Origin: a virus
Length of the DNA stretch: 64,000 nucleotides
Virus record (IMG/VR): IMGVR_UViG_3300044655_001643
Strand: one strand, 5' to 3'
How positions within the stretch are numbered: the first letter of the stretch is position 1; each line of letters starts with the position of its first letter. This document shows, in pieces, positions 1 through 64,000 of the stretch. The notes beneath the pieces were generated by a model, which saw only the letters and a program-made list of their open reading frames with translations, was not told the origin of the DNA and did no database searches. Both the position numbers and the translations under genes were made by a program.

Positions 1-773
1 CCAATAACTCTTTCACCAAGTGCTTGCAATGCACCTGTTTTTTTGATTGCTTCAAGTGCTGCTTTGCCACCACCTGATTTATAAGTATCAACTAAACCGG
101 GTAAAGCAACAAGTGCTTGTCCCAAAAGTTCTTTGCCCGGAGATAAACCATCATAAGACTGCCGACTATCAAACTGAATTGTGTCGGGCATGTACAGTGC
201 AATAGAATCAGTTGTCAACTGTGTTTTATTGATAAATGCAAAAGGTGTTTTATCTGTAATTCTTTTGACTGAACTTGTAATATTGTCGTTTATTTTTTGT
301 TCACTGCCATATAAAGGAACTGAAGCTGACGTTGTATTTGTTCCTATCCATCCCTCAATACCAGAACGAACTTTCTGTCCTACATTTCCTCCATACTGGC
401 CAATTTTTTGCGCTACACCAGAAATCCCATTTTGAACTTCTCTGTTTATTTTATCAGCAAAAGAATTGACTACTTTGCTTGGATTTGTTGCACGTGCAAC
501 AGAAACTCCTCTGGACAATTGATCCTGAATAGCACTTTCAGCGTTTGAATCAAAGACTTGACCGCCACGATATGCAGAAGAAAACTGTGTCTCTTTTTGT
601 TGACGTACAAAAAAGATCATATAATGACCTTTGTCAGCACTGCCTACATCTAGAGGATACTTCAGAGCGTTTTGTTTGAATCCTCCGCTTGTGGCATCTA
701 ATACGGAAAGAGGACCAAAAGAACGAGTTTCATCGTAGTTGAATCTTATTTCTGAAAGACCGAAAAATGCCAT
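1..773 (-). CDS. Baseplate tail-tube cap gp48-like (runs off window start)
   Basis: Manual translation from ATG 773: MAFFGLSEIRF...LKYPLDVG...HYMIFFV...SIALYMPDT; divergent from gp4 as in T4-like phages; absent from ORF track. Confidence 0.7.
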   Translation of the reverse strand, partial: MAFFGLSEIRFNYDETRSFGPLSVLDATSGGFKQNALKYPLDVGSADKGHYMIFFVRQQKETQFSSAYRGGQVFDSNAESAIQDQLSRGVSVARATNPSKVVNSFADKINREVQNGISGVAQKIGQYGGNVGQKVRSGIEGWIGTNTTSASVPLYGSEQKINDNITSSVKRITDKTPFAFINKTQLTTDSIALYMPDTIQFDSRQSYDGLSPGKELLGQALVALPGLVDTYKSGGGKAALEAIKKTGALQALGERVI

Positions 774-800
774 GAGAATTCCTGTGAGTTGACTAGATAG

Positions 801-808
801 TATTTATG
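801..808 (-). promoter_or_regulatory. T4-type late promoter variant CATAAATA
   Basis: One mismatch to TATAAATA, upstream of gp48-like gene. Confidence 0.55.
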
Positions 809-1237
809 TCAAATAAAGGAAGATTTAGACCGAAAAACCCGCAGAAATACAAGGGTGATGCCGCCAATATTATCTACAGATCCACGTGGGAAATAAAGGT
901 GATGAGATATTTGGATGAGAATCCAAACATCATTTGGTGGGGTTCCGAAGAGTTGCCTATACCGTATCTTAGTCCAATCGACAAGAAAAAGCACCGATAT
1001 TTCCCAGACTTCATTGCCAAAATCCGTAAAAATGATGGCAAAGTGATGACTTACATTATTGAAGTCAAGCCAGAAAAACAAACAAAACCTCCAACACAGA
1101 AACGCAAAACAAAGACGTTCATTCAAGAATCAATGACGTATGAAGTCAACAAAGCCAAGTGGTATGCTGCCGAAGAGTTCTGCAAAGATCATGGCTGGCA
1201 GTTTCTTATACTGACAGAAAAACATCTGGGTATCTAA
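806..1237 (+). CDS. Head completion nuclease gp4
   Basis: KYKGD..NIIYRSTWE, W.SEE..IPY, RYFPDF, IEVKP, N.AKW motifs. Confidence 0.9.
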   Translation: MSNKGRFRPKNPQKYKGDAANIIYRSTWEIKVMRYLDENPNIIWWGSEELPIPYLSPIDKKKHRYFPDFIAKIRKNDGKVMTYIIEVKPEKQTKPPTQKRKTKTFIQESMTYEVNKAKWYAAEEFCKDHGWQFLILTEKHLGI

Positions 1238-1245
1238 GATAAATA
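1238..1245 (+). promoter_or_regulatory. Late promoter variant GATAAATA
   Basis: 4 nt before gp2 ATG. Confidence 0.55.
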
Positions 1246-1249
1246 CTCG

Positions 1250-1834
1250 ATGGCTAAAAAACTAATAGACAGAGTAAAAGAGTCGCTGGCAAAATCTGGT
1301 TATGAACCACGCACACGTGACGCTCGTAGATGGCTAAGAACAAAGATACCAAGTCTTAGACCAACAAAGGGTGAACTGATGCGTGATCGTCAGAGACTCC
1401 GAGACAAGTCTTTTATTGGCCGAATGTATTTTTATTACTATGATCCTAAAACAAAGGACACGCTGCCATATTACGACAAGTTCCCATTGGTCATACCAAT
1501 AGAACGATACTCAGACGGTTTTCTAGGGTTGAATTTACATTACATTCACCCAAAGCAGCGTATAGTCCTATTAGATAAACTTAGTACCATATTGAATAAT
1601 CATAGCTATGATGAGACAACAAAACTGAGAATAAGTTATGATTATTTGGCAAGAGCAACAAAAGTTTTTTCTCAAGCCAAACCCTGCATCAAGCGATATT
1701 TGTTTAGTCATATACAATCTCGATTTTTAGAAATTACAGCAGATGAGTGGGACATTGCCGTCATGTTACCAGTAGAGTCATTTGCCAAAGCAAGTGCCAG
1801 CCAAGTCTGGTCAGAATCAAAGGACAAATACTAA
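1250..1834 (+). CDS. DNA end protector gp2
   Basis: YDPKTKDTLPYYDKFPL, GLNLHY, PCIKRYL motifs. Confidence 0.92.
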   Translation: MAKKLIDRVKESLAKSGYEPRTRDARRWLRTKIPSLRPTKGELMRDRQRLRDKSFIGRMYFYYYDPKTKDTLPYYDKFPLVIPIERYSDGFLGLNLHYIHPKQRIVLLDKLSTILNNHSYDETTKLRISYDYLARATKVFSQAKPCIKRYLFSHIQSRFLEITADEWDIAVMLPVESFAKASASQVWSESKDKY

Positions 1835-2562
1835 TGTCGTTTTCACCAAATTTATTCTTATCGAACATCAAAGGCAAAGATGGTCTAGCTCGTCCATGTC
1901 GATATGAAGTAATACTTCCTGTTCCTGATTATATTGGTAAATATGTAAAAAATTCTGTCATTGAAAGAATTCTAAACTTACCTAACTCTGCTTTTTCTGA
2001 AATATCAGAAGCAATAGGAAATGCTCTAGGTCAAAAAAATGATGCACAGAAAAGTGCCAATCCTGGAATGACAAGATATCTTGCTTTGCAGTGTGAAACT
2101 GCTGAACTGCCAGGCAAAACACTTCAAACTGAAGATGTGAAGATATATGGTCCTACTTTCAAAGTTCCTTATCAGACCCAATATGCTGAAACATCTTTGA
2201 CGTTTTTATGCACAAATGAATTTTACGAACGTAAATTGTTTGATCGTTGGATGGAAGCAATCATGCCAACAGATACAAACAACTTACGCTTTCCGAAAGG
2301 CAGCAATTCAAGATACTTGACACAAATTACAATAACACAATTTGATGATCTTATCAAGCAAATATATGCAGTGAATCTAATTGACGCATTTCCAATAGGT
2401 GTTGCAGCACAGCCTCTCAGTTGGGGAGAAGAAGGCTTTCATCGTTTGACTATTCAGTTTGCATATCAAAGATACGAAACGATTTATGAAGGAAAATACA
2501 ATCTTGGCGCCACAGCAGCATCTCTACTCGGAATAGGTACTGCAAGGGCTCTATCACTATAA
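1834..2562 (+). CDS. Tail tube/baseplate tube initiator (gp54/gp19-like)
   Basis: GLARPCRYEV, LQCETAELPGKT, DAFPIGV..QPLSW; start moved to ATG 1834 (TAATG overlap with gp2 stop). Confidence 0.75.
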   Translation: MSFSPNLFLSNIKGKDGLARPCRYEVILPVPDYIGKYVKNSVIERILNLPNSAFSEISEAIGNALGQKNDAQKSANPGMTRYLALQCETAELPGKTLQTEDVKIYGPTFKVPYQTQYAETSLTFLCTNEFYERKLFDRWMEAIMPTDTNNLRFPKGSNSRYLTQITITQFDDLIKQIYAVNLIDAFPIGVAAQPLSWGEEGFHRLTIQFAYQRYETIYEGKYNLGATAASLLGIGTARALSL

Positions 2563-2580
2563 TCTTACCGTGAGGATATT

Positions 2581-3315
2581 ATGTTACCAAAAATAGATGT
2601 ACCGATTTATGAACTAGCTTTACCTTTGACAAAGAAAGTAATTCAATTTCGACCGTTTCTTGTCAAAGAAGAGAAAATTCTGTTGATGGCAATGGAATCA
2701 AATGAAGCAGATTCTATTCTGTTAGCAGTGAAACAGATACTAACAAATTGCTGTTTATCTGATTTGAATATTGATGACTTACCAATTACTGATATAGAGT
2801 TTTTGTTTCTGAATCTTCGTGCCCGGTCAGTCAACGAAGTTGTTGAATTGCCTTATCGCTGTAACAACAAAGTCAGCGCTGATGGTGAAGAAAAAGAGTG
2901 TGGAAATATTGTTACACTTGAGATGAATTTGCTCGATATTCATCCAGAAGTACATAAAGAAAAAATCGATCAAATTCCACTCAGCGCAACGATGGGTCTG
3001 CTAATCAAGTATCCGTCGTTCAAGATGGTAGAAGAAGCACAGAAACAAGAGGGTTCAGAAGTTGATAAACTTATGAATATTCTGATAGCTTGTATTGATG
3101 GGGTTTATACAGAAGAAACTATCTTTTATTCCAAAGATGTTCCTAAGAAAGAACTTGTTGAATTTGTTGAGAACTTGACACGTGAACAGTTCAGCAAAAT
3201 ACAAGAGTTTTTTGAGACAATGCCTAAAATCAAAAAAGATGTAGACTTCCATTGTTCAAAATGTGGATATGATGAAAAGATTACGATAGAGGGCCTACAA
3301 AGTTTTTTCGTATAA
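2581..3315 (+). CDS. Baseplate hub subunit gp26
   Basis: FRPFLVKEEKILLMA, LRARSV.E, C..C...IEGLQSFF. Confidence 0.9.
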   Translation: MLPKIDVPIYELALPLTKKVIQFRPFLVKEEKILLMAMESNEADSILLAVKQILTNCCLSDLNIDDLPITDIEFLFLNLRARSVNEVVELPYRCNNKVSADGEEKECGNIVTLEMNLLDIHPEVHKEKIDQIPLSATMGLLIKYPSFKMVEEAQKQEGSEVDKLMNILIACIDGVYTEETIFYSKDVPKKELVEFVENLTREQFSKIQEFFETMPKIKKDVDFHCSKCGYDEKITIEGLQSFFV

Positions 3316-3506
3316 TGTTTTGTTATGATAATTTGAAAAACTATTTTGATACCAACTTTGCTCTGATGCAGCATCACAAATATAGTCTTTATGATATTGA
3401 GCAGATGTTGCCTTGGGAAAAAAGTGTTTATGTAACGATGTTAGTAAACTTCATAAAAGAAGAAAACGAAAAATTGCAACAAGAAAAGATTTCAAATAAG
3501 AGATAA
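3315..3506 (+). CDS. Baseplate hub assembly protein gp51-like
   Basis: NFALMQHHKYSL.DIE.M.PWE motif; follows gp26. Confidence 0.85.
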   Translation: MFCYDNLKNYFDTNFALMQHHKYSLYDIEQMLPWEKSVYVTMLVNFIKEENEKLQQEKISNKR

Positions 3507-3509
3507 AAA

Positions 3510-5654
3510 ATGGCTTCATTTACAGACTTAGTTCGTGCCCAAAGACAATCAGGTAAAAGTGTAGTTACTTCATTGTCTGGCGCATACAATCAAATGAATA
3601 TGCAAAAATATGATCCTCGAAATGCTTTGTTTAGCAGAGGAGGACTTATGACTGCTTTATTTCCCGAACTAAAAGGATATCAAGCCACGGCATCAAATCG
3701 TTCACCATCTTCATTGATGGCGCAGCAAGCAGGATCTTCACCGACAGCATTGAGTTCTATAGCACGTGATGCAAGAATTAGCGCCAGAAATTCTATGGCT
3801 TTACCATCAATCGCCCGTAACATGGCACAACTGGTTCGTATATGGGGCGGAACACCAGCAAAGTATTTTGAAAGAGCAGGACAAAGAGAAGCAGCATATG
3901 AATCAAAGTATAGCACTGGAAGAAAAGGTATGCCTGGTTTAGGCAAATCTTCTGCTGGTGGTGGTTTCAACTTACTTGGTATGTTAGGTGGTATTGGAAG
4001 TGCTGCGGGAAGTTTACTTGGTAGCGCAGGAAGTATTATTGGGTCCATACTCGGTGGAATTGGAAGTTTAGTTGGAGGTGCATTTCGTGGCATATTTGGT
4101 GTATTAGGGGGTGCATTAGGTAATATGGGTTTCATGGGAGTAGTTCTTGCTGGTGTTGTTGGATTTGCCCTCTACTCTCTTTATAAGTCACTTGATTTCT
4201 CAAAATTAGGAGGCGGCATAGGTGAATCTTTGAGTGCAATCAAAGAAACTCTATCTGGTTTGTCTAAAGAACTTGGATTGAATACATTTATTGAGAATGC
4301 TCAAAAGATATTCAAAAGCACGACCGATAAAATCGTGGCAGCATTAGAAACTTCTCTAAGTCTTTTTCGAGATTTAGGAACAGCAGTCATGAAAGATATG
4401 TATGGCTTCATGATAAATTTATTTCAAGAAAATAAAGGTAAAATTCTTGGAATGATTGCGATTGGTGCGATGGGTGCGTTAGGAGGATTTAGTACACTTT
4501 CTGGCGCCGCAGTTTCTATGGCAATTGCAGCAGCAATGGCAGCATATGGTAAAATGACAGGAGAGAAATCTATTGAAGAAGCTCGGTCAGAAAATGAAGC
4601 CTTGAAACTTGAATTGCAAAAAACAATGAAAGAGGGTAAACAAGTTCCAACTTATGATGCTTTGGGAAATGTAACAGGATATACAACAGCAGGTCAGAGA
4701 GCAAGTGATATAGAAAGTAAAATAAGAGAAAATGAAGAATTTATCAGACAGAAAGAATTGAGAACAAGTAACACACAAGGTGTAATAAATCGAATGACAT
4801 CTGCTGACATCGGATTAGAATATGATAGAAGATTGGCCGAAAGACAAGCACAAGGTTCACCAACTCCTGCAGGAGCAGCATCATACAGTTACGATAAGAA
4901 AATTACTTTCAATAGTCTGACTAGAGCGCAACAAAATCAACTAATGGAAGAACAAGCAAAACGAGAAGGCTCAACTAAACCTGGTACGGTTGGTTTCAGA
5001 CATAATAATCCTGGTAATATTATAGCAAAAAGTCGCACTGAAGTTTATCCAGAACAAGCAAAGTTTGGAGGTGTTCCTGGTGAAACAATTACGCATGAAG
5101 GTGTTACAAGAACTTTTGTGAGATTTCCTAATTGGCAAGCTGGTTGGGAAGCACAGAGAGATTTGTGGTCCAGAAAATATGGAAATATGGACTTACAACT
5201 AGCAATCAAGAAATGGGTAAATCCATCTGCATCTGAAATGGCTTCTGGCGCATATGGAAACTATGAACGTTCTTTGATGAAAGTTGCTGGCGCCACTGGA
5301 ACGCCAGAACAACCAATCGCATCGGCAGAAAAACCAAAACCAAGTCCAGCACCCGGTGCGCCAGCAGCTAAAACGAGTATGTCAGATGGTGTTGCTTCGC
5401 TTGCATACGAACAAATAACTGCATTGGATAGAATGATGGGTGGAAAATTGATGCAAGGTTCAACAGCACTTGCAGATATGTTGAGAGATATAACAAGAGA
5501 GTTTATGAACAATCCTACTCTTGTTGATAACTCACAAACTATAAACAATAACTCACAATCAGCATCAGGTTCAAGTTATCACATTCCATCAGCATATAAC
5601 TCTGACGCTACAAATCTTTTAGTGGATAGAGCAACATCTAGTTATTATGGTTGA
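3510..5654 (+). CDS. Tape-measure/baseplate hub gp29-like protein with putative lysozyme-like domain
   Basis: Position after gp26/gp51; Gly-rich hydrophobic stretches; RHNNPGNI motif. Confidence 0.6.
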   Translation: MASFTDLVRAQRQSGKSVVTSLSGAYNQMNMQKYDPRNALFSRGGLMTALFPELKGYQATASNRSPSSLMAQQAGSSPTALSSIARDARISARNSMALPSIARNMAQLVRIWGGTPAKYFERAGQREAAYESKYSTGRKGMPGLGKSSAGGGFNLLGMLGGIGSAAGSLLGSAGSIIGSILGGIGSLVGGAFRGIFGVLGGALGNMGFMGVVLAGVVGFALYSLYKSLDFSKLGGGIGESLSAIKETLSGLSKELGLNTFIENAQKIFKSTTDKIVAALETSLSLFRDLGTAVMKDMYGFMINLFQENKGKILGMIAIGAMGALGGFSTLSGAAVSMAIAAAMAAYGKMTGEKSIEEARSENEALKLELQKTMKEGKQVPTYDALGNVTGYTTAGQRASDIESKIRENEEFIRQKELRTSNTQGVINRMTSADIGLEYDRRLAERQAQGSPTPAGAASYSYDKKITFNSLTRAQQNQLMEEQAKREGSTKPGTVGFRHNNPGNIIAKSRTEVYPEQAKFGGVPGETITHEGVTRTFVRFPNWQAGWEAQRDLWSRKYGNMDLQLAIKKWVNPSASEMASGAYGNYERSLMKVAGATGTPEQPIASAEKPKPSPAPGAPAAKTSMSDGVASLAYEQITALDRMMGGKLMQGSTALADMLRDITREFMNNPTLVDNSQTINNNSQSASGSSYHIPSAYNSDATNLLVDRATSSYYG

Positions 5655-5681
5655 CAAAAAAACGCCACCCGAAGGTGGCGT
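5655..5681 (-). terminator. Intrinsic terminator after gp32
   Basis: ACGCCACC-TTCG-GGTGGCGT then T-run on minus strand, between convergent genes. Confidence 0.9.
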
Positions 5682-5689
5682 CACAATCA

Positions 5690-6553
5690 TCAATCTTCTG
5701 CTAGAGACTTGAAGTAATCAAGTTCTTCATCATCAATATCTGCTGATGGTTTAGGAACAAAGTTCTCATCAATAGCCTTAGTCTTTGATACTGGTGCTGC
5801 ACCATCAAGACCTAAGACTTTATCAAGTTTTGCTTTCAACACATCATAAGATTTGAAGTTCTTTGGATCAAGAAACTCTTTGAGTGAGTGTTGCTTTTTC
5901 CACAGTGCTTCAAGTTTTGCATCATCACCATCAAGCAATGCTGAAGGAGAATCAAACTCAGACTTGTCATAGTTGCGATAACCTTCAACTTGACGAATCT
6001 TGATTTTGAAGTTAGCACCTTCCCAGAAATCAAAAGGATTGATTGCCTTTTCATCTTCGAATTCTGGATTCATTGCTTCTGTAATCTTATCAAAGATTTT
6101 CTTGCCAAACTTGTAAAGACGAATCTGTCCTTCATTATCTGGATTCTTTGGATCAGAAACAATGTAAACATTAGTCACATAATGTAAACGGCGTTTTTGT
6201 TTACGTGCAATCTCTTTGTTTGCTTCAATGCCTGAGTTCCACAAAACAGAGTTATGCTCCGAAACTGGATCTTTTTGATTGAGTGTTGTCAAAGAGTTTT
6301 CAATGTACCAACCACCGGGACCTTGAAAGCCATGATCAAAGATACGTACCCAAGGAAGTCCATCATCACCATCTACTGCTGGAGCAGGAAGGAAACGAAC
6401 AACAGCCATGCCGTTACCTGCTTTGTCAACCTCTGGTGTCCAGAAACGATCATCGCCTCTTGAACCAGATTCTGTGTTTGTATTGATTGATTCAACCGCT
6501 TTGGTGAGTTTCTCGAATGAGTTGCGGTTATTGCGTAGTTTAGAAAAGTCCAT
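5690..6553 (-). CDS. Single-stranded DNA-binding protein gp32
   Basis: DDRFW, VRFLPAP, WYIENSLTT, FGKKIFDKI, NYDKSEF, acidic tail. Confidence 0.97.
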   Translation of the reverse strand: MDFSKLRNNRNSFEKLTKAVESINTNTESGSRGDDRFWTPEVDKAGNGMAVVRFLPAPAVDGDDGLPWVRIFDHGFQGPGGWYIENSLTTLNQKDPVSEHNSVLWNSGIEANKEIARKQKRRLHYVTNVYIVSDPKNPDNEGQIRLYKFGKKIFDKITEAMNPEFEDEKAINPFDFWEGANFKIKIRQVEGYRNYDKSEFDSPSALLDGDDAKLEALWKKQHSLKEFLDPKNFKSYDVLKAKLDKVLGLDGAAPVSKTKAIDENFVPKPSADIDDEELDYFKSLAED

Positions 6554-6576
6554 ATATTACCTCGTATGTAAAAGTG

Positions 6577-7122
6577 TTAGATTGTATGTGCATCTTGTCC
6601 ACATGATTCATTATATACACTTATATATGTATCGTCAAGAACCGATTGCACAATTTTTATCGTTTCTGCGGTATCTCTGTGAAGAATACCAATACCACCG
6701 GCATGATTGAAGTCATCGATTACATCCGTTGTATCATCAATCAGAATTACATCAGACTTTGCGTAGTCTGCTTTGAGATGACGACCGGGCACGATATTAG
6801 CCTTGAAGTCAATGTTATGTTGTTTCAGCCAAACTTTCTTTTGCTTCTTTACTTCTTCGTGATGCATTTTACCACCAGACGATGAAAGAATCTCAATCGG
6901 TATATCAAGTGAGAGAACAAACTTCAACAACTCTTTACCACCAGGATACCAATCAAGTGTTTCAAAGTTTTTACCGTCCACAAATCGATTCCAATTGTCA
7001 TCGTGTTTTTCACCTCGTTCACGGCTGCTTGATGCTGCTCGTTTGAACATCTCTTTGTATCGTTTATTGAAATCAGACAACACACCATCCATGTCAAGAT
7101 AAATTTTCTGTATTCGCATCAT
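6577..7122 (-). CDS. HAD-family 5'(3')-deoxyribonucleotidase
   Basis: DMDGVL motif I, ILIDD motif IV. Confidence 0.85.
   Translation of the reverse strand: MMRIQKIYLDMDGVLSDFNKRYKEMFKRAASSSRERGEKHDDNWNRFVDGKNFETLDWYPGGKELLKFVLSLDIPIEILSSSGGKMHHEEVKKQKKVWLKQHNIDFKANIVPGRHLKADYAKSDVILIDDTTDVIDDFNHAGGIGILHRDTAETIKIVQSVLDDTYISVYNESCGQDAHTI
6610..6638 (-). promoter_or_regulatory. Sigma70-type promoter for gp32
   Basis: TTGACG-17-TATAAT inside the 3' end of the upstream gene. Confidence 0.65.
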
Positions 7123-7705
7123 ATTCCTTTTTCAGTATAAGTTTATATTTCGTTGGTTCGAAATTTATGAACGGAGTGTACTTCTTTATTGTTCGGCTGA
7201 TCTTTGGAAAATGAATCGTATCTTCAATCTTCACATCCCATTTGGGCAAAAAGTTCAGTATGCTATTCAATACACAAATCGTTTCAATTGATACATCACC
7301 ATGCAACATATTGTGTAGTAACTTAGGATACTGAGTATCTACCACTGTCAGATTATCATTTGGATTACCATCAAATAAAAAATCTTTGACTTCATTAGTA
7401 AAATGATATGTCAGTGCTTGGATTATTTTTTGTCTTTTCCGATACTGAATGTCTGATTCTTCTGTCAATAGATGTCCAATCCAAACATTAGAATCATGCA
7501 CAAGATTAGCAACGATAAAATCACGACCTTGTTCAGCATTTGAGAATCGCCGACTCAATTTGTAAAAATGATATTTGTCTTTTCGATTCTCAAAGGCATC
7601 TATGCTCGTACTAGTCTTACCATTATATCGAAAGTAATCGTAAGAATCGGAATTGAAGTGAAGTTTGAGAGAATGAAATAAACAGAATGCTTCATATCCA
7701 GTCAT
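7094..7705 (-). CDS. Helicase loader gp59
   Basis: LKLHF...YDYFRY.GK, F..RKDKY.F.KL. Confidence 0.9.
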   Translation of the reverse strand: MTGYEAFCLFHSLKLHFNSDSYDYFRYNGKTSTSIDAFENRKDKYHFYKLSRRFSNAEQGRDFIVANLVHDSNVWIGHLLTEESDIQYRKRQKIIQALTYHFTNEVKDFLFDGNPNDNLTVVDTQYPKLLHNMLHGDVSIETICVLNSILNFLPKWDVKIEDTIHFPKISRTIKKYTPFINFEPTKYKLILKKEYDANTENLS

Positions 7706-7926
7706 ATGGGTAAACGATTACCTTTTCCTTTTAGCATGTTCAAACTTTCTGCTTGTTCTTGAATTTTTGCTTTGAGATTTGGCGTAATCAAAGTAGCAGC
7801 AACTTCAACCTCCAAACCAGTTTCTTTGCAGTGTTCACCAATAGCCTCAAGATATGTGTAATCTGTATTGGCTACCAGTTGTTCAATGCCCAAAGAAAAC
7901 TTTAGCATTTCCTCTTTAGTCGGCAT
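7702..7926 (-). CDS. Late transcription coactivator gp33
   Basis: YLEAI..C....E.E....LI...LK.KI..EA..LN; order gp33-gp59-gp32. Confidence 0.85.
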   Translation of the reverse strand: MPTKEEMLKFSLGIEQLVANTDYTYLEAIGEHCKETGLEVEVAATLITPNLKAKIQEQAESLNMLKGKGNRLPI

Positions 7927-8321
7927 TACGCACCATTTGGGCTACCAAAGCGCAAGTCATAAGTAGCACCGCCGACTGTGCCTGGCATTGCAAATGTCAC
8001 AGGTTCTTTTGCTTGCGGTGGAATTGTATCATTCACTGTTGCACTGAATGGCCAGTTGTTGTTTGGAATATTTTCGAAACTAAAATCTGGTGCATCATCT
8101 AATACCAAATAGTCATCTGTTCCCACATATACATCTTCGTGTTCAGAAGGCACAACTTGAATCTGTCCATCGATTTCGTAACCACAACCTCTTAGAAAGT
8201 CTCTCATTTGATTGAGAATGTCATCAAGAAATAATTCATTAAAGTTCATTTCAAGACTTCTATTGCCATCATTTGAATCGAATCGAATTGTAAAGTTATG
8301 AGTGTCGTTATCAAAATCCAT
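7926..8321 (-). CDS. Hypothetical protein
   Basis: GGAGA RBS; FLRGCGY.IDG pattern. Confidence 0.7.
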   Translation of the reverse strand: MDFDNDTHNFTIRFDSNDGNRSLEMNFNELFLDDILNQMRDFLRGCGYEIDGQIQVVPSEHEDVYVGTDDYLVLDDAPDFSFENIPNNNWPFSATVNDTIPPQAKEPVTFAMPGTVGGATYDLRFGSPNGA

Positions 8322-8337
8322 AATATATCTCCCGTTT

Positions 8338-8595
8338 TTATTTGCGTGTTGAGGCGTGTGCTACACAAACGATATCATCACTGTGAGCATAAGAACATCT
8401 TACTGACAATGGATCAATACCTTTTGCAATAGCGTTTTCAATATTTGCTGCCATAAGTTTTCGGTCATTCAAACCATAGATACAAATCGCAACAATGACT
8501 GAAAGTAAAATCACTGTGATTGATATTGTGACTGTACTATTCAATCCCTTTTCCATAACAATCTCCCTTTCTTTTTTGCTTGATAAAATACTCAT
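8338..8595 (-). CDS. Hypothetical membrane protein
   Basis: One TM segment; coupled to upstream gene. Confidence 0.65.
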   Translation of the reverse strand: MSILSSKKEREIVMEKGLNSTVTISITVILLSVIVAICIYGLNDRKLMAANIENAIAKGIDPLSVRCSYAHSDDIVCVAHASTRK

Positions 8596-9146
8596 GATGC
8601 CTTTCTACTTACCTTGTTGTAAAATAAATGTCTACCTATTTGTGCTGTATACTTCATATTATTCCAACCAGGTTTCACATAATCTGCATGAAAGAATAAA
8701 GCACCTCTAGTTGGATCTTTGAACTTTTCAGTATAAAGATAGAACGACAACGCTAGTTCAGTTACTTTATTATATAACGAATTGTTCTCAATTGTCAAGA
8801 GTCCTTTTCTCATCATATCCTTTGGACGATTTTCACATACCCATGAGAACTGACAAACTGTGCCGACTTTTTGTTTTACTACACCACAATATGTGTCTGG
8901 AAAAACTCCAGATTGCATTCTATTGTGTGTAACAAATGCTACGGCAATTTGGCCGAGTCTTGGTTCTAGACCGGCTTCGAAATACATGTTCTGTGCAAGA
9001 CATTCAACTTCCGATCTTGCTTGTGGTGATAAATCTTCTAGTTGAATTTTCGGTTCAACTGGTATGTTTATTTGTGCTGCTGCATGACCAACATAAACAA
9101 CAAATGCTGCAAATATACTACAAAGTAATAGTGTGATGTAACGCAT
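8592..9146 (-). CDS. Cell wall hydrolase, SleB/Hydrolase_2 family
   Basis: CLAQNMYFEA, NR, CQFSW, GALFFHADYV.P.W, IGRHLFY. Confidence 0.92.
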   Translation of the reverse strand: MRYITLLLCSIFAAFVVYVGHAAAQINIPVEPKIQLEDLSPQARSEVECLAQNMYFEAGLEPRLGQIAVAFVTHNRMQSGVFPDTYCGVVKQKVGTVCQFSWVCENRPKDMMRKGLLTIENNSLYNKVTELALSFYLYTEKFKDPTRGALFFHADYVKPGWNNMKYTAQIGRHLFYNKVSRKAS

Positions 9147-9192
9147 AGTTTCTCCTATAAGTTAGGAGTGTGCCGAAGCACACTCGGTCCCA

Positions 9193-9465
9193 TCAGGCAG
9201 ATTTTTTGCTCTGTGATTTTTCTGCTGTAATGTTTGAAACGAATCCATTCAAGGACTGTGCCTTGGTAATGATGTCGCTTTCTGAGGGATAAGTTGGAAA
9301 GGCTGGATGTTCAGGTATTGCTTGTCCGTTTAGTTTAGCGGACTCTACCTTTACGTGCCATTCATTGGTTAGGCGATCTTTGTTAGAGTGATACTCTTCT
9401 AACAATAATTCTTTCGCCATTTTTAGAAGTTCAAGACGAATCTCAAACGGTGTCAGATTACTCAT
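9193..9465 (-). CDS. Conserved phage hypothetical protein
   Basis: PFEIRLELLKMAK...YP...II.KA..L..FV; strong RBS. Confidence 0.75.
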   Translation of the reverse strand: MSNLTPFEIRLELLKMAKELLLEEYHSNKDRLTNEWHVKVESAKLNGQAIPEHPAFPTYPSESDIITKAQSLNGFVSNITAEKSQSKKSA

Positions 9466-9542
9466 TTACTTCTCCTGTGTTGTGTGTGTTTACTGGCGAA
9501 GTGTGTGTGATGCCAGTACATATATTTAGTGATTTTATTTGT

Positions 9543-10211
9543 TCAATCCCACAAGTTCCTGTAGTATTTGCCAAACAAACGTAGACCATTATCTATACGC
9601 TCATATACCTTGCGTAAACCGTCATAGTCACAAACATATGTGTGATTAGGTCCATATTCCATGGCAGACAAGTGTGGATTATCTTCATTCTTGACAAACT
9701 TATAATCTATTTCACCCGAACTATATTCTTGCTCCCATGAATCATCAACAAGATGCTCAAAGGCAAAAATCATTTCATCAAGTACCCAATTCCAACGAGC
9801 ATGAATATCTGCTTCACCTTCTTTGATTTCATGTTTATGGTAAAAATCAAATGTGGATTGTGAATCATAATCTTCGGTTGTTGTGTAACGAAGGTGTTCT
9901 GGTACATCTTCTAAATCAACAAAGCCAGAACCGTGTTTTGTTTCCCTAAGTTTCTTCAACATCGGAAGAATGATTGGTGAGAGTGTGTGATCCATATTCC
10001 ACACATCCCAATAATCAATCTTGACATATTGAATTCGTGGATGAACAAAGTCAAGAAACTTCATCCATGCACTAGAAAACGGATGAAGAATATCTGAGAG
10101 TTTTTTGATGATAGGTTCATCATAATCAATTTCACGCCAAAAGAAAACTTTCTCCAGTATTGTATATGGTGAGAGCCAATGATTACGATACTTTGACGAA
10201 TAAACTTTCAT
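9543..10211 (-). CDS. Conserved phage hypothetical protein
   Basis: Start MKVYSS at 10211 with AGGA RBS; D.W.MD.TL..II.P.L and GLRLFGKYY..LWD. Confidence 0.75.
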   Translation of the reverse strand: MKVYSSKYRNHWLSPYTILEKVFFWREIDYDEPIIKKLSDILHPFSSAWMKFLDFVHPRIQYVKIDYWDVWNMDHTLSPIILPMLKKLRETKHGSGFVDLEDVPEHLRYTTTEDYDSQSTFDFYHKHEIKEGEADIHARWNWVLDEMIFAFEHLVDDSWEQEYSSGEIDYKFVKNEDNPHLSAMEYGPNHTYVCDYDGLRKVYERIDNGLRLFGKYYRNLWD

Positions 10212-10229
10212 AATATATTCCTGAATAAG

Positions 10230-10600
10230 TGGTGGTTTTTTGGCACTAGTCCGGGTGATGCCACCAAACCCACAATTGGTGCCGACTGATTGGATAATAA
10301 GGACAGTCGGCGAAACCTCATCTAGCAATTTAGGCTGCTAGAGCGTAACTTTCATCGTTTGCAGTTACTATTTTTGCTCGGATTACGTCCGTCGCCTTTC
10401 GTGTTGCCTTCTCCACTATCTCATCCTGTCGAAACCATGTCTGGCCCATCAGAAGTGTCCTGCTGTTCACAGGTCGGGAATTCCAATCCTCAGAGTCTTG
10501 TTAAACTCTTACATATCACCCTAAACAACACTTCTGGTGGACCAGGTGGGAGTCGAACCCACGTCCAGAATGCCTTCACTTTGAAGGGATTACAACAATT
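10230..10600 (-). ncRNA. ssrA: Circularly permuted (two-piece) tmRNA, tag ANDESYALAA; outer ends approximate
   Basis: T-arm/acceptor half ...GTGGGTTCGACTCCCACCTGGTCCACCA ends at 10535, upstream of the 5' half GGGCCAGAC.TGGTTTCGAC starting at 10447; G3-U70 pair; tag frame 10362-10330. Confidence 0.92.
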
Positions 10601-10746
10601 CCTTCCTCTTTCATTATTGCATTGAACTCATTTCTTTTGTGGGCATACCAGCCCCATGAACCAAAAAATGTAGTGCCTGGATTCGGACCACATTCTCTCA
10701 AATAATTATCGAGTCTTTTGTAATATTCTTTTTCACTTATTTCCAT
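10576..10746 (-). CDS. Small hypothetical protein (56 aa)
   Basis: MEISEKEYYKRLDNYLRECGPNPG...IPSK; starts 2 nt after upstream stop; below ORF-track cutoff. Confidence 0.55.
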   Translation of the reverse strand: MEISEKEYYKRLDNYLRECGPNPGTTFFGSWGWYAHKRNEFNAIMKEEGIVVIPSK

Positions 10747-10748
10747 TA

Positions 10749-11279
10749 TCACTCCGTCGTAAATCTAGATGAACTCTTAGTTGTTCTTCCGGGTTTCAAC
10801 GGCTTGTCTGACTTCGGTTTCATTTCTGTTTGAAATGGTGCATGTGCTTTATTGAAAGCCATTTTACCTACGTTCTCTGTCTTGCCGTGTCCTGGAAAAC
10901 CTGTTTTGTTTGTTCCATGTAAGGTTGCTGTTTTTCCATCATGATGTAAGATTGAGTCTTGGTTATAATGTTCTCCATGTTTTTTAATATCATGGAGGAG
11001 TTGTTTGCCGTGTTCATCTCCTTTTCCTTTAGCATGTACCAATATAGACTTTTCTTTGCCACCTTCCCAATGACCTTCTACTTCTTTATGGGCATAACCC
11101 TGCGCCGTTAGTTTCTTTTTCAACTCTTCGTGATGCTTTTTATTTTCTTCTGGAGACACCTCACTATGTGGTCGTTGTGAGGAAAGAACTGCATAATGTC
11201 TACCTTCTTCGGCATGTTTTTGCAGTCTGGCAAGAGGATTACCCTCATCTAATTGTTTGTGTTGTTTGAATGATAGCAT
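10749..11279 (-). CDS. Putative SAM lyase (T3 SAMase-like), possibly virion-packaged
   Basis: YAVLSSQR, EEN..HH, GHW, EKSILV, YNQDSIL, TATL are colinear with T3 gp0.3 motifs as recalled. Confidence 0.6.
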   Translation of the reverse strand: MLSFKQHKQLDEGNPLARLQKHAEEGRHYAVLSSQRPHSEVSPEENKKHHEELKKKLTAQGYAHKEVEGHWEGGKEKSILVHAKGKGDEHGKQLLHDIKKHGEHYNQDSILHHDGKTATLHGTNKTGFPGHGKTENVGKMAFNKAHAPFQTEMKPKSDKPLKPGRTTKSSSRFTTE

Positions 11280-11294
11280 GACGCCTCCAAATTG

Positions 11295-11960
11295 TCAAGC
11301 ATATTTATCAACATAAACTAATAATGGTTGCCGATAATCATGTATCTGTTTTTCAAAAATTTGTGCTGGACCTTCTTCAGTAGCAATCACCACCACAATA
11401 TCATCAATCCAAATGCCAGTTCGTTCAGCAAACATCAAAGCATATGCTGTACACTGCATAAAGTAGTTCTGAATATCTTCTTCATCTTTTTGTTTGGTCG
11501 ATGTTTTGAAATCAATGACTGATAACTTACCATCCCATTCAGCAATCAAGTCAACTCGACCAGCGATTCTGTATTTGTCAGAATATAGGGCTTGCTCTTG
11601 TGCATAGACTTTGCCAACGCATTCATCAATATCTGGCTTGATTTTGAAGAATAGTTCCTTCATATCAGGCATCAACATTTGCATCTTCATTTCGGATATC
11701 TCATTGTTGATGTAATCTTCACAAATCTTATGCACTTTCGTACCACGACTTGCTGCCTTACGTGACACTTTGTTGGCCTGTTCTTCACCAACAGCCTGGC
11801 GCCATTCATAGATGGCTTTCTTATTATAATTTGAAAGTACCGTAGTGATAGACTTATACTTATTGCCTTCTGGTGTAGTATAGAGTCTACCACTATCGGT
11901 AGTTTCGGCGTTTAGATCGAATTGGAGTTGCGGCAAATTTACATGTTCAAATATTCGCAT
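11295..11960 (-). CDS. PD-(D/E)XK exonuclease (Cas4-like, T4-like exonuclease)
   Basis: Y.SITTVL, RGTKVH, AGRVDLI, IDFKTS, Y.MQ..AY. Confidence 0.88.
   Translation of the reverse strand: MRIFEHVNLPQLQFDLNAETTDSGRLYTTPEGNKYKSITTVLSNYNKKAIYEWRQAVGEEQANKVSRKAASRGTKVHKICEDYINNEISEMKMQMLMPDMKELFFKIKPDIDECVGKVYAQEQALYSDKYRIAGRVDLIAEWDGKLSVIDFKTSTKQKDEEDIQNYFMQCTAYALMFAERTGIWIDDIVVVIATEEGPAQIFEKQIHDYRQPLLVYVDKYA
11302..11309 (-). promoter_or_regulatory. Late promoter variant GATAAATA
   Basis: Upstream of SAMase-like gene, followed by GGAGG RBS. Confidence 0.55.
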
Positions 11961-11962
11961 TA

Positions 11963-12724
11963 TTATGTTTTCTCTGAGATATCCTCAAACTTCAATTTAG
12001 CCAAAATGTAATCTTTGACCAGGCTTGAACGAACAATATCATCTGGCGTAAATTCTATTCTTGTAAAAGCATCCATATGGTATGCAATATCAAAAAACTT
12101 CAACAAGCCAGATACATCGTTTTTCTTTTTGTTTAAGTCGGTTTGTCTGTAGTCACCACACCAAATGATCTTTGATCGATGGCCTACACGTGTCATCACC
12201 GTATCTATTTCTTCAAAAGTCATATTCTGCATTTCATCAACGATGATAATTGCATCATCAAATGACATACCACGAATAAACGATGTTGAAATAAATTCAA
12301 TGTGACCTTGTTCTTCTAGTCTATCCCATGCATCTTTGCGACCAAAAAGTGTTTCGCATATTTGACGATATGGTTGCTGATAGATTTCCATCTTCTCATC
12401 TACACTTCCAGGCAGATGTCCGATTTCTCTAGATTGTACTGCGGAACGAACAACAACAATTTTTTCAAAAGGATTACTTTTATCTAATACTTCTTCAATT
12501 GCTTTATATAATGCTGAAAACGTTTTACCTGTTCCAGCAACACCATGTAACGCTATAAAATAATCTTGCCTCTTATATGCATCAAAAAATGTTTTTTGAT
12601 TTTCAGTTAGTGGTTGAAACGTTTTCATATCATCCAACCTTAGTCTTAATCTATTGGTTGGTTTTGGATAATCAGTTACTTCTTCACTGCTATAAACTTG
12701 CTTTAGTGCTGCTCTCCTTGCCAT
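11963..12724 (-). CDS. phoH: PhoH-like ATPase
   Basis: GVAGTGKT, IGHLPG, RGMSF, DEMQN, GD..Q.D, DIVRS. Confidence 0.95.
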   Translation of the reverse strand: MARRAALKQVYSSEEVTDYPKPTNRLRLRLDDMKTFQPLTENQKTFFDAYKRQDYFIALHGVAGTGKTFSALYKAIEEVLDKSNPFEKIVVVRSAVQSREIGHLPGSVDEKMEIYQQPYRQICETLFGRKDAWDRLEEQGHIEFISTSFIRGMSFDDAIIIVDEMQNMTFEEIDTVMTRVGHRSKIIWCGDYRQTDLNKKKNDVSGLLKFFDIAYHMDAFTRIEFTPDDIVRSSLVKDYILAKLKFEDISEKT

Positions 12725-12765
12725 AAATGTTCCTTATATACGGACTACAGGTTAGCATAATACAA

Positions 12766-13068
12766 TTACTGCCCAAATTTTCCTAAATGTTTATCAACAA
12801 TTTTTTGTGTTTGTGATTCTTTGATAGACTTCTTGCCGTGACGATTTGCCACAGAAGATTGTTTATGATTCTCGGAAACTTTTGATAGAACTTCTTTGAA
12901 ACCGTCTGGTATTTTACCAGTGATTGATACGCCACTGACTGTAGCAGTGGCTCCTATGACTTGTTGGATGTGGGGATTTGCTTTCAGAAATTCTCCACGC
13001 TCAGATATTTTCATCAGCGCAGAGAATTCTTCACCCGTTTCTGTATTATAAAAATCGTATGTCGGCAT
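12766..13068 (-). CDS. FmdB-like small regulatory protein
   Basis: MPTYDF.N.ETGE start; DGFKEVLSK. Confidence 0.65.
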   Translation of the reverse strand: MPTYDFYNTETGEEFSALMKISERGEFLKANPHIQQVIGATATVSGVSITGKIPDGFKEVLSKVSENHKQSSVANRHGKKSIKESQTQKIVDKHLGKFGQ

Positions 13069-13073
13069 TATTC

Positions 13074-13613
13074 TTATATAGTCAAGTACCAATCTGGGAC
13101 TGGTCGTTTTTTCCATTTAGCCAGATGAATTTTATTCTTAGTATAATAATTTCGATAGGATTTTAGTGAATCATCTAACACTTTTACATCATCAGGCATT
13201 GCTGGCGTTGGTTCAGTAAAGAAACCAGTTTTGATGTTTTTAGGCACCACACTCAAAGCATTTATGAGTCTTTCACATGCATGATTCTTTTCATAGCGAT
13301 AAGTGTACTCGGTCAACAGACACCGCCACATATTGTACAACCAAATGTAATTCAAGTCCGATGCTCTGGCCCATACCGCAGATGGATGATTGATATGTGA
13401 TGCTTTCATGAGTTCTTGCTCACGTTCATCAGGCAAACGCCAACGCTTGATCTTTCGACCATTTGCAGTCAAATCAGTATATTCATCACCATCTAAGATA
13501 CGATGCGCCGTTGACAAGAGTTGTGCATACTCAATAATCATTTTTACCACATGTTTATCATTGTGGTATTCGGCACAAATCTTAGGATCAGAATGAAGAT
13601 AAAAGACGTTCAT
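13074..13613 (-). CDS. Pyrimidine dimer DNA glycosylase/DenV-like family protein
   Basis: MNVFYL, DKHVVKM..E.AQLLST, H.NHPS..W, AMPD, YR.YY. Confidence 0.8.
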   Translation of the reverse strand: MNVFYLHSDPKICAEYHNDKHVVKMIIEYAQLLSTAHRILDGDEYTDLTANGRKIKRWRLPDEREQELMKASHINHPSAVWARASDLNYIWLYNMWRCLLTEYTYRYEKNHACERLINALSVVPKNIKTGFFTEPTPAMPDDVKVLDDSLKSYRNYYTKNKIHLAKWKKRPVPDWYLTI

Positions 13614-13882
13614 TAGAAGCAAAGAAAACGGCAGTTTGTATTCACCGTCTGTGCTGCTGACGATTTATTCTGTAATTGAGTCTGGTGCAACTCTTTTAGA
13701 TGTTGCATTTTCAATTCTTGCTCACGTTTGTCCATGTCACGCTGCAATGCTTCGATCTTAGCAATTTGCGTTTTGATCAAATCATCATTGTTCAAACTTT
13801 GCGGATTATGAATAGGATCTTTGTAAGTCGAACACGCTGTCAACGCTACAAAGGGTAAAATAAAAATAAGTTTAGTTTTCAT
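13613..13882 (-). CDS. Putative lipoprotein
   Basis: Signal peptide with LTAC lipobox. Confidence 0.65.
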   Translation of the reverse strand: MKTKLIFILPFVALTACSTYKDPIHNPQSLNNDDLIKTQIAKIEALQRDMDKREQELKMQHLKELHQTQLQNKSSAAQTVNTNCRFLCF

Positions 13883-14108
13883 CTTTGTCCTCAGGTGTCA
13901 ATTTGCCCATGATATAAACGAGACCAATAAAGTGAACTGCTCCATACACGCCTGCCATAGCAAAGAGTGCCATGAATGTAGCAGCAATATAAAACTTTTG
14001 GCGCTCTGTGAATAAATTACCATAGAAATTAGCCGTTTCAATTGCTTGAACGGCTTGTGCTTCGAAATTTAAATACTTTGTTACAACCCAGTCTTTGAGT
14101 TTTGACAT
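13872..14108 (-). CDS. Hypothetical membrane protein
   Basis: GAGGTG RBS before ATG 14108; hydrophobic C-terminal half. Confidence 0.6.
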   Translation of the reverse strand: MSKLKDWVVTKYLNFEAQAVQAIETANFYGNLFTERQKFYIAATFMALFAMAGVYGAVHFIGLVYIMGKLTPEDKDEN

Positions 14109-14210
14109 TTTCACCTCATAAAAAGGAGGGGCACGTGGATGTCTCCCGACATTCATTGTTGTTTAATGATAAGCCTATTGTACCGCTGACGGCTATCACC
14201 CCGAAACTGT

Positions 14211-14645
14211 TTAGTCGGTGAGTTCAGTCACCTCGATATCTTCTTCAACCTTTGCTTTTTTAGTTTTTGTTGCTTTTGGTTGAACGTCCGTGGTTAGATC
14301 GGACAGTTTTTCAATCTTGTTGGCATCACGACCAACGATAGACACAACATCAAAGCCACGTGGTGTCAGAAACTTTGCAACCATTTCTTGTGCATTGATG
14401 AGTTCGTAACCAATTACATTACGACCATTTTTGTTTGCACGAACAACACCGCCATTGTATTTGAGTGTGAGAATCTCAGCACCAATACGATACATATTAT
14501 CATACTGCATTGTATCTTGAATCTCTTGCAAAGTAACAACACCGCCGTTACCAAGAACAGTCAAAAGACGTTCCCAACGAACAAGTTTGCCATTTTGTTT
14601 TGCTTTACGCTGTGACCAATAATTGGCCGATTTAGTTTGAGCCAT
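14211..14645 (-). CDS. Hypothetical protein, possibly winged-helix
   Basis: GGAG RBS before MAQTKS; follows sigma70 promoter. Confidence 0.65.
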   Translation of the reverse strand: MAQTKSANYWSQRKAKQNGKLVRWERLLTVLGNGGVVTLQEIQDTMQYDNMYRIGAEILTLKYNGGVVRANKNGRNVIGYELINAQEMVAKFLTPRGFDVVSIVGRDANKIEKLSDLTTDVQPKATKTKKAKVEEDIEVTELTD

Positions 14646-14676
14646 AATGAAACTCCATATCAACAGAAGAAATAAT

Positions 14677-14705
14677 AGTATAGCAAAGCCTGGACACTTT
14701 GTCAA
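14677..14705 (-). promoter_or_regulatory. Sigma70-type early promoter
   Basis: TTGACA-17-TATACT. Confidence 0.8.
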
Positions 14706-14708
14706 GCA

Positions 14709-15101
14709 TTACAATACTTCGTTTTTCCGACCAAGACCTGCCGGATTCATGCCAGGAGTAACGTAAACATAGTTACCCTTGTGCATCGGAGCCGTACAGG
14801 ATGCTACATCAGCCACAATCTCACGGTCGGTAGGTGAGAGTTTGTGATAATCTTTCATAATGCCAGTTTTAGTCAACGCACCTAAATGTGTATCTGGTAG
14901 TGATGGTATGTGCTTTACCTCACGGATAACACGCCGAGGCATCACTGACTTTTCTTTTGTAACTTTGGGTGCAGCAGCCGGGAAACGACCACCAGACGGC
15001 AGTGGAATACGATTGACAGAAGCAATGAAGTCTTGCTGATCTTGCAATTGCTTTTTAGTCAACTTGCGTTTCTTTGACTTGCTGTATATACGTATCATCA
15101 T
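14709..15101 (-). CDS. Conserved basic phage protein
   Basis: C-terminal APMHKGNYVYV motif. Confidence 0.7.
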   Translation of the reverse strand: MMIRIYSKSKKRKLTKKQLQDQQDFIASVNRIPLPSGGRFPAAAPKVTKEKSVMPRRVIREVKHIPSLPDTHLGALTKTGIMKDYHKLSPTDREIVADVASCTAPMHKGNYVYVTPGMNPAGLGRKNEVL

Positions 15102-15110
15102 AACAATACC

Positions 15111-15139
15111 ATTATATCAAGGGTTGAGCCACGTGTCAA
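15111..15139 (-). promoter_or_regulatory. Sigma70-type promoter, perfect consensus
   Basis: TTGACA-17-TATAAT. Confidence 0.85.
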
Positions 15140-15492
15140 GAGGTAACTTTCTCTTTTACCTTTGTGATATGCTTACATTTGTTGTGATATTTGAAACCAA
15201 TGCAGGAACAAGAATAATGCTTTCCTGACAACGTTACAATATAGTCACCTTTTGAGCCAGAAACTTTAAACTTACGGGTATTTGTTGTCGAACCTTTAAG
15301 TATTTTCAAATCGACAACATTTGCTAAATTGATAACAGAAACTGGAAAGTCTGGATTGCCAGTTTGTAAACAGAATTCGTCAGCGGAGAGCCAACGATAA
15401 GGATTGACGACCACGCCGTTGAAACTGGCACGACCAGTGTAATATTGACAATTTATGGATACTGTCGAACCAATACTAGGCAGACTTTTCAT
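15136..15492 (-). CDS. SWIM zinc-finger protein
   Basis: GSKGD.YIV...CSC.GF.....CKH; start set downstream of promoter. Confidence 0.8.
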   Translation of the reverse strand: MKSLPSIGSTVSINCQYYTGRASFNGVVVNPYRWLSADEFCLQTGNPDFPVSVINLANVVDLKILKGSTTNTRKFKVSGSKGDYIVTLSGKHYSCSCIGFKYHNKCKHITKVKEKVTS

Positions 15493-15501
15493 AGTATTAC
15501 C

Positions 15502-15530
15502 ATTATAGTATGGTAACAATACTTTGTCAA
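15502..15530 (-). promoter_or_regulatory. Sigma70-type promoter, perfect consensus
   Basis: TTGACA-17-TATAAT. Confidence 0.85.
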
Positions 15531-15554
15531 GTCTGCCGTTGTATTTTTACAACG

Positions 15555-17564
15555 TTATGAAATTGCTAAGAAAAGAAATAAACCACCACTGCCATTGATT
15601 GCTGCTGGCGCTGTGCTACTAATTTCAAATCCTGAATTGAATGCATCAATATAGTCTGTGTTAGTAACTTCAGCCGCAGTTGAATTGATTATGAGGTATG
15701 GATCGTTACCTGCCACAATACCTCTTGTGCTATCCCAAACATACCAAGCACCAGGATCTACATCATCATAACGTTTTATCATTACAAATCTTGCACCAGT
15801 AGTAAAGCCACAATCGATTTGTTTAGTTGTTCCGGAACCAACATAGCTGCCCACTTTAGACACTCCAGGACATGATGCAAATAGATAAGCAATAAAGGAT
15901 CCTGCGTTTATATTTACATCGTTTGCATTATCAAGAGAAAATACAGAACTTGTGGGTGCTGTTGAATTCCATTTATTAGGCGTGGCAGGATCAGCATTGC
16001 CATTTGAATTGAGAAATGCAGTTTCCGTTGGACCATATGCGGAATGATAAACAGGCCAGCTGGCTGATGAGTCACGCCTTTTGATAATCATCATCTCAGG
16101 CGCTACACCCAAGTTATGTGCTATGGTTCTTGCTGAACCTGTTCCTGTATAAGCAACGATATCAAAGAAACCAGGAGCACGACGGAAAAACCAATTGATG
16201 TATGTTTTACCTGACGCATTTGTGCGTTCAGACGCCGATGAACCGAACCTTACTCCATCCATGGTGTCAAATCCAGCCATATCATCGGCTCCACCGGCTT
16301 CAGCATTTGTTGTAGTTGAAGTTAAAAAACGTGTTCCTCTTAAACGATCCCACCAGTATTTAAAAGGTTCTGGAGTTGTTGACGTCCTATTATCATCAAA
16401 AAGCAAATCCGGAGTAAAGCCCACACCTGTAAGTGTGACTGCTGTGCTTGTGCCTGTTCTTGCGATTGCGTTATACACACTCGTTCCACTCGTCGGCGTT
16501 TTCATCGGTCGACGAATGGCTATGTAGATGTAGGTTTCATCTGCCCCAGCAAATTGACCGGCAGGCATACTGAATCCGTTTGCTCTTAACTGAACGCTGT
16601 AATCGCCTTCTGCGTTTGATAAATTTGGAAAAAGAACTCTTGACGTTGGATCGTTTGATGACTCGCCGTTTACCGCAGGCAAACCTCTCATGTTATCAAC
16701 CACATACCATTGAGATGTTGAATTGGAGCGTTTTATCAAAACCCACTGAGGCTCGTATCCAAGGTTAATATCAAGTCGAGTAGCACCAGTGCTAGTAAAC
16801 GATCCACAGCTAATCACATTGTCAGTATCAGTCAAGCCAAACCCGCCCGCATTGTGAGCGAATATGTATGCAATGTAAGACTCACCATTTGTATTTACTG
16901 TATCGGCAGTTCCTACTGTTATATGAGTGCTTGTCGGATTGGTGAAATAAAGTGCGTCGGAGTTGACTCCAAATGCATTTGTGCCGTTCAAAAGACCAAA
17001 TGATCCACTTGGACTTGATACTCCTCTGTTCCAAACTATCCAATCACCATTACTGCCAGTATTTAAACTTGTTTTTTTAATCATAACACAACCTGGCGTA
17101 GATTGGAGATTGTGTGGTATTTGTCGATTCGTAACACCATTACCTGTATATGTTACTATGTCAAAGAACTTAGGCTGCTTGCGGAATGTCCATGAAACGT
17201 ATCTGTTTGAAGCTGTGTTAACGAAAGCTGCATCACCGATAGTAAAACCGTTTGAATTAAACGCTGTTAGTGAATTGCCGTTTTGCCCCTGAACATCTGT
17301 GCCATTGGATCGAAGAAAATTCGTAGCACCTCTAGCAGTGTCATAAAGAGAGTGAAAATTGGCTGCACTCCTATCTTTCAGCCAAACTAAACCGCCCTTT
17401 GTTGACAGGTCTATTCCATTGTTAACGGAAAAACCACTTCCATCCCCCGTATACACATATGTCGAGAATACATCTTCAACATAGACTTTTTCAGGAACAA
17501 CAGCATTCCTAAAGCGCACATACGCTCCAATTGCACCTACACCCAATGTCGCTAAGAATGGCAT
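15555..17564 (-). CDS. Tail fibre/virion protein with internal domain repeats
   Basis: Repeated FFDIV.YTG.G...I.H.L...P...IK and YIAY.FA units. Confidence 0.7.
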   Translation of the reverse strand: MPFLATLGVGAIGAYVRFRNAVVPEKVYVEDVFSTYVYTGDGSGFSVNNGIDLSTKGGLVWLKDRSAANFHSLYDTARGATNFLRSNGTDVQGQNGNSLTAFNSNGFTIGDAAFVNTASNRYVSWTFRKQPKFFDIVTYTGNGVTNRQIPHNLQSTPGCVMIKKTSLNTGSNGDWIVWNRGVSSPSGSFGLLNGTNAFGVNSDALYFTNPTSTHITVGTADTVNTNGESYIAYIFAHNAGGFGLTDTDNVISCGSFTSTGATRLDINLGYEPQWVLIKRSNSTSQWYVVDNMRGLPAVNGESSNDPTSRVLFPNLSNAEGDYSVQLRANGFSMPAGQFAGADETYIYIAIRRPMKTPTSGTSVYNAIARTGTSTAVTLTGVGFTPDLLFDDNRTSTTPEPFKYWWDRLRGTRFLTSTTTNAEAGGADDMAGFDTMDGVRFGSSASERTNASGKTYINWFFRRAPGFFDIVAYTGTGSARTIAHNLGVAPEMMIIKRRDSSASWPVYHSAYGPTETAFLNSNGNADPATPNKWNSTAPTSSVFSLDNANDVNINAGSFIAYLFASCPGVSKVGSYVGSGTTKQIDCGFTTGARFVMIKRYDDVDPGAWYVWDSTRGIVAGNDPYLIINSTAAEVTNTDYIDAFNSGFEISSTAPAAINGSGGLFLFLAIS

Positions 17565-17588
17565 TTTTTACCTCTGTTTTATTTTTGA

Positions 17589-17972
17589 TTATATGTTATG
17601 TATATTGGAATCAATCTCATCCCATTTATATTCTTCTTCATTCCATCGATATATCTTTTCATTATCTGGAGAATTGAAAGGTGGATTCCATAAACAAGTT
17701 TCTTCGTTCAATTGCCAAGACGGAAAAGGTTTAGGTGGTATGAAAGCATCTCTATCACTATCATAGTAATATCCTACGCCCGCATAATTTTTTCTAAAAT
17801 TACTATTATAGCTTGTTTGTTTCCACTGAGCATGGCCACCCGACCAATTGACCAAAAAGGATATACCAACTTCTTCTCTTTCAGTTCCGTTAGTGTCTAA
17901 CAATTCATTGTTATGAATCACTATTACGTCTATAACATTATTGTTATCATCTAGTTTTGCAAAATGTGCCAT
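17589..17972 (-). CDS. Tail-fibre-associated conserved protein
   Basis: MAHFAKLD, WKQTSYN..FRKNYAG.G..YD...DAFIPPKPF.SW. Confidence 0.75.
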   Translation of the reverse strand: MAHFAKLDDNNNVIDVIVIHNNELLDTNGTEREEVGISFLVNWSGGHAQWKQTSYNSNFRKNYAGVGYYYDSDRDAFIPPKPFPSWQLNEETCLWNPPFNSPDNEKIYRWNEEEYKWDEIDSNIHNI

Positions 17973-17975
17973 ATT

Positions 17976-20864
17976 TTAGAATGTAATTGTTCCTGAACCA
18001 GTCCAAGTATAAGTTTTGAAGCCACCAGAATTAGTGTAAGTTGGTGTTCCTGTAGTTGAATTGGCGTCAGCAAAAGTATCAGCATAACGAATGATTACAA
18101 TTCCTGAACCTCCTGAGCCTCCACCGCCTGGAGTGCCACCATCAACTCGACGGGAACCGCCTCCGCCACCGCCACCAGAATTTGTATTAGCGTTATTAGC
18201 AGAAGTAGTATAGTTGCCCAACACTCCCGAACCATTTCCTCCACCGCCTTGTCCACCGGAACCGCCTCGACCATCATATCCACTAGTGCCTAATCCACCT
18301 GCTCCACCACCACCTGCATATGCAGTGTTCGAGCCGCTAATTGACGAGAATATTCCTATTCCACCATTTCCTCCTGTATACTGAGCAGGAGTTGCACTAC
18401 CATTTACTCCAACAGCGCCAGCGCCACCACCGCCACCCGAACCTTCTTCACCTGAACCAGCGGAACCACCATTTCTGCCTTGTCCAGCTGTACCAAGTCC
18501 AGCAAATGTTGCTCTGTATCCTGAACCACCACCACTACCGCCACTAAATCCATAAGCACCTGTACCACCAACATAAGCACCACCACCGATGCCGCCACCA
18601 CCGCCACCTAAACTTGTAATTGATGCGAAAACTGAACTTGTACCATTAGATCCAAATCCATTTGTTCCACCTGCACCGCCACCAGCGCCTACAGTTACAG
18701 TAATGGGTACACCATTTACGGGTACTATTCTTCCTCTTTGTAAACCGCCAGCACCACCACCACCGCCGCCTGTATAGCCACCTGTAACTGAACCTCCGCC
18801 ACCGCCGCCACCACCGCCGACAACAAGATATTCGACGGACGTAGGTGGTCCAGAAGCACTTGCTGATTTTGGAAATGCAGCAGTTGGTGCAGTAAAGTTA
18901 GATGTATAACGAGCAATTCCTTTAGTGATACGTAGATCGTCGATATAACCATTCAATCCCTGCGTGGTGTTGAATGCGTTAATACCAATCCAAGGTCTTC
19001 CAGAAGCATTGAGATAAGATGTCGAGTCTGTATAAGTAGAACCAGACTGTGTTCCGTTAATAAATAATCTCGTAGAGGTTCCAGAACGACTAACTGCTAC
19101 ATGATACCATGTGCTTGAAGATAAAACAGAAGATGTGATTCTATCCGCACTGTCTACCCATAATCTAATTGTTCCGTCAGAATTTAAGTAGATAAGCGGA
19201 TAATTACCTTGAGTAGAAGCGGGACGTGAATCATAAACACATTGTATCGTATTTACGACATTAAAATAAATCCACATCTCAATCGTAAAATCTCCACCAC
19301 CGAACGCATACAAATCAGTTGCAGTAGGACTGCTTACAAGATAATCTCCCGTCCCATCAAATGCGATACTCGATCCACCAAACTTGCTTTGTGCCGTGCT
19401 TATTTTAGCATCACCTAAAGTTTCAAGAACGTTCTTTGCTGTAGCGTCTGTGATGCCGCCGTTGGTGAAGTTGCAAAGCAGTTGTGTGTTGGTGATTGCG
19501 GTAAGTGGTGCAGTTGGTGGGGTGAAGTTGGCGGTGTAAACGGCTGTGCCTACGACAATCCGGACGCTAGATAGGTAGCCGTTTGTAGAAATAGATTGTG
19601 ATGGCCTACCACCGACAACCATTGATGTTGTGGTTGCAGTTGACAAAGCTGATGATGATGAACCTACTTGTGTTCCATTGTAAAACAATCTTACCGTTGA
19701 TCCAGACCTTGTTCCCGCAATATGTGTCCAAGTCCCTGTTGGTGGAGGTGACACAGCAATAATATCAATAGATGCATCTCCAAGATAAACAGTACCACCA
19801 TTGTTGTTAATATAAAAATTTGAACCAGAAACTAATGCCCAGTTTCCAGAAATTGAATATAGCCAACCTTCAACTGTCCAGTCACCGGTACCGGGAGTAA
19901 AGTTCTGTGAACCAGCTAGAGTAAGCCAATCTCCCGTTCCATCAAAGTATGCACTACCACCAACTGTTGCAGAAGTATATTCGGTTATAGGTGGAAACGG
20001 ACTGAAGGCTTGAACGCTCACATTGCCGTTGCGGGTCAGAGTATAGTTATTGGTACTAGCATCAAAAAAACGATTGCTTCCACATGTCAACAGAACTGTA
20101 TTGGTTACAGCAGTAAGCGGCTCAGTGGATGGAGTAAAGCTGTTACCAGTGTAAAGAACTGAACCCTTCACCAACCGCAAGTTTGAAATATGGCCGTTGA
20201 TGGCATATGTTGATACGCCGCCATTCCAAGTGCCGATATCAAGAAGGTCGGCGTTGTCTGTCGGAATTGTCAAAGACGCAGACGCTTCCAACACTCCGCT
20301 TACATATAGACTTACTGTACCGCTGGAAATTGTCACTGCAATGTGATACCAAACTCCAACAACAGGAACTGTCGTGGAAGAAATCGAGTTCCAAGAACCA
20401 CTGTAAGTGGAAAAGCCGAATCTGCCAGAACCAACTCCCGTATCTGTCAATGAACGACTCAACCACCAACGGCTGTTGCTGCCACAGATAATATCTTGTC
20501 CACTAAGATCAGAAAAATTGACCCACGCCTCTATTGTGTATGACGAGCCAAGAACCCAGTTGCTATTATTCGGCGCAGTAAGGTAACCAGTGGAGCCGTT
20601 AAAATAATTACTCCATCCTGTCTGACTGAATGGACTAAAAGTTCCTTGTGTCGCATTACCATTACGAGTAATACTAAAATTATTCGTTGAAGAATCTACG
20701 AATACATTATTGTTTGAATTATTTGTACCATCGCCAGACAGAAGCAAACTAACATATCCAAAAGGGGAATCTGAAGGTCCTGCTGCGGCAGAACCAAAAC
20801 TCACTCTACGAAATAGACCAAGCCCTCTTGCTGAACCAGCCGCAAACGAACCAATCGCTGGCAT
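17976..20864 (-). CDS. Tail fibre/adhesin with three LamG (ConA-like) domains and Gly-rich C-terminus
   Basis: Three x T(I/V)E.W...W.H.A...G.....R..G motifs; VEYLVVGGGGGGG...GGSGIVIIRY. Confidence 0.8.
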   Translation of the reverse strand: MPAIGSFAAGSARGLGLFRRVSFGSAAAGPSDSPFGYVSLLLSGDGTNNSNNNVFVDSSTNNFSITRNGNATQGTFSPFSQTGWSNYFNGSTGYLTAPNNSNWVLGSSYTIEAWVNFSDLSGQDIICGSNSRWWLSRSLTDTGVGSGRFGFSTYSGSWNSISSTTVPVVGVWYHIAVTISSGTVSLYVSGVLEASASLTIPTDNADLLDIGTWNGGVSTYAINGHISNLRLVKGSVLYTGNSFTPSTEPLTAVTNTVLLTCGSNRFFDASTNNYTLTRNGNVSVQAFSPFPPITEYTSATVGGSAYFDGTGDWLTLAGSQNFTPGTGDWTVEGWLYSISGNWALVSGSNFYINNNGGTVYLGDASIDIIAVSPPPTGTWTHIAGTRSGSTVRLFYNGTQVGSSSSALSTATTTSMVVGGRPSQSISTNGYLSSVRIVVGTAVYTANFTPPTAPLTAITNTQLLCNFTNGGITDATAKNVLETLGDAKISTAQSKFGGSSIAFDGTGDYLVSSPTATDLYAFGGGDFTIEMWIYFNVVNTIQCVYDSRPASTQGNYPLIYLNSDGTIRLWVDSADRITSSVLSSSTWYHVAVSRSGTSTRLFINGTQSGSTYTDSTSYLNASGRPWIGINAFNTTQGLNGYIDDLRITKGIARYTSNFTAPTAAFPKSASASGPPTSVEYLVVGGGGGGGGGSVTGGYTGGGGGGAGGLQRGRIVPVNGVPITVTVGAGGGAGGTNGFGSNGTSSVFASITSLGGGGGGIGGGAYVGGTGAYGFSGGSGGGSGYRATFAGLGTAGQGRNGGSAGSGEEGSGGGGGAGAVGVNGSATPAQYTGGNGGIGIFSSISGSNTAYAGGGGAGGLGTSGYDGRGGSGGQGGGGNGSGVLGNYTTSANNANTNSGGGGGGGSRRVDGGTPGGGGSGGSGIVIIRYADTFADANSTTGTPTYTNSGGFKTYTWTGSGTITF

Positions 20865-20866
20865 TT

Positions 20867-21526
20867 TTATCCTAGAGCAAAAAGAGTATTAGATGTGATA
20901 ACGACATAAGAATTTGATGCAGTTTTGAATATCGAGTAATTGAAAAGATTTATTTCAGAACTCGAAATTGAAACATTCGATGGCTTTGTGTTTCCTGCAT
21001 AATACAATGTTTGTTGCACACCATCGATTGAGAGATTCGCTTCATGACGCACCGTGCCATGTTTGACCGCTATTGCAATTGAAGTTGCACCAATTGAAGC
21101 AATATTGTCAAAAGTTGTACTATTATTTCCACGAATATTGAACGTTACATTGGCCGTTGTGTTCGCATTGAAGAAAAATACACTATTGTTAGATATATCG
21201 ATATTGACATTGCCACCAACAGCGATTGAGTTGATGTTTGCTTCTTCAAGAACTCTTGAGAGAGAAAGAGTAAGATTACTGGAAAGTGTGTTGCTTGAGA
21301 TTGAACCAGCAACGATGTTGTTGGCACGAATTGAATTTGATGTGATGTTATTGCCAGATATAGCACCGGCAGAAAGATTATTACCTGATACGGCACCAGG
21401 ACCTAGTTTTGAACCGATAACTGCTTGATCAGCAAGGTCAACCGATACAATCGTACCATTGGCAATTCCAACGTTTGTGACAGCATTTGCAGAGATGCTG
21501 TCAACGGTAATTTTGTCTAAAGGCAT
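20867..21526 (-). CDS. Virion fibre-like structural protein
   Basis: Late promoter upstream; short GA(I/V)SGNN repeats. Confidence 0.6.
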   Translation of the reverse strand: MPLDKITVDSISANAVTNVGIANGTIVSVDLADQAVIGSKLGPGAVSGNNLSAGAISGNNITSNSIRANNIVAGSISSNTLSSNLTLSLSRVLEEANINSIAVGGNVNIDISNNSVFFFNANTTANVTFNIRGNNSTTFDNIASIGATSIAIAVKHGTVRHEANLSIDGVQQTLYYAGNTKPSNVSISSSEINLFNYSIFKTASNSYVVITSNTLFALG

Positions 21527-21544
21527 AGTAGTCTCCTATTCGCT

Positions 21545-21552
21545 TATTTATA
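21545..21552 (-). promoter_or_regulatory. T4 late promoter TATAAATA
   Basis: Perfect consensus heading the tail-fibre operon. Confidence 0.8.
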
Positions 21553-21570
21553 CGAACAAGAGACTTGACT

Positions 21571-21747
21571 TTATCCTTTGAGAAGTTGCTGGCTTCCTTC
21601 GGTGCGTAAATCTTCTTCAAAATCCTGCATATTCAGCCGAGCCAGTTCAGACCTCAGACTGTCTAGCTGAACTCTGTCAATGTTGGACTCAGCAATCTTA
21701 TCCTCAAGTTCACGTATGCGTTTTCTGATTTGTTCTTTATACGACAT
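21571..21747 (-). CDS. Small coiled-coil protein
   Basis: MSYKEQIRKRIRELE...QQLLKG. Confidence 0.6.
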   Translation of the reverse strand: MSYKEQIRKRIRELEDKIAESNIDRVQLDSLRSELARLNMQDFEEDLRTEGSQQLLKG

Positions 21748-21889
21748 AATCTTTTTCCTGCTTGAGTAAGCGATACAGAGACTTGTCATGATGCTTTTGA
21801 TTCTTCAATTGTTGACTCTCATACTGCTCACGATTTTTGTGGAATTTAGTTTTCTTTGGCTTTTGAAATTTCTTACCGCCAGACAACAT
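21737..21889 (-). CDS. Small basic protein
   Basis: AGGAG RBS; MLSGGKKFQKPKK. Confidence 0.55.
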   Translation of the reverse strand: MLSGGKKFQKPKKTKFHKNREQYESQQLKNQKHHDKSLYRLLKQEKDYVV

Positions 21890-21900
21890 ATTTATTGCTC

Positions 21901-22437
21901 CTAAAAGATAATATCTGCTACACCATATTCTACCAAGTCCTCTGCGGTCAACCAAACATCGGTTTGTCGCAGAAACTTGGATTTGACATCCTTGACTGAC
22001 AGTTTTGAGCAGTCAGAAAGAATCTTTGCCATTTTGTGATGATACCTATCACACTCTTTGGCATAAGCCCGCATATCATGATACTTACCGCCCATTTCAT
22101 CATTGAATTGATGAATCATAATTGTCGTGTTCTTACCAACAGCACGATAACCTTTTTCACCAGCAGCAAATATCACAAATGCAGCACTCATTAGATTGCC
22201 ATATGCAAGTGTACGAACAGGCACACCCACGCCTAGCATTAGATCAGTAAGCCCTATTGCATCACCTAAATTGCCACCTTCAGAGTTGATGTGCAGTGTT
22301 AGTGGCTTCTCAATCTTATTGAATTTGGCATAAAGCAACCAACGTGATGCTGCCTCAATAACTGTTGGCTCAATGCTGCCAGACAAAAAATGAGCATAGT
22401 GTTCAAATTGTATTTCGTTCTCTTTGTTGTCGCTCAT
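21901..22437 (-). CDS. clpP: ClpP-like protease
   Basis: INSEGG, catalytic Ser (MSAA), His (IMIHQ), Asp (TDVWL), GVAD. Confidence 0.85.
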   Translation of the reverse strand: MSDNKENEIQFEHYAHFLSGSIEPTVIEAASRWLLYAKFNKIEKPLTLHINSEGGNLGDAIGLTDLMLGVGVPVRTLAYGNLMSAAFVIFAAGEKGYRAVGKNTTIMIHQFNDEMGGKYHDMRAYAKECDRYHHKMAKILSDCSKLSVKDVKSKFLRQTDVWLTAEDLVEYGVADIIF

Positions 22438-23374
22438 ACCAATTATATGCCGTTCTCAAAATAGATTTCAAGTTGTGTTTGGGTTTGAATTTCAGATATT
22501 CTTTAGCCGAGTCAATATTGGCTACAAGTTTTGATGGGTCGCCTTCTCTTCTTTTGCCAAATTCGTAGTCAATATCAAGTTGAAGTTCAGACTTTGCGGT
22601 GTTGATAACCTGCAAGATAGAATAACCCTTTCCTATTCCTAAATTGAATAGTGTGGGTTGATTGTCGTATTTTGTTTGAAGATAGTTGTCTGCTAACACA
22701 TGAGCATCTGCTACATCGGAAACATGCACAAAATCACGAATACATGTACCATCAGGTGTATTATAATCGTTACCATTTACAATAAACTCCTTTTTATTAT
22801 TTAGACTTTCGAACATTAGCGGAATCAAATGTGTTTCTGGTTCGTGCATCTCACCCATCTCACCATCTGGATCAGCACCAGCAAGATTGAAGAATCTAAA
22901 AATAATATGATTTACTTTTGAATCACGAATGGCACACTCAGCAGCATACTTACTGTTTGCATAAGGATTGTTGTTACCTACTTGAGCTTTCTCAGAGAGT
23001 GTGGTAAGTTGAGGACTATAAAGACCGGCAGTAGAAGAATAAACAATATTCCTAACATTATACATCCTCATAAAATATAATAAATTGCAAGTGCCTCCTA
23101 CATTGACATCCCAAAACACTTCAGGGAATTCAACTGATTCACCAACTTCAATTCGACCTGCAAGATGAAAAACGATATCAGGTGTCCAGTTTACAAAAAC
23201 TCTGGACAAGTCTTGATAAGAACGAATATCACCAGGACAATAAACATCCCAGTAAACATCACTCTGTGGTGTTTTGATATCAAAACAGACTGTGTAATAG
23301 CCTGCTTTCTTTAGTGCTTTTGCTAAATGTGAACCAAGATAACCCGAACCGCCAGTTACCAGTGCTTTTCTCAT
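22403..23374 (-). CDS. galE: UDP-glucose 4-epimerase
   Basis: GGSGYLGSH, YANSK, RFFNLAGA, ETHLIP, TPDGTCIRDFVHV. Confidence 0.9.
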   Translation of the reverse strand: MRKALVTGGSGYLGSHLAKALKKAGYYTVCFDIKTPQSDVYWDVYCPGDIRSYQDLSRVFVNWTPDIVFHLAGRIEVGESVEFPEVFWDVNVGGTCNLLYFMRMYNVRNIVYSSTAGLYSPQLTTLSEKAQVGNNNPYANSKYAAECAIRDSKVNHIIFRFFNLAGADPDGEMGEMHEPETHLIPLMFESLNNKKEFIVNGNDYNTPDGTCIRDFVHVSDVADAHVLADNYLQTKYDNQPTLFNLGIGKGYSILQVINTAKSELQLDIDYEFGKRREGDPSKLVANIDSAKEYLKFKPKHNLKSILRTAYNWYERQQRERNTI

Positions 23375-23865
23375 CTATCTCTTTCAGATAAAATAGGATT
23401 CTTGATTGGCCAAAAGAAGTTGTGCATCGGGTCATTCCACTTGATTGTGAATTGTGACTCACGATCATAAAATTCACTTAGTTTGTAACTGAATACCGCT
23501 TCATCAGACATAACCAAGTGGCCATTACCAAACTTTGGCGGTATCAGCAATTGATGCTTGTTACGATCCGATAGCGTGATAGTGAACCATTGATTGTATT
23601 GTTCATGCTCAGGATCACGATTGATGATGACCATGTGAATGGTGCCATACAAACATGATACCAGTTTGGTCGTTTTATTATCTCCATGAATGCCACGCAG
23701 AGTATGTTTGCGTGATGTGGAAATACTATCTACAACAAACGGATAAGATATCTCATCACGATATTTCGTATCATTGTAAGATTCAAAGTTTGTGCCACGA
23801 AAATCTTCATACACCGTTGGCTTGATTAACCTTACGCCTTCAAGTTCGGTATTTTCAACTATCAT
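23371..23865 (-). CDS. rmlC: dTDP-4-dehydrorhamnose 3,5-epimerase
   Basis: D.RG..FESY, LRGIH, KLVSCLYG, IPPKFGNG, WNDP. Confidence 0.88.
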   Translation of the reverse strand: MIVENTELEGVRLIKPTVYEDFRGTNFESYNDTKYRDEISYPFVVDSISTSRKHTLRGIHGDNKTTKLVSCLYGTIHMVIINRDPEHEQYNQWFTITLSDRNKHQLLIPPKFGNGHLVMSDEAVFSYKLSEFYDRESQFTIKWNDPMHNFFWPIKNPILSERDR

Positions 23866-24620
23866 TATCCACTCACAATCGTTATGCCGGGTCCAACGGT
23901 GTATTCTTCCTTATACTGTTGTTTCCATGGGAAGCCATTTGGATATTGTTTTTCGTTTTCTGCATTGCCCTTTTCAAAGAATTCTGCATTTACAGAGTTT
24001 TCGTTGCCATCTAAACGATAGCACAGTGAATATTCTTTTGAACAAGAGAAGTTTGGAAAGTATTGTTTGAGTGCATTGAAGAATTGACGATCTGCGCCCC
24101 ACTGTCCATACCATGCTCCGCCGAGTTTTCGTGCAATGTCTGCTTTCACCATGAACGATGAAGTGTCAATGTGATACGCATCTTTGTTGAAATAGATTGG
24201 CCATTGACCTAAAGATTCACAGTTATCTTCACAGACAAAGCTACCTTCTTTGTCGTGAACCTTTCTTAGTGAGTATGTCCAATCAACACCCTTTTTGATT
24301 CTCTCCACAAGTTTCTCAACATGATTAGGCTCGAACCAATTATCTTCGTCAAGATAACATATGAGGTCAGCATTGACAAGATAGCCACATGCAGCATATA
24401 CACGATGACCATACCAGCCTTTGCCGATATTTTCTTGCAGACGGATTGTTTTGACTTTTGAAGCACCCTGAAGTTGATTCCAAATTTTGTCGCCATGCTC
24501 TTCCTCACCATCAAGAAAAATATAATGCGTCAAATTTTCATATGTTTGTGCTTCAACAGACTGAATACATTTACTTAGAGTTTTTGCTCCGATTGTTGGA
24601 GTTACTACTGCTACTTTCAT
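23865..24620 (-). CDS. Glycosyltransferase family 2
   Basis: VAVVTPT, SV..QTY, YLDED (DxD-like). Confidence 0.85.
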   Translation of the reverse strand: MKVAVVTPTIGAKTLSKCIQSVEAQTYENLTHYIFLDGEEEHGDKIWNQLQGASKVKTIRLQENIGKGWYGHRVYAACGYLVNADLICYLDEDNWFEPNHVEKLVERIKKGVDWTYSLRKVHDKEGSFVCEDNCESLGQWPIYFNKDAYHIDTSSFMVKADIARKLGGAWYGQWGADRQFFNALKQYFPNFSCSKEYSLCYRLDGNENSVNAEFFEKGNAENEKQYPNGFPWKQQYKEEYTVGPGITIVSG

Positions 24621-24720
24621 TTTTCACCTTTTTACTAAAAATTTTATCCCAGTTGTCATTGAATTTTTCACGTGGTATTTCAATAGGTCTTGGCTTTGAG
24701 CCTTTTCCACCGTCACTCAT
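24571..24720 (-). CDS. Small conserved phage peptide
   Basis: MSDGGKGSKPRP...NWDKIF; GAGG RBS. Confidence 0.5.
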   Translation of the reverse strand: MSDGGKGSKPRPIEIPREKFNDNWDKIFSKKVKNESSSSNSNNRSKNSK

Positions 24721-25153
24721 TCCAGTTCCTCAATATCCAAGATGATGAATTTCTTTTATCACTACCACCTACACCATAGGCAAAATTAATGCCCGGCACA
24801 TTTACTTCTGCATTGTTTGATTCGTTTCTATCACCACCATTTGCAAACCAAATTTGAAAGTTAGACAATACCGGAAGTATTTGAGAATGATGTTCACGCA
24901 CACGATAAAGTAAGTCACATGCTGTGCCATCCGAATCGTCGAACTCCCATACTTCATCAACCCAACGAATTGATCCGAGTATTGCTTTACGTTCACGAAT
25001 GTCCATAAATGGCTTACCTTTTTTACGTGTAAGCCATGCATCAGAGTTTACGCCAACAATGAGTTTGTCACCCATAGCAGATGCATCACGCAACAGTGCA
25101 AGGTGACCCGAATGAATGGGATCAAATCCACCAGAGACAACGACTATTTTCAT
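24713..25153 (-). CDS. Cytidylyltransferase-family nucleotidyltransferase
   Basis: SGGFDPIHSGH, GVNSD.WL.RKKG, ANGGDR, SSS. Confidence 0.88.
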   Translation of the reverse strand: MKIVVVSGGFDPIHSGHLALLRDASAMGDKLIVGVNSDAWLTRKKGKPFMDIRERKAILGSIRWVDEVWEFDDSDGTACDLLYRVREHHSQILPVLSNFQIWFANGGDRNESNNAEVNVPGINFAYGVGGSDKRNSSSWILRNWNE

Positions 25154-25581
25154 ATGACCAAATCAGGAAATGCTTCTTTTACCAAATTAGCAGTTAGTTG
25201 TTTTACTTTGAAATCTTTTTGGAATACTTTGATGAGAATTGCTGCTTCATCTCTATGTAATGATTCTAGCATAACCAAAATCATTTGTGTAGTCTTTTCT
25301 GCGGTAAACTCTGGTGGTCGCAAAGGATGATTTTTGATAAACCGGTACATGCGTGGCATTTCGGTATCAAGATATGCAAAATTCAAACCAGCAGGTTCTT
25401 TTGCTGGCCGATAGATATGCGGCATTATAATATCAAACTCAATTGCAGGATTGAATACTAATTGAAGAAAAAAACGAAAACGTTCATCACCCTCACGGCG
25501 TAGAATGTTTATTCGTTCCTGTTTTGTCGTTGCTTTTTCAAATTCCTCAAATATTTCGGAATATAATTTTTCAGAACTCAT
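25150..25581 (-). CDS. Conserved T4-like hypothetical protein
   Basis: LESLH.DEA, LVKEAFP; follows rnh. Confidence 0.7.
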   Translation of the reverse strand: MSSEKLYSEIFEEFEKATTKQERINILRREGDERFRFFLQLVFNPAIEFDIIMPHIYRPAKEPAGLNFAYLDTEMPRMYRFIKNHPLRPPEFTAEKTTQMILVMLESLHRDEAAILIKVFQKDFKVKQLTANLVKEAFPDLVI

Positions 25582-25589
25582 AATTTCCT

Positions 25590-26438
25590 TTAAAATTCGT
25601 CAATGACTTCAAGTAGATTTTTTAGTTTGTTTGCAATCATATAATTCATGAACTTCTGCTTGTTGTTGCCAGCAGCAGCATCATATGTATCTATGATGCC
25701 TTTTTGAAGAGTTTCTGGAATTTTTGTCAAGTCAATCAACAATTCATTTCGCTTATAATTACGCAACATTTCATCAGTACAAAATTCTTCTGGCTTTTGA
25801 TTGAGCCAGTTGATAATTTTGGCTTCAGTGATAGGCTTTTGACGACCACCTTCAATGAACACATTGTCTTGTGTCAGAATGTTAGGTACGCCATCACCCT
25901 TATCACCACGAATGATCATCTGCTTCAACTGAACTGCCGGAAGCGGTTCGTTGATGAACTTCTTCAATATAGGCGAATACTGTTGCACATTAGGATATTT
26001 CTGTAACTGTGCAAAGTCTTTGTCGGATGATAGAATCATCACTTTTTCACTAGCAGACTTGAGTATCGCCAATGTAGCAATAATATCATCAGCCTCAGCC
26101 GTATCAACATCAATCACTTTGTAAGGTGAGTAATTTTTCAACTCTTCTTTGATTTTATGCAAACATTCAAAGATAGAATTCCAGTCATGCCCAGAAGAAT
26201 CTCTGGCTTTCTTACGGCTGGCTTTGTATTGTGGAAAATACTCACGGCGCCAGTAATTGCGATTATCACATGCAATCACAACTTCTGGTCCGTGTGTTTC
26301 CTTGAACTTTTTGACATATGTTCTTATGACATTCAATATCATATGTCGAACAAGATTTTCTTCAACCGGTTTTTTAGATGAACCGATCTGCTCCATAAGT
26401 GACGATATCGCCACTTGATTGTAATCAAAGATTATCAT
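25590..26438 (-). CDS. rnh: T4-type RNase H (5'-3' exonuclease)
   Basis: WRR..FP.YKA.R, EADDII, SSDKDF.QL, GDKGDGVPN. Confidence 0.95.
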   Translation of the reverse strand: MIIFDYNQVAISSLMEQIGSSKKPVEENLVRHMILNVIRTYVKKFKETHGPEVVIACDNRNYWRREYFPQYKASRKKARDSSGHDWNSIFECLHKIKEELKNYSPYKVIDVDTAEADDIIATLAILKSASEKVMILSSDKDFAQLQKYPNVQQYSPILKKFINEPLPAVQLKQMIIRGDKGDGVPNILTQDNVFIEGGRQKPITEAKIINWLNQKPEEFCTDEMLRNYKRNELLIDLTKIPETLQKGIIDTYDAAAGNNKQKFMNYMIANKLKNLLEVIDEF

Positions 26439-26532
26439 TTTACGTGTTTTCCTAGAATCACACCTTTGAACAAAGTCAAAAGTGCGACTCGTAAATGGAA
26501 TTTAAATTTACGGTAGTAATAACCACGCATGG

Positions 26533-27606
26533 TCATTTAGTCACCCTCAGTAGAATTGTATCAACATTGATTCGTCCTGTCAATGCTTTTTCAGCGGCAC
26601 GAATATCCGTCAAAATATTACGTAACGCTACTTTACCTGCTTTCAATAATTCTGGTAAAGTTACTTCTGGCTTACGAAGTGTTTTGCATACAGATTTGCT
26701 TTCGGCAAAGTTTTGTATCGTAGAGCCTTTGATATTCAAACCTGCCGCATCAAGTGCATGATAAACACCGAGTTTACGTGTTTTTGTATTATACACCCAC
26801 AACGATGATGCACCAATGATTATTTTCGGATCAACCGATACAAGTTTCAATTCAGCAAAGTCTTTTGCATAATTCATCTTACCAACAATCTGTTCAGCAG
26901 ACTTTGCTTTACGTTTACGTGGCTTACGGGTTTTCACCGCTTCACCAGCCAGTTTCATAGCATCAACAATTACTTGGTCGCAATATGCTACCAACTTTTT
27001 CAATTGTACTTTTGTAAAGTTAGAATATGCTTCTTTGACATCATCATCTTTTGTTGTCAAAACATTATCATATTCAACTCGGCGTGTTTTGAAGTGTTCA
27101 ATTACAAATTTAGCATGAGCGCCTTTTGTTTCCATACTTGTCATTGTTGCATAAGGTGAAACATTTGCTTTGAACTCGGTTGTTATCAATTCGTCAATCT
27201 GACCTTCTAGTTCACCAATACATTCACTTGCTTTTCTTTTGATATGATCTTGAATTGATAAGACGTTTGGATTTGCAGTTGTCGGTTTGACAATTGGATT
27301 CGACTGTTTGAGTTTGTCAACCGTTTCATCAAAAAATTTGCTGCTGGAAGCGTCCAGAACGCCGCCGGAGCTAACGATTCTACACAGAAACCCAAATGTA
27401 CTCGAAACGGATTTCAGAGCGTCCAGAGCCGTTATTTTGTATTTCTTTTTTAGAAAGTCGTTGGCGTATTTTGTTGCATCCTTGGCATCACGATTCTGAG
27501 CGTACCAGTTCAGTGCTTGCGTAAGTTGCGATTGTGACAATTCACCCGAAAACTTGGGTTCTTTGTTGTTTGATAAGATTGCTTTTATGTCAATTGACTT
27601 ACCCAT
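26533..27606 (-). CDS. Conserved T4-like hypothetical protein
   Basis: IIGAS.LWVYNTKTRKL..Y, KTLRKP, GRIN.DTILL. Confidence 0.8.
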   Translation of the reverse strand: MGKSIDIKAILSNNKEPKFSGELSQSQLTQALNWYAQNRDAKDATKYANDFLKKKYKITALDALKSVSSTFGFLCRIVSSGGVLDASSSKFFDETVDKLKQSNPIVKPTTANPNVLSIQDHIKRKASECIGELEGQIDELITTEFKANVSPYATMTSMETKGAHAKFVIEHFKTRRVEYDNVLTTKDDDVKEAYSNFTKVQLKKLVAYCDQVIVDAMKLAGEAVKTRKPRKRKAKSAEQIVGKMNYAKDFAELKLVSVDPKIIIGASSLWVYNTKTRKLGVYHALDAAGLNIKGSTIQNFAESKSVCKTLRKPEVTLPELLKAGKVALRNILTDIRAAEKALTGRINVDTILLRVTK

Positions 27607-27640
27607 AATGACTCCTGAGTGTATTTATTCATGAAACTAC

Positions 27641-27670
27641 AGTATAGCATAAATATACCATAATTGTCAA
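27641..27670 (-). promoter_or_regulatory. Sigma70-type promoter overlapping a divergent late-promoter variant
   Basis: TTGACA-18-TATACT (minus); CATAAATA at 27648-27655 (plus). Confidence 0.6.
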
Positions 27671-27787
27671 GTATTGTCTGAGTGGCAATGATTCCCATAC
27701 TAACTGAGTGTTCCTGGCCACAGGGTACCCCGTTCTGTCTCCTAGTATTAGTGCTTTCGTGATTTCAACGTCCAAGGAAACCCTAAT

Positions 27788-28003
27788 ATGTCCGATGATT
27801 CGGAAGATATAAAAAACAAACTGGATAAATTCAAAGCAAAAAAGAAAAAACTTACTGTACCAAAAGAGTTTTTAGACAACGCTAATAGTTACGATGATAA
27901 ATTGGTTGTTGTCAAAATGTTTGCTGAAAAGAATAAACAGAATACAGTCAAGATATTCAAAGATATGCTGAAAGATGCCATAGAGAAAAAAAAGAAAGTA
28001 TAA
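27788..28003 (+). CDS. Hypothetical Lys-rich protein
   Basis: AAGGA RBS. Confidence 0.6.
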   Translation: MSDDSEDIKNKLDKFKAKKKKLTVPKEFLDNANSYDDKLVVVKMFAEKNKQNTVKIFKDMLKDAIEKKKKV

Positions 28004-28011
28004 GCTAAACT

Positions 28012-28800
28012 ATGGACCCAATAACTCTGTTTGCTCTTGCTAACGGTGCTGTTGCGGCTGTCAAACAAGGGTGTGCATTATATAAAGAAATAGCATCTGC
28101 TGCTGGTGATGTCAAGGGAGTGTTGAGTGATCTTGAGGAACAGTTCAATTCAAAGTTCAAAGATCGTGCGCCAACTGTTGCTGAAAAAAATCAGTACATA
28201 CAAGAAAAAAATCGTGTCCTTGAACTCAGCAAAAAACAGCCCGATGATATCTTTACAGAAATCGGTGAAAGTTTAGGAACATACTTCGAAAACTATGCTA
28301 CTTGCATGGCAATCTTTGAAGAAGAAGAAAAACATGCTCTAGAAGTTTATAAGGGTGAAACAAGTTTAGGTAAAAGAGCATTACAGCGTGTTTTGATGCA
28401 AAGTCGTTTGACGGCAATGGAAGCAGAACTCCGTGAACTTATGGTTTATAACTCACCACCCGAACTTGGTGATTTATACACACGTGTTCAAAAGATGATG
28501 GAGCAAATGAAAAAAGAACAAGCAATTGCATTCAAAATACAAAAAGAAAAAGATGCAAAAGCGGCGATAGTCAGGGCAAAAAGAATAAAGAAAATAAGAG
28601 AAAAAATTACTACATGGAGTATTGGTGTTATTGCGGTAATTTACATATGTGTGCTGACATGGAGCGTAGTTCAAATAAGAATTGCTGAAAAACCTGAATT
28701 AGGAATTTGTCTCATACCAAAAGGAACTTGGCTTTACAAGCATTATAATAATCTCAAATGGGTTGACTGTGAGCCAAATGATTACAATACAAATTATTGA
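28012..28800 (+). CDS. Coiled-coil protein with C-terminal TM segment
   Basis: MDPITLFALA start; long helical body; TM near C-terminus. Confidence 0.7.
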   Translation: MDPITLFALANGAVAAVKQGCALYKEIASAAGDVKGVLSDLEEQFNSKFKDRAPTVAEKNQYIQEKNRVLELSKKQPDDIFTEIGESLGTYFENYATCMAIFEEEEKHALEVYKGETSLGKRALQRVLMQSRLTAMEAELRELMVYNSPPELGDLYTRVQKMMEQMKKEQAIAFKIQKEKDAKAAIVRAKRIKKIREKITTWSIGVIAVIYICVLTWSVVQIRIAEKPELGICLIPKGTWLYKHYNNLKWVDCEPNDYNTNY

Positions 28801-28969
28801 TGGTGAGTTATTTTACCTTGTTTACACAAACACAGGTAACAATTTGATTTTGGTTACACGCAGCAATCGGTTAGCAACAATCACTAATGCTGCACTGAAA
28901 AACAAAAAAGATGATTCTGGATTTAGATTAGTAGTAAAACCTGAGAGAAGAAAAAAAGCGGCCAGATAG
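28778..28969 (+). CDS. Small hypothetical protein
   Basis: ORF ends in terminator. Confidence 0.45.
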   Translation: MITIQIIDGELFYLVYTNTGNNLILVTRSNRLATITNAALKNKKDDSGFRLVVKPERRKKAAR

Positions 28970-28980
28970 CCGCTTTCTTT
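28951..28980. terminator. Bidirectional intrinsic terminator
   Basis: A7-GCGGC-loop-GCCGC-TTTCTTT between convergent genes. Confidence 0.85.
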
Positions 28981-29414
28981 TAGTTTTCGGTAAGATGCTT
29001 TTCTAATGCTTTTGCATAACGATTTGCATGTGAACGTTCTGCTTTTGCCAAAGTTTCAAACCAATCAGCAACTTCATCAAAACCTTCTTCACGTGCTGTC
29101 TTTGCCATGCCTGGATACATGTCTGAATACTCATGTGTTTCACCAGCAATAGCAGCCTCTAACATTTGCCGTGCAGTTTTTGCTGGCATATCTGTACCAG
29201 GCTCACCAGCACCACCTTCAATCAAATACTCCATATGACCATGGGCATGGCCTGTTTCACCTTCAGCGGTTGAACGGAACAATGCTGCCAAATCATTCTC
29301 ACCTGCGATATCACACTGATTTGCGAAATACAGATAACGGCGGTTTGCCATTGATTCACCAGCAAATGCTTCTTTCAAACACTCGGCAGTTTTTGTACCT
29401 TTTAACGAACTCAT
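28980..29414 (-). CDS. Rubrerythrin (short, no rubredoxin domain)
   Basis: AFAGES.A.RRY, E..HA, GE..E...MYP..A..AR.EG, AE..HA. Confidence 0.92.
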
Positions 29415-29572
29415 TCTATCTCCTTTTTCCTTAAAGTCCAACTTCCATCTTTGTTATCAATCCATTCAAGTACATCACCTTCTTTCCAGCCTGCTTCGGC
29501 AAGAATTTCATCGGTGAATTCTAAAATTGCTTCACCATCAACTTCTTTGACTTCTAATGTCCAACTTTTCAT
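29411..29572 (-). CDS. AbrB/MazE-like small protein
   Basis: MKSWTLEVKEVDGEAILEF...AGWKEGDVLEW; manual translation. Confidence 0.6.
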   Translation of the reverse strand: MKSWTLEVKEVDGEAILEFTDEILAEAGWKEGDVLEWIDNKDGSWTLRKKEIE

Positions 29573-29581
29573 ACTATTCCT

Positions 29582-29656
29582 TGGAGCGGGTGACAGGGAT
29601 CGAACCTGCGACGAACAGCTTGGAAGGCTGACACTCTACCACTGAGTTACACCCGC
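29582..29656 (-). tRNA. tRNA-Gly(TCC)
   Basis: Cloverleaf, loop CTTCCAA, encoded CCA. Confidence 0.95.
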
Positions 29657-29657
29657 A

Positions 29658-29948
29658 CTATTTAACTTTGACTTCTTTCCGCTCAACTCTTTCACCGTTA
29701 GGATGGATATATCCGATAAAACCATCAGCATCTTTGTATGATACACCGCCCCAAAAGTAATCTTTATCTTTGAAGAACGAAATTCTCTCATCAGTATAGT
29801 TAGTTACATCAATTTTGAGAGAACCTAGCCATTCTTGCCAATTATCATCGGCTTGATCGGCAATCGCAAGTGCCTCATCTTCATTTTCCGCTTCAACTAC
29901 ATGAACATTTCGAAAAGCCGAGATTTGTTCAACAATGTACTTAGGCAT
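29658..29948 (-). CDS. Hypothetical protein
   Basis: GAGG RBS. Confidence 0.65.
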   Translation of the reverse strand: MPKYIVEQISAFRNVHVVEAENEDEALAIADQADDNWQEWLGSLKIDVTNYTDERISFFKDKDYFWGGVSYKDADGFIGYIHPNGERVERKEVKVK

Positions 29949-29950
29949 GA

Positions 29951-30247
29951 TTACCTCTCAATTGTAAATTTCACAGATTTGATTGAATCCCAACGAAATG
30001 AGCGCCAACCTTCAGACTCTACATCCCAAACAGCAATTGCTTCTTGAGATTTTTGTTTCGTTTCTTTGTTTTGAACTTCAGGAAGTACATCTTCTTTCAA
30101 TGTACACTTCATAATTCGTTCAGAACCGTCTTTTTTCGTAAAAGTGACTTCGACAACATCAGTTTCAAGTACATTTTTGAGCCACTTACGACCTTTTTTT
30201 GCATCTTTAGTATCACCAGTAAAAACATTCACCATTTTGATCTCCAT
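29951..30247 (-). CDS. WYL-like SH3-fold protein
   Basis: F.KKDG..R.M.CTL, VWD....WRSFR. Confidence 0.75.
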   Translation of the reverse strand: MEIKMVNVFTGDTKDAKKGRKWLKNVLETDVVEVTFTKKDGSERIMKCTLKEDVLPEVQNKETKQKSQEAIAVWDVESEGWRSFRWDSIKSVKFTIER

Positions 30248-30251
30248 GTTA

Positions 30252-30701
30252 TCAGTTTTGTGCTACAGATTCAAGTGCTTCCTTTGCTTTTCGCTTAAAT
30301 TCACCGTTCATAATATAATCAAGATACTCAATCCACCATTTTTCTGATTTTCCTGACTTTTTGACAATACAGCCTGAAATTCCAGTGCCGACAAGACCTT
30401 TTACATACACAAGTGGATCAACAAGTATCGCCTCAAACGCATCATCAAACACTGGAAGACTATTTTCATCATGTGTGAAGAGGCAAAGATGATATTTTAG
30501 ACCCATGTGTGAACTTTCAACGGGTTCCGAATTTGCTTCTTCATCTTTTATCTTGAAAAATGCAATCTTACAATTTTCCTCATAGTCATTTTCATCAGGA
30601 ACAAAGTAAAAACCATCAAACTCACTCATTTCATCACGAGGAACTATCTCATGATCATCATCAACTTCTACTTTCGGTGCTTTTTTAGAGAAAAGTGACA
30701 T
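30252..30701 (-). CDS. Hypothetical protein
   Basis: Start MSLFSKK minimises overlap with upstream ORF. Confidence 0.6.
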   Translation of the reverse strand: MSLFSKKAPKVEVDDDHEIVPRDEMSEFDGFYFVPDENDYEENCKIAFFKIKDEEANSEPVESSHMGLKYHLCLFTHDENSLPVFDDAFEAILVDPLVYVKGLVGTGISGCIVKKSGKSEKWWIEYLDYIMNGEFKRKAKEALESVAQN

Positions 30702-30858
30702 AATTTTTTCGGAAGTTTTGTTTTTCGGCAGCACGACTGTAAAAATTGACGATAGAATGTTCAACTTTCATGCTGTATTTGGGTGTGAACAAGTCTTTTG
30801 CCACATAGTTTCGTGGTTTAGAGACTTTTTGCGACTGATTTTTCAATTTCTTAGACAT
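30685..30858 (-). CDS. ArfA-like basic peptide (57 aa)
   Basis: RNYVAKDLFTPKYSMKVE...YSR resembles ArfA core; own promoter. Confidence 0.45.
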   Translation of the reverse strand: MSKKLKNQSQKVSKPRNYVAKDLFTPKYSMKVEHSIVNFYSRAAEKQNFRKNYVTFL

Positions 30859-30865
30859 GATAGAC

Positions 30866-30894
30866 AGTATATAGCATGAAAAAAACATTGTCAA
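30866..30894 (-). promoter_or_regulatory. Sigma70-type promoter, predicted leaderless transcript
   Basis: TTGACA-17-TATACT, 7 nt before ATG. Confidence 0.8.
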
Positions 30895-30895
30895 G

Positions 30896-30987
30896 TGGCG
30901 GAGTGTATTGGATTCGAACCAATGATACCCTTTTGAGGTATGCTTTCTTAGCAGGAAAGTGCCTTCGACCAACTCGGCCAACACTCC
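30896..30987 (-). tRNA. tRNA-Ser(GCT)
   Basis: Loop CTGCTAA, long variable arm, GCCA end. Confidence 0.93.
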
Positions 30988-30991
30988 AAAC

Positions 30992-31079
30992 TGGCGGAAG
31001 CGGTGAGATTCGAACTCACGAACAGTTTCCCGTTGCTGGTTTTCAAGACCAGTGCCTTCAACCACTCGGCCACGCTTCC
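30992..31079 (-). tRNA. tRNA-Ser(TGA)
   Basis: Loop CTTGAAA, long variable arm. Confidence 0.95.
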
Positions 31080-31084
31080 ATAAC

Positions 31085-31162
31085 TGGAGGTAAGGGTCGG
31101 ATTTGAACCGACGGTTTTACAGTTTTGCAGACTGCTGCTTTGGACCACTCAGCCACCTTACC
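31085..31162 (-). tRNA. tRNA-Cys(GCA)
   Basis: Loop CTGCAAA, U73. Confidence 0.92.
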
Positions 31163-31275
31163 ACGAACTCACACAACATGGCTAGTTTTAGACCAGACCA
31201 CATCAGAATTGTAACAGATATCGCTAAAGATATCCAATAAAATATGATTGTAAAAAATATTTCTAACATAAATTC

Positions 31276-31350
31276 TGGTGCATCGTGATGGATTCGAACC
31301 ACCGACAACCTGCTTGTAAGGCAGGGATTCTACCACTGAACTAACGATGC
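31276..31350 (-). tRNA. tRNA-Val(TAC)
   Basis: Loop CTTACAA. Confidence 0.95.
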
Positions 31351-31361
31351 CTTTACTTATA

Positions 31362-31436
31362 TGGTGGTAATGGTAAGAGTTGAACTTACACTTTACTCCG
31401 TATGAAGGAGGCGCACTACCATTATGCTACATTACC
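31362..31436 (-). tRNA. tRNA-Met(CAT), elongator Met or Ile2
   Basis: Loop TTCATAC; paired 1-72. Confidence 0.85.
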
Positions 31437-31437
31437 A

Positions 31438-31511
31438 TGGTTGCCCCGACAAGAATTGAACTTGTAATGGTCGATTATCAATCGACAGTTATACCATTTA
31501 ACTACAGGGCA
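31438..31511 (-). tRNA. tRNA-Ile(GAT)
   Basis: Loop TTGATAA. Confidence 0.9.
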
Positions 31512-31520
31512 GTCATCATT

Positions 31521-31595
31521 TGGGGTGTCTAACGAGTACCGACCTCGTACCTACTCTTTCACAGAGAGTAATGCTACCACTACACCATAGACACC
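31521..31595 (-). tRNA. tRNA-His(GTG)
   Basis: Loop CTGTGAA, G-1:C73; atypical T-loop GTCGGTA. Confidence 0.88.
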
Positions 31596-31602
31596 ATTGT
31601 TC

Positions 31603-31697
31603 TGGTAGTAGACCTAGGATTTGAACCTAGCCGTTTCAGCCCATCTGACCGATCTCCAGAGTTTATAAGTCTCCGCCGCACACCAGTGCTGTCTACC
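31603..31697 (-). tRNA. Non-canonical tRNA, anticodon TAT (nominal Ile), long variable arm
   Basis: Acceptor GGTAGAC/GTCTACT-ACCA; T-arm CTAGG-TTCAAAT-CCTAG; loop CTTATAA. Confidence 0.75.
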
Positions 31698-31699
31698 AT

Positions 31700-31773
31700 T
31701 GGCCCTGATGTACGGACTCGAACCGCAACTTACGGTTTTGGAGACCGCAGTGCTGCCATTACACCACATCAGG
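31700..31773 (-). tRNA. tRNA-Trp(CCA)
   Basis: Loop CTCCAAA, G73. Confidence 0.93.
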
Positions 31774-31779
31774 ATAAAT

Positions 31780-31855
31780 TGGAGCGGGTAATCGGGCTCG
31801 AACCGATGACCTTTTGCTTGGCAAGCAAATGTACTACCAACTGTACTATACCCGC
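31780..31855 (-). tRNA. tRNA-Gly(GCC)
   Basis: Loop TTGCCAA; G1 shared with upstream TAG. Confidence 0.95.
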
Positions 31856-32322
31856 TACGCTACTAAACTTTTGAAACGATCTGCCGCATAACTTGCTGCA
31901 AATGCTTTTGGCTTCACCAGCGGCACAACATTACATGTACCTTTGATATAACCAATTGCTTCGTTTACTACACATGAACTACCATGAATTTCACTTGGGT
32001 TGATGTCCAAATGAATTTGTATATCATGTGGAATTACTTCATACAATTTCAAATACAAATCAGCCACTTTGTAAACTTCGTTCATCAAACGAAAACGTGG
32101 CCGACTTTTCTTTTGTTCATAATCACGTTCACGCTGAACAGCGCCGAATATCTTACAGCCGTGACGACCATCAATGTGGACCACGACTGCTACAATGTAA
32201 TCAGCAAACCATTCACCATCTATTTGAAAGCGTTCACTGTCAGCACCAATGTAAACTTTCGTATCGGGACCGCATGTGTCAAGAAATGCAGCCACTTCAT
32301 GTATGTCAATTTCTTTTTTCAT
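31855..32322 (-). CDS. RNase H-like YkuK/DUF458 family protein
   Basis: YIGADS, RL..EV, IHLDIN, KP.AFAAS.AAD. Confidence 0.85.
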   Translation of the reverse strand: MKKEIDIHEVAAFLDTCGPDTKVYIGADSERFQIDGEWFADYIVAVVVHIDGRHGCKIFGAVQRERDYEQKKSRPRFRLMNEVYKVADLYLKLYEVIPHDIQIHLDINPSEIHGSSCVVNEAIGYIKGTCNVVPLVKPKAFAASYAADRFKSLVA

Positions 32323-32345
32323 GTTTCACCCGTAAATAAAAAAAC

Positions 32346-32419
32346 TGGTGCCCGTTGACAGAATCGAACTGCCAATAGATGATTACAAATCAACTGTTAT
32401 ACCATTTAACTAAACGGGC
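32346..32419 (-). tRNA. tRNA-Thr(TGT)
   Basis: Loop TTTGTAA. Confidence 0.92.
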
Positions 32420-32426
32420 AAAACTA

Positions 32427-32502
32427 TGGTGGAGGATAGCAGATTCGAACTGCTTACTCATGCTTGCAAAGCACATGTGTTCCCAATTAGCACCAATCCC
32501 CC
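32427..32502 (-). tRNA. tRNA-Ala(TGC)
   Basis: Loop TTTGCAA, G3-U70. Confidence 0.95.
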
Positions 32503-32503
32503 A

Positions 32504-33457
32504 TTACTTTCTGAAAATATACGTAACATCTTTATTTTTCAATTTACGTATATTTGCTAATGGACTATCAAAACCAACTGTGTCCACTAATTTATAACCT
32601 CTTTCTTCATGCTTTCGAATAACATCACCAACAAAGTCATACTTTTTGAAATTCATCACATTCCAAGCACTGATACCATCATCACACAATACATTCAAAC
32701 TTCTGTCGATAAGTGGATACAACCAGTTATCACGCCAAACTTCATATGTATCAAATTTATTATACGATTGATTTTCATCACCCGTGTAAACTTCTAAATT
32801 GAAATAGGGCGGTGAAGTCAACACAACATCAACTTTGCCTAAACTCTCAATATCAAAATCTTCAACAGGAACATTATGTAAATAAACTTCAGATTGTATA
32901 TTGAGAAATTCTATCATTCTCAATAGATTGTTATAAGTTTCAACATTAGGATCACAACTAACATATTTCCAATTGTTAGATACTGTGCCCAACATTCTGC
33001 CACCCCAACCAGCACACGGATCAAACAATGTTCCGCTTTTCTTACCAGTCATCATTGTTATCTGTTTAGAAAAATGCGGTCGATAGAAACTAGAATTCGG
33101 TAAACCAGCAGTCATAAAAACTGCTCTTCGAATCCAAGATAGCCACAATTGCGACATACCTTGTAAGCCCCATAAACGCACTTTATCCATTATTTCTGGA
33201 TTTTTCCATGCATCAGCAAATGATAAGCCTTTATCATTTTGAATCGTCCAAAAATTGTCACAAAAGTGTTGACACAATTTCATTCCGGGTTTGAACTGCG
33301 CCCCTTTTTTGAATTGTTTAGTCCCACACAATTTTATCCAATCAGTGTTCAACTCTTTGGCCGAATAGTTGTAACGATAATCAATCGCCATCAATTCTTC
33401 GGTTGTAATATCTTTTGATAATCTACTTTCAGCCATTTTCTGCAAACCATTCGTCAT
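32504..33457 (-). CDS. Amino-DNA methyltransferase (N4-C/N6-A)
   Basis: Motif I FDPCAGWGGR, motif IV LTSPPYF. Confidence 0.88.
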   Translation of the reverse strand: MTNGLQKMAESRLSKDITTEELMAIDYRYNYSAKELNTDWIKLCGTKQFKKGAQFKPGMKLCQHFCDNFWTIQNDKGLSFADAWKNPEIMDKVRLWGLQGMSQLWLSWIRRAVFMTAGLPNSSFYRPHFSKQITMMTGKKSGTLFDPCAGWGGRMLGTVSNNWKYVSCDPNVETYNNLLRMIEFLNIQSEVYLHNVPVEDFDIESLGKVDVVLTSPPYFNLEVYTGDENQSYNKFDTYEVWRDNWLYPLIDRSLNVLCDDGISAWNVMNFKKYDFVGDVIRKHEERGYKLVDTVGFDSPLANIRKLKNKDVTYIFRK

Positions 33458-34019
33458 TACGATACACTATATCATACAAATGACTATCTTTCAAGTTTAC
33501 TTTGACGGTATTCAAATTTGTTGTGCCTTTTCCTTTGGCAATCATTTTATTTACTCCATCACGCAAAATACTAATTACATATTCCGTATGAGGCTTTATA
33601 ATTAGCAAACATCTTTCATCATAAAATATTCCAAAATAATGATCATGAAATGCATATCTATCAACACTCTCATGATTATAAGCACCGTTATAAACACCAC
33701 CGATTGTCAGCGAATTGTATCTTGTGCCTGTCTTTTTGCTTTTTACTTTTTGAAGCAAATTTTTCAAATCTTTATCTTCAATAGCAGAAGATTTATATTC
33801 TGCCATTTTGTTTGCATTTGAATCAAACGCATCAGCGCCATACTTTGCAGATTTTTTTCCTGCGCTAATTTTTTCAAAGGCTTGATGATTCAACTTACCA
33901 GCCATAACTAATTCACGCCATTTCGTTTTATCTGTTATTTTATGAATGCCTGCTTTTTTGCCCAGGGTCGCAAGCATTTGTGCATGATACGCTATCTGTT
34001 CAATCAAATCTGCATCCAT
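33429..34019 (-). CDS. Putative PD-(D/E)XK restriction endonuclease (PvuII-like motif)
   Basis: RE...GADAFD...AEYKS; GGAGA RBS before ATG 34019; overlaps MTase start. Confidence 0.55.
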   Translation of the reverse strand: MDADLIEQIAYHAQMLATLGKKAGIHKITDKTKWRELVMAGKLNHQAFEKISAGKKSAKYGADAFDSNANKMAEYKSSAIEDKDLKNLLQKVKSKKTGTRYNSLTIGGVYNGAYNHESVDRYAFHDHYFGIFYDERCLLIIKPHTEYVISILRDGVNKMIAKGKGTTNLNTVKVNLKDSHLYDIVYRNDEWFAENG

Positions 34020-34035
34020 AATATCTCCATTAGTT

Positions 34036-34111
34036 TGGCCGGTCCTGAGAGAATCGAACTCCCACCTGCGGGTCCGTAGCCCGCCGTAATCATCCATTTT
34101 ACTAAAGACCG
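34036..34111 (-). tRNA. tRNA-Arg(ACG)
   Basis: Loop CTACGGA. Confidence 0.92.
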
Positions 34112-34123
34112 TTATTACTTATA

Positions 34124-34208
34124 TGGTGGGTGACCTCGGAGTCGAACCAAGTATGCCGAAGGCGTCTGATTTACAGTCAGGTGCAGTCACCAGTGCTGCT
34201 CGTCACCC
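34124..34208 (-). tRNA. tRNA-Tyr(GTA)
   Basis: Loop CTGTAAA, long variable arm. Confidence 0.92.
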
Positions 34209-34214
34209 TACATT

Positions 34215-34400
34215 CTTGCTTAGGCTACTTGTTTACCAGACAAGCCCCTATGCTGAGTTGTTACCCTGTCCACATCATGTTGAAATTTTCACGCATAATG
34301 TACGCTGCTATGTTGTCAGTCACTAGTAACGCTAACGGTGCCATAGCCACCGGGACAGTTATCGTCGCCACACGCTACTTTCAGGAAAGTAGTAACCGGA
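34215..34400 (-). ncRNA. Candidate structured ncRNA in tRNA array
   Basis: At least five compatible helices, no credible ORF. Confidence 0.6.
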
Positions 34401-34402
34401 TT

Positions 34403-34477
34403 TGGCTGCTCAGGTAGGGATCGAACCTACGACACACGGATTAACAGTCCGCTGATCTACCGCTGATCTACTGAGCA
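34403..34477 (-). tRNA. tRNA-Asn(GTT)
   Basis: Loop CTGTTAA. Confidence 0.95.
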
Positions 34478-34486
34478 ATAAAACTT

Positions 34487-34564
34487 TGGCGACACTTACG
34501 GGATTCGAACCCGTGATCTCTGCCGTGACAGGGCAGCGCATTAGGCCAACTATGCTAAAGTGCC
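34487..34564 (-). tRNA. tRNA-Asp(GTC)
   Basis: Loop CTGTCAC. Confidence 0.95.
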
Positions 34565-34565
34565 G

Positions 34566-34639
34566 TGGCAGGGGATGTAAGAATCGAACTTACAATAACG
34601 GAATCAAAATCCGCTGTGATACCACTTCACCAATCCCCA
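34566..34639 (-). tRNA. tRNA-Gln(TTG)
   Basis: Loop TTTTGAT. Confidence 0.92.
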
Positions 34640-34682
34640 ACAAACCATTTAGAAGCACACTAGTTACCAGTATGCTTTTAGA

Positions 34683-34758
34683 TGGTGGGGCCACAGGGAT
34701 TCGAACCCTGACCTGACGGATTAAAAGTCCGCTGTCTTAACCGTTTGACTATAGCCCC
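34683..34758 (-). tRNA. tRNA-Lys(TTT)
   Basis: Loop CTTTTAA. Confidence 0.95.
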
Positions 34759-34810
34759 TCTATCTTATCACTCTTGTCGCTGTCCATAATGGACTCTCCT
34801 TAAAAAATCT

Positions 34811-34886
34811 TGGCACACCCAACCGGATTCGAACCGGTGTTACTGCCGTGAAAGGGCAATGTCCTAGGCCTCTAGACGATGGGTGC
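34811..34886 (-). tRNA. tRNA-Glu(TTC)
   Basis: Loop CTTTCAC. Confidence 0.95.
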
Positions 34887-34915
34887 TTCGTTTTATTTCT
34901 CACTCAACAAACAGC

Positions 34916-34944
34916 ATTCTACAGATATACCAAATATTTGTCAA
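34916..34944 (-). promoter_or_regulatory. Sigma70-type promoter inside tRNA array
   Basis: TTGACA-17-TAGAAT between tRNA-Pro and tRNA-Glu. Confidence 0.8.
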
Positions 34945-34977
34945 GCGTTTTTTTGTGTCGTTTTTACAACACTTTAC

Positions 34978-35054
34978 TGGTCTGAGTAGAGAGAATCGAA
35001 CTCCCGACCTCCTGCTCCCAAAGCAGGCGTTCTACCAGGCTGAACTACACTCAG
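34978..35054 (-). tRNA. tRNA-Pro(TGG)
   Basis: Loop TTTGGGA. Confidence 0.95.
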
Positions 35055-35092
35055 AAATAAAAAACCCCGAAACTTTGTAGGCTTCGGGGTTT
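35055..35092 (-). terminator. Intrinsic terminator/attenuator before tRNA array
   Basis: AAACCCCGAAGC-CTACAAA-GTTTCGGGGTTT-TTTATTT. Confidence 0.88.
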
Positions 35093-35117
35093 GTACAATT
35101 TATCTAATACCTACAAA

Positions 35118-35213
35118 CTATGCACAAACTCCCGTTTGAAATACCCATGATCCATTATCGCTAAATGTGCGATACTCTTGGCAGGGCTTCGTAATGTGCA
35201 TATGTTTGGTCAT
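35118..35213 (-). CDS. Putative attenuator leader peptide MTKHMHITKPCQEYRTFSDNGSWVFQTGVCA
   Basis: 31 codons, 19 different amino acids; 3' end complementary to terminator 5' arm. Confidence 0.65.
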   Translation of the reverse strand: MTKHMHITKPCQEYRTFSDNGSWVFQTGVCA

Positions 35214-35217
35214 AATT

Positions 35218-35613
35218 TTATTTATACATCTTTACTCTGTAAATCATTTCATCCAAAAATATATTGCGGATATATTGTTGAATGTGATCTTGTGTTTCAA
35301 GTATAGCCTGAATGTGTTCCGTTGTCAAGTCTTTGAGTGGCACGTATTTCAAAGGCTGTTTACCATCTTTGCCACGGGTACCCCATTTGAATACCTCACG
35401 AATTACATCATGCGGACCATCAGAGTACACCGAGAGTTCAATATACGGTGCTTCATCATGTACATTACGGCGGGTGTAATCCAAGCCGCCATCAACCATG
35501 TATTCAAGTCCATTAGTGTCCACATAAGTTTTGTAATCGTGCCGATGCATGGACTCAAGAATCGTACCATCGGGTGTACGAATTCGATTACATACGATTC
35601 CTGGTCCACTCAT
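35218..35613 (-). CDS. Conserved phage hypothetical protein
   Basis: I.TPDGT.LES.HRHDY, VDGGLDY.RR, WGTRGK.G. Confidence 0.8.
   Translation of the reverse strand: MSGPGIVCNRIRTPDGTILESMHRHDYKTYVDTNGLEYMVDGGLDYTRRNVHDEAPYIELSVYSDGPHDVIREVFKWGTRGKDGKQPLKYVPLKDLTTEHIQAILETQDHIQQYIRNIFLDEMIYRVKMYK
35219..35226 (-). promoter_or_regulatory. T4 late promoter TATAAATA
   Basis: Perfect consensus 5 nt before leader ATG. Confidence 0.8.
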
Positions 35614-35616
35614 TTT

Positions 35617-35784
35617 TTATCCTTCGCAATAACCCGCTTCAATTAAGTTTCGTGCCATTCGACCATACGAGCCTTGCAATTGCCACACCAGACCCGAATC
35701 GATCAATTCTTGGAACAACTGAATAATACCATCTTCATCAAGGTCGCCTTGTTCAAAAGCGATAATTTTATCCACTTGATCCAT
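35617..35784 (-). CDS. Conserved small phage protein
   Basis: LFQELIDSG..WQLQGSYGR.A..LIE.G. Confidence 0.75.
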   Translation of the reverse strand: MDQVDKIIAFEQGDLDEDGIIQLFQELIDSGLVWQLQGSYGRMARNLIEAGYCEG

Positions 35785-35785
35785 G

Positions 35786-36175
35786 TTACGCCTCCAGAGC
35801 ATAAGGTTTGTTCCACTTACCAATGTTTACGTCAACGTACCAACCGACATTGAAATAATCGGTTTGAATATCAGACTTATCCCAGTTACCAGCATTCATT
35901 GCTGGAATCACTTCACTCAAAAAGTGATATGCTTCACCATTGAAGTGGCTTTTATAGTGATAAGGATTCACTTGAATGCCAAATTTCTCAGCATCAGCCC
36001 GTGTTTCTGGCGTATCACCGTAGTCACCGATAAAGTCTACTTTACCAGCCTTGACATTCAGTACCAGCGTAGAATGATGGCGAACTGCAAGGCTGGCCTT
36101 AACGCCATACTTTTTGCAGATTGCCTTAATCTTAGGTGCTAACTTTGCTTTCAAATCTTGCGAAACGTAAGCCAT
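35786..36175 (-). CDS. Conserved early phage protein
   Basis: DKSDIQTDYFNVGWY...IGKW.KPY. Confidence 0.8.
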   Translation of the reverse strand: MAYVSQDLKAKLAPKIKAICKKYGVKASLAVRHHSTLVLNVKAGKVDFIGDYGDTPETRADAEKFGIQVNPYHYKSHFNGEAYHFLSEVIPAMNAGNWDKSDIQTDYFNVGWYVDVNIGKWNKPYALEA

Positions 36176-36208
36176 CACAAACTCCCATATAATCAATCAA
36201 CATGTATA

Positions 36209-36237
36209 ATTCTACAGAAGGTCGGTACCTTTGTCAA
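36209..36237 (-). promoter_or_regulatory. Sigma70-type early promoter
   Basis: TTGACA-17-TAGAAT. Confidence 0.8.
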
Positions 36238-36464
36238 CTGTTTCTTTTTAGCAACTTATCAATTTCATAATTATCAAGTTGGAAATGCTGGACAACATCG
36301 TCCCAGAAGTCTATTGCATATGCATCAAATGGTACTTCGTGTAAAACTTTTTGTATTTCTAACAACACATTCAAAACGTAGTCTTTTTGATAATGCTGGA
36401 AAACGGCAGGAAAATGCGCCCCGCCCGTTTTCAACGCCAAATCATTCAGCAGTTCTTGATTCAT
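36234..36464 (-). CDS. Hypothetical protein
   Basis: In co-oriented gene run. Confidence 0.55.
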   Translation of the reverse strand: MNQELLNDLALKTGGAHFPAVFQHYQKDYVLNVLLEIQKVLHEVPFDAYAIDFWDDVVQHFQLDNYEIDKLLKRNS

Positions 36465-36813
36465 AACGTTCCTTGATTAGTTGAATTAACTCTGGATTAC
36501 GGTACTCATAGATATCAGGAATTTGCAGATCAATGATAGGTTTGTCCAACATCCATTCCATCATTTTATCCCGTACCCACAATGCATGTTCGGTATCAGC
36601 ACAAACAACCTCATCAGCCCACATAAGCAAATCTTCCGTAACAGGAATCAATGCATACCCGGCTGTACCCGCTGACCGTGTATTGAAGTTATACGGGTCA
36701 GCAGATAGAATATGTGCAATGGTAGGCGACCGCAACATGTTAGCCGAACAAACTGTCAGCACACGCTTATAGTCGCCCTGAAAACGATTGGAGTGAACTC
36801 CGTACTTATTCAT
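36442..36813 (-). CDS. Low-molecular-weight phosphotyrosine phosphatase-like protein
   Basis: P-loop CSANMLRS (CX5R), SAGT, WAD, IPD. Confidence 0.85.
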   Translation of the reverse strand: MNKYGVHSNRFQGDYKRVLTVCSANMLRSPTIAHILSADPYNFNTRSAGTAGYALIPVTEDLLMWADEVVCADTEHALWVRDKMMEWMLDKPIIDLQIPDIYEYRNPELIQLIKERYESRTAE

Positions 36814-37394
36814 TTCTTTCCATTCAATTTATCAAACTCTTCTTTGAGTTCGGTCAATGCTTTCTCAACTTCATCCTGTGTATAACCGGAAGATTCTTCA
36901 TTTGGATCAGCCCATCCTTCTTCCTCTTCTTCTTCTTCCCAATCACGCTTGTACTGTGCTATGCCAAATGTTTCTTCAAGAATCGTTGGCAAATTCTCTT
37001 CAATTTCATCAGCAGACAATTCACCATATTCATAGTAATTGTCGGCACCTTCTTCATAGAAACCAGCAAAAGCCATACCGGGTTCGTTATATAGGCCTTC
37101 TACTTCCCAGCCGTCTTGCTCAATGTATTCATACAATGTAATGGGTGGTCCCCATGCCGTTTCAAATGAAACAAAGAGAGTATCATCAGCCGTTCGTTCC
37201 CAGCCATAAACACGTGCTTCCCATTTGGTGCCCCAATTCTCTACACACCAGCCATAGTCCCACTCACCCTCATAAGGCCGAAAGTGTCGAAATAATTGTG
37301 ACTCACCTTCCTTACTCAACTCTGATTCAAGTTCATCCAGTTTTGACTTATCGGCATGGCGAACGGTCAACGAATTATCACACCAATTAGGCAT
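36810..37394 (-). CDS. DUF1281/YubB ferredoxin-like domain protein
   Basis: MPNWCDN, W...NWGTKW, FETAWGPP, EPGM.F.G. Confidence 0.8.
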   Translation of the reverse strand: MPNWCDNSLTVRHADKSKLDELESELSKEGESQLFRHFRPYEGEWDYGWCVENWGTKWEARVYGWERTADDTLFVSFETAWGPPITLYEYIEQDGWEVEGLYNEPGMAFAGFYEEGADNYYEYGELSADEIEENLPTILEETFGIAQYKRDWEEEEEEEGWADPNEESSGYTQDEVEKALTELKEEFDKLNGKK

Positions 37395-37719
37395 AGTATC
37401 TCCTTAGAAAATTGTAGCAAGAATGGCAGCACCATTGGCTGCCGAAATAAACAAATAGGTCAATGCCCAACCCTGCCGATCTTCTGCTAGGGCGATATCA
37501 TGAGCATTCCAAAACACAGAAACGAAAATGCAATTGATCAAAAACCAGATGGCACTCATTTCGGTCGATCCGTAATTTTCTCAACCTCCATGAGAATGAG
37601 CATCAGCACCGAAAAGATACTCAAATCAATTCGGTCGATAAACAAACAAATCACCATCAGAACAGAAAAAAGAATCTTGAGGAGCGACTTGAGCCCCTCT
37701 CTTGTAATCCAACTAAACA

Positions 37720-38019
37720 TTATACCACTCCAGTCCAGGTTGTACGATTCAGATACGAATCGGGTTTGAATACATTACCACGGGTGTAATTCCGTGCTGG
37801 TGCTTTCCATGATGCAGCCCGCCAGATATCGCCCGTTTTCTTTTCAATAAACGAATGTACCGAGCGGGAGCCCCATGATACACTCACAATCTTTACATAC
37901 TTAGAGCCTTCATCAAACTCAATGCCAAATCGTTCACCATTCGGATTCTCATACCGTAACTCATAGTTGCGAACGATAGCATCTTTGTAACCAATCAGTG
38001 CAGTAGCCAAATCAGACAT
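37720..38019 (-). CDS. Conserved early phage protein
   Basis: KY.KI, SVHSFI, GDI..AASWKAPA...RGN. Confidence 0.75.
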   Translation of the reverse strand: MSDLATALIGYKDAIVRNYELRYENPNGERFGIEFDEGSKYVKIVSVSWGSRSVHSFIEKKTGDIWRAASWKAPARNYTRGNVFKPDSYLNRTTWTGVV

Positions 38020-38029
38020 AATTTTCTCC

Positions 38030-38701
38030 TTAATTAGCCAAACCAAACTTAGGAATCGACCGAGCGATATTCGCCTTCAACACACTCATATATGCTTCAG
38101 AGCGACTCTTGGCGCATTTCTCAGCATAGAATACATCAGGCTCAGGTGTCACGACTTCACAATTATGCGCCCAGACCCAGATCATATTCTTGTAATTCTC
38201 ATACACACGGCCGTTACGCTCAACGACCACTTTCTCATCATCGAGGGCGATGCCGAGCTTATCACGCCACACAGCCCGATAACCCATACCGTATTGCATT
38301 TCTTTTACGACAACCACACGACCCTCTTTACCCTTCAGAGCCTTATCACGACCACCCACCACTCGAACGAGGCGACTCCGCTTTGCCGGATTCAATGCTT
38401 CATCTTCAGCATTCTCTAATTCAGCCTTCAGAAACTTAGCATACTCAGCCGCTTCAATAGCAGGCAACACCGATTCGAGGTCCGCATCAATCTCGACCAC
38501 AGCATCATTGTCGAGCCACTGCTCACGGACCACCTTACCATCCCAGTAGAATGCCTTGGTGACATACTCCCAGATGTCCGACATAATCTGCTCAGACTCA
38601 TTGGCAATATACAGTGTCGTACCCACGCCAAGCGATACGGGTACCTTAACAATCGGACCACCAACCACAGCCGGATACTCAGTCTTTGTGAAGTTTATCA
38701 T
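38030..38701 (-). CDS. Hypothetical early protein
   Basis: Directly downstream of sigma70 promoter. Confidence 0.7.
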   Translation of the reverse strand: MINFTKTEYPAVVGGPIVKVPVSLGVGTTLYIANESEQIMSDIWEYVTKAFYWDGKVVREQWLDNDAVVEIDADLESVLPAIEAAEYAKFLKAELENAEDEALNPAKRSRLVRVVGGRDKALKGKEGRVVVVKEMQYGMGYRAVWRDKLGIALDDEKVVVERNGRVYENYKNMIWVWAHNCEVVTPEPDVFYAEKCAKSRSEAYMSVLKANIARSIPKFGLAN

Positions 38702-38734
38702 TTATCAACTTTCTCAATCAATTTCGATATGATT

Positions 38735-38763
38735 AGTATAGAAGGATTCGGTGGAATTGTCAA
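38735..38763 (-). promoter_or_regulatory. Sigma70-type early promoter
   Basis: TTGACA-17-TATACT. Confidence 0.8.
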
Positions 38764-38786
38764 GCGATTTCATCGCCGGTCAAGCA

Positions 38787-39050
38787 CTATAGTATTGCCA
38801 AAAGTGCAAATACGACACCCAACCCCAACACCCAAGGTAGGAAGCGAAGAATCACTCTGATTATCAAAAAGGCAATTAGTGAAAAGAGTATGAGTGTTGC
38901 TATACTGACATCAGACTCTTGTTGTGCCGGTGCTTCTTCTGGAGTACCACCGAGTGCCAGAATGCTTGTCATAACATCAACAGCAGAAGATGGCACGACC
39001 GACTCACCAGGGTCCAGAGTTTGCTCAACGGGTATTTGATTTGTGTTCAT
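38787..39050 (-). CDS. Hypothetical membrane protein
   Basis: Two C-terminal TM segments. Confidence 0.55.
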   Translation of the reverse strand: MNTNQIPVEQTLDPGESVVPSSAVDVMTSILALGGTPEEAPAQQESDVSIATLILFSLIAFLIIRVILRFLPWVLGLGVVFALLAIL

Positions 39051-39955
39051 TTGCTTTTCGATGATAGTAGTGGAGCCAGCCAGTGTTAGCATCTATGTAA
39101 CGGAAGTATAGCACGACACTCAGATTGAGTACCAGATATGCCAGCAGTATGATCAGAGGTACCATGGTATTTTTTGGCCGAAAAAAATTTTAGTGAGACC
39201 GAGTATTCATTCGATAAGGTTGCTTTGAAATAGCATGTTCCTTTGAGGGCTCCCTTTTTTTGTATAAAAAGACGATTTCATTCTAGAGGCACTTATATAC
39301 TTATCATGCTTACATAAAATACAATGCCTTCCTACTGCGGCTCTGCTACACCATACTCTGCCACCACATACTCTACCACATAGGGTTGCAGCCCCGTCAC
39401 TCCAGCGATAAACTCTACACTGTATCCCTTTTCAGTCAATTCTAAAACTTCAATCAGTAGGTTTTTCATTGCTGCCATTTTGCTCACCCTTATCTGTAAA
39501 TACTATAATCTCTTTGTTGTACCCTGCCCCAGGTACCACACGGACTGCGGCGTTAGCAGTAAACTCTGCCAAGGCTGCCTCTAGTTGCTCCTGAGTGAAT
39601 CTCACACGAACACCTTTCCTGGGTACCCGACTGCAAAGCCATTGCTGCCCTTAATAAAGCCCTTGCTTTGCTTTACACGGGCTTGGGCTTTAGGTGCCTT
39701 GCGTGGCTTCAGTACAGTGGCGCCTAGACCACGGACTGCCTCTGCTACCTCTGCCTCAGTGAATTGTGCTACTGGTAACATAATATCTCCCTTATAGTTT
39801 CCATGCTGTAATTGCTGCCTTTACATCGGCCACTGCAAGGTTCAATGCCCATGCAATGTGGCCATTAGAGCGGCCTTCAGCAAGTAATGTCGAAATTGCA
39901 TTCAGTGTATCACGACGGATAATCATATAGTCTCCATATCATTCACCACAGAATC

Positions 39956-39984
39956 ATTATACAGACAGTACAAAATCCTGTCAA
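39956..39984 (-). promoter_or_regulatory. Sigma70-type early promoter
   Basis: TTGACA-17-TATAAT. Confidence 0.85.
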
Positions 39985-40084
39985 GTGGTTTATTCGGTAG
40001 GCTTTCGGTCTTCCAGGGCATCCCAGAGAACATAAGCCATTGCAAAAGGAGTAATTATCAAAAATACAATCACCGCTGCATCCA

Positions 40085-40273
40085 TTATACTATCTCCACT
40101 CCATCAGAATTTACTAGGACATACTCATCGACCGCATTGAACAGGTTGGCCCGCTGCCAATCCCATGTATCAGTGCATCGATTACACACTGGACCCACAC
40201 GGGCTACTGATCCATCAGCAAATTGTAACTCAGTTTGCCAACCCCCAATTACAGAAACCGTTGTCACTTTCAT
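40085..40273 (-). CDS. Small hypothetical early protein
   Basis: Co-oriented ORF downstream of promoter. Confidence 0.5.
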   Translation of the reverse strand: MKVTTVSVIGGWQTELQFADGSVARVGPVCNRCTDTWDWQRANLFNAVDEYVLVNSDGVEIV

Positions 40274-40395
40274 CGGATCACCCTAGAGCAGGAGCAGCAC
40301 CGGGAGCAGCAGCCAAGGCGCCCCACACCATCAAGCCAGCAAACAGTACCAAAATCGCAATCATTTCGTTCTCCAATCAATCACTCAGTAACTAC

Positions 40396-40424
40396 AGTAT
40401 AGTAGGCCTCGGTAGGATTGTCAA
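40396..40424 (-). promoter_or_regulatory. Sigma70-type early promoter
   Basis: TTGACA-17-TATACT. Confidence 0.8.
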
Positions 40425-40551
40425 GCGGTTTGTGCGGTAGCCTGGGCGCCTGGGTGTTGTCACTCTGACATTCGGCGGCTGGTCCTTTGGCTCGGACATT
40501 TAGATACTGGATCCCAGCGGTATAAATAGCGGTCCCACAGTAGTGCGTTTG

Positions 40552-40574
40552 TAAATGAGAATCATTCGCATTTA
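40552..40574. promoter_or_regulatory. Fur-box-like palindrome
   Basis: TAAATGAGAATCATTCGCATTTA. Confidence 0.6.
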
Positions 40575-40762
40575 GTGCCACGGATCGCACGAAATAATAC
40601 TATGCTAATATACCTCACGCTCAAATACATCAAACTCATCGATGGTACCGTCAAATACTAGCCCTTCGCCATATGCGATGGCATCATTGTATTGATTGAA
40701 TACTCGCAGAACGGTATCACCCTCATACGCTTCACATTCTACTACAATGAATACTTTGCTCA

Positions 40763-40960
40763 TTATACTACCTCCATGTAATCTTCTATTCTGGCATCAA
40801 ATTGTTCCAGTGCTTCGTAATATTCGGTGTTCAGAAGTGTAACAGTCCGACGATAGATACCTGTACCAATTTCAAGCTCGTAGGCATACTCACCGGTACG
40901 CCAGAGGATTACACGCTCATCACGGCCATTACGCCCGTCTATAATATACTGTATGCTCAT
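40763..40960 (-). CDS. Small hypothetical early protein
   Basis: AGGAG RBS; promoter upstream. Confidence 0.65.
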   Translation of the reverse strand: MSIQYIIDGRNGRDERVILWRTGEYAYELEIGTGIYRRTVTLLNTEYYEALEQFDARIEDYMEVV

Positions 40961-40991
40961 TTGCTTCTCCTAGTCAATCTTCTATGGTTCT

Positions 40992-41020
40992 ATTATAGAA
41001 GGAATTGGTAGGATTGTCAA
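40992..41020 (-). promoter_or_regulatory. Sigma70-type early promoter
   Basis: TTGACA-17-TATAAT. Confidence 0.85.
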
Positions 41021-41146
41021 GTGTTGCTTATTTGCTATCGCATATGATTTTTTTGTCTTTTAGGCAATGGTTATTGCTTGTGGAGGTCTCTGAGATTACT
41101 CGGATTGTAACCATGTGGTGGCTACATGCGGGTAGTAGGAGGGATG

Positions 41147-41410
41147 CTATAATGACAATATATTTGACCATAGTTTTAGTTTTTCTCTTTTGGCAACAGT
41201 GTAGTGTTCTAGACGGTGTGGGTCGATGATACCCTGATCAATGCACAGGTGGATCATACACTGAAGGTCGCCTAGTTCTTTGTGGAGTGTTTCAAGGCTT
41301 GATTCGCCAGTGATAGGATTGTGATTATCGATCCCGTATCGGTGGATCTTTGAGATGGCATGGATTACTTCGGCCGCTTCCTCTTGCAGGATGACTAGGG
41401 TTTCATTCAT
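41147..41410 (-). CDS. MazG-like NTP pyrophosphohydrolase-fold protein
   Basis: LQEEAAEVI.AISK, L..ELGDL. Confidence 0.7.
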   Translation of the reverse strand: MNETLVILQEEAAEVIHAISKIHRYGIDNHNPITGESSLETLHKELGDLQCMIHLCIDQGIIDPHRLEHYTVAKREKLKLWSNILSL

Positions 41411-41576
41411 TAGTTTTTATCCACTGGCACGGCAATCATTGTGCAATGGACATTTCGTGGCAGTTCTTTTTCGCATTCTTGAATGGCTAATTTGGCATCA
41501 TCAGAAGCCATTCCATGTCCTAGCATATAGCCAGTAAATGCAAAGAAAATGATAAAACCAGCATTGAATATAGTAT

Positions 41577-42505
41577 TCATTGTTTCACTCCAAAATGAGT
41601 ATAAATTTCAGTTTCAAGATTACGGGCGCTTTTGACTGTCAAAAAGCCCTCGGGTTTTTTCTCAGCAGCATAGGCTACTTGGATACATTCATCGATGATT
41701 AGTTGGGCAAACTTTTCTAATTCTTCACCATCTGACACAACATACATTTTATCGAACTTAGGAAATCCTGCTTCCAGAATTAGTTCTTTGATTCGCTCAT
41801 TCATTCTAGCAGTGTCCTATTCTGTATGTCCCAGAATCTTTGTGCAGCATCTTTGGCAAATTCTAGTGAGATATACTGACCCAGGTGCTTTTCATCATCA
41901 CGGGTAAATGTATATTCACCAATGTACACCAGGGATATCCAGACATCTTGCAAGGCTATCTTACTGACCGTACCGACGACCTTGCCTGTGGCTACATTGT
42001 AATAGTAATACCTATCACCAAATCGTTCCCACTTGTATTCATTCATCGATAGCCTTCAGATAGCCAACTACCTCAAGGTAAGGTGTATCAACGACCATAC
42101 CATATACTTCATTGTTCGTAAAGATAACACATTTTTCTGGATAGACTAACGATTCTTCAACTCTGGTGATGGCACTACAATTGAATGAAACAGATTTTTC
42201 TGTCATTGTTGTGGTCAATATTTTCATGGCTTTTCCTTTGGTATATTGTATTCACGACCGTATTGTGAACGATGGCCTTGTTGCTCAGGAGCGGGGTACT
42301 GGACATCACCCTCTGTAAGGAGGTTGTAAGCATTCAGAATGTTTTTTCTGTCGGCCTTGGCCATGCATAGGGATGCACAGTGGGCGACAATCAACTCGGC
42401 AAACTTTTCAAGGCAGACAATTTGCTTAGTATTGGTGAGATAATCTACACTCATACCGGCTTCGGTGGCAAACTTATTGAGTTGGTTGTTCATTCGATTT
42501 TCCAT
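41577..42505 (-). other. Run of four small hypothetical genes (41577-41804, 41801-42046, 42039-42227, 42224-42505)
   Basis: Overlapping stop/start junctions; two share a LEKFA.LI motif. Confidence 0.6.
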
Positions 42506-43061
42506 ATAACAGCATCATAACATCCAGGGCGCAGTCAATCACAGGATCGTGTTTGATTATATCACGCTCATACAAAAAGTCAATATGATCGACCTTACAA
42601 TAACCATTTGTAGAATCATACAGCAAGTCTACCGCAGTACGGACATCACGCCAACGGTGATAGGGCAGCATTGTCTCAACTTTCAATTGGCGTTCAATAG
42701 AATGCAATAATGTATCATCCAATGAGCCACGGGCCCAAACCCAAGATTTATTGTCATTTTTTGATTGTATCCAGGAATGAAAGGATTCTATGCCATTTTT
42801 CAGATTTTCATCGGTTTTTAGGGGCAAAAATGATTTTTTTCGTACTATTTCACATTGTTTTCCCCACCACTCTAAAGTGCCTTTGTCAACCTTTCGCTCA
42901 TAGTTTTCTACTTGGTCACGAACATTGAATTTGACAAAAAAAGCAGAATCGACCAGTTCACGAAAAGTCGGCTTTTCATCGGATCGGAAATGAATACACG
43001 CTAGGGATAGAATCACAGAATTGGATTCTACACCCAGCGTTTCAACATCAAACATGAACAT
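42474..43061 (-). CDS. 3'-5' exonuclease, DexA-like DEDDh
   Basis: FDVETLG, WARG..D, RDVRT, HDP..D. Confidence 0.85.
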   Translation of the reverse strand: MFMFDVETLGVESNSVILSLACIHFRSDEKPTFRELVDSAFFVKFNVRDQVENYERKVDKGTLEWWGKQCEIVRKKSFLPLKTDENLKNGIESFHSWIQSKNDNKSWVWARGSLDDTLLHSIERQLKVETMLPYHRWRDVRTAVDLLYDSTNGYCKVDHIDFLYERDIIKHDPVIDCALDVMMLLYGKSNEQPTQ

Positions 43062-45248
43062 TAGGCAGGCACCGCATCCAGTTTTGCTTTTGCACGACCA
43101 GCAAACTCACGTGCATTAGTTTCGGCATAATCGTCGCTCAGACTATTGATACCATGGAACAGTTTCCACTCACCATCAACTAGCCATTCAACTCGGACAT
43201 CATAGGCTACCTCAAATGGATTGCCATCATAGACAATCCGAACATTATCAAAATTCACTGTATACATTACAAAATTCCTTTCACAAATTCAGGCTCAAGA
43301 ATCACGCTCTCACGTATCTCACCGAACACCGTTATAGGATTATCCAGTGTTACATGATGCGATATAGTACCACCGTAGGTAACACGTGATAACCGAACTA
43401 TACCAGACACGGCATAATCACCCAGATACATTCCGATAACACGCTTACCATCTAGAAATGTTTCACCAATCACAACAATCTCCTTGTCTCTCAACATGGG
43501 TATATTATCTCAGACTTCGGAAACTTTGTCAAGTGGTGTCAATCTGATAACGTAATGACGGACTTGCTTTTTATGCAATGAAATTCGCCACCCTTATCTT
43601 GGAGCAGGACACCATTCTTGCCGGCACAGTATTCACGGGCCAGCTGGTACTTTTCGTGGATGACACTGATACCCGTAATGATAACAATAAACAAAATGAT
43701 ATAGGTAGACACCAATACCATCTTTTCCGGGTTTACTTTACTCTGATTGAATAGGTTTTTCATTGCCATCTATACAGGTCTCACCAATAAAAATATACAC
43801 GTTGGAATCGATTGATTTTTGTTTGAATAGTTGATTGTTGAAGCATTTGTAAGGATCACGGTAGTTTTGCATAACATAGTAGGCACCATAGCCTATACCA
43901 CCGAGAATCATAAGAATAGGAATATATTTGATATACTTGACCAGTTCGGGCATAACGCCCAACAACTTTGGCAGTATTTCAAGTAGTTGTTTCACGACTC
44001 TATCACACCAGCAACAAAGCCCTCAGGATTCGCAAATAGTGTGCCAAATGGTCCACACATGTGACGATTGGCTCTCATATCTTTACATGCTTTTCTGGTA
44101 TGTTCTCCAAATACAGGGTCATCAAAAGATACAGCCTGTGCGTGACCACACAATGGATCACGCACATTGTCCAAATACTGAAAGTGCCTACAGTCTTTGC
44201 ACAGTTTCATCAATTATAGCCTAGCTCGTAATTGTTTACATCCAACATATCTGCCTCTAGAATGGCATCGGTGTAAGTGTTGGCACTCAGTGAAATATTC
44301 TGACCATCGGCAAAGGATGCCACATAAGCACCAGCGGCAGGACTATACTCTACATTTATCAGAAAATTCTCGTTCATTTTATTTCTCCGTAAGCAATAGC
44401 ATCATTATTATAAGATTGTGCAGCATACAACATGGCTTGATTCTCAGCAAACATTTCATCAATCATGTTTTCATATGTTTCATCAACGGCTTCATCAAGG
44501 GTCGCCTCAGCAATGTCCTTGCACAATTCATTGATTTCAGCATCAGTCAACATCACGCACACCTTTCTCTTTCAATTTGATAATTTGAATCATCTCTTTG
44601 ATATTTGACCATTCGGGATGATTTTCATAGTCGCCAATGTAGAAGCCACGAATTCTCGACAGACCCCTCAGTACATCGGCATTCCATACATACCGAAAAT
44701 CATAATCAAAACCACGCACACGTTTACGGATAACAAAGTCATCAAATTCATCTTTGCTACCCGCTACAACATAGAAGGGTTCTAATTTCATCGTCCGCTA
44801 AAACCTAGTTCGAATTCAAACAGAATCAGTTTGGCGACATTGATATATTGTCTTGCCGCTTCAGGATTACGCTCAAGTACCTCTTGTGCATCCGAAAGAT
44901 AACTTGCAGCAACCATACCAGGACCTGATAGTTTGAAAGTAATTGAATCTTTTACAGAATCCAGAATCTCATCTTTGTAACCACCATACGCTTGCAATTC
45001 CCATTTTCTTTGTACAGCCGCATTCACTAAGTCACTCATTATGCATTCTCCAGAAAAATTGCATCATAAACATTACGCTTCACTTCATAGTAACCAGCAC
45101 CATGTAGACCACGCACAGTCGATATATCATTTAGGTAATCGAACACTTGATCGAAAGACCAACCAAGTTGTTTTGCGGCTATTACTAGCCCATCGATTAC
45201 TTGATTACCGTAATCTGTATCCATTCCGTAATTCATCACATTCTCCAT
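43061..45248 (-). other. Run of small hypothetical genes
   Basis: About ten co-oriented 55-85 aa ORFs with coupled junctions. Confidence 0.55.
43504..43532 (-). promoter_or_regulatory. Sigma70-type promoter, predicted leaderless transcript
   Basis: TTGACA-17-GATAAT, 6 nt before ATG 43497. Confidence 0.7.
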
Positions 45249-45541
45249 TATTTGAACACAATCAAAGCCAACAGAACGCTATTGAAGAAGAAACCGACAG
45301 CGTTACTAATTATGTATAATTTATCGTTTCGACCCAACGCACGAACCAGAAACAGAAACAAACCAGCCCACACCATTAGAACCATGCTTAGAGGTGGTAG
45401 TCTATCGTTATACCCTAGAATCACACCCAAACTAGTAGGAAGAGTAGCAGCATGAATCAACACCATACCAACCCAGCCACACGCTTCACTCATATCAAAT
45501 TTGCTAACTTTCTTACCCATTTTCTCTTTCCTTCTCATCAC
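45248..45541 (-). CDS. Small 3-TM membrane protein (PQ-loop/SemiSWEET-like size)
   Basis: GW.G..L.....P, three hydrophobic helices, SN motif. Confidence 0.55.
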   Translation of the reverse strand: MMRRKEKMGKKVSKFDMSEACGWVGMVLIHAATLPTSLGVILGYNDRLPPLSMVLMVWAGLFLFLVRALGRNDKLYIISNAVGFFFNSVLLALIVFK

Positions 45542-45634
45542 ATTGATATAATATCAAAGAGCGGTAAGATTGTCAAGCATTATCTGTTAGGTGCCTGCCT
45601 TTTTCGCCAAAGTGATTTCTTTTTGATAACTTTT

Positions 45635-46042
45635 TCAGACATCATTTGCCTTTCTGATAACACGAACCTGGTCGTCGGGTGTTACAAAAATTCTAGCACG
45701 AACGATTGTTTCCATTGTTGCAACATCTTGCTGTTTTGTAAACTCAATATACTTGCCATTCATCAATTCTCTTACTAATTTTGTAATCAGTCTATTTTTT
45801 AGTTCTAAATCATCCATTTGTATTGCTTGATAGGCATCAATAGACATTTGAGCGGTGACCATTTTGCCTTGAATTGTGTCAATAGAATCGACTGATGTAT
45901 TATTCCAACTTTCACGTATCACTGAGGCATGATCAACTACTGGTGGATAGTCTTTTACAATATTCTGATAGTCTTTTGCAGTAATCACACTATCGTTTTG
46001 TAATCCATCAATCCAAACATCTACACTTTTCAAAGTAGTCAT
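45635..46042 (-). CDS. Hypothetical protein
   Basis: GGAG RBS. Confidence 0.65.
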   Translation of the reverse strand: MTTLKSVDVWIDGLQNDSVITAKDYQNIVKDYPPVVDHASVIRESWNNTSVDSIDTIQGKMVTAQMSIDAYQAIQMDDLELKNRLITKLVRELMNGKYIEFTKQQDVATMETIVRARIFVTPDDQVRVIRKANDV

Positions 46043-46057
46043 TGTAACTCCATAAAA

Positions 46058-46132
46058 TGGTCCGGCGTACAGGAATCGAACCCATATTCATGCTTTAGAA
46101 GAGCATTGTATTATCCATTATACGAACGCCAG
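46058..46132 (-). tRNA. tRNA-Arg(TCT)
   Basis: Loop CTTCTAA. Confidence 0.92.
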
Positions 46133-46137
46133 TTTGT

Positions 46138-46214
46138 TGGTGGGCCTCCTCGGACTCGAACCGAGACAGTACAAATTATGAGTTTGCTGCAATCACCAAT
46201 TATGCTAAAGGCCC
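46138..46214 (-). tRNA. tRNA(CAT), probably Ile2
   Basis: Loop CTCATAA; GGGCC acceptor. Confidence 0.85.
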
Positions 46215-46344
46215 TTATTTGGTACGAATCTCATCTTTTTCAATATCATTCAACAAATATTGTGCCGATGTATCAATTACTTGTTGCGACCACATCTCTT
46301 CATTCTCTAATACGGGAATGTCATACTCTGGTGATAACCAGGGC

Positions 46345-46563
46345 TTATTTGTATTTGCTTTCAAAGTATTCATGTACTTTCATTCTTGCTTCTTCTGGTG
46401 ATGCCGCAATGACTGTTACATATGCCACACCATTTTCAATCGACATATCAAATGGAACTGGACCATCAAATTGCATTTGTTCAGGTATATTTACCTCAAC
46501 TTCATATTCAGCCAGTCTTTGAATTCTGCTCATCAATGCATCAAACTCTGCGGAACGTTTCAT
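46345..46563 (-). CDS. Hypothetical protein
   Basis: Co-oriented ORF. Confidence 0.55.
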   Translation of the reverse strand: MKRSAEFDALMSRIQRLAEYEVEVNIPEQMQFDGPVPFDMSIENGVAYVTVIAASPEEARMKVHEYFESKYK

Positions 46564-47404
46564 AATTATTCCCCTTACGCTTATTGTACACGACCTTCTT
46601 CACAGTATCAACTCTTTGTGACGGATTACGTGCGCCCATTACAACAACTACCTGATGGTGTAATTTGTCACCAACATTTTTCTCTACCAATAATGCTACA
46701 CAAAAGCCTGCAGGATTGGTATATCCAGTCTTACTTACTTGTACGCCATCAATTTGTGAGAGAATGGCAGTATTTGTATTGTGTAACACCAACATACGAT
46801 TCTTCCGTTTGACCTGTGTGAAAATCGTGGCTGTTTTCTTTGTAGATATATCACGTATCTGAGAATAATTACTGGCGCCCACTACCATCTTTGTGACATC
46901 GGATGCCGTACTTACATTCATTCGACTCAGGCCAGATGGATCATCAAAATGTGTGCCATACATGTCCAACATCATTGCCCGCAGATTCATACTCTTCATA
47001 AACTTTTCACGACCACCAGGATAATCCGATGCCAATGTTTCCGCTGCTGCATTGTCACTCTTTATCAATAGCATATGAAACAATTCACCACGTGTGTATT
47101 CACGCTTGGGCATCTTACTGCCTGCCATTTTACTCAGTGTCAACTTTCGGTCCATGTTTGTATCATAGTCTAATGCGACCATTGCTGTCATCAACTTGGT
47201 CATACTAGCCAATGCACGAACTTTATCAATATTGTGTGACGTAGTAATATGCTCGTCAGTTATATCGGTGACCATTACAGATAGTTCCGACGTTTGTACA
47301 TTGTAACGTTTTTGTTTCTTCTTACGTGGCTTGGCATCAGCCGATGATACCGCAGTAAAAAATACTAACAAAAATAAAACAATAAATCGTAGATAAGATT
47401 GCAT
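46541..47404 (-). CDS. Peptidase S11 D-Ala-D-Ala carboxy/endopeptidase (PBP7-like)
   Basis: Signal peptide; SMTK, SDN, KTG motifs. Confidence 0.9.
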   Translation of the reverse strand: MQSYLRFIVLFLLVFFTAVSSADAKPRKKKQKRYNVQTSELSVMVTDITDEHITTSHNIDKVRALASMTKLMTAMVALDYDTNMDRKLTLSKMAGSKMPKREYTRGELFHMLLIKSDNAAAETLASDYPGGREKFMKSMNLRAMMLDMYGTHFDDPSGLSRMNVSTASDVTKMVVGASNYSQIRDISTKKTATIFTQVKRKNRMLVLHNTNTAILSQIDGVQVSKTGYTNPAGFCVALLVEKNVGDKLHHQVVVVMGARNPSQRVDTVKKVVYNKRKGNNYETFRRV

Positions 47405-47519
47405 TAGTGTAGAATGTAAAAGATAAATGGTAGAGATATGACTGTAAACAATGTCATTAGAAAGAATATAAACTTTTTGTAAAAATGATCCATTTCTGCC
47501 TCCTATGGCAGTGGACCAT

Positions 47520-47765
47520 TTATTCTTCTAATCCACTGCCTAGTTTATTGATTGCTTTTTCGTAACCTTCACAGAGTTCACGATAATAGTTGGCTTCATT
47601 CCATGCATAAAATAATTGAAACTTTGCCTCTTCAAGTAAATTGAGCAAAGCTACTTGTCCTTTCGGTCCCGTCTTTTGTATCAGTGCTATCAGTATATTC
47701 ATCTTATCAATGATATTGATTTCTTCATGTGCATCATTTTCCATATCATCATTATCGTCAATCAT
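47520..47765 (-). CDS. Hypothetical protein
   Basis: Coupled to upstream ORF. Confidence 0.55.
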   Translation of the reverse strand: MIDDNDDMENDAHEEINIIDKMNILIALIQKTGPKGQVALLNLLEEAKFQLFYAWNEANYYRELCEGYEKAINKLGSGLEE

Positions 47766-47929
47766 TTTTCACCCTTTTCAAGGAGTGTGATAGCATCTTT
47801 TGTATACCTAATTTCTTTGTTGAGAGCATCTCTTGCTTCATGTAACTCCAATAGTTTTGCCCTCAAGCGGTCCAGTTCAATGCACCGTTGAGGTTTGGTT
47901 TTTGGTGTGAATGTATATATCTCAGCCAT
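47762..47929 (-). CDS. Small coiled-coil protein (55 aa)
   Basis: MAEIYTFTPK...; ATG 6 nt after -10 box. Confidence 0.6.
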   Translation of the reverse strand: MAEIYTFTPKTKPQRCIELDRLRAKLLELHEARDALNKEIRYTKDAITLLEKGEK

Positions 47930-47935
47930 GATGAT

Positions 47936-47964
47936 AGTATAGATTAGAATGTAGCATTTGTCAA
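47936..47964 (-). promoter_or_regulatory. Sigma70-type promoter, predicted leaderless transcript
   Basis: TTGACA-17-TATACT. Confidence 0.8.
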
Positions 47965-47965
47965 C

Positions 47966-48280
47966 CTACCATTTCTCGGCACGTTGCCAGGAATCATCGT
48001 AATCTGCTGAGTAATCAGTAACATCTGGTATATTTATCGCATATTCATCAATTTCTACCGAACTCCAATCTTCACCACGTTTGATTGCGGTAACTATTTT
48101 TCCTGATTTTGCTCTTGTTGCTGCACCTTCCGGTGTTAGATGGTATTCAAGGAGTTTTTGTGACCGAATCTGTTTATCTTCTTCGGTATGTTGACGAACA
48201 TTACCACAAGACCTTGAACAATATGGTCCACGTTTATTGTGTGATACGCCACATCTAGGACAGGTTTTTTGTATTGGCAT
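47966..48280 (-). CDS. Zn-finger hypothetical protein
   Basis: CPRC...YCSRSC. Confidence 0.7.
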   Translation of the reverse strand: MPIQKTCPRCGVSHNKRGPYCSRSCGNVRQHTEEDKQIRSQKLLEYHLTPEGAATRAKSGKIVTAIKRGEDWSSVEIDEYAINIPDVTDYSADYDDSWQRAEKW

Positions 48281-48875
48281 CTTCTAGTTTTTCTTCTATG
48301 TAATGACAAAGAATATGACCAAGAATCAAATGCCCCTCTTGAATTGTGGGTGTTGATGTAGATGGTATTGCTATGTAATAATTCGCATAGTCATGCATCG
48401 TTCGTGTTTTCAAGCCAGTGAATGCAATATTGACTAATTGATTTATATATCCATACTTCATTGCTTCAAGTATGTTTTCTGATTTGCCAGATGTTGAAAG
48501 ATAAATTGCCACATCACCAGGCTTTGAGAGTGCATGTAGTTGGCGTGAGAATACATGCTTGTAACCTAAATCATTTGAAATTGCAGTGATAACTGAGGTG
48601 TCTGTATTCAATGCAATTGCAGCATATGGCTCACTTTGTGTCATAAAGTATGAAACTAATTCACCAGCCAAGTGTTGTGCTTCTGCTGCTGAACCACCAT
48701 TGCCCATGAAAAAGATTTTATTGCCACGTTGAATTGCATTTACGCATTCTTGTGCGGCTTTTTCTAATTCATCTAATGGAGCAGGTATTGTTGATGAAGC
48801 AAATGGTTGAGTTTCATTTGCAATCAATGAATCGATCATATCTCTGCTGTTTTTCAGAGAGTTCATAATATCCAT
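48255..48875 (-). CDS. gmhA: Phosphoheptose isomerase
   Basis: GNGGSAAEAQH, TAISND, FSRQ, STSGKS, IQEGH...H. Confidence 0.92.
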   Translation of the reverse strand: MDIMNSLKNSRDMIDSLIANETQPFASSTIPAPLDELEKAAQECVNAIQRGNKIFFMGNGGSAAEAQHLAGELVSYFMTQSEPYAAIALNTDTSVITAISNDLGYKHVFSRQLHALSKPGDVAIYLSTSGKSENILEAMKYGYINQLVNIAFTGLKTRTMHDYANYYIAIPSTSTPTIQEGHLILGHILCHYIEEKLEDANTKNLS

Positions 48876-48884
48876 AATATACCT

Positions 48885-49350
48885 CTATGCTGAAAGTAGA
48901 ATGTCTTGTGAGTTACATGTGGTGACGAAATTGATAAATGCTACTGCTTCATTCTCATCTTCGTAATATCGAATTATTGTTTGACCTGTGTGCTGCGATA
49001 TTATCATCAAAAGAATGTAGTGGTCACGGTAGGTGGAAAACTTCAACCACCAACCGTTTCTGACCACTGGGTGCCAAAACTTAGTTTTGTACTCTATGTC
49101 AATCTTTAGTTTTTTTGCTTTCAGCCCTGATGATTTTTTTTGCATCTTCTGCCACATTATTATTGAAATTTGACGCCTTCACTTTATATGTAGTAAAAGT
49201 TTTACCTGTGATATCATCAAAGTAATCTAGAGTATGGTCAATCAAAACTTTGTTGAAGTCAATAGTTTTGAGTGTTGTTTCTTCAGCCTTACGCTGAACA
49301 TCGTTCCAAGTGTACATTGTTGGAAATTGAGGTGCTTGTGTGAAAAACAT
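48885..49350 (-). other. Two small hypothetical genes (48885-49157, 49099-49350)
   Basis: Co-oriented; AGGAG RBS before 49350. Confidence 0.55.
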
Positions 49351-49395
49351 GATTATCTCCTAAGAATTGTGTGACCCTAATTAGGCATCACAGTT

Positions 49396-49806
49396 TTATT
49401 TATGCTGCAACTGCACATTTTTTAAGTGGGCTTTGCGTATCTTTGCCGACACCCACTCATTATAGTATAACTCATCCAACAAGCAATGTCTAGTAAATAT
49501 CTCAAACGTTTCCCAGTACGAACACTCCGATTTGTTTTTACACAGGTGCAGTATTGTTCGACGAAAGTTATGTTCGCCTAGTTCGGCAACTTCTGCTTTG
49601 AGTGTCTCGTTGGAACCCCAATAGGACTCCCAATCGGAAGTTTTTCTGATTTTTCTTTTCTTGCCGTTGACTTGCTTTGTGCCAGCTTTACTAAAGTATT
49701 TGCGTCCAATATATTTCCTATTAGTGATAAGATTTTCTATTAGATAGACAAATCCAAAATGTGTGCCGTCATCTTCGAACGGCACACCATTATAATACCA
49801 TGTCAC
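49396..49806 (-). CDS. GIY-YIG family nuclease
   Basis: GFVYLI.N....RKYIG.K, Y.GS, E, YN. Confidence 0.8.
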   Translation of the reverse strand: MTWYYNGVPFEDDGTHFGFVYLIENLITNRKYIGRKYFSKAGTKQVNGKKRKIRKTSDWESYWGSNETLKAEVAELGEHNFRRTILHLCKNKSECSYWETFEIFTRHCLLDELYYNEWVSAKIRKAHLKNVQLQHK

Positions 49807-49982
49807 AGTGGGCTATCATCCTCATCGTCATGTAAATCACTATCATCAAAATCTTCATCATCAAGAATCAAATATTCTCCACAGAACGGACAATGTGTAG
49901 GATCTGATTCTGTATACAGTTCATTGTATGATACTGTGAATTTTGAACTACAAGCGGTACATTCGTGTCGTAGATTTATCAT
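49803..49982 (-). CDS. Small Zn-ribbon protein with acidic tail
   Basis: HECTAC...HCPFCG; manual translation. Confidence 0.65.
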   Translation of the reverse strand: MINLRHECTACSSKFTVSYNELYTESDPTHCPFCGEYLILDDEDFDDSDLHDDEDDSPL

Positions 49983-50416
49983 CAGTTACACCATGATTGT
50001 TTAGCTTCACCAAAATATTCACGTGCAAAGCCATTTTGAATGAGTGCTGCACGGAGACTTTGACCATCTAAAATGATATCACCCAATACACGACCACCAA
50101 ATTTATCCCACCCATAGAGAGTGACCTGACGCTTAGTTGATTTAGCAACGGCGTTGGTTGTAAATTTAGTTGCAAGTTTTCCTCTTTCATCTTCTTGTGG
50201 ACATTGGGCACGAAAGCCTTTCTCTGGTGTATCAACGCCATAGATACGAACAGCAAGTTCTGGCTTCAATGGTGCTGGTAAAAATGATGCAGCAATAACA
50301 ATTGTATCACCATCACTTACACGGAGAATTTGAGCATCATATGTCGCACCTTGTGGTGTTTTTTGTGCCAGTGCTAGTGATGGCAATAACAGAAGTGCTA
50401 ATAGTAATTTTTTCAT
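49982..50416 (-). CDS. Thermonuclease (SNase-like) with signal peptide
   Basis: DGDTI, R..GVDTPE, DKFGGR.L, G.A..Y. Confidence 0.88.
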   Translation of the reverse strand: MKKLLLALLLLPSLALAQKTPQGATYDAQILRVSDGDTIVIAASFLPAPLKPELAVRIYGVDTPEKGFRAQCPQEDERGKLATKFTTNAVAKSTKRQVTLYGWDKFGGRVLGDIILDGQSLRAALIQNGFAREYFGEAKQSWCN

Positions 50417-50868
50417 ATTGATTCCTTACAAACGAGATTGAGTATATCGAAACGTGTGGTATTTGGTACATTCAAAGAAACGATGTGTGTATTGACTTCA
50501 TATGCATTACGAAAAACTATTTTATTATTTTTGTCAACGTACATATCCATGAGCAACATCAATTGTTGTCTACCACAATGCAATGAACCATAAACATACA
50601 GCGCATTTATCGGAACAGTTGAGCCGTACATTTGTTCTGGAACATGGTATGAAACAAAAGCATGAAATCTAACAATTTCTTGCTTTGCGCCTAACATACC
50701 TTTCTCAATGTATATATCATAGTCATCAGACTTTACAACAAAATGCCAGTCTTTTTGGTTGTGAATAATTACATCATTATTGGTAATATTCAGTGTAAAG
50801 TCTTTCTGGCTGGCATAAGAGAAAGAAGTGAGGAGTATTGCAATGATAAAAGTAAATAAATGCTTCAT
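50413..50868 (-). CDS. Secreted hypothetical protein
   Basis: Signal peptide; GGAGG RBS. Confidence 0.65.
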   Translation of the reverse strand: MKHLFTFIIAILLTSFSYASQKDFTLNITNNDVIIHNQKDWHFVVKSDDYDIYIEKGMLGAKQEIVRFHAFVSYHVPEQMYGSTVPINALYVYGSLHCGRQQLMLLMDMYVDKNNKIVFRNAYEVNTHIVSLNVPNTTRFDILNLVCKESI

Positions 50869-50906
50869 GATGCCTCCCTATGTTAGGCGTAAACATTTAT
50901 TTAGAG

Positions 50907-51620
50907 CTAATTCCAGTACTTGGTCCCGTCTAATCTATCCCAGTATTTTTTGTTATTACGGTTTATGAAGTTTTTGATCAAGTATGCGGCCATGCCAAAG
51001 TAGCCCATCTTTTTGAATCTACGTGAATCTTGTCCAAAATAATGGTTGATGATTCTGAATTTTTGAGGGTTGTACATCCTTGAAAGAAAGAAATCTTCAG
51101 AAGTGATATATTTTTCAGAGAAACCACCATATTCTTCAAACTTATCTCTTCGTGTGAGCATGAATGCACCCACAGCAAATGGACTGAAATGACTAAGAAT
51201 GCGATTCATGTAATTGAAAATTATAAATCCAAGATTTGCCCGCCAATCTTTGTCGTAGCAATATATTTTGGCACCAACCAAATCCAAATTGTAGAATTCA
51301 ATTTCTTCAACAGCATCACGGATTACATACTTGTCCACAAAACGAACATCGGAATCAATAAACAAAATATATGGTGTAGTGGCAAGTTTAGCACCATTGT
51401 TTCTAGCAATCGAAACTGGACCACCATCAATGACCTCAACATTCAAGAAAGCACTATTATCTTTTATAACTTGCCTTGTGTTATCAGTCGAACTATCAGC
51501 AATTATAATTCTAGTGTCTCCAATTTTTTGCAATCTCAATGATGTCAGTAAATGTTGAATGTAATTTTCTTCATTTTTGCAAGGTATTACAATCGTAATT
51601 TTATCACTTAGTTTTATCAT
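50907..51620 (-). CDS. Glycosyltransferase family 2
   Basis: IVIPCKNEE, ARNNGA, FIDSD, SED, SRR. Confidence 0.9.
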   Translation of the reverse strand: MIKLSDKITIVIPCKNEENYIQHLLTSLRLQKIGDTRIIIADSSTDNTRQVIKDNSAFLNVEVIDGGPVSIARNNGAKLATTPYILFIDSDVRFVDKYVIRDAVEEIEFYNLDLVGAKIYCYDKDWRANLGFIIFNYMNRILSHFSPFAVGAFMLTRRDKFEEYGGFSEKYITSEDFFLSRMYNPQKFRIINHYFGQDSRRFKKMGYFGMAAYLIKNFINRNNKKYWDRLDGTKYWN

Positions 51621-51786
51621 TTCTTATACACCTTCCTTCAACTTTGAACGAATCGAATTTTAGCCAATAGTTCATACTCTGTAAACTTTTCTCACAACTA
51701 ATCTGATCCTGAAACTCTAGAGTTATTTTTCCTGGTATATCCTTTGGATCGTTTAGGTGTACCGCTATCAATATCATCAACCACAT
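51604..51786 (-). CDS. Small hypothetical protein
   Basis: GGAGA RBS. Confidence 0.5.
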   Translation of the reverse strand: MWLMILIAVHLNDPKDIPGKITLEFQDQISCEKSLQSMNYWLKFDSFKVEGRCIRNDKTK

Positions 51787-52537
51787 TGTCGCTCTCCTGT
51801 GTCCACGTGATTATTTCCCAACGACCATCGTGATGCTCAACAAGTGCTGTCAATGATTCAACCCAATCACCATCATTCATATAAGTTACGCCATCTATTT
51901 CTTTTATCTCGGCATGATGTATATGTCCACATATCACACCATCATATCCTTTTTTCTTGCAATAACCCGCTAGATTTTTTTCGAATTGAAAAATAAAATC
52001 TATTGCTTTCTTTACCCTGTGCTTGAGAAAACGACTAAGGCTAAAATAACCAATACCAATTCTATGTAAGACCCAATTAAATTTATTATTAACTGATAAG
52101 ATGCAATCATATGCTCTGTCTCCTAAAAATGACAGCCAAGGTGCTAGTCTAGTGATACCATCAAATAAATCTCCATGTATAACAAGATAGTGTTTGCCAT
52201 CAGCACCAATGTGTTCACATTGATTGACCATTTCTATCATGCCAAAATTTAGATTATATTGAAGAAACGGCCTTAGAAATTCGTCATGATTGCCTAAAAC
52301 ATAAATCACTTTAGTATTTCTTTTGGCGTGTCCTAAAACACGACGAACAACATTTGTGTGGCTTTGTTTCCAACGCCATTTATTTTGTTTCATTTTCCAA
52401 CCATCAATAATATCACCAACAAGATACAATGTTTCGCATGTATTGTGTTTGAGGAAATTATTGAGTGCTTCAGCCTTGCAGTCTTTTGTGCCAAGGTGAG
52501 TGTCTGAAATAAAGATACTGCGATATGTTTTGTCCAT
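51698..52537 (-). CDS. Metallophosphoesterase, PlcP/LpxH2-like
   Basis: SDTHLG, GDIIDGW, GNHDE, HGD.FD, CGHIH, N.GDWVES.TA. Confidence 0.85.
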   Translation of the reverse strand: MDKTYRSIFISDTHLGTKDCKAEALNNFLKHNTCETLYLVGDIIDGWKMKQNKWRWKQSHTNVVRRVLGHAKRNTKVIYVLGNHDEFLRPFLQYNLNFGMIEMVNQCEHIGADGKHYLVIHGDLFDGITRLAPWLSFLGDRAYDCILSVNNKFNWVLHRIGIGYFSLSRFLKHRVKKAIDFIFQFEKNLAGYCKKKGYDGVICGHIHHAEIKEIDGVTYMNDGDWVESLTALVEHHDGRWEIITWTQESDNVVDDIDSGTPKRSKGYTRKNNSRVSGSD

Positions 52538-52598
52538 AAAGGTTCTGGTTACGGGTTCCAGAGTCACCTGATTATTGTGACCGATTTTTAAGGGTTAC

Positions 52599-54005
52599 TT
52601 AGAAACTTAGTTGACTTCTAAACAATACTGCTTTGTCGCCATTTACACGTGCGCCTGAACTACCGACTAGTGCATCAAATTTAGTGTCAACATAATTTAT
52701 CATGAATCTAAGATTGTCGTTTACAAACCATGTCAACCCATATGTCATTGCAACTGCACGATTTGACTTACCAGCTACAACTGTAATATTACTGGCATCA
52801 AATTCACTAGCACGAACACCAATCTGCCATGCACCATTGCCACCTTTACCTACAGGATTATTTGGTTTGATCCAGTTGAACGCACCATCTTTGTAAGCAT
52901 GATTTTCACCTGTGATATTATAAAGTGCTTGCACATAATAACCTTTGATTTTTTGATCATTGCCTGTCGTAGGATCATATGTAAAATCAAAGTATTCACC
53001 TTGTACTTTTGCACCTTTGTATGCCAATGCTGCTTCAAGACCTGCACGTGTTCTTTCAGTAGAACCACTCAATGCAGGACCAACAAACCAACTGCTCTGT
53101 GTCCTTGCTTCAGTGCGACCACTTGATGGCGTTACACCACTCTTGATTGTACCAATGCTATAAGCCGCACCCAAGTGAGCAACAACTTCTTTATTACCAG
53201 CAAGTTCAGCTAGATTGGTGGTAACACGACCAATGTAATCAAAGTTATCATTGATAGCATCTTTGTTACCACGACCACGGCTAACTGCCAATTGATAAGT
53301 TAGACCCGACACAGGAACACCATGCAACATAAAGCCAGTTTCTTTTGCAGGAATCAATTCACTGTCATTCTGCCCAATCAAACTACGCTCCATGAAATCA
53401 ATATTGTTTGAACTGGTCATTTGTTCAAGACTGAATGGCATTTTGAATAGTCCAAACTGAAATTGCATTTCAGGATTAGCGGCATAGTTTACCCACATCT
53501 CATCCATTGTGCTTGAACTTGATGAAGCACCAACATCATTACCAAAATTTGCAAGCAATTGATACTTGAAGTCTTTGTTGAACTGACCACGCACACCAAA
53601 TCTAGCACGGCGAACTTCTGCTAGGTTCTGATACGAATCCGTGGTTTGACCGACACCGTAATCTGGTGTGTAGTGTCGATAGTCCATATGTAATCGACCT
53701 GTAAATTGGGCAGTCGTGTTACCATCTTTGGATTTGAGTCCAAGTCCGTTTTCTGTGACTGCTCCATCGTTTGCTTTTGCTTGTCTGAATTTGACTGAAT
53801 CGCTAACATCTTTGTCGATTCTTCTTTCAGCAAACTTTTTGTTTTCTTCTTTTTCTTCATATGCTTTGAGTTTATCTTCATATTCTTGTTGAGTGATTAC
53901 ATTCTTCTCTCTCAGAATATTCAGTGTGTCTTTATACTCATCAGCATATGCTGGAATCACTGCTGCTAAAGCAACTACAATAGAAAGTTTTTTGAGTAAT
54001 TTCAT
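52599..54005 (-). CDS. Phosphate-selective porin OprO/OprP family
   Basis: Signal peptide; RRARFG, G.FK.PFSLE, MERS; C-terminal Phe; follows pstS. Confidence 0.88.
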   Translation of the reverse strand: MKLLKKLSIVVALAAVIPAYADEYKDTLNILREKNVITQQEYEDKLKAYEEKEENKKFAERRIDKDVSDSVKFRQAKANDGAVTENGLGLKSKDGNTTAQFTGRLHMDYRHYTPDYGVGQTTDSYQNLAEVRRARFGVRGQFNKDFKYQLLANFGNDVGASSSSSTMDEMWVNYAANPEMQFQFGLFKMPFSLEQMTSSNNIDFMERSLIGQNDSELIPAKETGFMLHGVPVSGLTYQLAVSRGRGNKDAINDNFDYIGRVTTNLAELAGNKEVVAHLGAAYSIGTIKSGVTPSSGRTEARTQSSWFVGPALSGSTERTRAGLEAALAYKGAKVQGEYFDFTYDPTTGNDQKIKGYYVQALYNITGENHAYKDGAFNWIKPNNPVGKGGNGAWQIGVRASEFDASNITVVAGKSNRAVAMTYGLTWFVNDNLRFMINYVDTKFDALVGSSGARVNGDKAVLFRSQLSF

Positions 54006-54014
54006 GATATATCC

Positions 54015-55040
54015 TTATTTCCAAATTGGGTTGTTATCTGGACCACGGAAGTCTTTCTTCCAATTTTCTTGTACTAACTTGATTACATCGGCAGGCATGT
54101 GAACATATTCCAATTCTGTTGACATCTGACCACCATTCTTGTATGACCAGTCAAAGAATTTGAGAACTGCACGACCCGTCAATGCATCTGCTTGTTGCTT
54201 GTGCATCAAAATAAAACTTGCACCCGTTGCTGGCCATGCATCTTTACCTGTCTGCCATGTGAGTAACAAATACATTCCTGGTGCATTGTTCCAATCAGCA
54301 TTTGCTGCGGCTGCTTTGAATGTAGCATCATCAGGTAATACAAAAACACCATCACGATTCTTTACTGCTGCATAAGGAATCTTGTTTCTCTTTGCAAATG
54401 CATATTCAACATAACCAAATGCGCCTTTGATACGCTGCACTTGTGCTGCAACACCTTCGTTACCTTTACCACCCACACCAGTTGGCCATTTTACTGCTGT
54501 GCCTTCACCGACAGTTTTTGCAAACTCAGGATTTGCTTTGCCCAAGAAATTTGTCCAGATGAATGTAGTACCCGAACCATCTGCACGATGAATGACAGTG
54601 ATATTCAATGCTGGTAAATTCAAACCGGGATTCAAATCAGTGATTGCTTTATCATTCCACTTTGTAATCTTACCAAGATGGATGTTTGCAATAACTTCTG
54701 GTGTCAGTTTCAATTGACCTGGTGCAATACCGTCAAGATTGAATACTGGTACAACACCACCAATGATTGCTGGAAATTGTACAAGACCTTCTTTATCCAA
54801 TTCTTCTTTTTTGAGTGGCATATCGGATGCACCAAAGTCAACTGTCTTTGCTTTGATTTGACGAATACCACCACCAGAGCCGATTGATTGATAGTTCAGA
54901 CCAATGCCAGTTTGTGCTTTGTATGCTTCAGCCCACTTTGCATAGATTGGAAATGGAAAGGTCGCACCAGCGCCAGTGAATTCTGCTGCTGATACGACCG
55001 AAGATACTGCTAATAGAATAGATGCTAAAAACTTCTTCAT
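54015..55040 (-). CDS. pstS: Phosphate ABC transporter substrate-binding protein
   Basis: GAGATFP, YQSIGSGGG, DFGASD, RADGSGTT, GKGNEGV; AGGAG RBS. Confidence 0.97.
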   Translation of the reverse strand: MKKFLASILLAVSSVVSAAEFTGAGATFPFPIYAKWAEAYKAQTGIGLNYQSIGSGGGIRQIKAKTVDFGASDMPLKKEELDKEGLVQFPAIIGGVVPVFNLDGIAPGQLKLTPEVIANIHLGKITKWNDKAITDLNPGLNLPALNITVIHRADGSGTTFIWTNFLGKANPEFAKTVGEGTAVKWPTGVGGKGNEGVAAQVQRIKGAFGYVEYAFAKRNKIPYAAVKNRDGVFVLPDDATFKAAAANADWNNAPGMYLLLTWQTGKDAWPATGASFILMHKQQADALTGRAVLKFFDWSYKNGGQMSTELEYVHMPADVIKLVQENWKKDFRGPDNNPIWK

Positions 55041-55078
55041 ATTATCTCCTATGGTTAGACTACTAAAACATTTTTCAA

Positions 55079-55097
55079 CCGTAACGGGATTGTCACA
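55079..55097. promoter_or_regulatory. Pho-box-like tandem
   Basis: CCGTAAC-GGGA-TTGTCAC, GTNAC half-sites 11 bp apart, upstream of pstS. Confidence 0.45.
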
Positions 55098-55155
55098 ATT
55101 GAGAATTTTTTTTAATAGCCCAACCATCAAAGATAATCAGACTTTATATTTAGTT

Positions 55156-56148
55156 TTACGCCGCTTTACCCCACACTGATTCCCAATTACCAGACAAAGC
55201 ACCTTTTGAATAATCTGTAGCACGATTCTCAAAGAAATTGGTGTGTGTTGGTGCATTGATCATTTCTTCAACCCATGGCAGTGGATTCTTTTTGACTTTG
55301 AATACACCTTTGAGTCCAAGTGAAATCAAACGACGATCAGCAATGTAACGAATGTATGTTTTCACTTCTTCGGAAGTAAGGCTGCTGATACCACCCATAT
55401 CAAATGCAAGATCAATAAACTTATCTTCAAGTTCAACCATTCTTTCTGCAATAGTATAGATTCTTGATTTGAGGTCATCGTTCCAAATTTCTTTGTTCTC
55501 TTCAATGTATGAACGGAACAACTTGATCATAGACTCGGCGTGTTGTGTTTCATCAACGATTGACCAAGTAATGATTTGACCCATGCCTCTCATTTTGCCT
55601 TGTCGAGCAAAGTTAAGTAACATGATAAAGGAACTGAATAGTTGCATCCCTTCGGTGAAAGCAGAGAATACTGCAATATGAGTAGCAGTAGAAGCAGCAT
55701 CGCCATTCTGTGAGCTAATATCAAGTACATAATTATGTTTTTCACGCATAGCCTCATATTCCATAAACTCCGAATAAGTTGTATCTGGCATACCTAGTGT
55801 TTCAATCAGATGTGAGTATGCGGCAATGTGTAATGCTTCACGTGCAGCAAAGCCCAACAACATCATACGAACTTCTGGTTGTGGAAAATATGGCAGATAG
55901 TTTTTGACATAGCCACCAGCAACATCGATATCACCTTGTGTAAAGAAACGAAAGATATGCGTCAGAAAGTTTTTTTCTTCTTGTGTTAGTTTGTTTTTCC
56001 AATCTTTGACATCTTCAAGCATCGGCACTTCAGTGTGAAGCCAGTGGCTTTGTTCGTGCTGTAACCACTTTTCATATGCCCATGGATAGGCAAATGGCTT
56101 GAACGATGTTCTTTCGTCGGTTAATCTTGTTTGCTGCTTTTTAGTCAT
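55156..56148 (-). CDS. nrdB: Ribonucleotide reductase class I beta subunit
   Basis: FFTQGD, EALH..AY, EG.QLFSSF, DE..H, NFFE.R..DY. Confidence 0.96.
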   Translation of the reverse strand: MTKKQQTRLTDERTSFKPFAYPWAYEKWLQHEQSHWLHTEVPMLEDVKDWKNKLTQEEKNFLTHIFRFFTQGDIDVAGGYVKNYLPYFPQPEVRMMLLGFAAREALHIAAYSHLIETLGMPDTTYSEFMEYEAMREKHNYVLDISSQNGDAASTATHIAVFSAFTEGMQLFSSFIMLLNFARQGKMRGMGQIITWSIVDETQHAESMIKLFRSYIEENKEIWNDDLKSRIYTIAERMVELEDKFIDLAFDMGGISSLTSEEVKTYIRYIADRRLISLGLKGVFKVKKNPLPWVEEMINAPTHTNFFENRATDYSKGALSGNWESVWGKAA

Positions 56149-56389
56149 TGTAGATCCACTCCTTGAGTTCTTTTGTTGTTTTTGATCCTGTTATTCTTTT
56201 TACTTCTATGTTCTCACTCAACATAACAAGAGTTGGAATATTACGCACACCATATTCTTCTGCTATTTCTGGATAAACATCTATGTCAATCACTTCAACA
56301 GGCACTTTAGTATCAATCTCACCTAAATTTGCTGCTAGTGCTTTACATGGATTACACCATGGAGCAGTGAATCTGAGTATTCGTTTCAT
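56141..56389 (-). CDS. Thioredoxin
   Basis: WCNPCK, IPTL. Confidence 0.9.
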   Translation of the reverse strand: MKRILRFTAPWCNPCKALAANLGEIDTKVPVEVIDIDVYPEIAEEYGVRNIPTLVMLSENIEVKRITGSKTTKELKEWIYND

Positions 56390-56435
56390 TTTCCCTGCCC
56401 CCTATATTTTTTGTATGACCGCTTTTCGTGTTTGC

Positions 56436-56720
56436 TCATGCTTGCTGTTTTTTTGATACCGCCTTGCTTGGTCCTCTTGTGGACCGCTTTGTGGCCACTT
56501 TTTCCTGGTTCTGTTCTTTGCTTTGCCATAATGCCTCCTGTCTATGTTTACGATACAACTCGTAAGTTCTTGTTTCTTGCTCAATGTCTTCCAAATCTTC
56601 AATAAGAACCATCATTACTAAAAAGCCAATGCCACAAAGGGCAACACCAAAAATATTCATTATACTCATTGCATATGCCATTAGAAAAGCAAATACAATC
56701 ATGTTTATACCCATTTTCAT
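56436..56720 (-). CDS. Hypothetical membrane protein
   Basis: Two N-terminal TM segments. Confidence 0.5.
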   Translation of the reverse strand: MKMGINMIVFAFLMAYAMSIMNIFGVALCGIGFLVMMVLIEDLEDIEQETRTYELYRKHRQEALWQSKEQNQEKVATKRSTRGPSKAVSKKQQA

Positions 56721-56721
56721 C

Positions 56722-57363
56722 TTAACTTTCTTCGTACATTACTGTATCTGTATCGCCTAAACTCCACTTTGGATTTTGCTCAACGACATATTTCTTTGTG
56801 CAAACTTTGAAGTCAGGAAACTTCAACTGTTTAGGATTGCTTGCGGCATCTAAAAACAAACAACGATTGTTTGGCTGTGCAGCATATTGTCCATTATCTA
56901 GTTCGATGAAATTGAAGCTCTTATGATCCTCTGGCCATTCAGCATAACTTGTGTCAATGATATTCAAATCTGGTGCTGAGTGATCAACTGTGAACAAATA
57001 ATTACCTTGATAAAACTGTTTATCTTTGGCATAAAACTTTGCCGATAGATTACGCAGAAATGCTTTTTGTATTACAGTGAAATCATAACTGAAACAGTCC
57101 CAGATTTGCAATGTATCTAGAGGTAAAAACTTCTTAGGGTCAAGATTCTCTGAGCGTGATACAAACGCATGGAGAGGTAGTTTGTCATAAAGTGCGCCAT
57201 AGTTTGGTAAGTATGCCTCTATTCTAAATGCTTGACCACGGATGCTTTTCAATGTGATCCAAATGCAAGGTTCGTATTCACCATGTCCTTTCTCAAAGTC
57301 ATAAAGAAACTCTTTACGAATATAACAATGAACTGGTGGTATGTTTGCTACTAAGTGAGCCAT
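56722..57363 (-). CDS. Conserved hypothetical protein
   Basis: WDCFSY, EDHKS, LDNGQYAAQPNNR. Confidence 0.8.
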   Translation of the reverse strand: MAHLVANIPPVHCYIRKEFLYDFEKGHGEYEPCIWITLKSIRGQAFRIEAYLPNYGALYDKLPLHAFVSRSENLDPKKFLPLDTLQIWDCFSYDFTVIQKAFLRNLSAKFYAKDKQFYQGNYLFTVDHSAPDLNIIDTSYAEWPEDHKSFNFIELDNGQYAAQPNNRCLFLDAASNPKQLKFPDFKVCTKKYVVEQNPKWSLGDTDTVMYEES

Positions 57364-57605
57364 TTTTTATCTTTCAAATGAAATTTCATGCCGATATATG
57401 TACCAACAAAAGCACCCAACACTGCTGGTATAATCATCATATTATTTGTGGTATAATTGATTACTGCTACACCACCTAAAAATGTAATTGCTGATGCCCA
57501 AATGCTTGCAGCAAATGGTTTATCATTCTGCACCGACTTCAGCAATAAAGTATAAACTATATCCGTAAACAACATACAGATAAATGTAAAAAAATAAGCC
57601 CACAT
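57351..57605 (-). CDS. Small 3-TM membrane protein
   Basis: Hydrophobic; GAFVGTY. Confidence 0.65.
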   Translation of the reverse strand: MWAYFFTFICMLFTDIVYTLLLKSVQNDKPFAASIWASAITFLGGVAVINYTTNNMMIIPAVLGAFVGTYIGMKFHLKDKKWLT

Positions 57606-57606
57606 C

Positions 57607-58248
57607 TCACTTCTCCATCAATCGATTTACAAATTCTCTGAGAAGTGCGTGATGTTGATTATCATTCCAGTGTTTATGTAAATATGGTTTATCGTACCAA
57701 AACTCTTCTGCCTCTAAATGTGGACCTATCAGTCCGATTTTTCCTTGGATGATTGCAGCAGGGTCTCCATTGGTATATCGTGCAACAACTTCATAGCGGG
57801 ACTCATCTCCGATAAATGCAGTACCATCGTAAAAGAAGAATTTGCCCGGTCTGCCGTTCCAGTTACAATCCACTGCTTTGCTATATGACCTTCTTGTACA
57901 GGTGTTCGGACGACGAATGTATTGTTTGCATTCCACAGAGTCCACAATGTCCAAATAATTCCTGTCAGCCCAATAAGCACCCATACAAATTCCAAGATAC
58001 CTACCACCGTTTCTAATGTAGCGTCTGATACTTCGTTCATGATGTTTAAAGCATACATCATAGGAATCAGCATCACCGACACCGCCAGGAAAACAGATAA
58101 GATCCACATTATCAAAGAAATCGTCTTCCGTTTCATGTTTCGTGAATACCTTATAATTGTAACCGTTACCTAACGCTTTGATTACACCATTTGTTGATTG
58201 TACTGAACACTTAGGGTGTTGAACGAACAGAGCAATTGTTTTCATCAC
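57607..58248 (-). CDS. BPL_N / class I glutamine amidotransferase-like protein
   Basis: FPGG, GG.YLGICMGAY, GPHLE. Confidence 0.85.
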   Translation of the reverse strand: MMKTIALFVQHPKCSVQSTNGVIKALGNGYNYKVFTKHETEDDFFDNVDLICFPGGVGDADSYDVCFKHHERSIRRYIRNGGRYLGICMGAYWADRNYLDIVDSVECKQYIRRPNTCTRRSYSKAVDCNWNGRPGKFFFYDGTAFIGDESRYEVVARYTNGDPAAIIQGKIGLIGPHLEAEEFWYDKPYLHKHWNDNQHHALLREFVNRLMEK

Positions 58249-60041
58249 TCACACGCTAAACAACCATCATAGTTATCTGAAGCAAGTTCTTTCAAATCAA
58301 TTTCTTGAATAATTTCTCTTTCAATTTTCTTTGACACTTTATCTGCTTTTGCTAGTTTTTCGGAACGGCAGTAGTAAAGTGTTTTGAGTCCTTGCTTCCA
58401 TGCTTGAAAGTGAACGGCATGAAGATACATCACATTTACATCAGGTCTAAAAAATAAGTTAATGGATTGTGCTTGGTCAATGTAACTTTGTCTGTTAGCG
58501 GCGTGGTCCACAACCCATCGTTGGTCAATCTCCATACTAGTTTTGTATACATCTTTTGTCCATTCATCCAAGAAATCGAGGTGCTGAACGGAACCGTCGT
58601 TTGCAATAATGCTTGACCAGATTTCTTGGTAGTCCAGTGATTTGTCATCATCACATTTCTCCTGAATGATTTTATCTAGAAACTTATTCTTGTTTAGATA
58701 TGCTCCTGAGAGTGTGTCTTGTCTGTAGGCATTTGCACGGTACGGCTCCACGCTAGGAGAAGTATTGCCCATAATAATAGAAGAAGAAGCATTGGGTGCA
58801 ATAGCCATGAGATGAGAAAAGCGTTGGCCAGTACCAGCTGCATCAGGAGCTTCACCACGTTCTTTGCCGAGTTCAAGATTTGCATTGTCTAGTTTCTCTT
58901 TGATATGTTTGAATATCTTATTGTTTGCACTGGTTGCTAACGCCGACTCAAACGGTATGTTATGTTTTTGTAGATAAGCATGAAAACCAAGAGCCCCCAC
59001 ACCGATGCTGCGCTCTTGCTGAGCAGAGTACCTGGCTCTAGCAATGTAATCAGGAGCGTTGTCAATAAAGTGCTGAAGTACATTATCCAGCATCTCGGCC
59101 ACGTCCCGAAGAAAAAGTTCATTATCTTTCCACTCATCATAATACTCCAAATTTACAGAAGAAAGGCAGCAAACTGCTGTTCTCTCTTTGTCTGTAGGTA
59201 AAATAATTTCAGAACACAAATTAGATTGCTTGATGCTCAGACCTTTTTTCTTTTGAAACTCTGGCATCATACGATTGCTCGTATCAATAAAGTGAATGTA
59301 TGGCTCACCAGTCAACATTCTTGTTTCAAGAATACGCTGCCATAATTCACGTGCAGAAACTTTGTCACGAACTTCACCGCTATGTGGGTCTTTGAGTTCC
59401 CATGTATCATCTGCTTGTGGGTCAATCATGGCTTTTTCAATCAAGCGCATGAAGTCATCTGTAATGTTGATGCCATGGTGCAGATTTAGCGTTCGCATAT
59501 TTGGATCACCAGTTGGCTTACGCATTTCTAAAAACAAGAGAATATCAGGATGAGATATATCAAGATAAGCAGCGTAAGACCCACGGCGTGTACGACCCTG
59601 TCTATATGCCAATGAAGATGCATCGTAAGTACGTAAATGAGGCATAATCCCAACGGACTTATCGTCAGCAGAACGAATTCCCAGGCCGATTCCAACTCCA
59701 CCTCCTAACATTGATAACCAGTTTACTTCCGATAAAGTATTGACAAGACCTTCTGCTGAATCGTCCAGATAGGGAAGAAAACAGCTAATAGGCAAACCAC
59801 GCTTACTGCGACCAAAAGAAAGAATAGGAGTAGAATAAGAAAGCCAATGCTTAGAGCTATACTCATAAAGACGTTGAGCATGTTCAGTGTTACTTGCAAA
59901 AGATTTTGATACAGACGCAAATCTTTCTTGTGGACTTGATTCGTCCTCACGCATATATGATTCTTTAAGTCTTTTGATTCCGAGTTCATCGAATAATTGA
60001 TCCCTTGTATAGTCTATTTGAATACCATTGACTTCTGCCAT
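58245..60041 (-). CDS. nrdA: Ribonucleotide reductase class I alpha subunit
   Basis: PISCF, SNLCSEI, AVCCLSS, APNASSS, C-terminal CLACE. Confidence 0.96.
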   Translation of the reverse strand: MAEVNGIQIDYTRDQLFDELGIKRLKESYMREDESSPQERFASVSKSFASNTEHAQRLYEYSSKHWLSYSTPILSFGRSKRGLPISCFLPYLDDSAEGLVNTLSEVNWLSMLGGGVGIGLGIRSADDKSVGIMPHLRTYDASSLAYRQGRTRRGSYAAYLDISHPDILLFLEMRKPTGDPNMRTLNLHHGINITDDFMRLIEKAMIDPQADDTWELKDPHSGEVRDKVSARELWQRILETRMLTGEPYIHFIDTSNRMMPEFQKKKGLSIKQSNLCSEIILPTDKERTAVCCLSSVNLEYYDEWKDNELFLRDVAEMLDNVLQHFIDNAPDYIARARYSAQQERSIGVGALGFHAYLQKHNIPFESALATSANNKIFKHIKEKLDNANLELGKERGEAPDAAGTGQRFSHLMAIAPNASSSIIMGNTSPSVEPYRANAYRQDTLSGAYLNKNKFLDKIIQEKCDDDKSLDYQEIWSSIIANDGSVQHLDFLDEWTKDVYKTSMEIDQRWVVDHAANRQSYIDQAQSINLFFRPDVNVMYLHAVHFQAWKQGLKTLYYCRSEKLAKADKVSKKIEREIIQEIDLKELASDNYDGCLACE

Positions 60042-60054
60042 TTTATCTCCGTTG

Positions 60055-60708
60055 TTATTGTTCTAGTGCTGCTACCACATTTGGAAATTCATCTCTGATA
60101 ATTTCCCAACATTCTTTTGCTACTTCCATGTGTTCTTTTTGTGTGCCATTCTCCATACGCAACTGACAGTAATGGATCCATGAACGCAATGTGCCATTCA
60201 TGTACATACGTGATTGTGTATTGCCCTCTGGCAAAACCGAACGTGCTTGTTCTTTTGCAATGCCATTTTCAATCGCCCATTCATATGCATTTTTTGCTTC
60301 TGAAATGACATTCATCTGTTTGATCATCCATTCAGACTTCAGTTCATTATCTTCAGTTTCAATGCTATTCTGACGATTCTTTGTATCTTGTAATCTTGCT
60401 TCACGCAATTCAAAGCCTAATTCTTTCGTTGGGTCAGCATATCGTTGGCTGAATTCCTGGAAGGAAAAACTCCTATGTCGCAAAATCTGTCTTGCGATAT
60501 CTCTGGTTGTACTTATTTCCATAACAATGTTGACCATTTCAAATGGTGACCAATGTTGATTTTTGATAAGATAACGAATAAGTTTCTCATCGCCTTGTGA
60601 CAAATCTTGATTGCTAGGATTTGACACACGTGCCATATACACAATCATATCTTCAGCAGAATTGTGTCCTGCACAGGGTGCAGTGACACCAATCAATTTC
60701 ACACTCAT
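60055..60708 (-). CDS. thyX: Flavin-dependent thymidylate synthase
   Basis: HWSPFE, RHRSFSFQEFSQRY, KEQAR.VLP, TQKEH. Confidence 0.96.
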   Translation of the reverse strand: MSVKLIGVTAPCAGHNSAEDMIVYMARVSNPSNQDLSQGDEKLIRYLIKNQHWSPFEMVNIVMEISTTRDIARQILRHRSFSFQEFSQRYADPTKELGFELREARLQDTKNRQNSIETEDNELKSEWMIKQMNVISEAKNAYEWAIENGIAKEQARSVLPEGNTQSRMYMNGTLRSWIHYCQLRMENGTQKEHMEVAKECWEIIRDEFPNVVAALEQ

Positions 60709-61748
60709 ATTTTCTTCCAAAACGTAAATTTGGCTATTGCCTCAAGTCCATAAAATGTATTACTATCTATAATCTCTTGAATTTCGCCAGATGAAAAGCC
60801 ATTCAATATCATCTCATTGATATCTTTGCCTTCAATGCCATCTGGCCAAATTACGACATTGTGATTCGATTTGATTGCATTTTCAATCAACTTACATACT
60901 TCTTTATTTCGTGGTTCATTATCAAAAATCAAGGTAATTTCTTTTGCTTGAATATTTTTCACCGTCAAAGCAAGATTGGCATCACCACTTGCTACACAAT
61001 TATTCAGAAACAAAGAGTCAAGTGGACCTTCAACAAGATAAATTCTCTTAGTCAAATCAACTCTATCAGTGCCATAAATCAATTTATTTGTTGATTCATC
61101 TGTTCTCAATGTAACATAACGAAGTTTGTAATCACTTGTCTCTAATGCACGACCAGATACAGCAATCAATTCATTCTGATAGTTGAAATAAGGAATAACT
61201 AACCTTGCATCTTCAACTAAATTTTTATCGTGATTGGGAATCAGCGCATCACAAAATGCTTTATAATTTGAAGTGAATAACAACTTATCATAATGTTCTT
61301 CAGGAATCAGTCGATTTTCTGCATAAGTTAGACAAAAATGTCCACTCGGTAAATCGTTGAGCCAGGTCCCATGTTCAAATATGTTGCGCTTTTTGATGTG
61401 ACCAAATTTGGGTGGGTTGGTGATGATTCTTGGTGATACACTACTCGTTCTGTGATGCGTGTTGGAGGTAGTTCCTGATTTGTATTTCTCGAATACGTAT
61501 TCATCATGTAATGATGGATCGACATGTTTGATGAAATTTCCGACATTCGTACCTACTCCGCAGTTGTGGCATCTATAGAAAAGATCATTACCCTTGGCAA
61601 AAACATAGCCTCGGGCTTTGAGTGTGTTAGTCTTGGAATCGCCGCAATAGGGACATGAGAAATTCCAAAGATTGTCGTTCTTCTGTTTGAAATTGCGTAA
61701 ACGTGAAGAAACTAATCTTATGTATTTTGTGTCAGTATAAAGTGCCAT
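60705..61748 (-). CDS. DNA primase gp61
   Basis: CPYCGDS...CHNC Zn finger, RLVIP, EGPLDS, DNEPRN, KDINEM. Confidence 0.95.
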   Translation of the reverse strand: MALYTDTKYIRLVSSRLRNFKQKNDNLWNFSCPYCGDSKTNTLKARGYVFAKGNDLFYRCHNCGVGTNVGNFIKHVDPSLHDEYVFEKYKSGTTSNTHHRTSSVSPRIITNPPKFGHIKKRNIFEHGTWLNDLPSGHFCLTYAENRLIPEEHYDKLLFTSNYKAFCDALIPNHDKNLVEDARLVIPYFNYQNELIAVSGRALETSDYKLRYVTLRTDESTNKLIYGTDRVDLTKRIYLVEGPLDSLFLNNCVASGDANLALTVKNIQAKEITLIFDNEPRNKEVCKLIENAIKSNHNVVIWPDGIEGKDINEMILNGFSSGEIQEIIDSNTFYGLEAIAKFTFWKKI

Positions 61749-61754
61749 GTGTTC

Positions 61755-61783
61755 ATTATATCAATACTCCTCACAGAAGTCAA
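61755..61783 (-). promoter_or_regulatory. Sigma70-type promoter, predicted leaderless primase mRNA
   Basis: TTGACT-17-TATAAT, 6 nt before ATG. Confidence 0.75.
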
Positions 61784-62212
61784 TCAATTCAGTAACTTTG
61801 CCAAAAACTCTAGCTTGACATTGGAAATAATCCATGCTAATACAATAACTCCACCGGCAATCATCCAACGCCACTGAAGCATGACTTTCATGTCATCATC
61901 TTCTTTTTGATTATGCTCGGTGATATGATCACGGAGAGATTTAATTTCATCCATGATTCTACGTTCGGTAAGTTCAATCTTATCCGAAAGATTTCTATCT
62001 GTTGTGGTGATACGTGAATGAAGTTCTTTGATATCATTCACGGTATCTTCTTTTCTTTTGTCCATATCGTTGTAGATTTGATTGGTCATGGCCATATTAT
62101 TGTCAGTGAGCTTCCCAATAGCACGGTCCATCTTCTCACAAAGGTCAGCAATAGCACTGACCTTCTCTTTGAGAACTCCAACTTCTACTCGTAATGCTAC
62201 ATCTCCGTCCAT
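61784..62212 (-). CDS. Coiled-coil protein with C-terminal TM
   Basis: ELHSRIT motif; W.W...GG hydrophobic end. Confidence 0.7.
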   Translation of the reverse strand: MDGDVALRVEVGVLKEKVSAIADLCEKMDRAIGKLTDNNMAMTNQIYNDMDKRKEDTVNDIKELHSRITTTDRNLSDKIELTERRIMDEIKSLRDHITEHNQKEDDDMKVMLQWRWMIAGGVIVLAWIISNVKLEFLAKLLN

Positions 62213-62213
62213 T

Positions 62214-62411
62214 TTACTTTTTCTCTGGAATCTTTGTGCCTTCTAGTTTCTTATGAACTTTGATAGTTTTGCACACTTCTTTTTCTTTTTTAGTTTTATT
62301 GTCAAACTCTTTGACACATACTTTCTTTTCTTCAGCAGCAAATGCACCCTTAGAAAGTGGTACGAAAAGCAATGCTAGAATCATTGATGCAACGGCAATT
62401 TCTTTTTTCAT
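62214..62411 (-). CDS. Small secreted protein
   Basis: Signal peptide; C...CK.IKVHKKLEGT. Confidence 0.65.
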   Translation of the reverse strand: MKKEIAVASMILALLFVPLSKGAFAAEEKKVCVKEFDNKTKKEKEVCKTIKVHKKLEGTKIPEKK

Positions 62412-62635
62412 TTTTCTTCCTTCGATGTGAATTTTTCGGATGCAGTAAAACCCAATCCACCTATCACAACATACATCATAGCATCCAATGTCTGTGGACT
62501 CAACTTCTTTTCAAAAAATAATTCGGCAATGAAACCAGTAGCAAGCAGAAGAAAAGCCAGAAAGGTAATAAATCTCTTGCTACTGGGTTGTTGCTCACCC
62601 TCAGCGGTGAGCATTTGTATCATAAATTGTTTCAC
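62408..62635 (-). CDS. 2-TM holin-like protein
   Basis: SSKR, two TMs, GLG.T..EKF; in endolysin operon. Confidence 0.55.
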   Translation of the reverse strand: MKQFMIQMLTAEGEQQPSSKRFITFLAFLLLATGFIAELFFEKKLSPQTLDAMMYVVIGGLGFTASEKFTSKEEK

Positions 62636-63102
62636 AGTTCTGGATGTGGCGGCTGTGATGGTGCAGGCTTACCACCAAAACCAGAAAACTCTGATGCTGC
62701 AAATGAAGCAAATGGATCAGCCGCTGGCATACCCATCATTGGTGCCATGCCCATCATTCCCATCGAACCAACTGGATTCATTTGTGGAGGTGGTGGCGGT
62801 GGCACATAAGGTTTTGTAGCAGACTCAAGTGCTTTTGCTCTCAACTCTTTGTCATCACCTGCCAACATAATACCTGATAGTGTACCAGTCAAGAATGTAG
62901 CAATAGGAATAATCAATTCAAAAAACTTATTGTCAACAGGACTCATGCCGTTCATTGGCTGAGTAACAAAGATAAGACTATAGAGGACAACAAATACGAT
63001 ACCGAAAAGTGTTAGACCCAAAACAATACCAATAAAAAACTTCAGACGAGCATTCAACTCTTCTGTTGTATATCTTTCTCCTGACCATAATTCTCTAATC
63101 AT
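62632..63102 (-). CDS. 2-TM membrane protein with Pro-rich tail
   Basis: Hydrophobic helices; lysis-module context. Confidence 0.6.
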   Translation of the reverse strand: MIRELWSGERYTTEELNARLKFFIGIVLGLTLFGIVFVVLYSLIFVTQPMNGMSPVDNKFFELIIPIATFLTGTLSGIMLAGDDKELRAKALESATKPYVPPPPPPQMNPVGSMGMMGMAPMMGMPAADPFASFAASEFSGFGGKPAPSQPPHPEL

Positions 63103-63320
63103 TTACATTCTCCTCTGATTGGTGCCGGTATCATGCCATTAGGCTGACCAACTTTATTTTTTTCGTAATGTGTCAAATCTTCTGGACAAGTACCATTTGC
63201 ACTACAGTATGGTTTTTTACATTGTTTTGTGTCCCAATTTTCTGGGTCTTGGCATGGATAACGAAAACGTTCTTCACAAGCAACCAGTAACGGGAGCAAT
63301 AGAAGGACAAGATATTTCAT
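63099..63320 (-). CDS. Cys-rich lipoprotein, possibly spanin-like
   Basis: LVAC lipobox; RYPCQDP.NW. Confidence 0.6.
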   Translation of the reverse strand: MKYLVLLLLPLLVACEERFRYPCQDPENWDTKQCKKPYCSANGTCPEDLTHYEKNKVGQPNGMIPAPIRGECK

Positions 63321-63937
63321 CAGTGAACTCCTAACACATGAAGAGCGTGTTCATAATGCTTGATACGATCCTCTAATCCAATGAAGCCACCATTGATCTT
63401 GCGTGTCATTGTTTTGATGTCGCCTTTATCAGCTTCAACATTGAGTTTGTTTGTTTCCCAGAACCAGCAAGCTGACTGAGCAGCGCCTTCAAATGTTTGT
63501 GTATATTCGGCTGCTTCTTCTGGTGAAATTTCTAGTGATGCTGCGAACCATGTATAGTTTGTTTTGCCGGTCAATTGAATCAAACCACGACCACGGTATT
63601 TGTAACCATCTCCTGATGCTTCGTTGCCATTGCCCATACGATCAGCATAGATTTTGTTTGCAATCTTTTCTGGCTTCTTTTCGTATGCTTTTGCTGTTGC
63701 CATGTCTTTGAAGTATTTTGGAAATACTTTCATCAGACTCTCTGCTTTGTAGTTTAGATTCTCTGTCAGAAAAACAAAACCACCAGATTCGTGGGCGCAT
63801 TGTGCAATGAATGCAGCAATACGCTGTGGCGTATTGATTTCGTAATCAGGCAACAATTGACTCAGTGCTTTGTGCCACTGGTCAATATAAGGATTCTTTG
63901 GAAGTAATTCTTTTAGTTGTTCTTTTGTCAATTCCAT
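63320..63937 (-). CDS. GH19 (chitinase-like) endolysin
   Basis: F.AQ..HES, ENLNY, YRGRG.IQLTGK.NY, SA.WFW, INGG. Confidence 0.93.
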   Translation of the reverse strand: MELTKEQLKELLPKNPYIDQWHKALSQLLPDYEINTPQRIAAFIAQCAHESGGFVFLTENLNYKAESLMKVFPKYFKDMATAKAYEKKPEKIANKIYADRMGNGNEASGDGYKYRGRGLIQLTGKTNYTWFAASLEISPEEAAEYTQTFEGAAQSACWFWETNKLNVEADKGDIKTMTRKINGGFIGLEDRIKHYEHALHVLGVH

Positions 63938-64000
63938 ATCATTCCTTTACGAATAATGATTTTATTTTTGTTTGAATATCTTTAGCATACTGTGGCTGTG

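Follow-up and report, generated by a model that had tools for sequence, protein, structure and literature searches.

Leader-peptide attenuation is a textbook mechanism of transcriptional control. Its enterobacterial examples include trpL, hisL, thrL, leuL and pheL, and the leader of ilvGMEDA is multivalent. To our knowledge, all known leader-peptide attenuators sense one or a few amino acids and control biosynthetic or synthetase genes. The role of phage tRNA arrays is debated: they have been proposed to serve in codon compensation, to replace a host tRNA pool that is decaying, or to evade tRNA-cleaving defences. Full-text literature searches found no description of a leader-peptide attenuator for the T4 tRNA cluster or for other phage tRNA arrays, and we know of none.

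Here, a leader module at the head of a phage tRNA array is described. Sequence comparisons support a predicted, mutually exclusive terminator and antiterminator built from the last codons of the leader. The reading favoured here, with moderate confidence, is that the module would act as a ribosome-mediated transcription attenuator, coupling transcription of the tRNA array to general decoding capacity.

The leader module and its relatives

The module lies on the minus strand of the window, i.e. the whole 64,000-nucleotide stretch of viral DNA that was analysed (Table 1). The preliminary description of this DNA had reported the leader ORF, the terminator, the element TATAAATA and a downstream sigma70 promoter, all of which were found again at the same coordinates, with tRNA-Pro as the first tRNA. 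The phage carries T4-type gp32-like and primase genes.

Table 1. Features of the leader module and its surroundings, in window coordinates.
Feature	Position	Strand	Remarks
Sigma70-type promoter TTGACA-N17-TATACT	35300..35328	(-)	Within the 3′ end of the upstream 131-aa gene; promoter scan
TATAAATA, -10-like or T4-late-like element	35219..35226	(-)	5 nt 5′ of the leader ATG; overlaps the stop codon of the upstream gene
Leader ORF, 31 codons + TAG, encodes MTKHMHITKPCQEYRTFSDNGSWVFQTGVCA	35118..35213	(-)	Kept in all homologues
Region 1, CAAACAUAUGCACA, codons 2–7, anti-antiterminator arm	35195..35208	(-)	Pairs with region 2 in MFE and RNAalifold structures
Central hairpin UAUCGC-ACAUUUA-GCGAUA, codons 14–20 of the leader ORF	35156..35174	(-)	
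Region 2, GGGAGUUUGUGCAUAGUUUG, last five leader codons + stop + 4 nt	35114..35133	(-)	Alternative partner: region 1 or region 3
Region 3, UGUACAAACCCC	35086..35097	(-)	Antiterminator with region 2; 3′ part is the terminator 5′ arm
Intrinsic terminator + U-run	35055..35092	(-)	Terminator scan; hairpin 35092–35062
tRNA-Pro(UGG), first gene past the terminator	34978..35054	(-)	Called by both ARAGORN and Rfam
Next sigma70-type promoter TTGACA-N17-TAGAAT	34916..34944	(-)	Promoter scan

Approximately 40 distinct versions of the module were collected from uncultured viral and metagenome contigs, and these fall into seven diverged lineages. The module-bearing group is one of freshwater T4-like phages. 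In all seven lineages, the module heads a tRNA array whose first gene is tRNA-Pro, 0–16 nt past the terminator, or tRNA-Gln, 42–100 nt past it; in the window, the terminator U-run directly adjoins tRNA-Pro. At least four tRNA-Pro sequence types follow the same leader among the relatives, and the leader is absent from about half of the related tRNA arrays. When the collected loci were scanned, every small ORF with a terminator at most 260 nt upstream of a tRNA proved to be a member of this family. The members encode 17–20 distinct amino acids, and the duplex of their ORF end with the terminator arm has an energy of −13 to −22 kcal/mol; for 14 ORF–terminator modules elsewhere, the values are 13–18 distinct amino acids and −1 to −9 kcal/mol.

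Among cultured phages (INPHARED), a DNA match was obtained to tRNA-Pro only, and no close relatives were found by protein. A pattern scan of bacterial and archaeal genomes returned 25 matches, all of them spurious, with no terminator and no leader. No further variants emerged from a degenerate synonymous pattern search for the leader core, and no new lineages from searches with a promoter-region pattern or with the L066 upstream protein. The more distant homologues of the upstream 131-aa gene (L010–L013) have neither a leader nor tRNAs downstream. Against the locus, the Rfam models Trp_leader, His_leader and Thr_leader scored 17.6, 19.2 and 15.1 bits, with thresholds of 41, 49 and 55, respectively, and E-values of 1.3–6.8.

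The region folds with z = −4.5, and is thus more structured than expected by chance, and it is strongly conserved at the nucleotide level. A Shine–Dalgarno sequence is absent from the window leader and from most other leaders, and the candidate −10 element in the window is positioned such that transcription might begin within the first codons. These features would suit a non-coding small RNA, or a structured 5′ leader of the tRNA precursor, in which the ORF is incidental. However, the frame is open in every homologue, spanning 29–38 codons across the approximately 40 versions. Indels within the ORF are all multiples of three (29, 30 or 31 codons), whereas the adjacent post-stop spacer of 27–31 nt varies by single nucleotides. 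Variation at residues T8, K9, E13 and G21 is confined to synonymous wobble changes, and a GGAG Shine–Dalgarno sequence is present in the L099 and L105 lineages. A purely non-coding role is therefore highly improbable.

From the in-frame indels and synonymous changes at conserved residues, which bear out the earlier claim that the leader ORF is real, we infer that it is translated in vivo. Because most leaders lack a Shine–Dalgarno sequence, efficient translation is assumed to depend on a leaderless start or on coupling to the upstream gene. The leader core YRTFSDNGSW is strictly kept throughout the main family. Between lineages, the leader peptides are 27–38% identical, with only M1 and one Trp invariant.

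Alternative helices and promoters

The terminator has a 12-bp stem, six pairs of which are GC, and a 7-nt loop, and TTTTTTATTT follows the hairpin. Across relatives, pairing is kept in 92.7% of its aligned cells, with compensatory changes at three pairs. It had been proposed that positions 35133–35121 pair with 35097–35086, and this pairing of regions 2 and 3 is recovered in every nascent-RNA fold that lacks the terminator 3′ arm. The 2:3 helix measures 12–17 bp in 14 of 14 nascent-RNA folds, and a column count found 83% of its cells paired, compared with 22–51% in slid controls.

Among the relatives, region 3 occurs in four different upstream versions, all of which are still complementary to region 2. 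In the L099 lineage, the same topology is built from unrelated sequence, with CGGGGCU pairing with AGGCCCUG, and L064 and L105 carry coordinated differences across regions 1, 2 and 3. The last codons and stop codon of the leader pair with the terminator 5′ arm in all lineages, unrelated sequences included. Covarying antiterminator pairs are thus found in relatives, in that 2:3 complementarity is kept through sequence turnover. A second pairing had been suggested between UUUGUAGG, just after the stop codon (35117–35110), and the terminator loop (35081–35074). The two stretches can pair in the window, but the loop varies among relatives, in which it reads CCCAAAAA or another sequence, and the pairing was rejected as a conserved element.

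The alternative partner of region 2 is region 1. Their helix is strong and accompanied by covariation in the window clade, L005/L009, L064, L105 and L099. In the window clade, a G in region 1 (AUGCAC) compensates a C in region 2; in L064 and L105, the region 1 and region 2 sequences differ yet stay complementary. In L007, L008, L066 and L063, the 1:2 helix is not better than in shuffled sequences. The central hairpin is nucleotide-identical in 10 homologues that were found without using it as a probe, and other lineages carry a hairpin of different sequence in the same place. By inference, it is a possible RNA polymerase pause hairpin.

Neither the region 1:2 helix nor the conserved sigma70 promoter in the upstream gene appeared in the preliminary description. 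The latter (35328–35300) matches the consensus at 11 of 12 positions and lies approximately 86 nt 5′ of the leader ATG. Of the 28 distinct leaders whose upstream sequence is long enough for this comparison, 25 have both promoter hexamers unchanged at a distance of 86–89 nt from the ATG. Neighbouring wobble positions vary around these hexamers, indicating conservation that exceeds coding-sequence needs. The promoter has been lost at three loci, L009, L044 and L042; a new TTGACA promoter follows the terminator in L009 and L044, and none does so in L042.

The element TATAAATA had been described as a perfect late promoter. The match at 35226–35219 is exact, but the motif is not enriched in the 64-kb window (3 found vs 3.75 expected), nor is ATAWATA (16 found vs 27 expected), and most close relatives have ATATATA at this position. 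On these counts, an enriched late-promoter motif was rejected, and TATAAATA is only a possible late promoter. ATAWATA is invariant in 14 close relatives, at a fixed 5-nt spacing to the ATG. In L066 and L112, the homologous stretch is the −10 region of TTGACA-N17-TATAGT and TATAAT promoters; these sigma70 promoters end 6 nt before the ATG, and their RNA would start at or next to the AUG. A separate lineage, L099/L104/L107, also has TATAAATA, there 22–23 nt 5′ of the ATG. As a predicted driver of the leader, the conserved promoter at 35328–35300 is better supported than TATAAATA.

It had also been suggested that the module gates the tRNA operon, which is only partly borne out. The module does head the array, and the first tRNA follows the terminator with no intervening promoter in the window, most close relatives, L066 and L112. 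In the window, however, tRNA-Pro is the only tRNA gene ahead of the next strong promoter. This separate sigma70-like promoter (34944–34916), part of the earlier account, was recovered in the promoter scan and is predicted to drive tRNA-Glu and the later tRNAs independently of the attenuator. The L005/L009/L023 group, L064 and L105 each have a sigma70 promoter 3′ of the terminator, so the attenuator cannot be the sole control there; L099, with only a weak promoter-like match after the terminator, is an uncertain case.

Promoters directly after the terminator in several lineages would also be expected if the leader were an ordinary small-protein gene whose terminator closes the upstream operon. 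The tRNA genes would then rely on promoters of their own or on leakage past the terminator, and the 2:3 complementarity would play no part in regulation. The coding-type conservation of the ORF fits such an arrangement, as does locus L110, where a bare terminator directly abuts tRNA-Ser with no leader. Between lineages, however, it is the RNA topology and the position before tRNA arrays that are conserved, not the peptide sequence, and the complementarity of the ORF end to the terminator 5′ arm survives sequence turnover. Moreover, the genes upstream of the module differ between lineages, which argues that it travels with the array and not with an operon. A small-protein gene of this kind is thus considered decidedly unlikely.

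Amino-acid repertoire and the proposed signal

The 31-residue window leader contains 19 of the 20 amino acids, with Leu absent. An equal repertoire is found in 0.2% of 31-residue windows in the phage's own proteins and in 1.4% of nucleotide-shuffled stop-free ORFs. Across lineages, the leaders hold 17–20 of the 20 amino acids, and mostly all 20. Against nucleotide-shuffled ORFs, the per-lineage P-values for amino-acid diversity are 0.001–0.08; combining lineages by Fisher's method gives P = 1e-8 (six lineages) or 2e-6 (four lineages), figures that overstate independence, as the lineages are homologous. With this qualification, the unusually full repertoire first noticed in the window leader is kept across seven diverged lineages. 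The leaders also carry codons for 18–22 of the 20–25 tRNA species of their own array (90–100%), compared with approximately 14–15 for random gene windows (P ≤ 0.007).

None of the leaders has a stretch in which a single regulatory codon is repeated. With just one or two codons for each, individual amino acids may be sensed with low sensitivity. Some leaders lack one to three amino acids (L042 has 17), and Val, plus Cys in some leaders, is confined to the last codons, where a stall should favour termination.

The missing Leu codon had been linked to the lack of a tRNA-Leu, a link that does not hold up. Neither tRNA-Leu nor tRNA-Phe was called in the window, but of eight arrays compared, four show agreement between Leu codon and tRNA-Leu and four show disagreement; in L002, the leader has the Leu codon UUG vs a tRNA-Leu anticodon of UAG in the array. 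The window leader has Phe codons, yet its array has no tRNA-Phe, as an earlier caveat had pointed out. The reported switching of codons between repeated residues is no better than in a synonymous redraw for the window (P 0.37–0.8). Given the peptide, tuning of codon choice to the array was likewise not significant (P 0.02–0.8, mostly > 0.1).

It is proposed that transcription would start at the conserved sigma70 promoter in the upstream gene. The −10-like TATAAATA may provide a second start, giving an RNA that would begin at the AUG. A ribosome that runs to the stop codon would cover region 2, allowing the terminator to form and ending transcription before tRNA-Pro. If the leader were untranslated, region 1 (codons 2–7) would hold region 2, and the terminator would again form. 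A ribosome that stalls within the first ~22 codons would cover or unwind region 1 and free region 2, and the resulting 2:3 antiterminator would permit read-through into the tRNA genes. Termination efficiency, the coupling of a stall to read-through and the signal sensed are all predictions from sequence.

With nearly every amino acid represented by about one codon, the leader would allow read-through whenever almost any charged tRNA ran short. The element would therefore report general decoding capacity, not one amino acid. The leader may tentatively be viewed as a ‘test track’ for the whole decoding apparatus, on which depletion or cleavage of almost any tRNA would stall the leading ribosome and turn on the phage's near-complete tRNA set. 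Such depletion could stem from host shut-off, codon-usage mismatch, starvation or an anticodon-nuclease defence. For the phage, the leader is probably a means of increasing tRNA transcription as decoding slows.

A leader-peptide attenuator with a narrower or different signal would fit the anatomy too. It could respond to one tRNA (such as Pro or Gln, the first gene downstream), to nascent-peptide arrest at the invariant Trp, or to translation initiation, with the completeness of the repertoire a side effect. One Trp is invariant in all lineages, the strictly kept core of the main family shows synonymous change at G21, and tRNA-Pro always follows the main-family leader despite several replacements of the tRNA-Pro sequence. 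However, beyond M1 and the Trp, no residue is conserved across lineages. Pro codons number 0–2 at shifting positions, L042 has none and yet has tRNA-Pro downstream, and the first tRNA is Gln in other lineages; a proline-specific attenuator was rejected on the codon count and the tRNA-Gln arrays. Narrower sensing would also leave the 17–20 of 20 repertoire unexplained, and is considered unlikely.

If the general decoding signal is correct, multivalent attenuation would here encompass all amino acids and have tRNA genes as its target. It would constitute a new regulatory logic, in which tRNA supply is under feedback from decoding speed, and the first described regulatory input for phage tRNA arrays. 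As the element is small and composed of sigma70 and intrinsic-terminator parts, it could serve as a general translation-stress reporter.

Comparison with known regulatory systems

The T4 tRNA cluster is the counterpart in gene content, with clustered tRNAs in a T4-like phage, host-type promoters and processing from precursors. T-box riboswitches share terminator/antiterminator control that responds to tRNA charging. A T-box, however, binds one uncharged tRNA directly through a specifier codon, with no need for translation, and Rfam gave no T-box match at the locus.

In the arrest peptides TnaC, SecM and SpeFL, as proposed for the phage module, ribosome occupancy of a short translated leader decides downstream transcription, and TnaC has an invariant Trp, as does the phage leader. 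These systems require a conserved peptide motif and act mostly on Rho-dependent termination or translation, whereas the phage leader peptide is not conserved between lineages and its terminator is intrinsic. Like the phage module as proposed here, the pheM leader of Escherichia coli pheST uses ribosome-mediated attenuation to control part of the translation apparatus itself. Its Phe codons make it responsive to Phe-tRNA alone, and its target is a synthetase, not tRNA genes.

Enterobacterial attenuators, and that of ilvGMEDA in particular, share with the phage module a short leader ORF and an intrinsic terminator with which an antiterminator overlaps. Both have a stop codon positioned such that region 2 would be masked by a terminating ribosome, and leader codons that mirror what the downstream genes supply, though in the phage this does not take the classical form. 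A 1:2 helix, which would lead to termination when translation does not occur, is strong in some of the phage lineages. The enterobacterial leaders contain a run of one codon, whereas in the phage leader nearly all 20 amino acids have one or two codons each. Unlike them, the phage element resides in a virus, and most of its versions lack a Shine–Dalgarno sequence and may be leaderless. Finally, enterobacterial attenuators regulate biosynthetic enzymes, whereas the phage element would regulate tRNAs.

Organisation of the leader locus

The window carries genes for a gp32-type SSB, primase, RNR, PhoH and baseplate-wedge-like proteins, and is part of an uncultured T4-like phage that has no close relative among cultured phages. 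A preliminary description had proposed a candidate pan-amino-acid attenuator gating the phage tRNA operon; the features it described are accurate, and all parts were located on the minus strand. The 172-nt leader stretch folds far better than shuffled sequences (z = -4.5).

Features of the leader locus and associated elements in the window
Feature	Position	Strand	Remark
Sigma70 promoter	36237-36209	minus	
131-aa upstream gene	35613-35218	minus	3' end inside TATAAATA
Sigma70 promoter, TTGACA-N17-TATACT	35328-35300	minus	within 3' end of 131-aa gene
TATAAATA	35226-35219	minus	overlaps end of 131-aa gene
Leader ORF, 31 codons, encoding MTKHMHITKPCQEYRTFSDNGSWVFQTGVCA	35213-35118	minus	starts 5 nt after TATAAATA
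Region 1	35195-35208	minus	codons 2-7
Region 2	35114-35133	minus	last five codons, stop and 4 nt
Region 3	35086-35097	minus	3' part is terminator 5' arm
Terminator hairpin, 12 bp, GC-rich, then U-run	35092-35062	minus	
tRNA-Pro(UGG)	start 35054	minus	one base past U-run; first of about 20 tRNAs
Next strong sigma70-type promoter	34944-34916	minus	just before tRNA-Glu
Long-variable-arm tRNA, anticodon UAU	31603-31697	minus	
Sigma70 promoter	30894-30866	minus	
Permuted (two-piece) tmRNA	10239-10627	minus	tag peptide ANDESYALAA (ARAGORN)

Of 28 distinct leaders, 25 retain both hexamers of the promoter within the 131-aa gene without change, 86-89 nt upstream of the ATG, while wobble positions close by vary. 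A new promoter after the terminator is present in two of the three versions that lost this promoter. The motif TATAAATA had been read as a perfect late promoter, a reading weakened by its lack of enrichment in the window and by its replacement with ATATATA in most close relatives. The separate L099 lineage again has a perfect copy, 22-23 nt ahead of its ATG, so TATAAATA is a possible T4-type late promoter. In the L066 and L112 lineages, the ATG lies six nt past the end of a consensus promoter (TTGACA-N17-TATAGT or TATAAT), and the RNA would therefore start at or next to the AUG. The ATAWATA motif fixed 5 nt before the ATG in the main family (the close relatives, including the window) is homologous to this -10 region.

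The four sigma70 promoters in the table are near-consensus (TTGACA-N17-TAnAnT, 11/12 matches), and none of this quality lies on the opposite strand in the same 8 kb around the tRNA array. This promoter layout suggests that host polymerase transcribes the array as several separate units. In one relative (L005:6545-6736), the leader terminator is succeeded by a sigma70 promoter and then by about 170 nt without assignment leading up to tRNA-Glu; tRNA-Pro is relocated to 8179.

Distribution among related tRNA arrays

Relatives were collected by a search with the upstream protein, by the invariant 17-21-nt ORF core in viral and metagenome contigs, by a pattern built on regions 2 and 3 alone, and by an independent marker, the unusual long-arm tRNA-Ile(UAU) that these arrays carry. 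These four routes yielded 34 distinct close versions and six further lineages (L063; L064; L066 and L069; L112; L099, L104 and L107; L105, L115 and L117). The region 2/3 pattern found no genuine match in one genome per bacterial and archaeal species. Wherever the contig extends far enough, the leader module heads a 20-27-gene tRNA array, and the genes upstream of it differ among lineages. Arrays of the main family open with tRNA-Pro, and those of the other lineages with tRNA-Gln where the contig includes the array; the L063 contig stops within the terminator and so lacks it.

A further scan of all collected loci, blind to the leader, looked for small ORFs with an intrinsic terminator behind them. 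Every such module at most 260 nt upstream of a tRNA was a member of the leader family. Members have 17-20 distinct residues, and the duplex between their ORF end and terminator arm reaches -13 to -22 kcal/mol, compared with 13-18 distinct residues and -1 to -9 kcal/mol for the 14 modules elsewhere.

The leader is wholly missing from about half of the related arrays. In three of these (L098, L100 and L102), a GC hairpin (GGGGGG-TTGACAC-GCCCCCC) sits about 55 nt before the first tRNA-Ser. It overlaps the -35 box of the array-driving promoter and may be a different control element. In L110, which has no leader ORF, a strong terminator of the intrinsic type (AAAAGCCCAGG...CTGGGCTTTTTTTT) directly adjoins the first tRNA, tRNA-Ser(tga), at 10 nt upstream; thus, a terminator beside a tRNA also occurs without an attenuator in these phages.

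The same conserved leader and terminator are directly followed by tRNA-Pro(UGG) genes of at least four plainly distinct sequences (L001/L002; L003/L004/L006; window/L007/L008; L054). The gene has either been replaced or diverged fast, keeping its place right after the U-run. The long-variable-arm tRNA(UAU) is conserved across diverged phage lineages (L066:4600-4694; L061:466-560; L064:11970-12066), and is called as tRNA-Ile(tat) by ARAGORN in relatives; the window copy receives no such call. The window and the L066 lineage share an identical 24-nt segment of it, which served as a marker for this phage group.

Alternative RNA structures

For 13 of 14 close versions, the predicted full-length fold combines a region 1:2 helix with the terminator. 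In nascent RNA without the terminator 3' arm, all 14 form a 12-17 bp helix between the last codons and stop (region 2) and region 3, including the terminator 5' arm. Outside the terminator, region 3 occurs in no fewer than four forms (UUGUAC, UUACAC, CUGUAUAC and AUAUACAAC), each complementary to region 2. For most of these forms the complementarity exceeded that of shuffles (P 0.003-0.05; about 0.15 for the bulged form). The window clade has C in GUGCA where others have U, with a matching G in region 1 (AUGCAC) and region 3 (UGUAC). Antiterminator columns are 83% paired, against 22-51% with partners slid, and terminator columns 92.7%, with three compensatory pairs. A second pairing proposed earlier, of post-stop sequence with the terminator loop, is not conserved in relatives.

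The strongest evidence for the predicted 2:3 helix is provided by the distant lineages. L099 has the same topology in unrelated sequence, its ORF-end CGGGGCU pairing with AGGCCCUG of a different terminator. Coordinated differences in all three regions are found in L064 (AUACGCAAACC / GGGGUUUGUGUAU / CACAAACCCC) and L105 (CUUAUCCAAACC / GGGGUUUGAUGAG / CUCAAACCCC). The 1:2 helix is weaker, and no better than shuffles in some lineages. Each lineage also has a mid-ORF hairpin, perhaps, as a guess, a polymerase pause site.

Leader peptide and proposed mechanism

Its evolution suggests that the leader ORF is translated. The frame is open in all versions, and ORF length changes by 3 or 6 nt (29, 30 or 31 codons), whereas the post-stop spacer takes lengths of 27-31 nt. 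Conserved residues vary only synonymously (T8, ACG/ACA/ACC; G21, GGA/GGC/GGT; likewise K9, E13, H6 and D19). A Shine-Dalgarno sequence, present in about half of the phage's genes, is absent from most leaders; those of L099 and L105 have GGAG.

The window peptide contains 19 of the 20 amino acids and most close relatives contain all 20 in 31 residues (extremes 17 and 18), whereas 31-residue stretches taken from this phage's proteins have a mean of about 15 (0.2% reach 19; 0.01% reach 20). Distinct residues number 20 in the main family (modal), L066, L112 and L099, 19 in L064 and L105, and 18 in L063. Against nucleotide-shuffled stop-free ORFs, per-lineage P was 0.001-0.08; Fisher's combined P (1e-8 for six lineages; 2e-6 for the four clearly separate) overstates independence because the lineages are homologous. 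Peptide identity between lineages is only 27-38%, with M1 and one Trp alone invariant, yet diversity has persisted through a nearly complete replacement of the sequence. In main-family leaders, Gln, Glu and Pro exchange places among positions 10-13, and Ala is shifted from position 24 to 31 in the window clade. Leaders have a codon for 18-22 of their own array's 20-25 tRNA species, against 14-15 in gene windows (P <= 0.007). With the peptide fixed, codon choice added nothing significant to this match. Leu codon presence does not track array tRNA-Leu, contrary to the link drawn initially.

It is proposed that a ribosome at the stop codon would cover region 2, allowing the terminator to form; without translation, the 1:2 helix would form, and again the terminator. 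If a ribosome stalled within about the first 22 codons, region 2 would be available to sequester the terminator 5' arm, and polymerase would read into the tRNA genes. The element is probably an attenuator of some sort. Since nearly every amino acid has a leader codon, the leader is read most simply as a sensor of general decoding capacity that feeds back on tRNA supply, and it may well be one.

Several points weigh against this reading or limit it. A promoter comes after the terminator in several lineages; in the window, tRNA-Pro alone precedes the next promoter. Amino acids have only one or two codons apiece, Val, and sometimes Cys, is confined to region 2, and the amino-acid set of some leaders is incomplete. 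The element is also absent from many related arrays.

No Rfam leader model matched the element, and a full-text literature search turned up neither an attenuator preceding phage tRNA arrays nor a leader that covers all amino acids. The element shares the geometry of the trp and his attenuators and has the structural hallmarks of the ribosome-mediated attenuator family. It differs from that family in having no codon run and in its predicted control of tRNA genes, in a phage.
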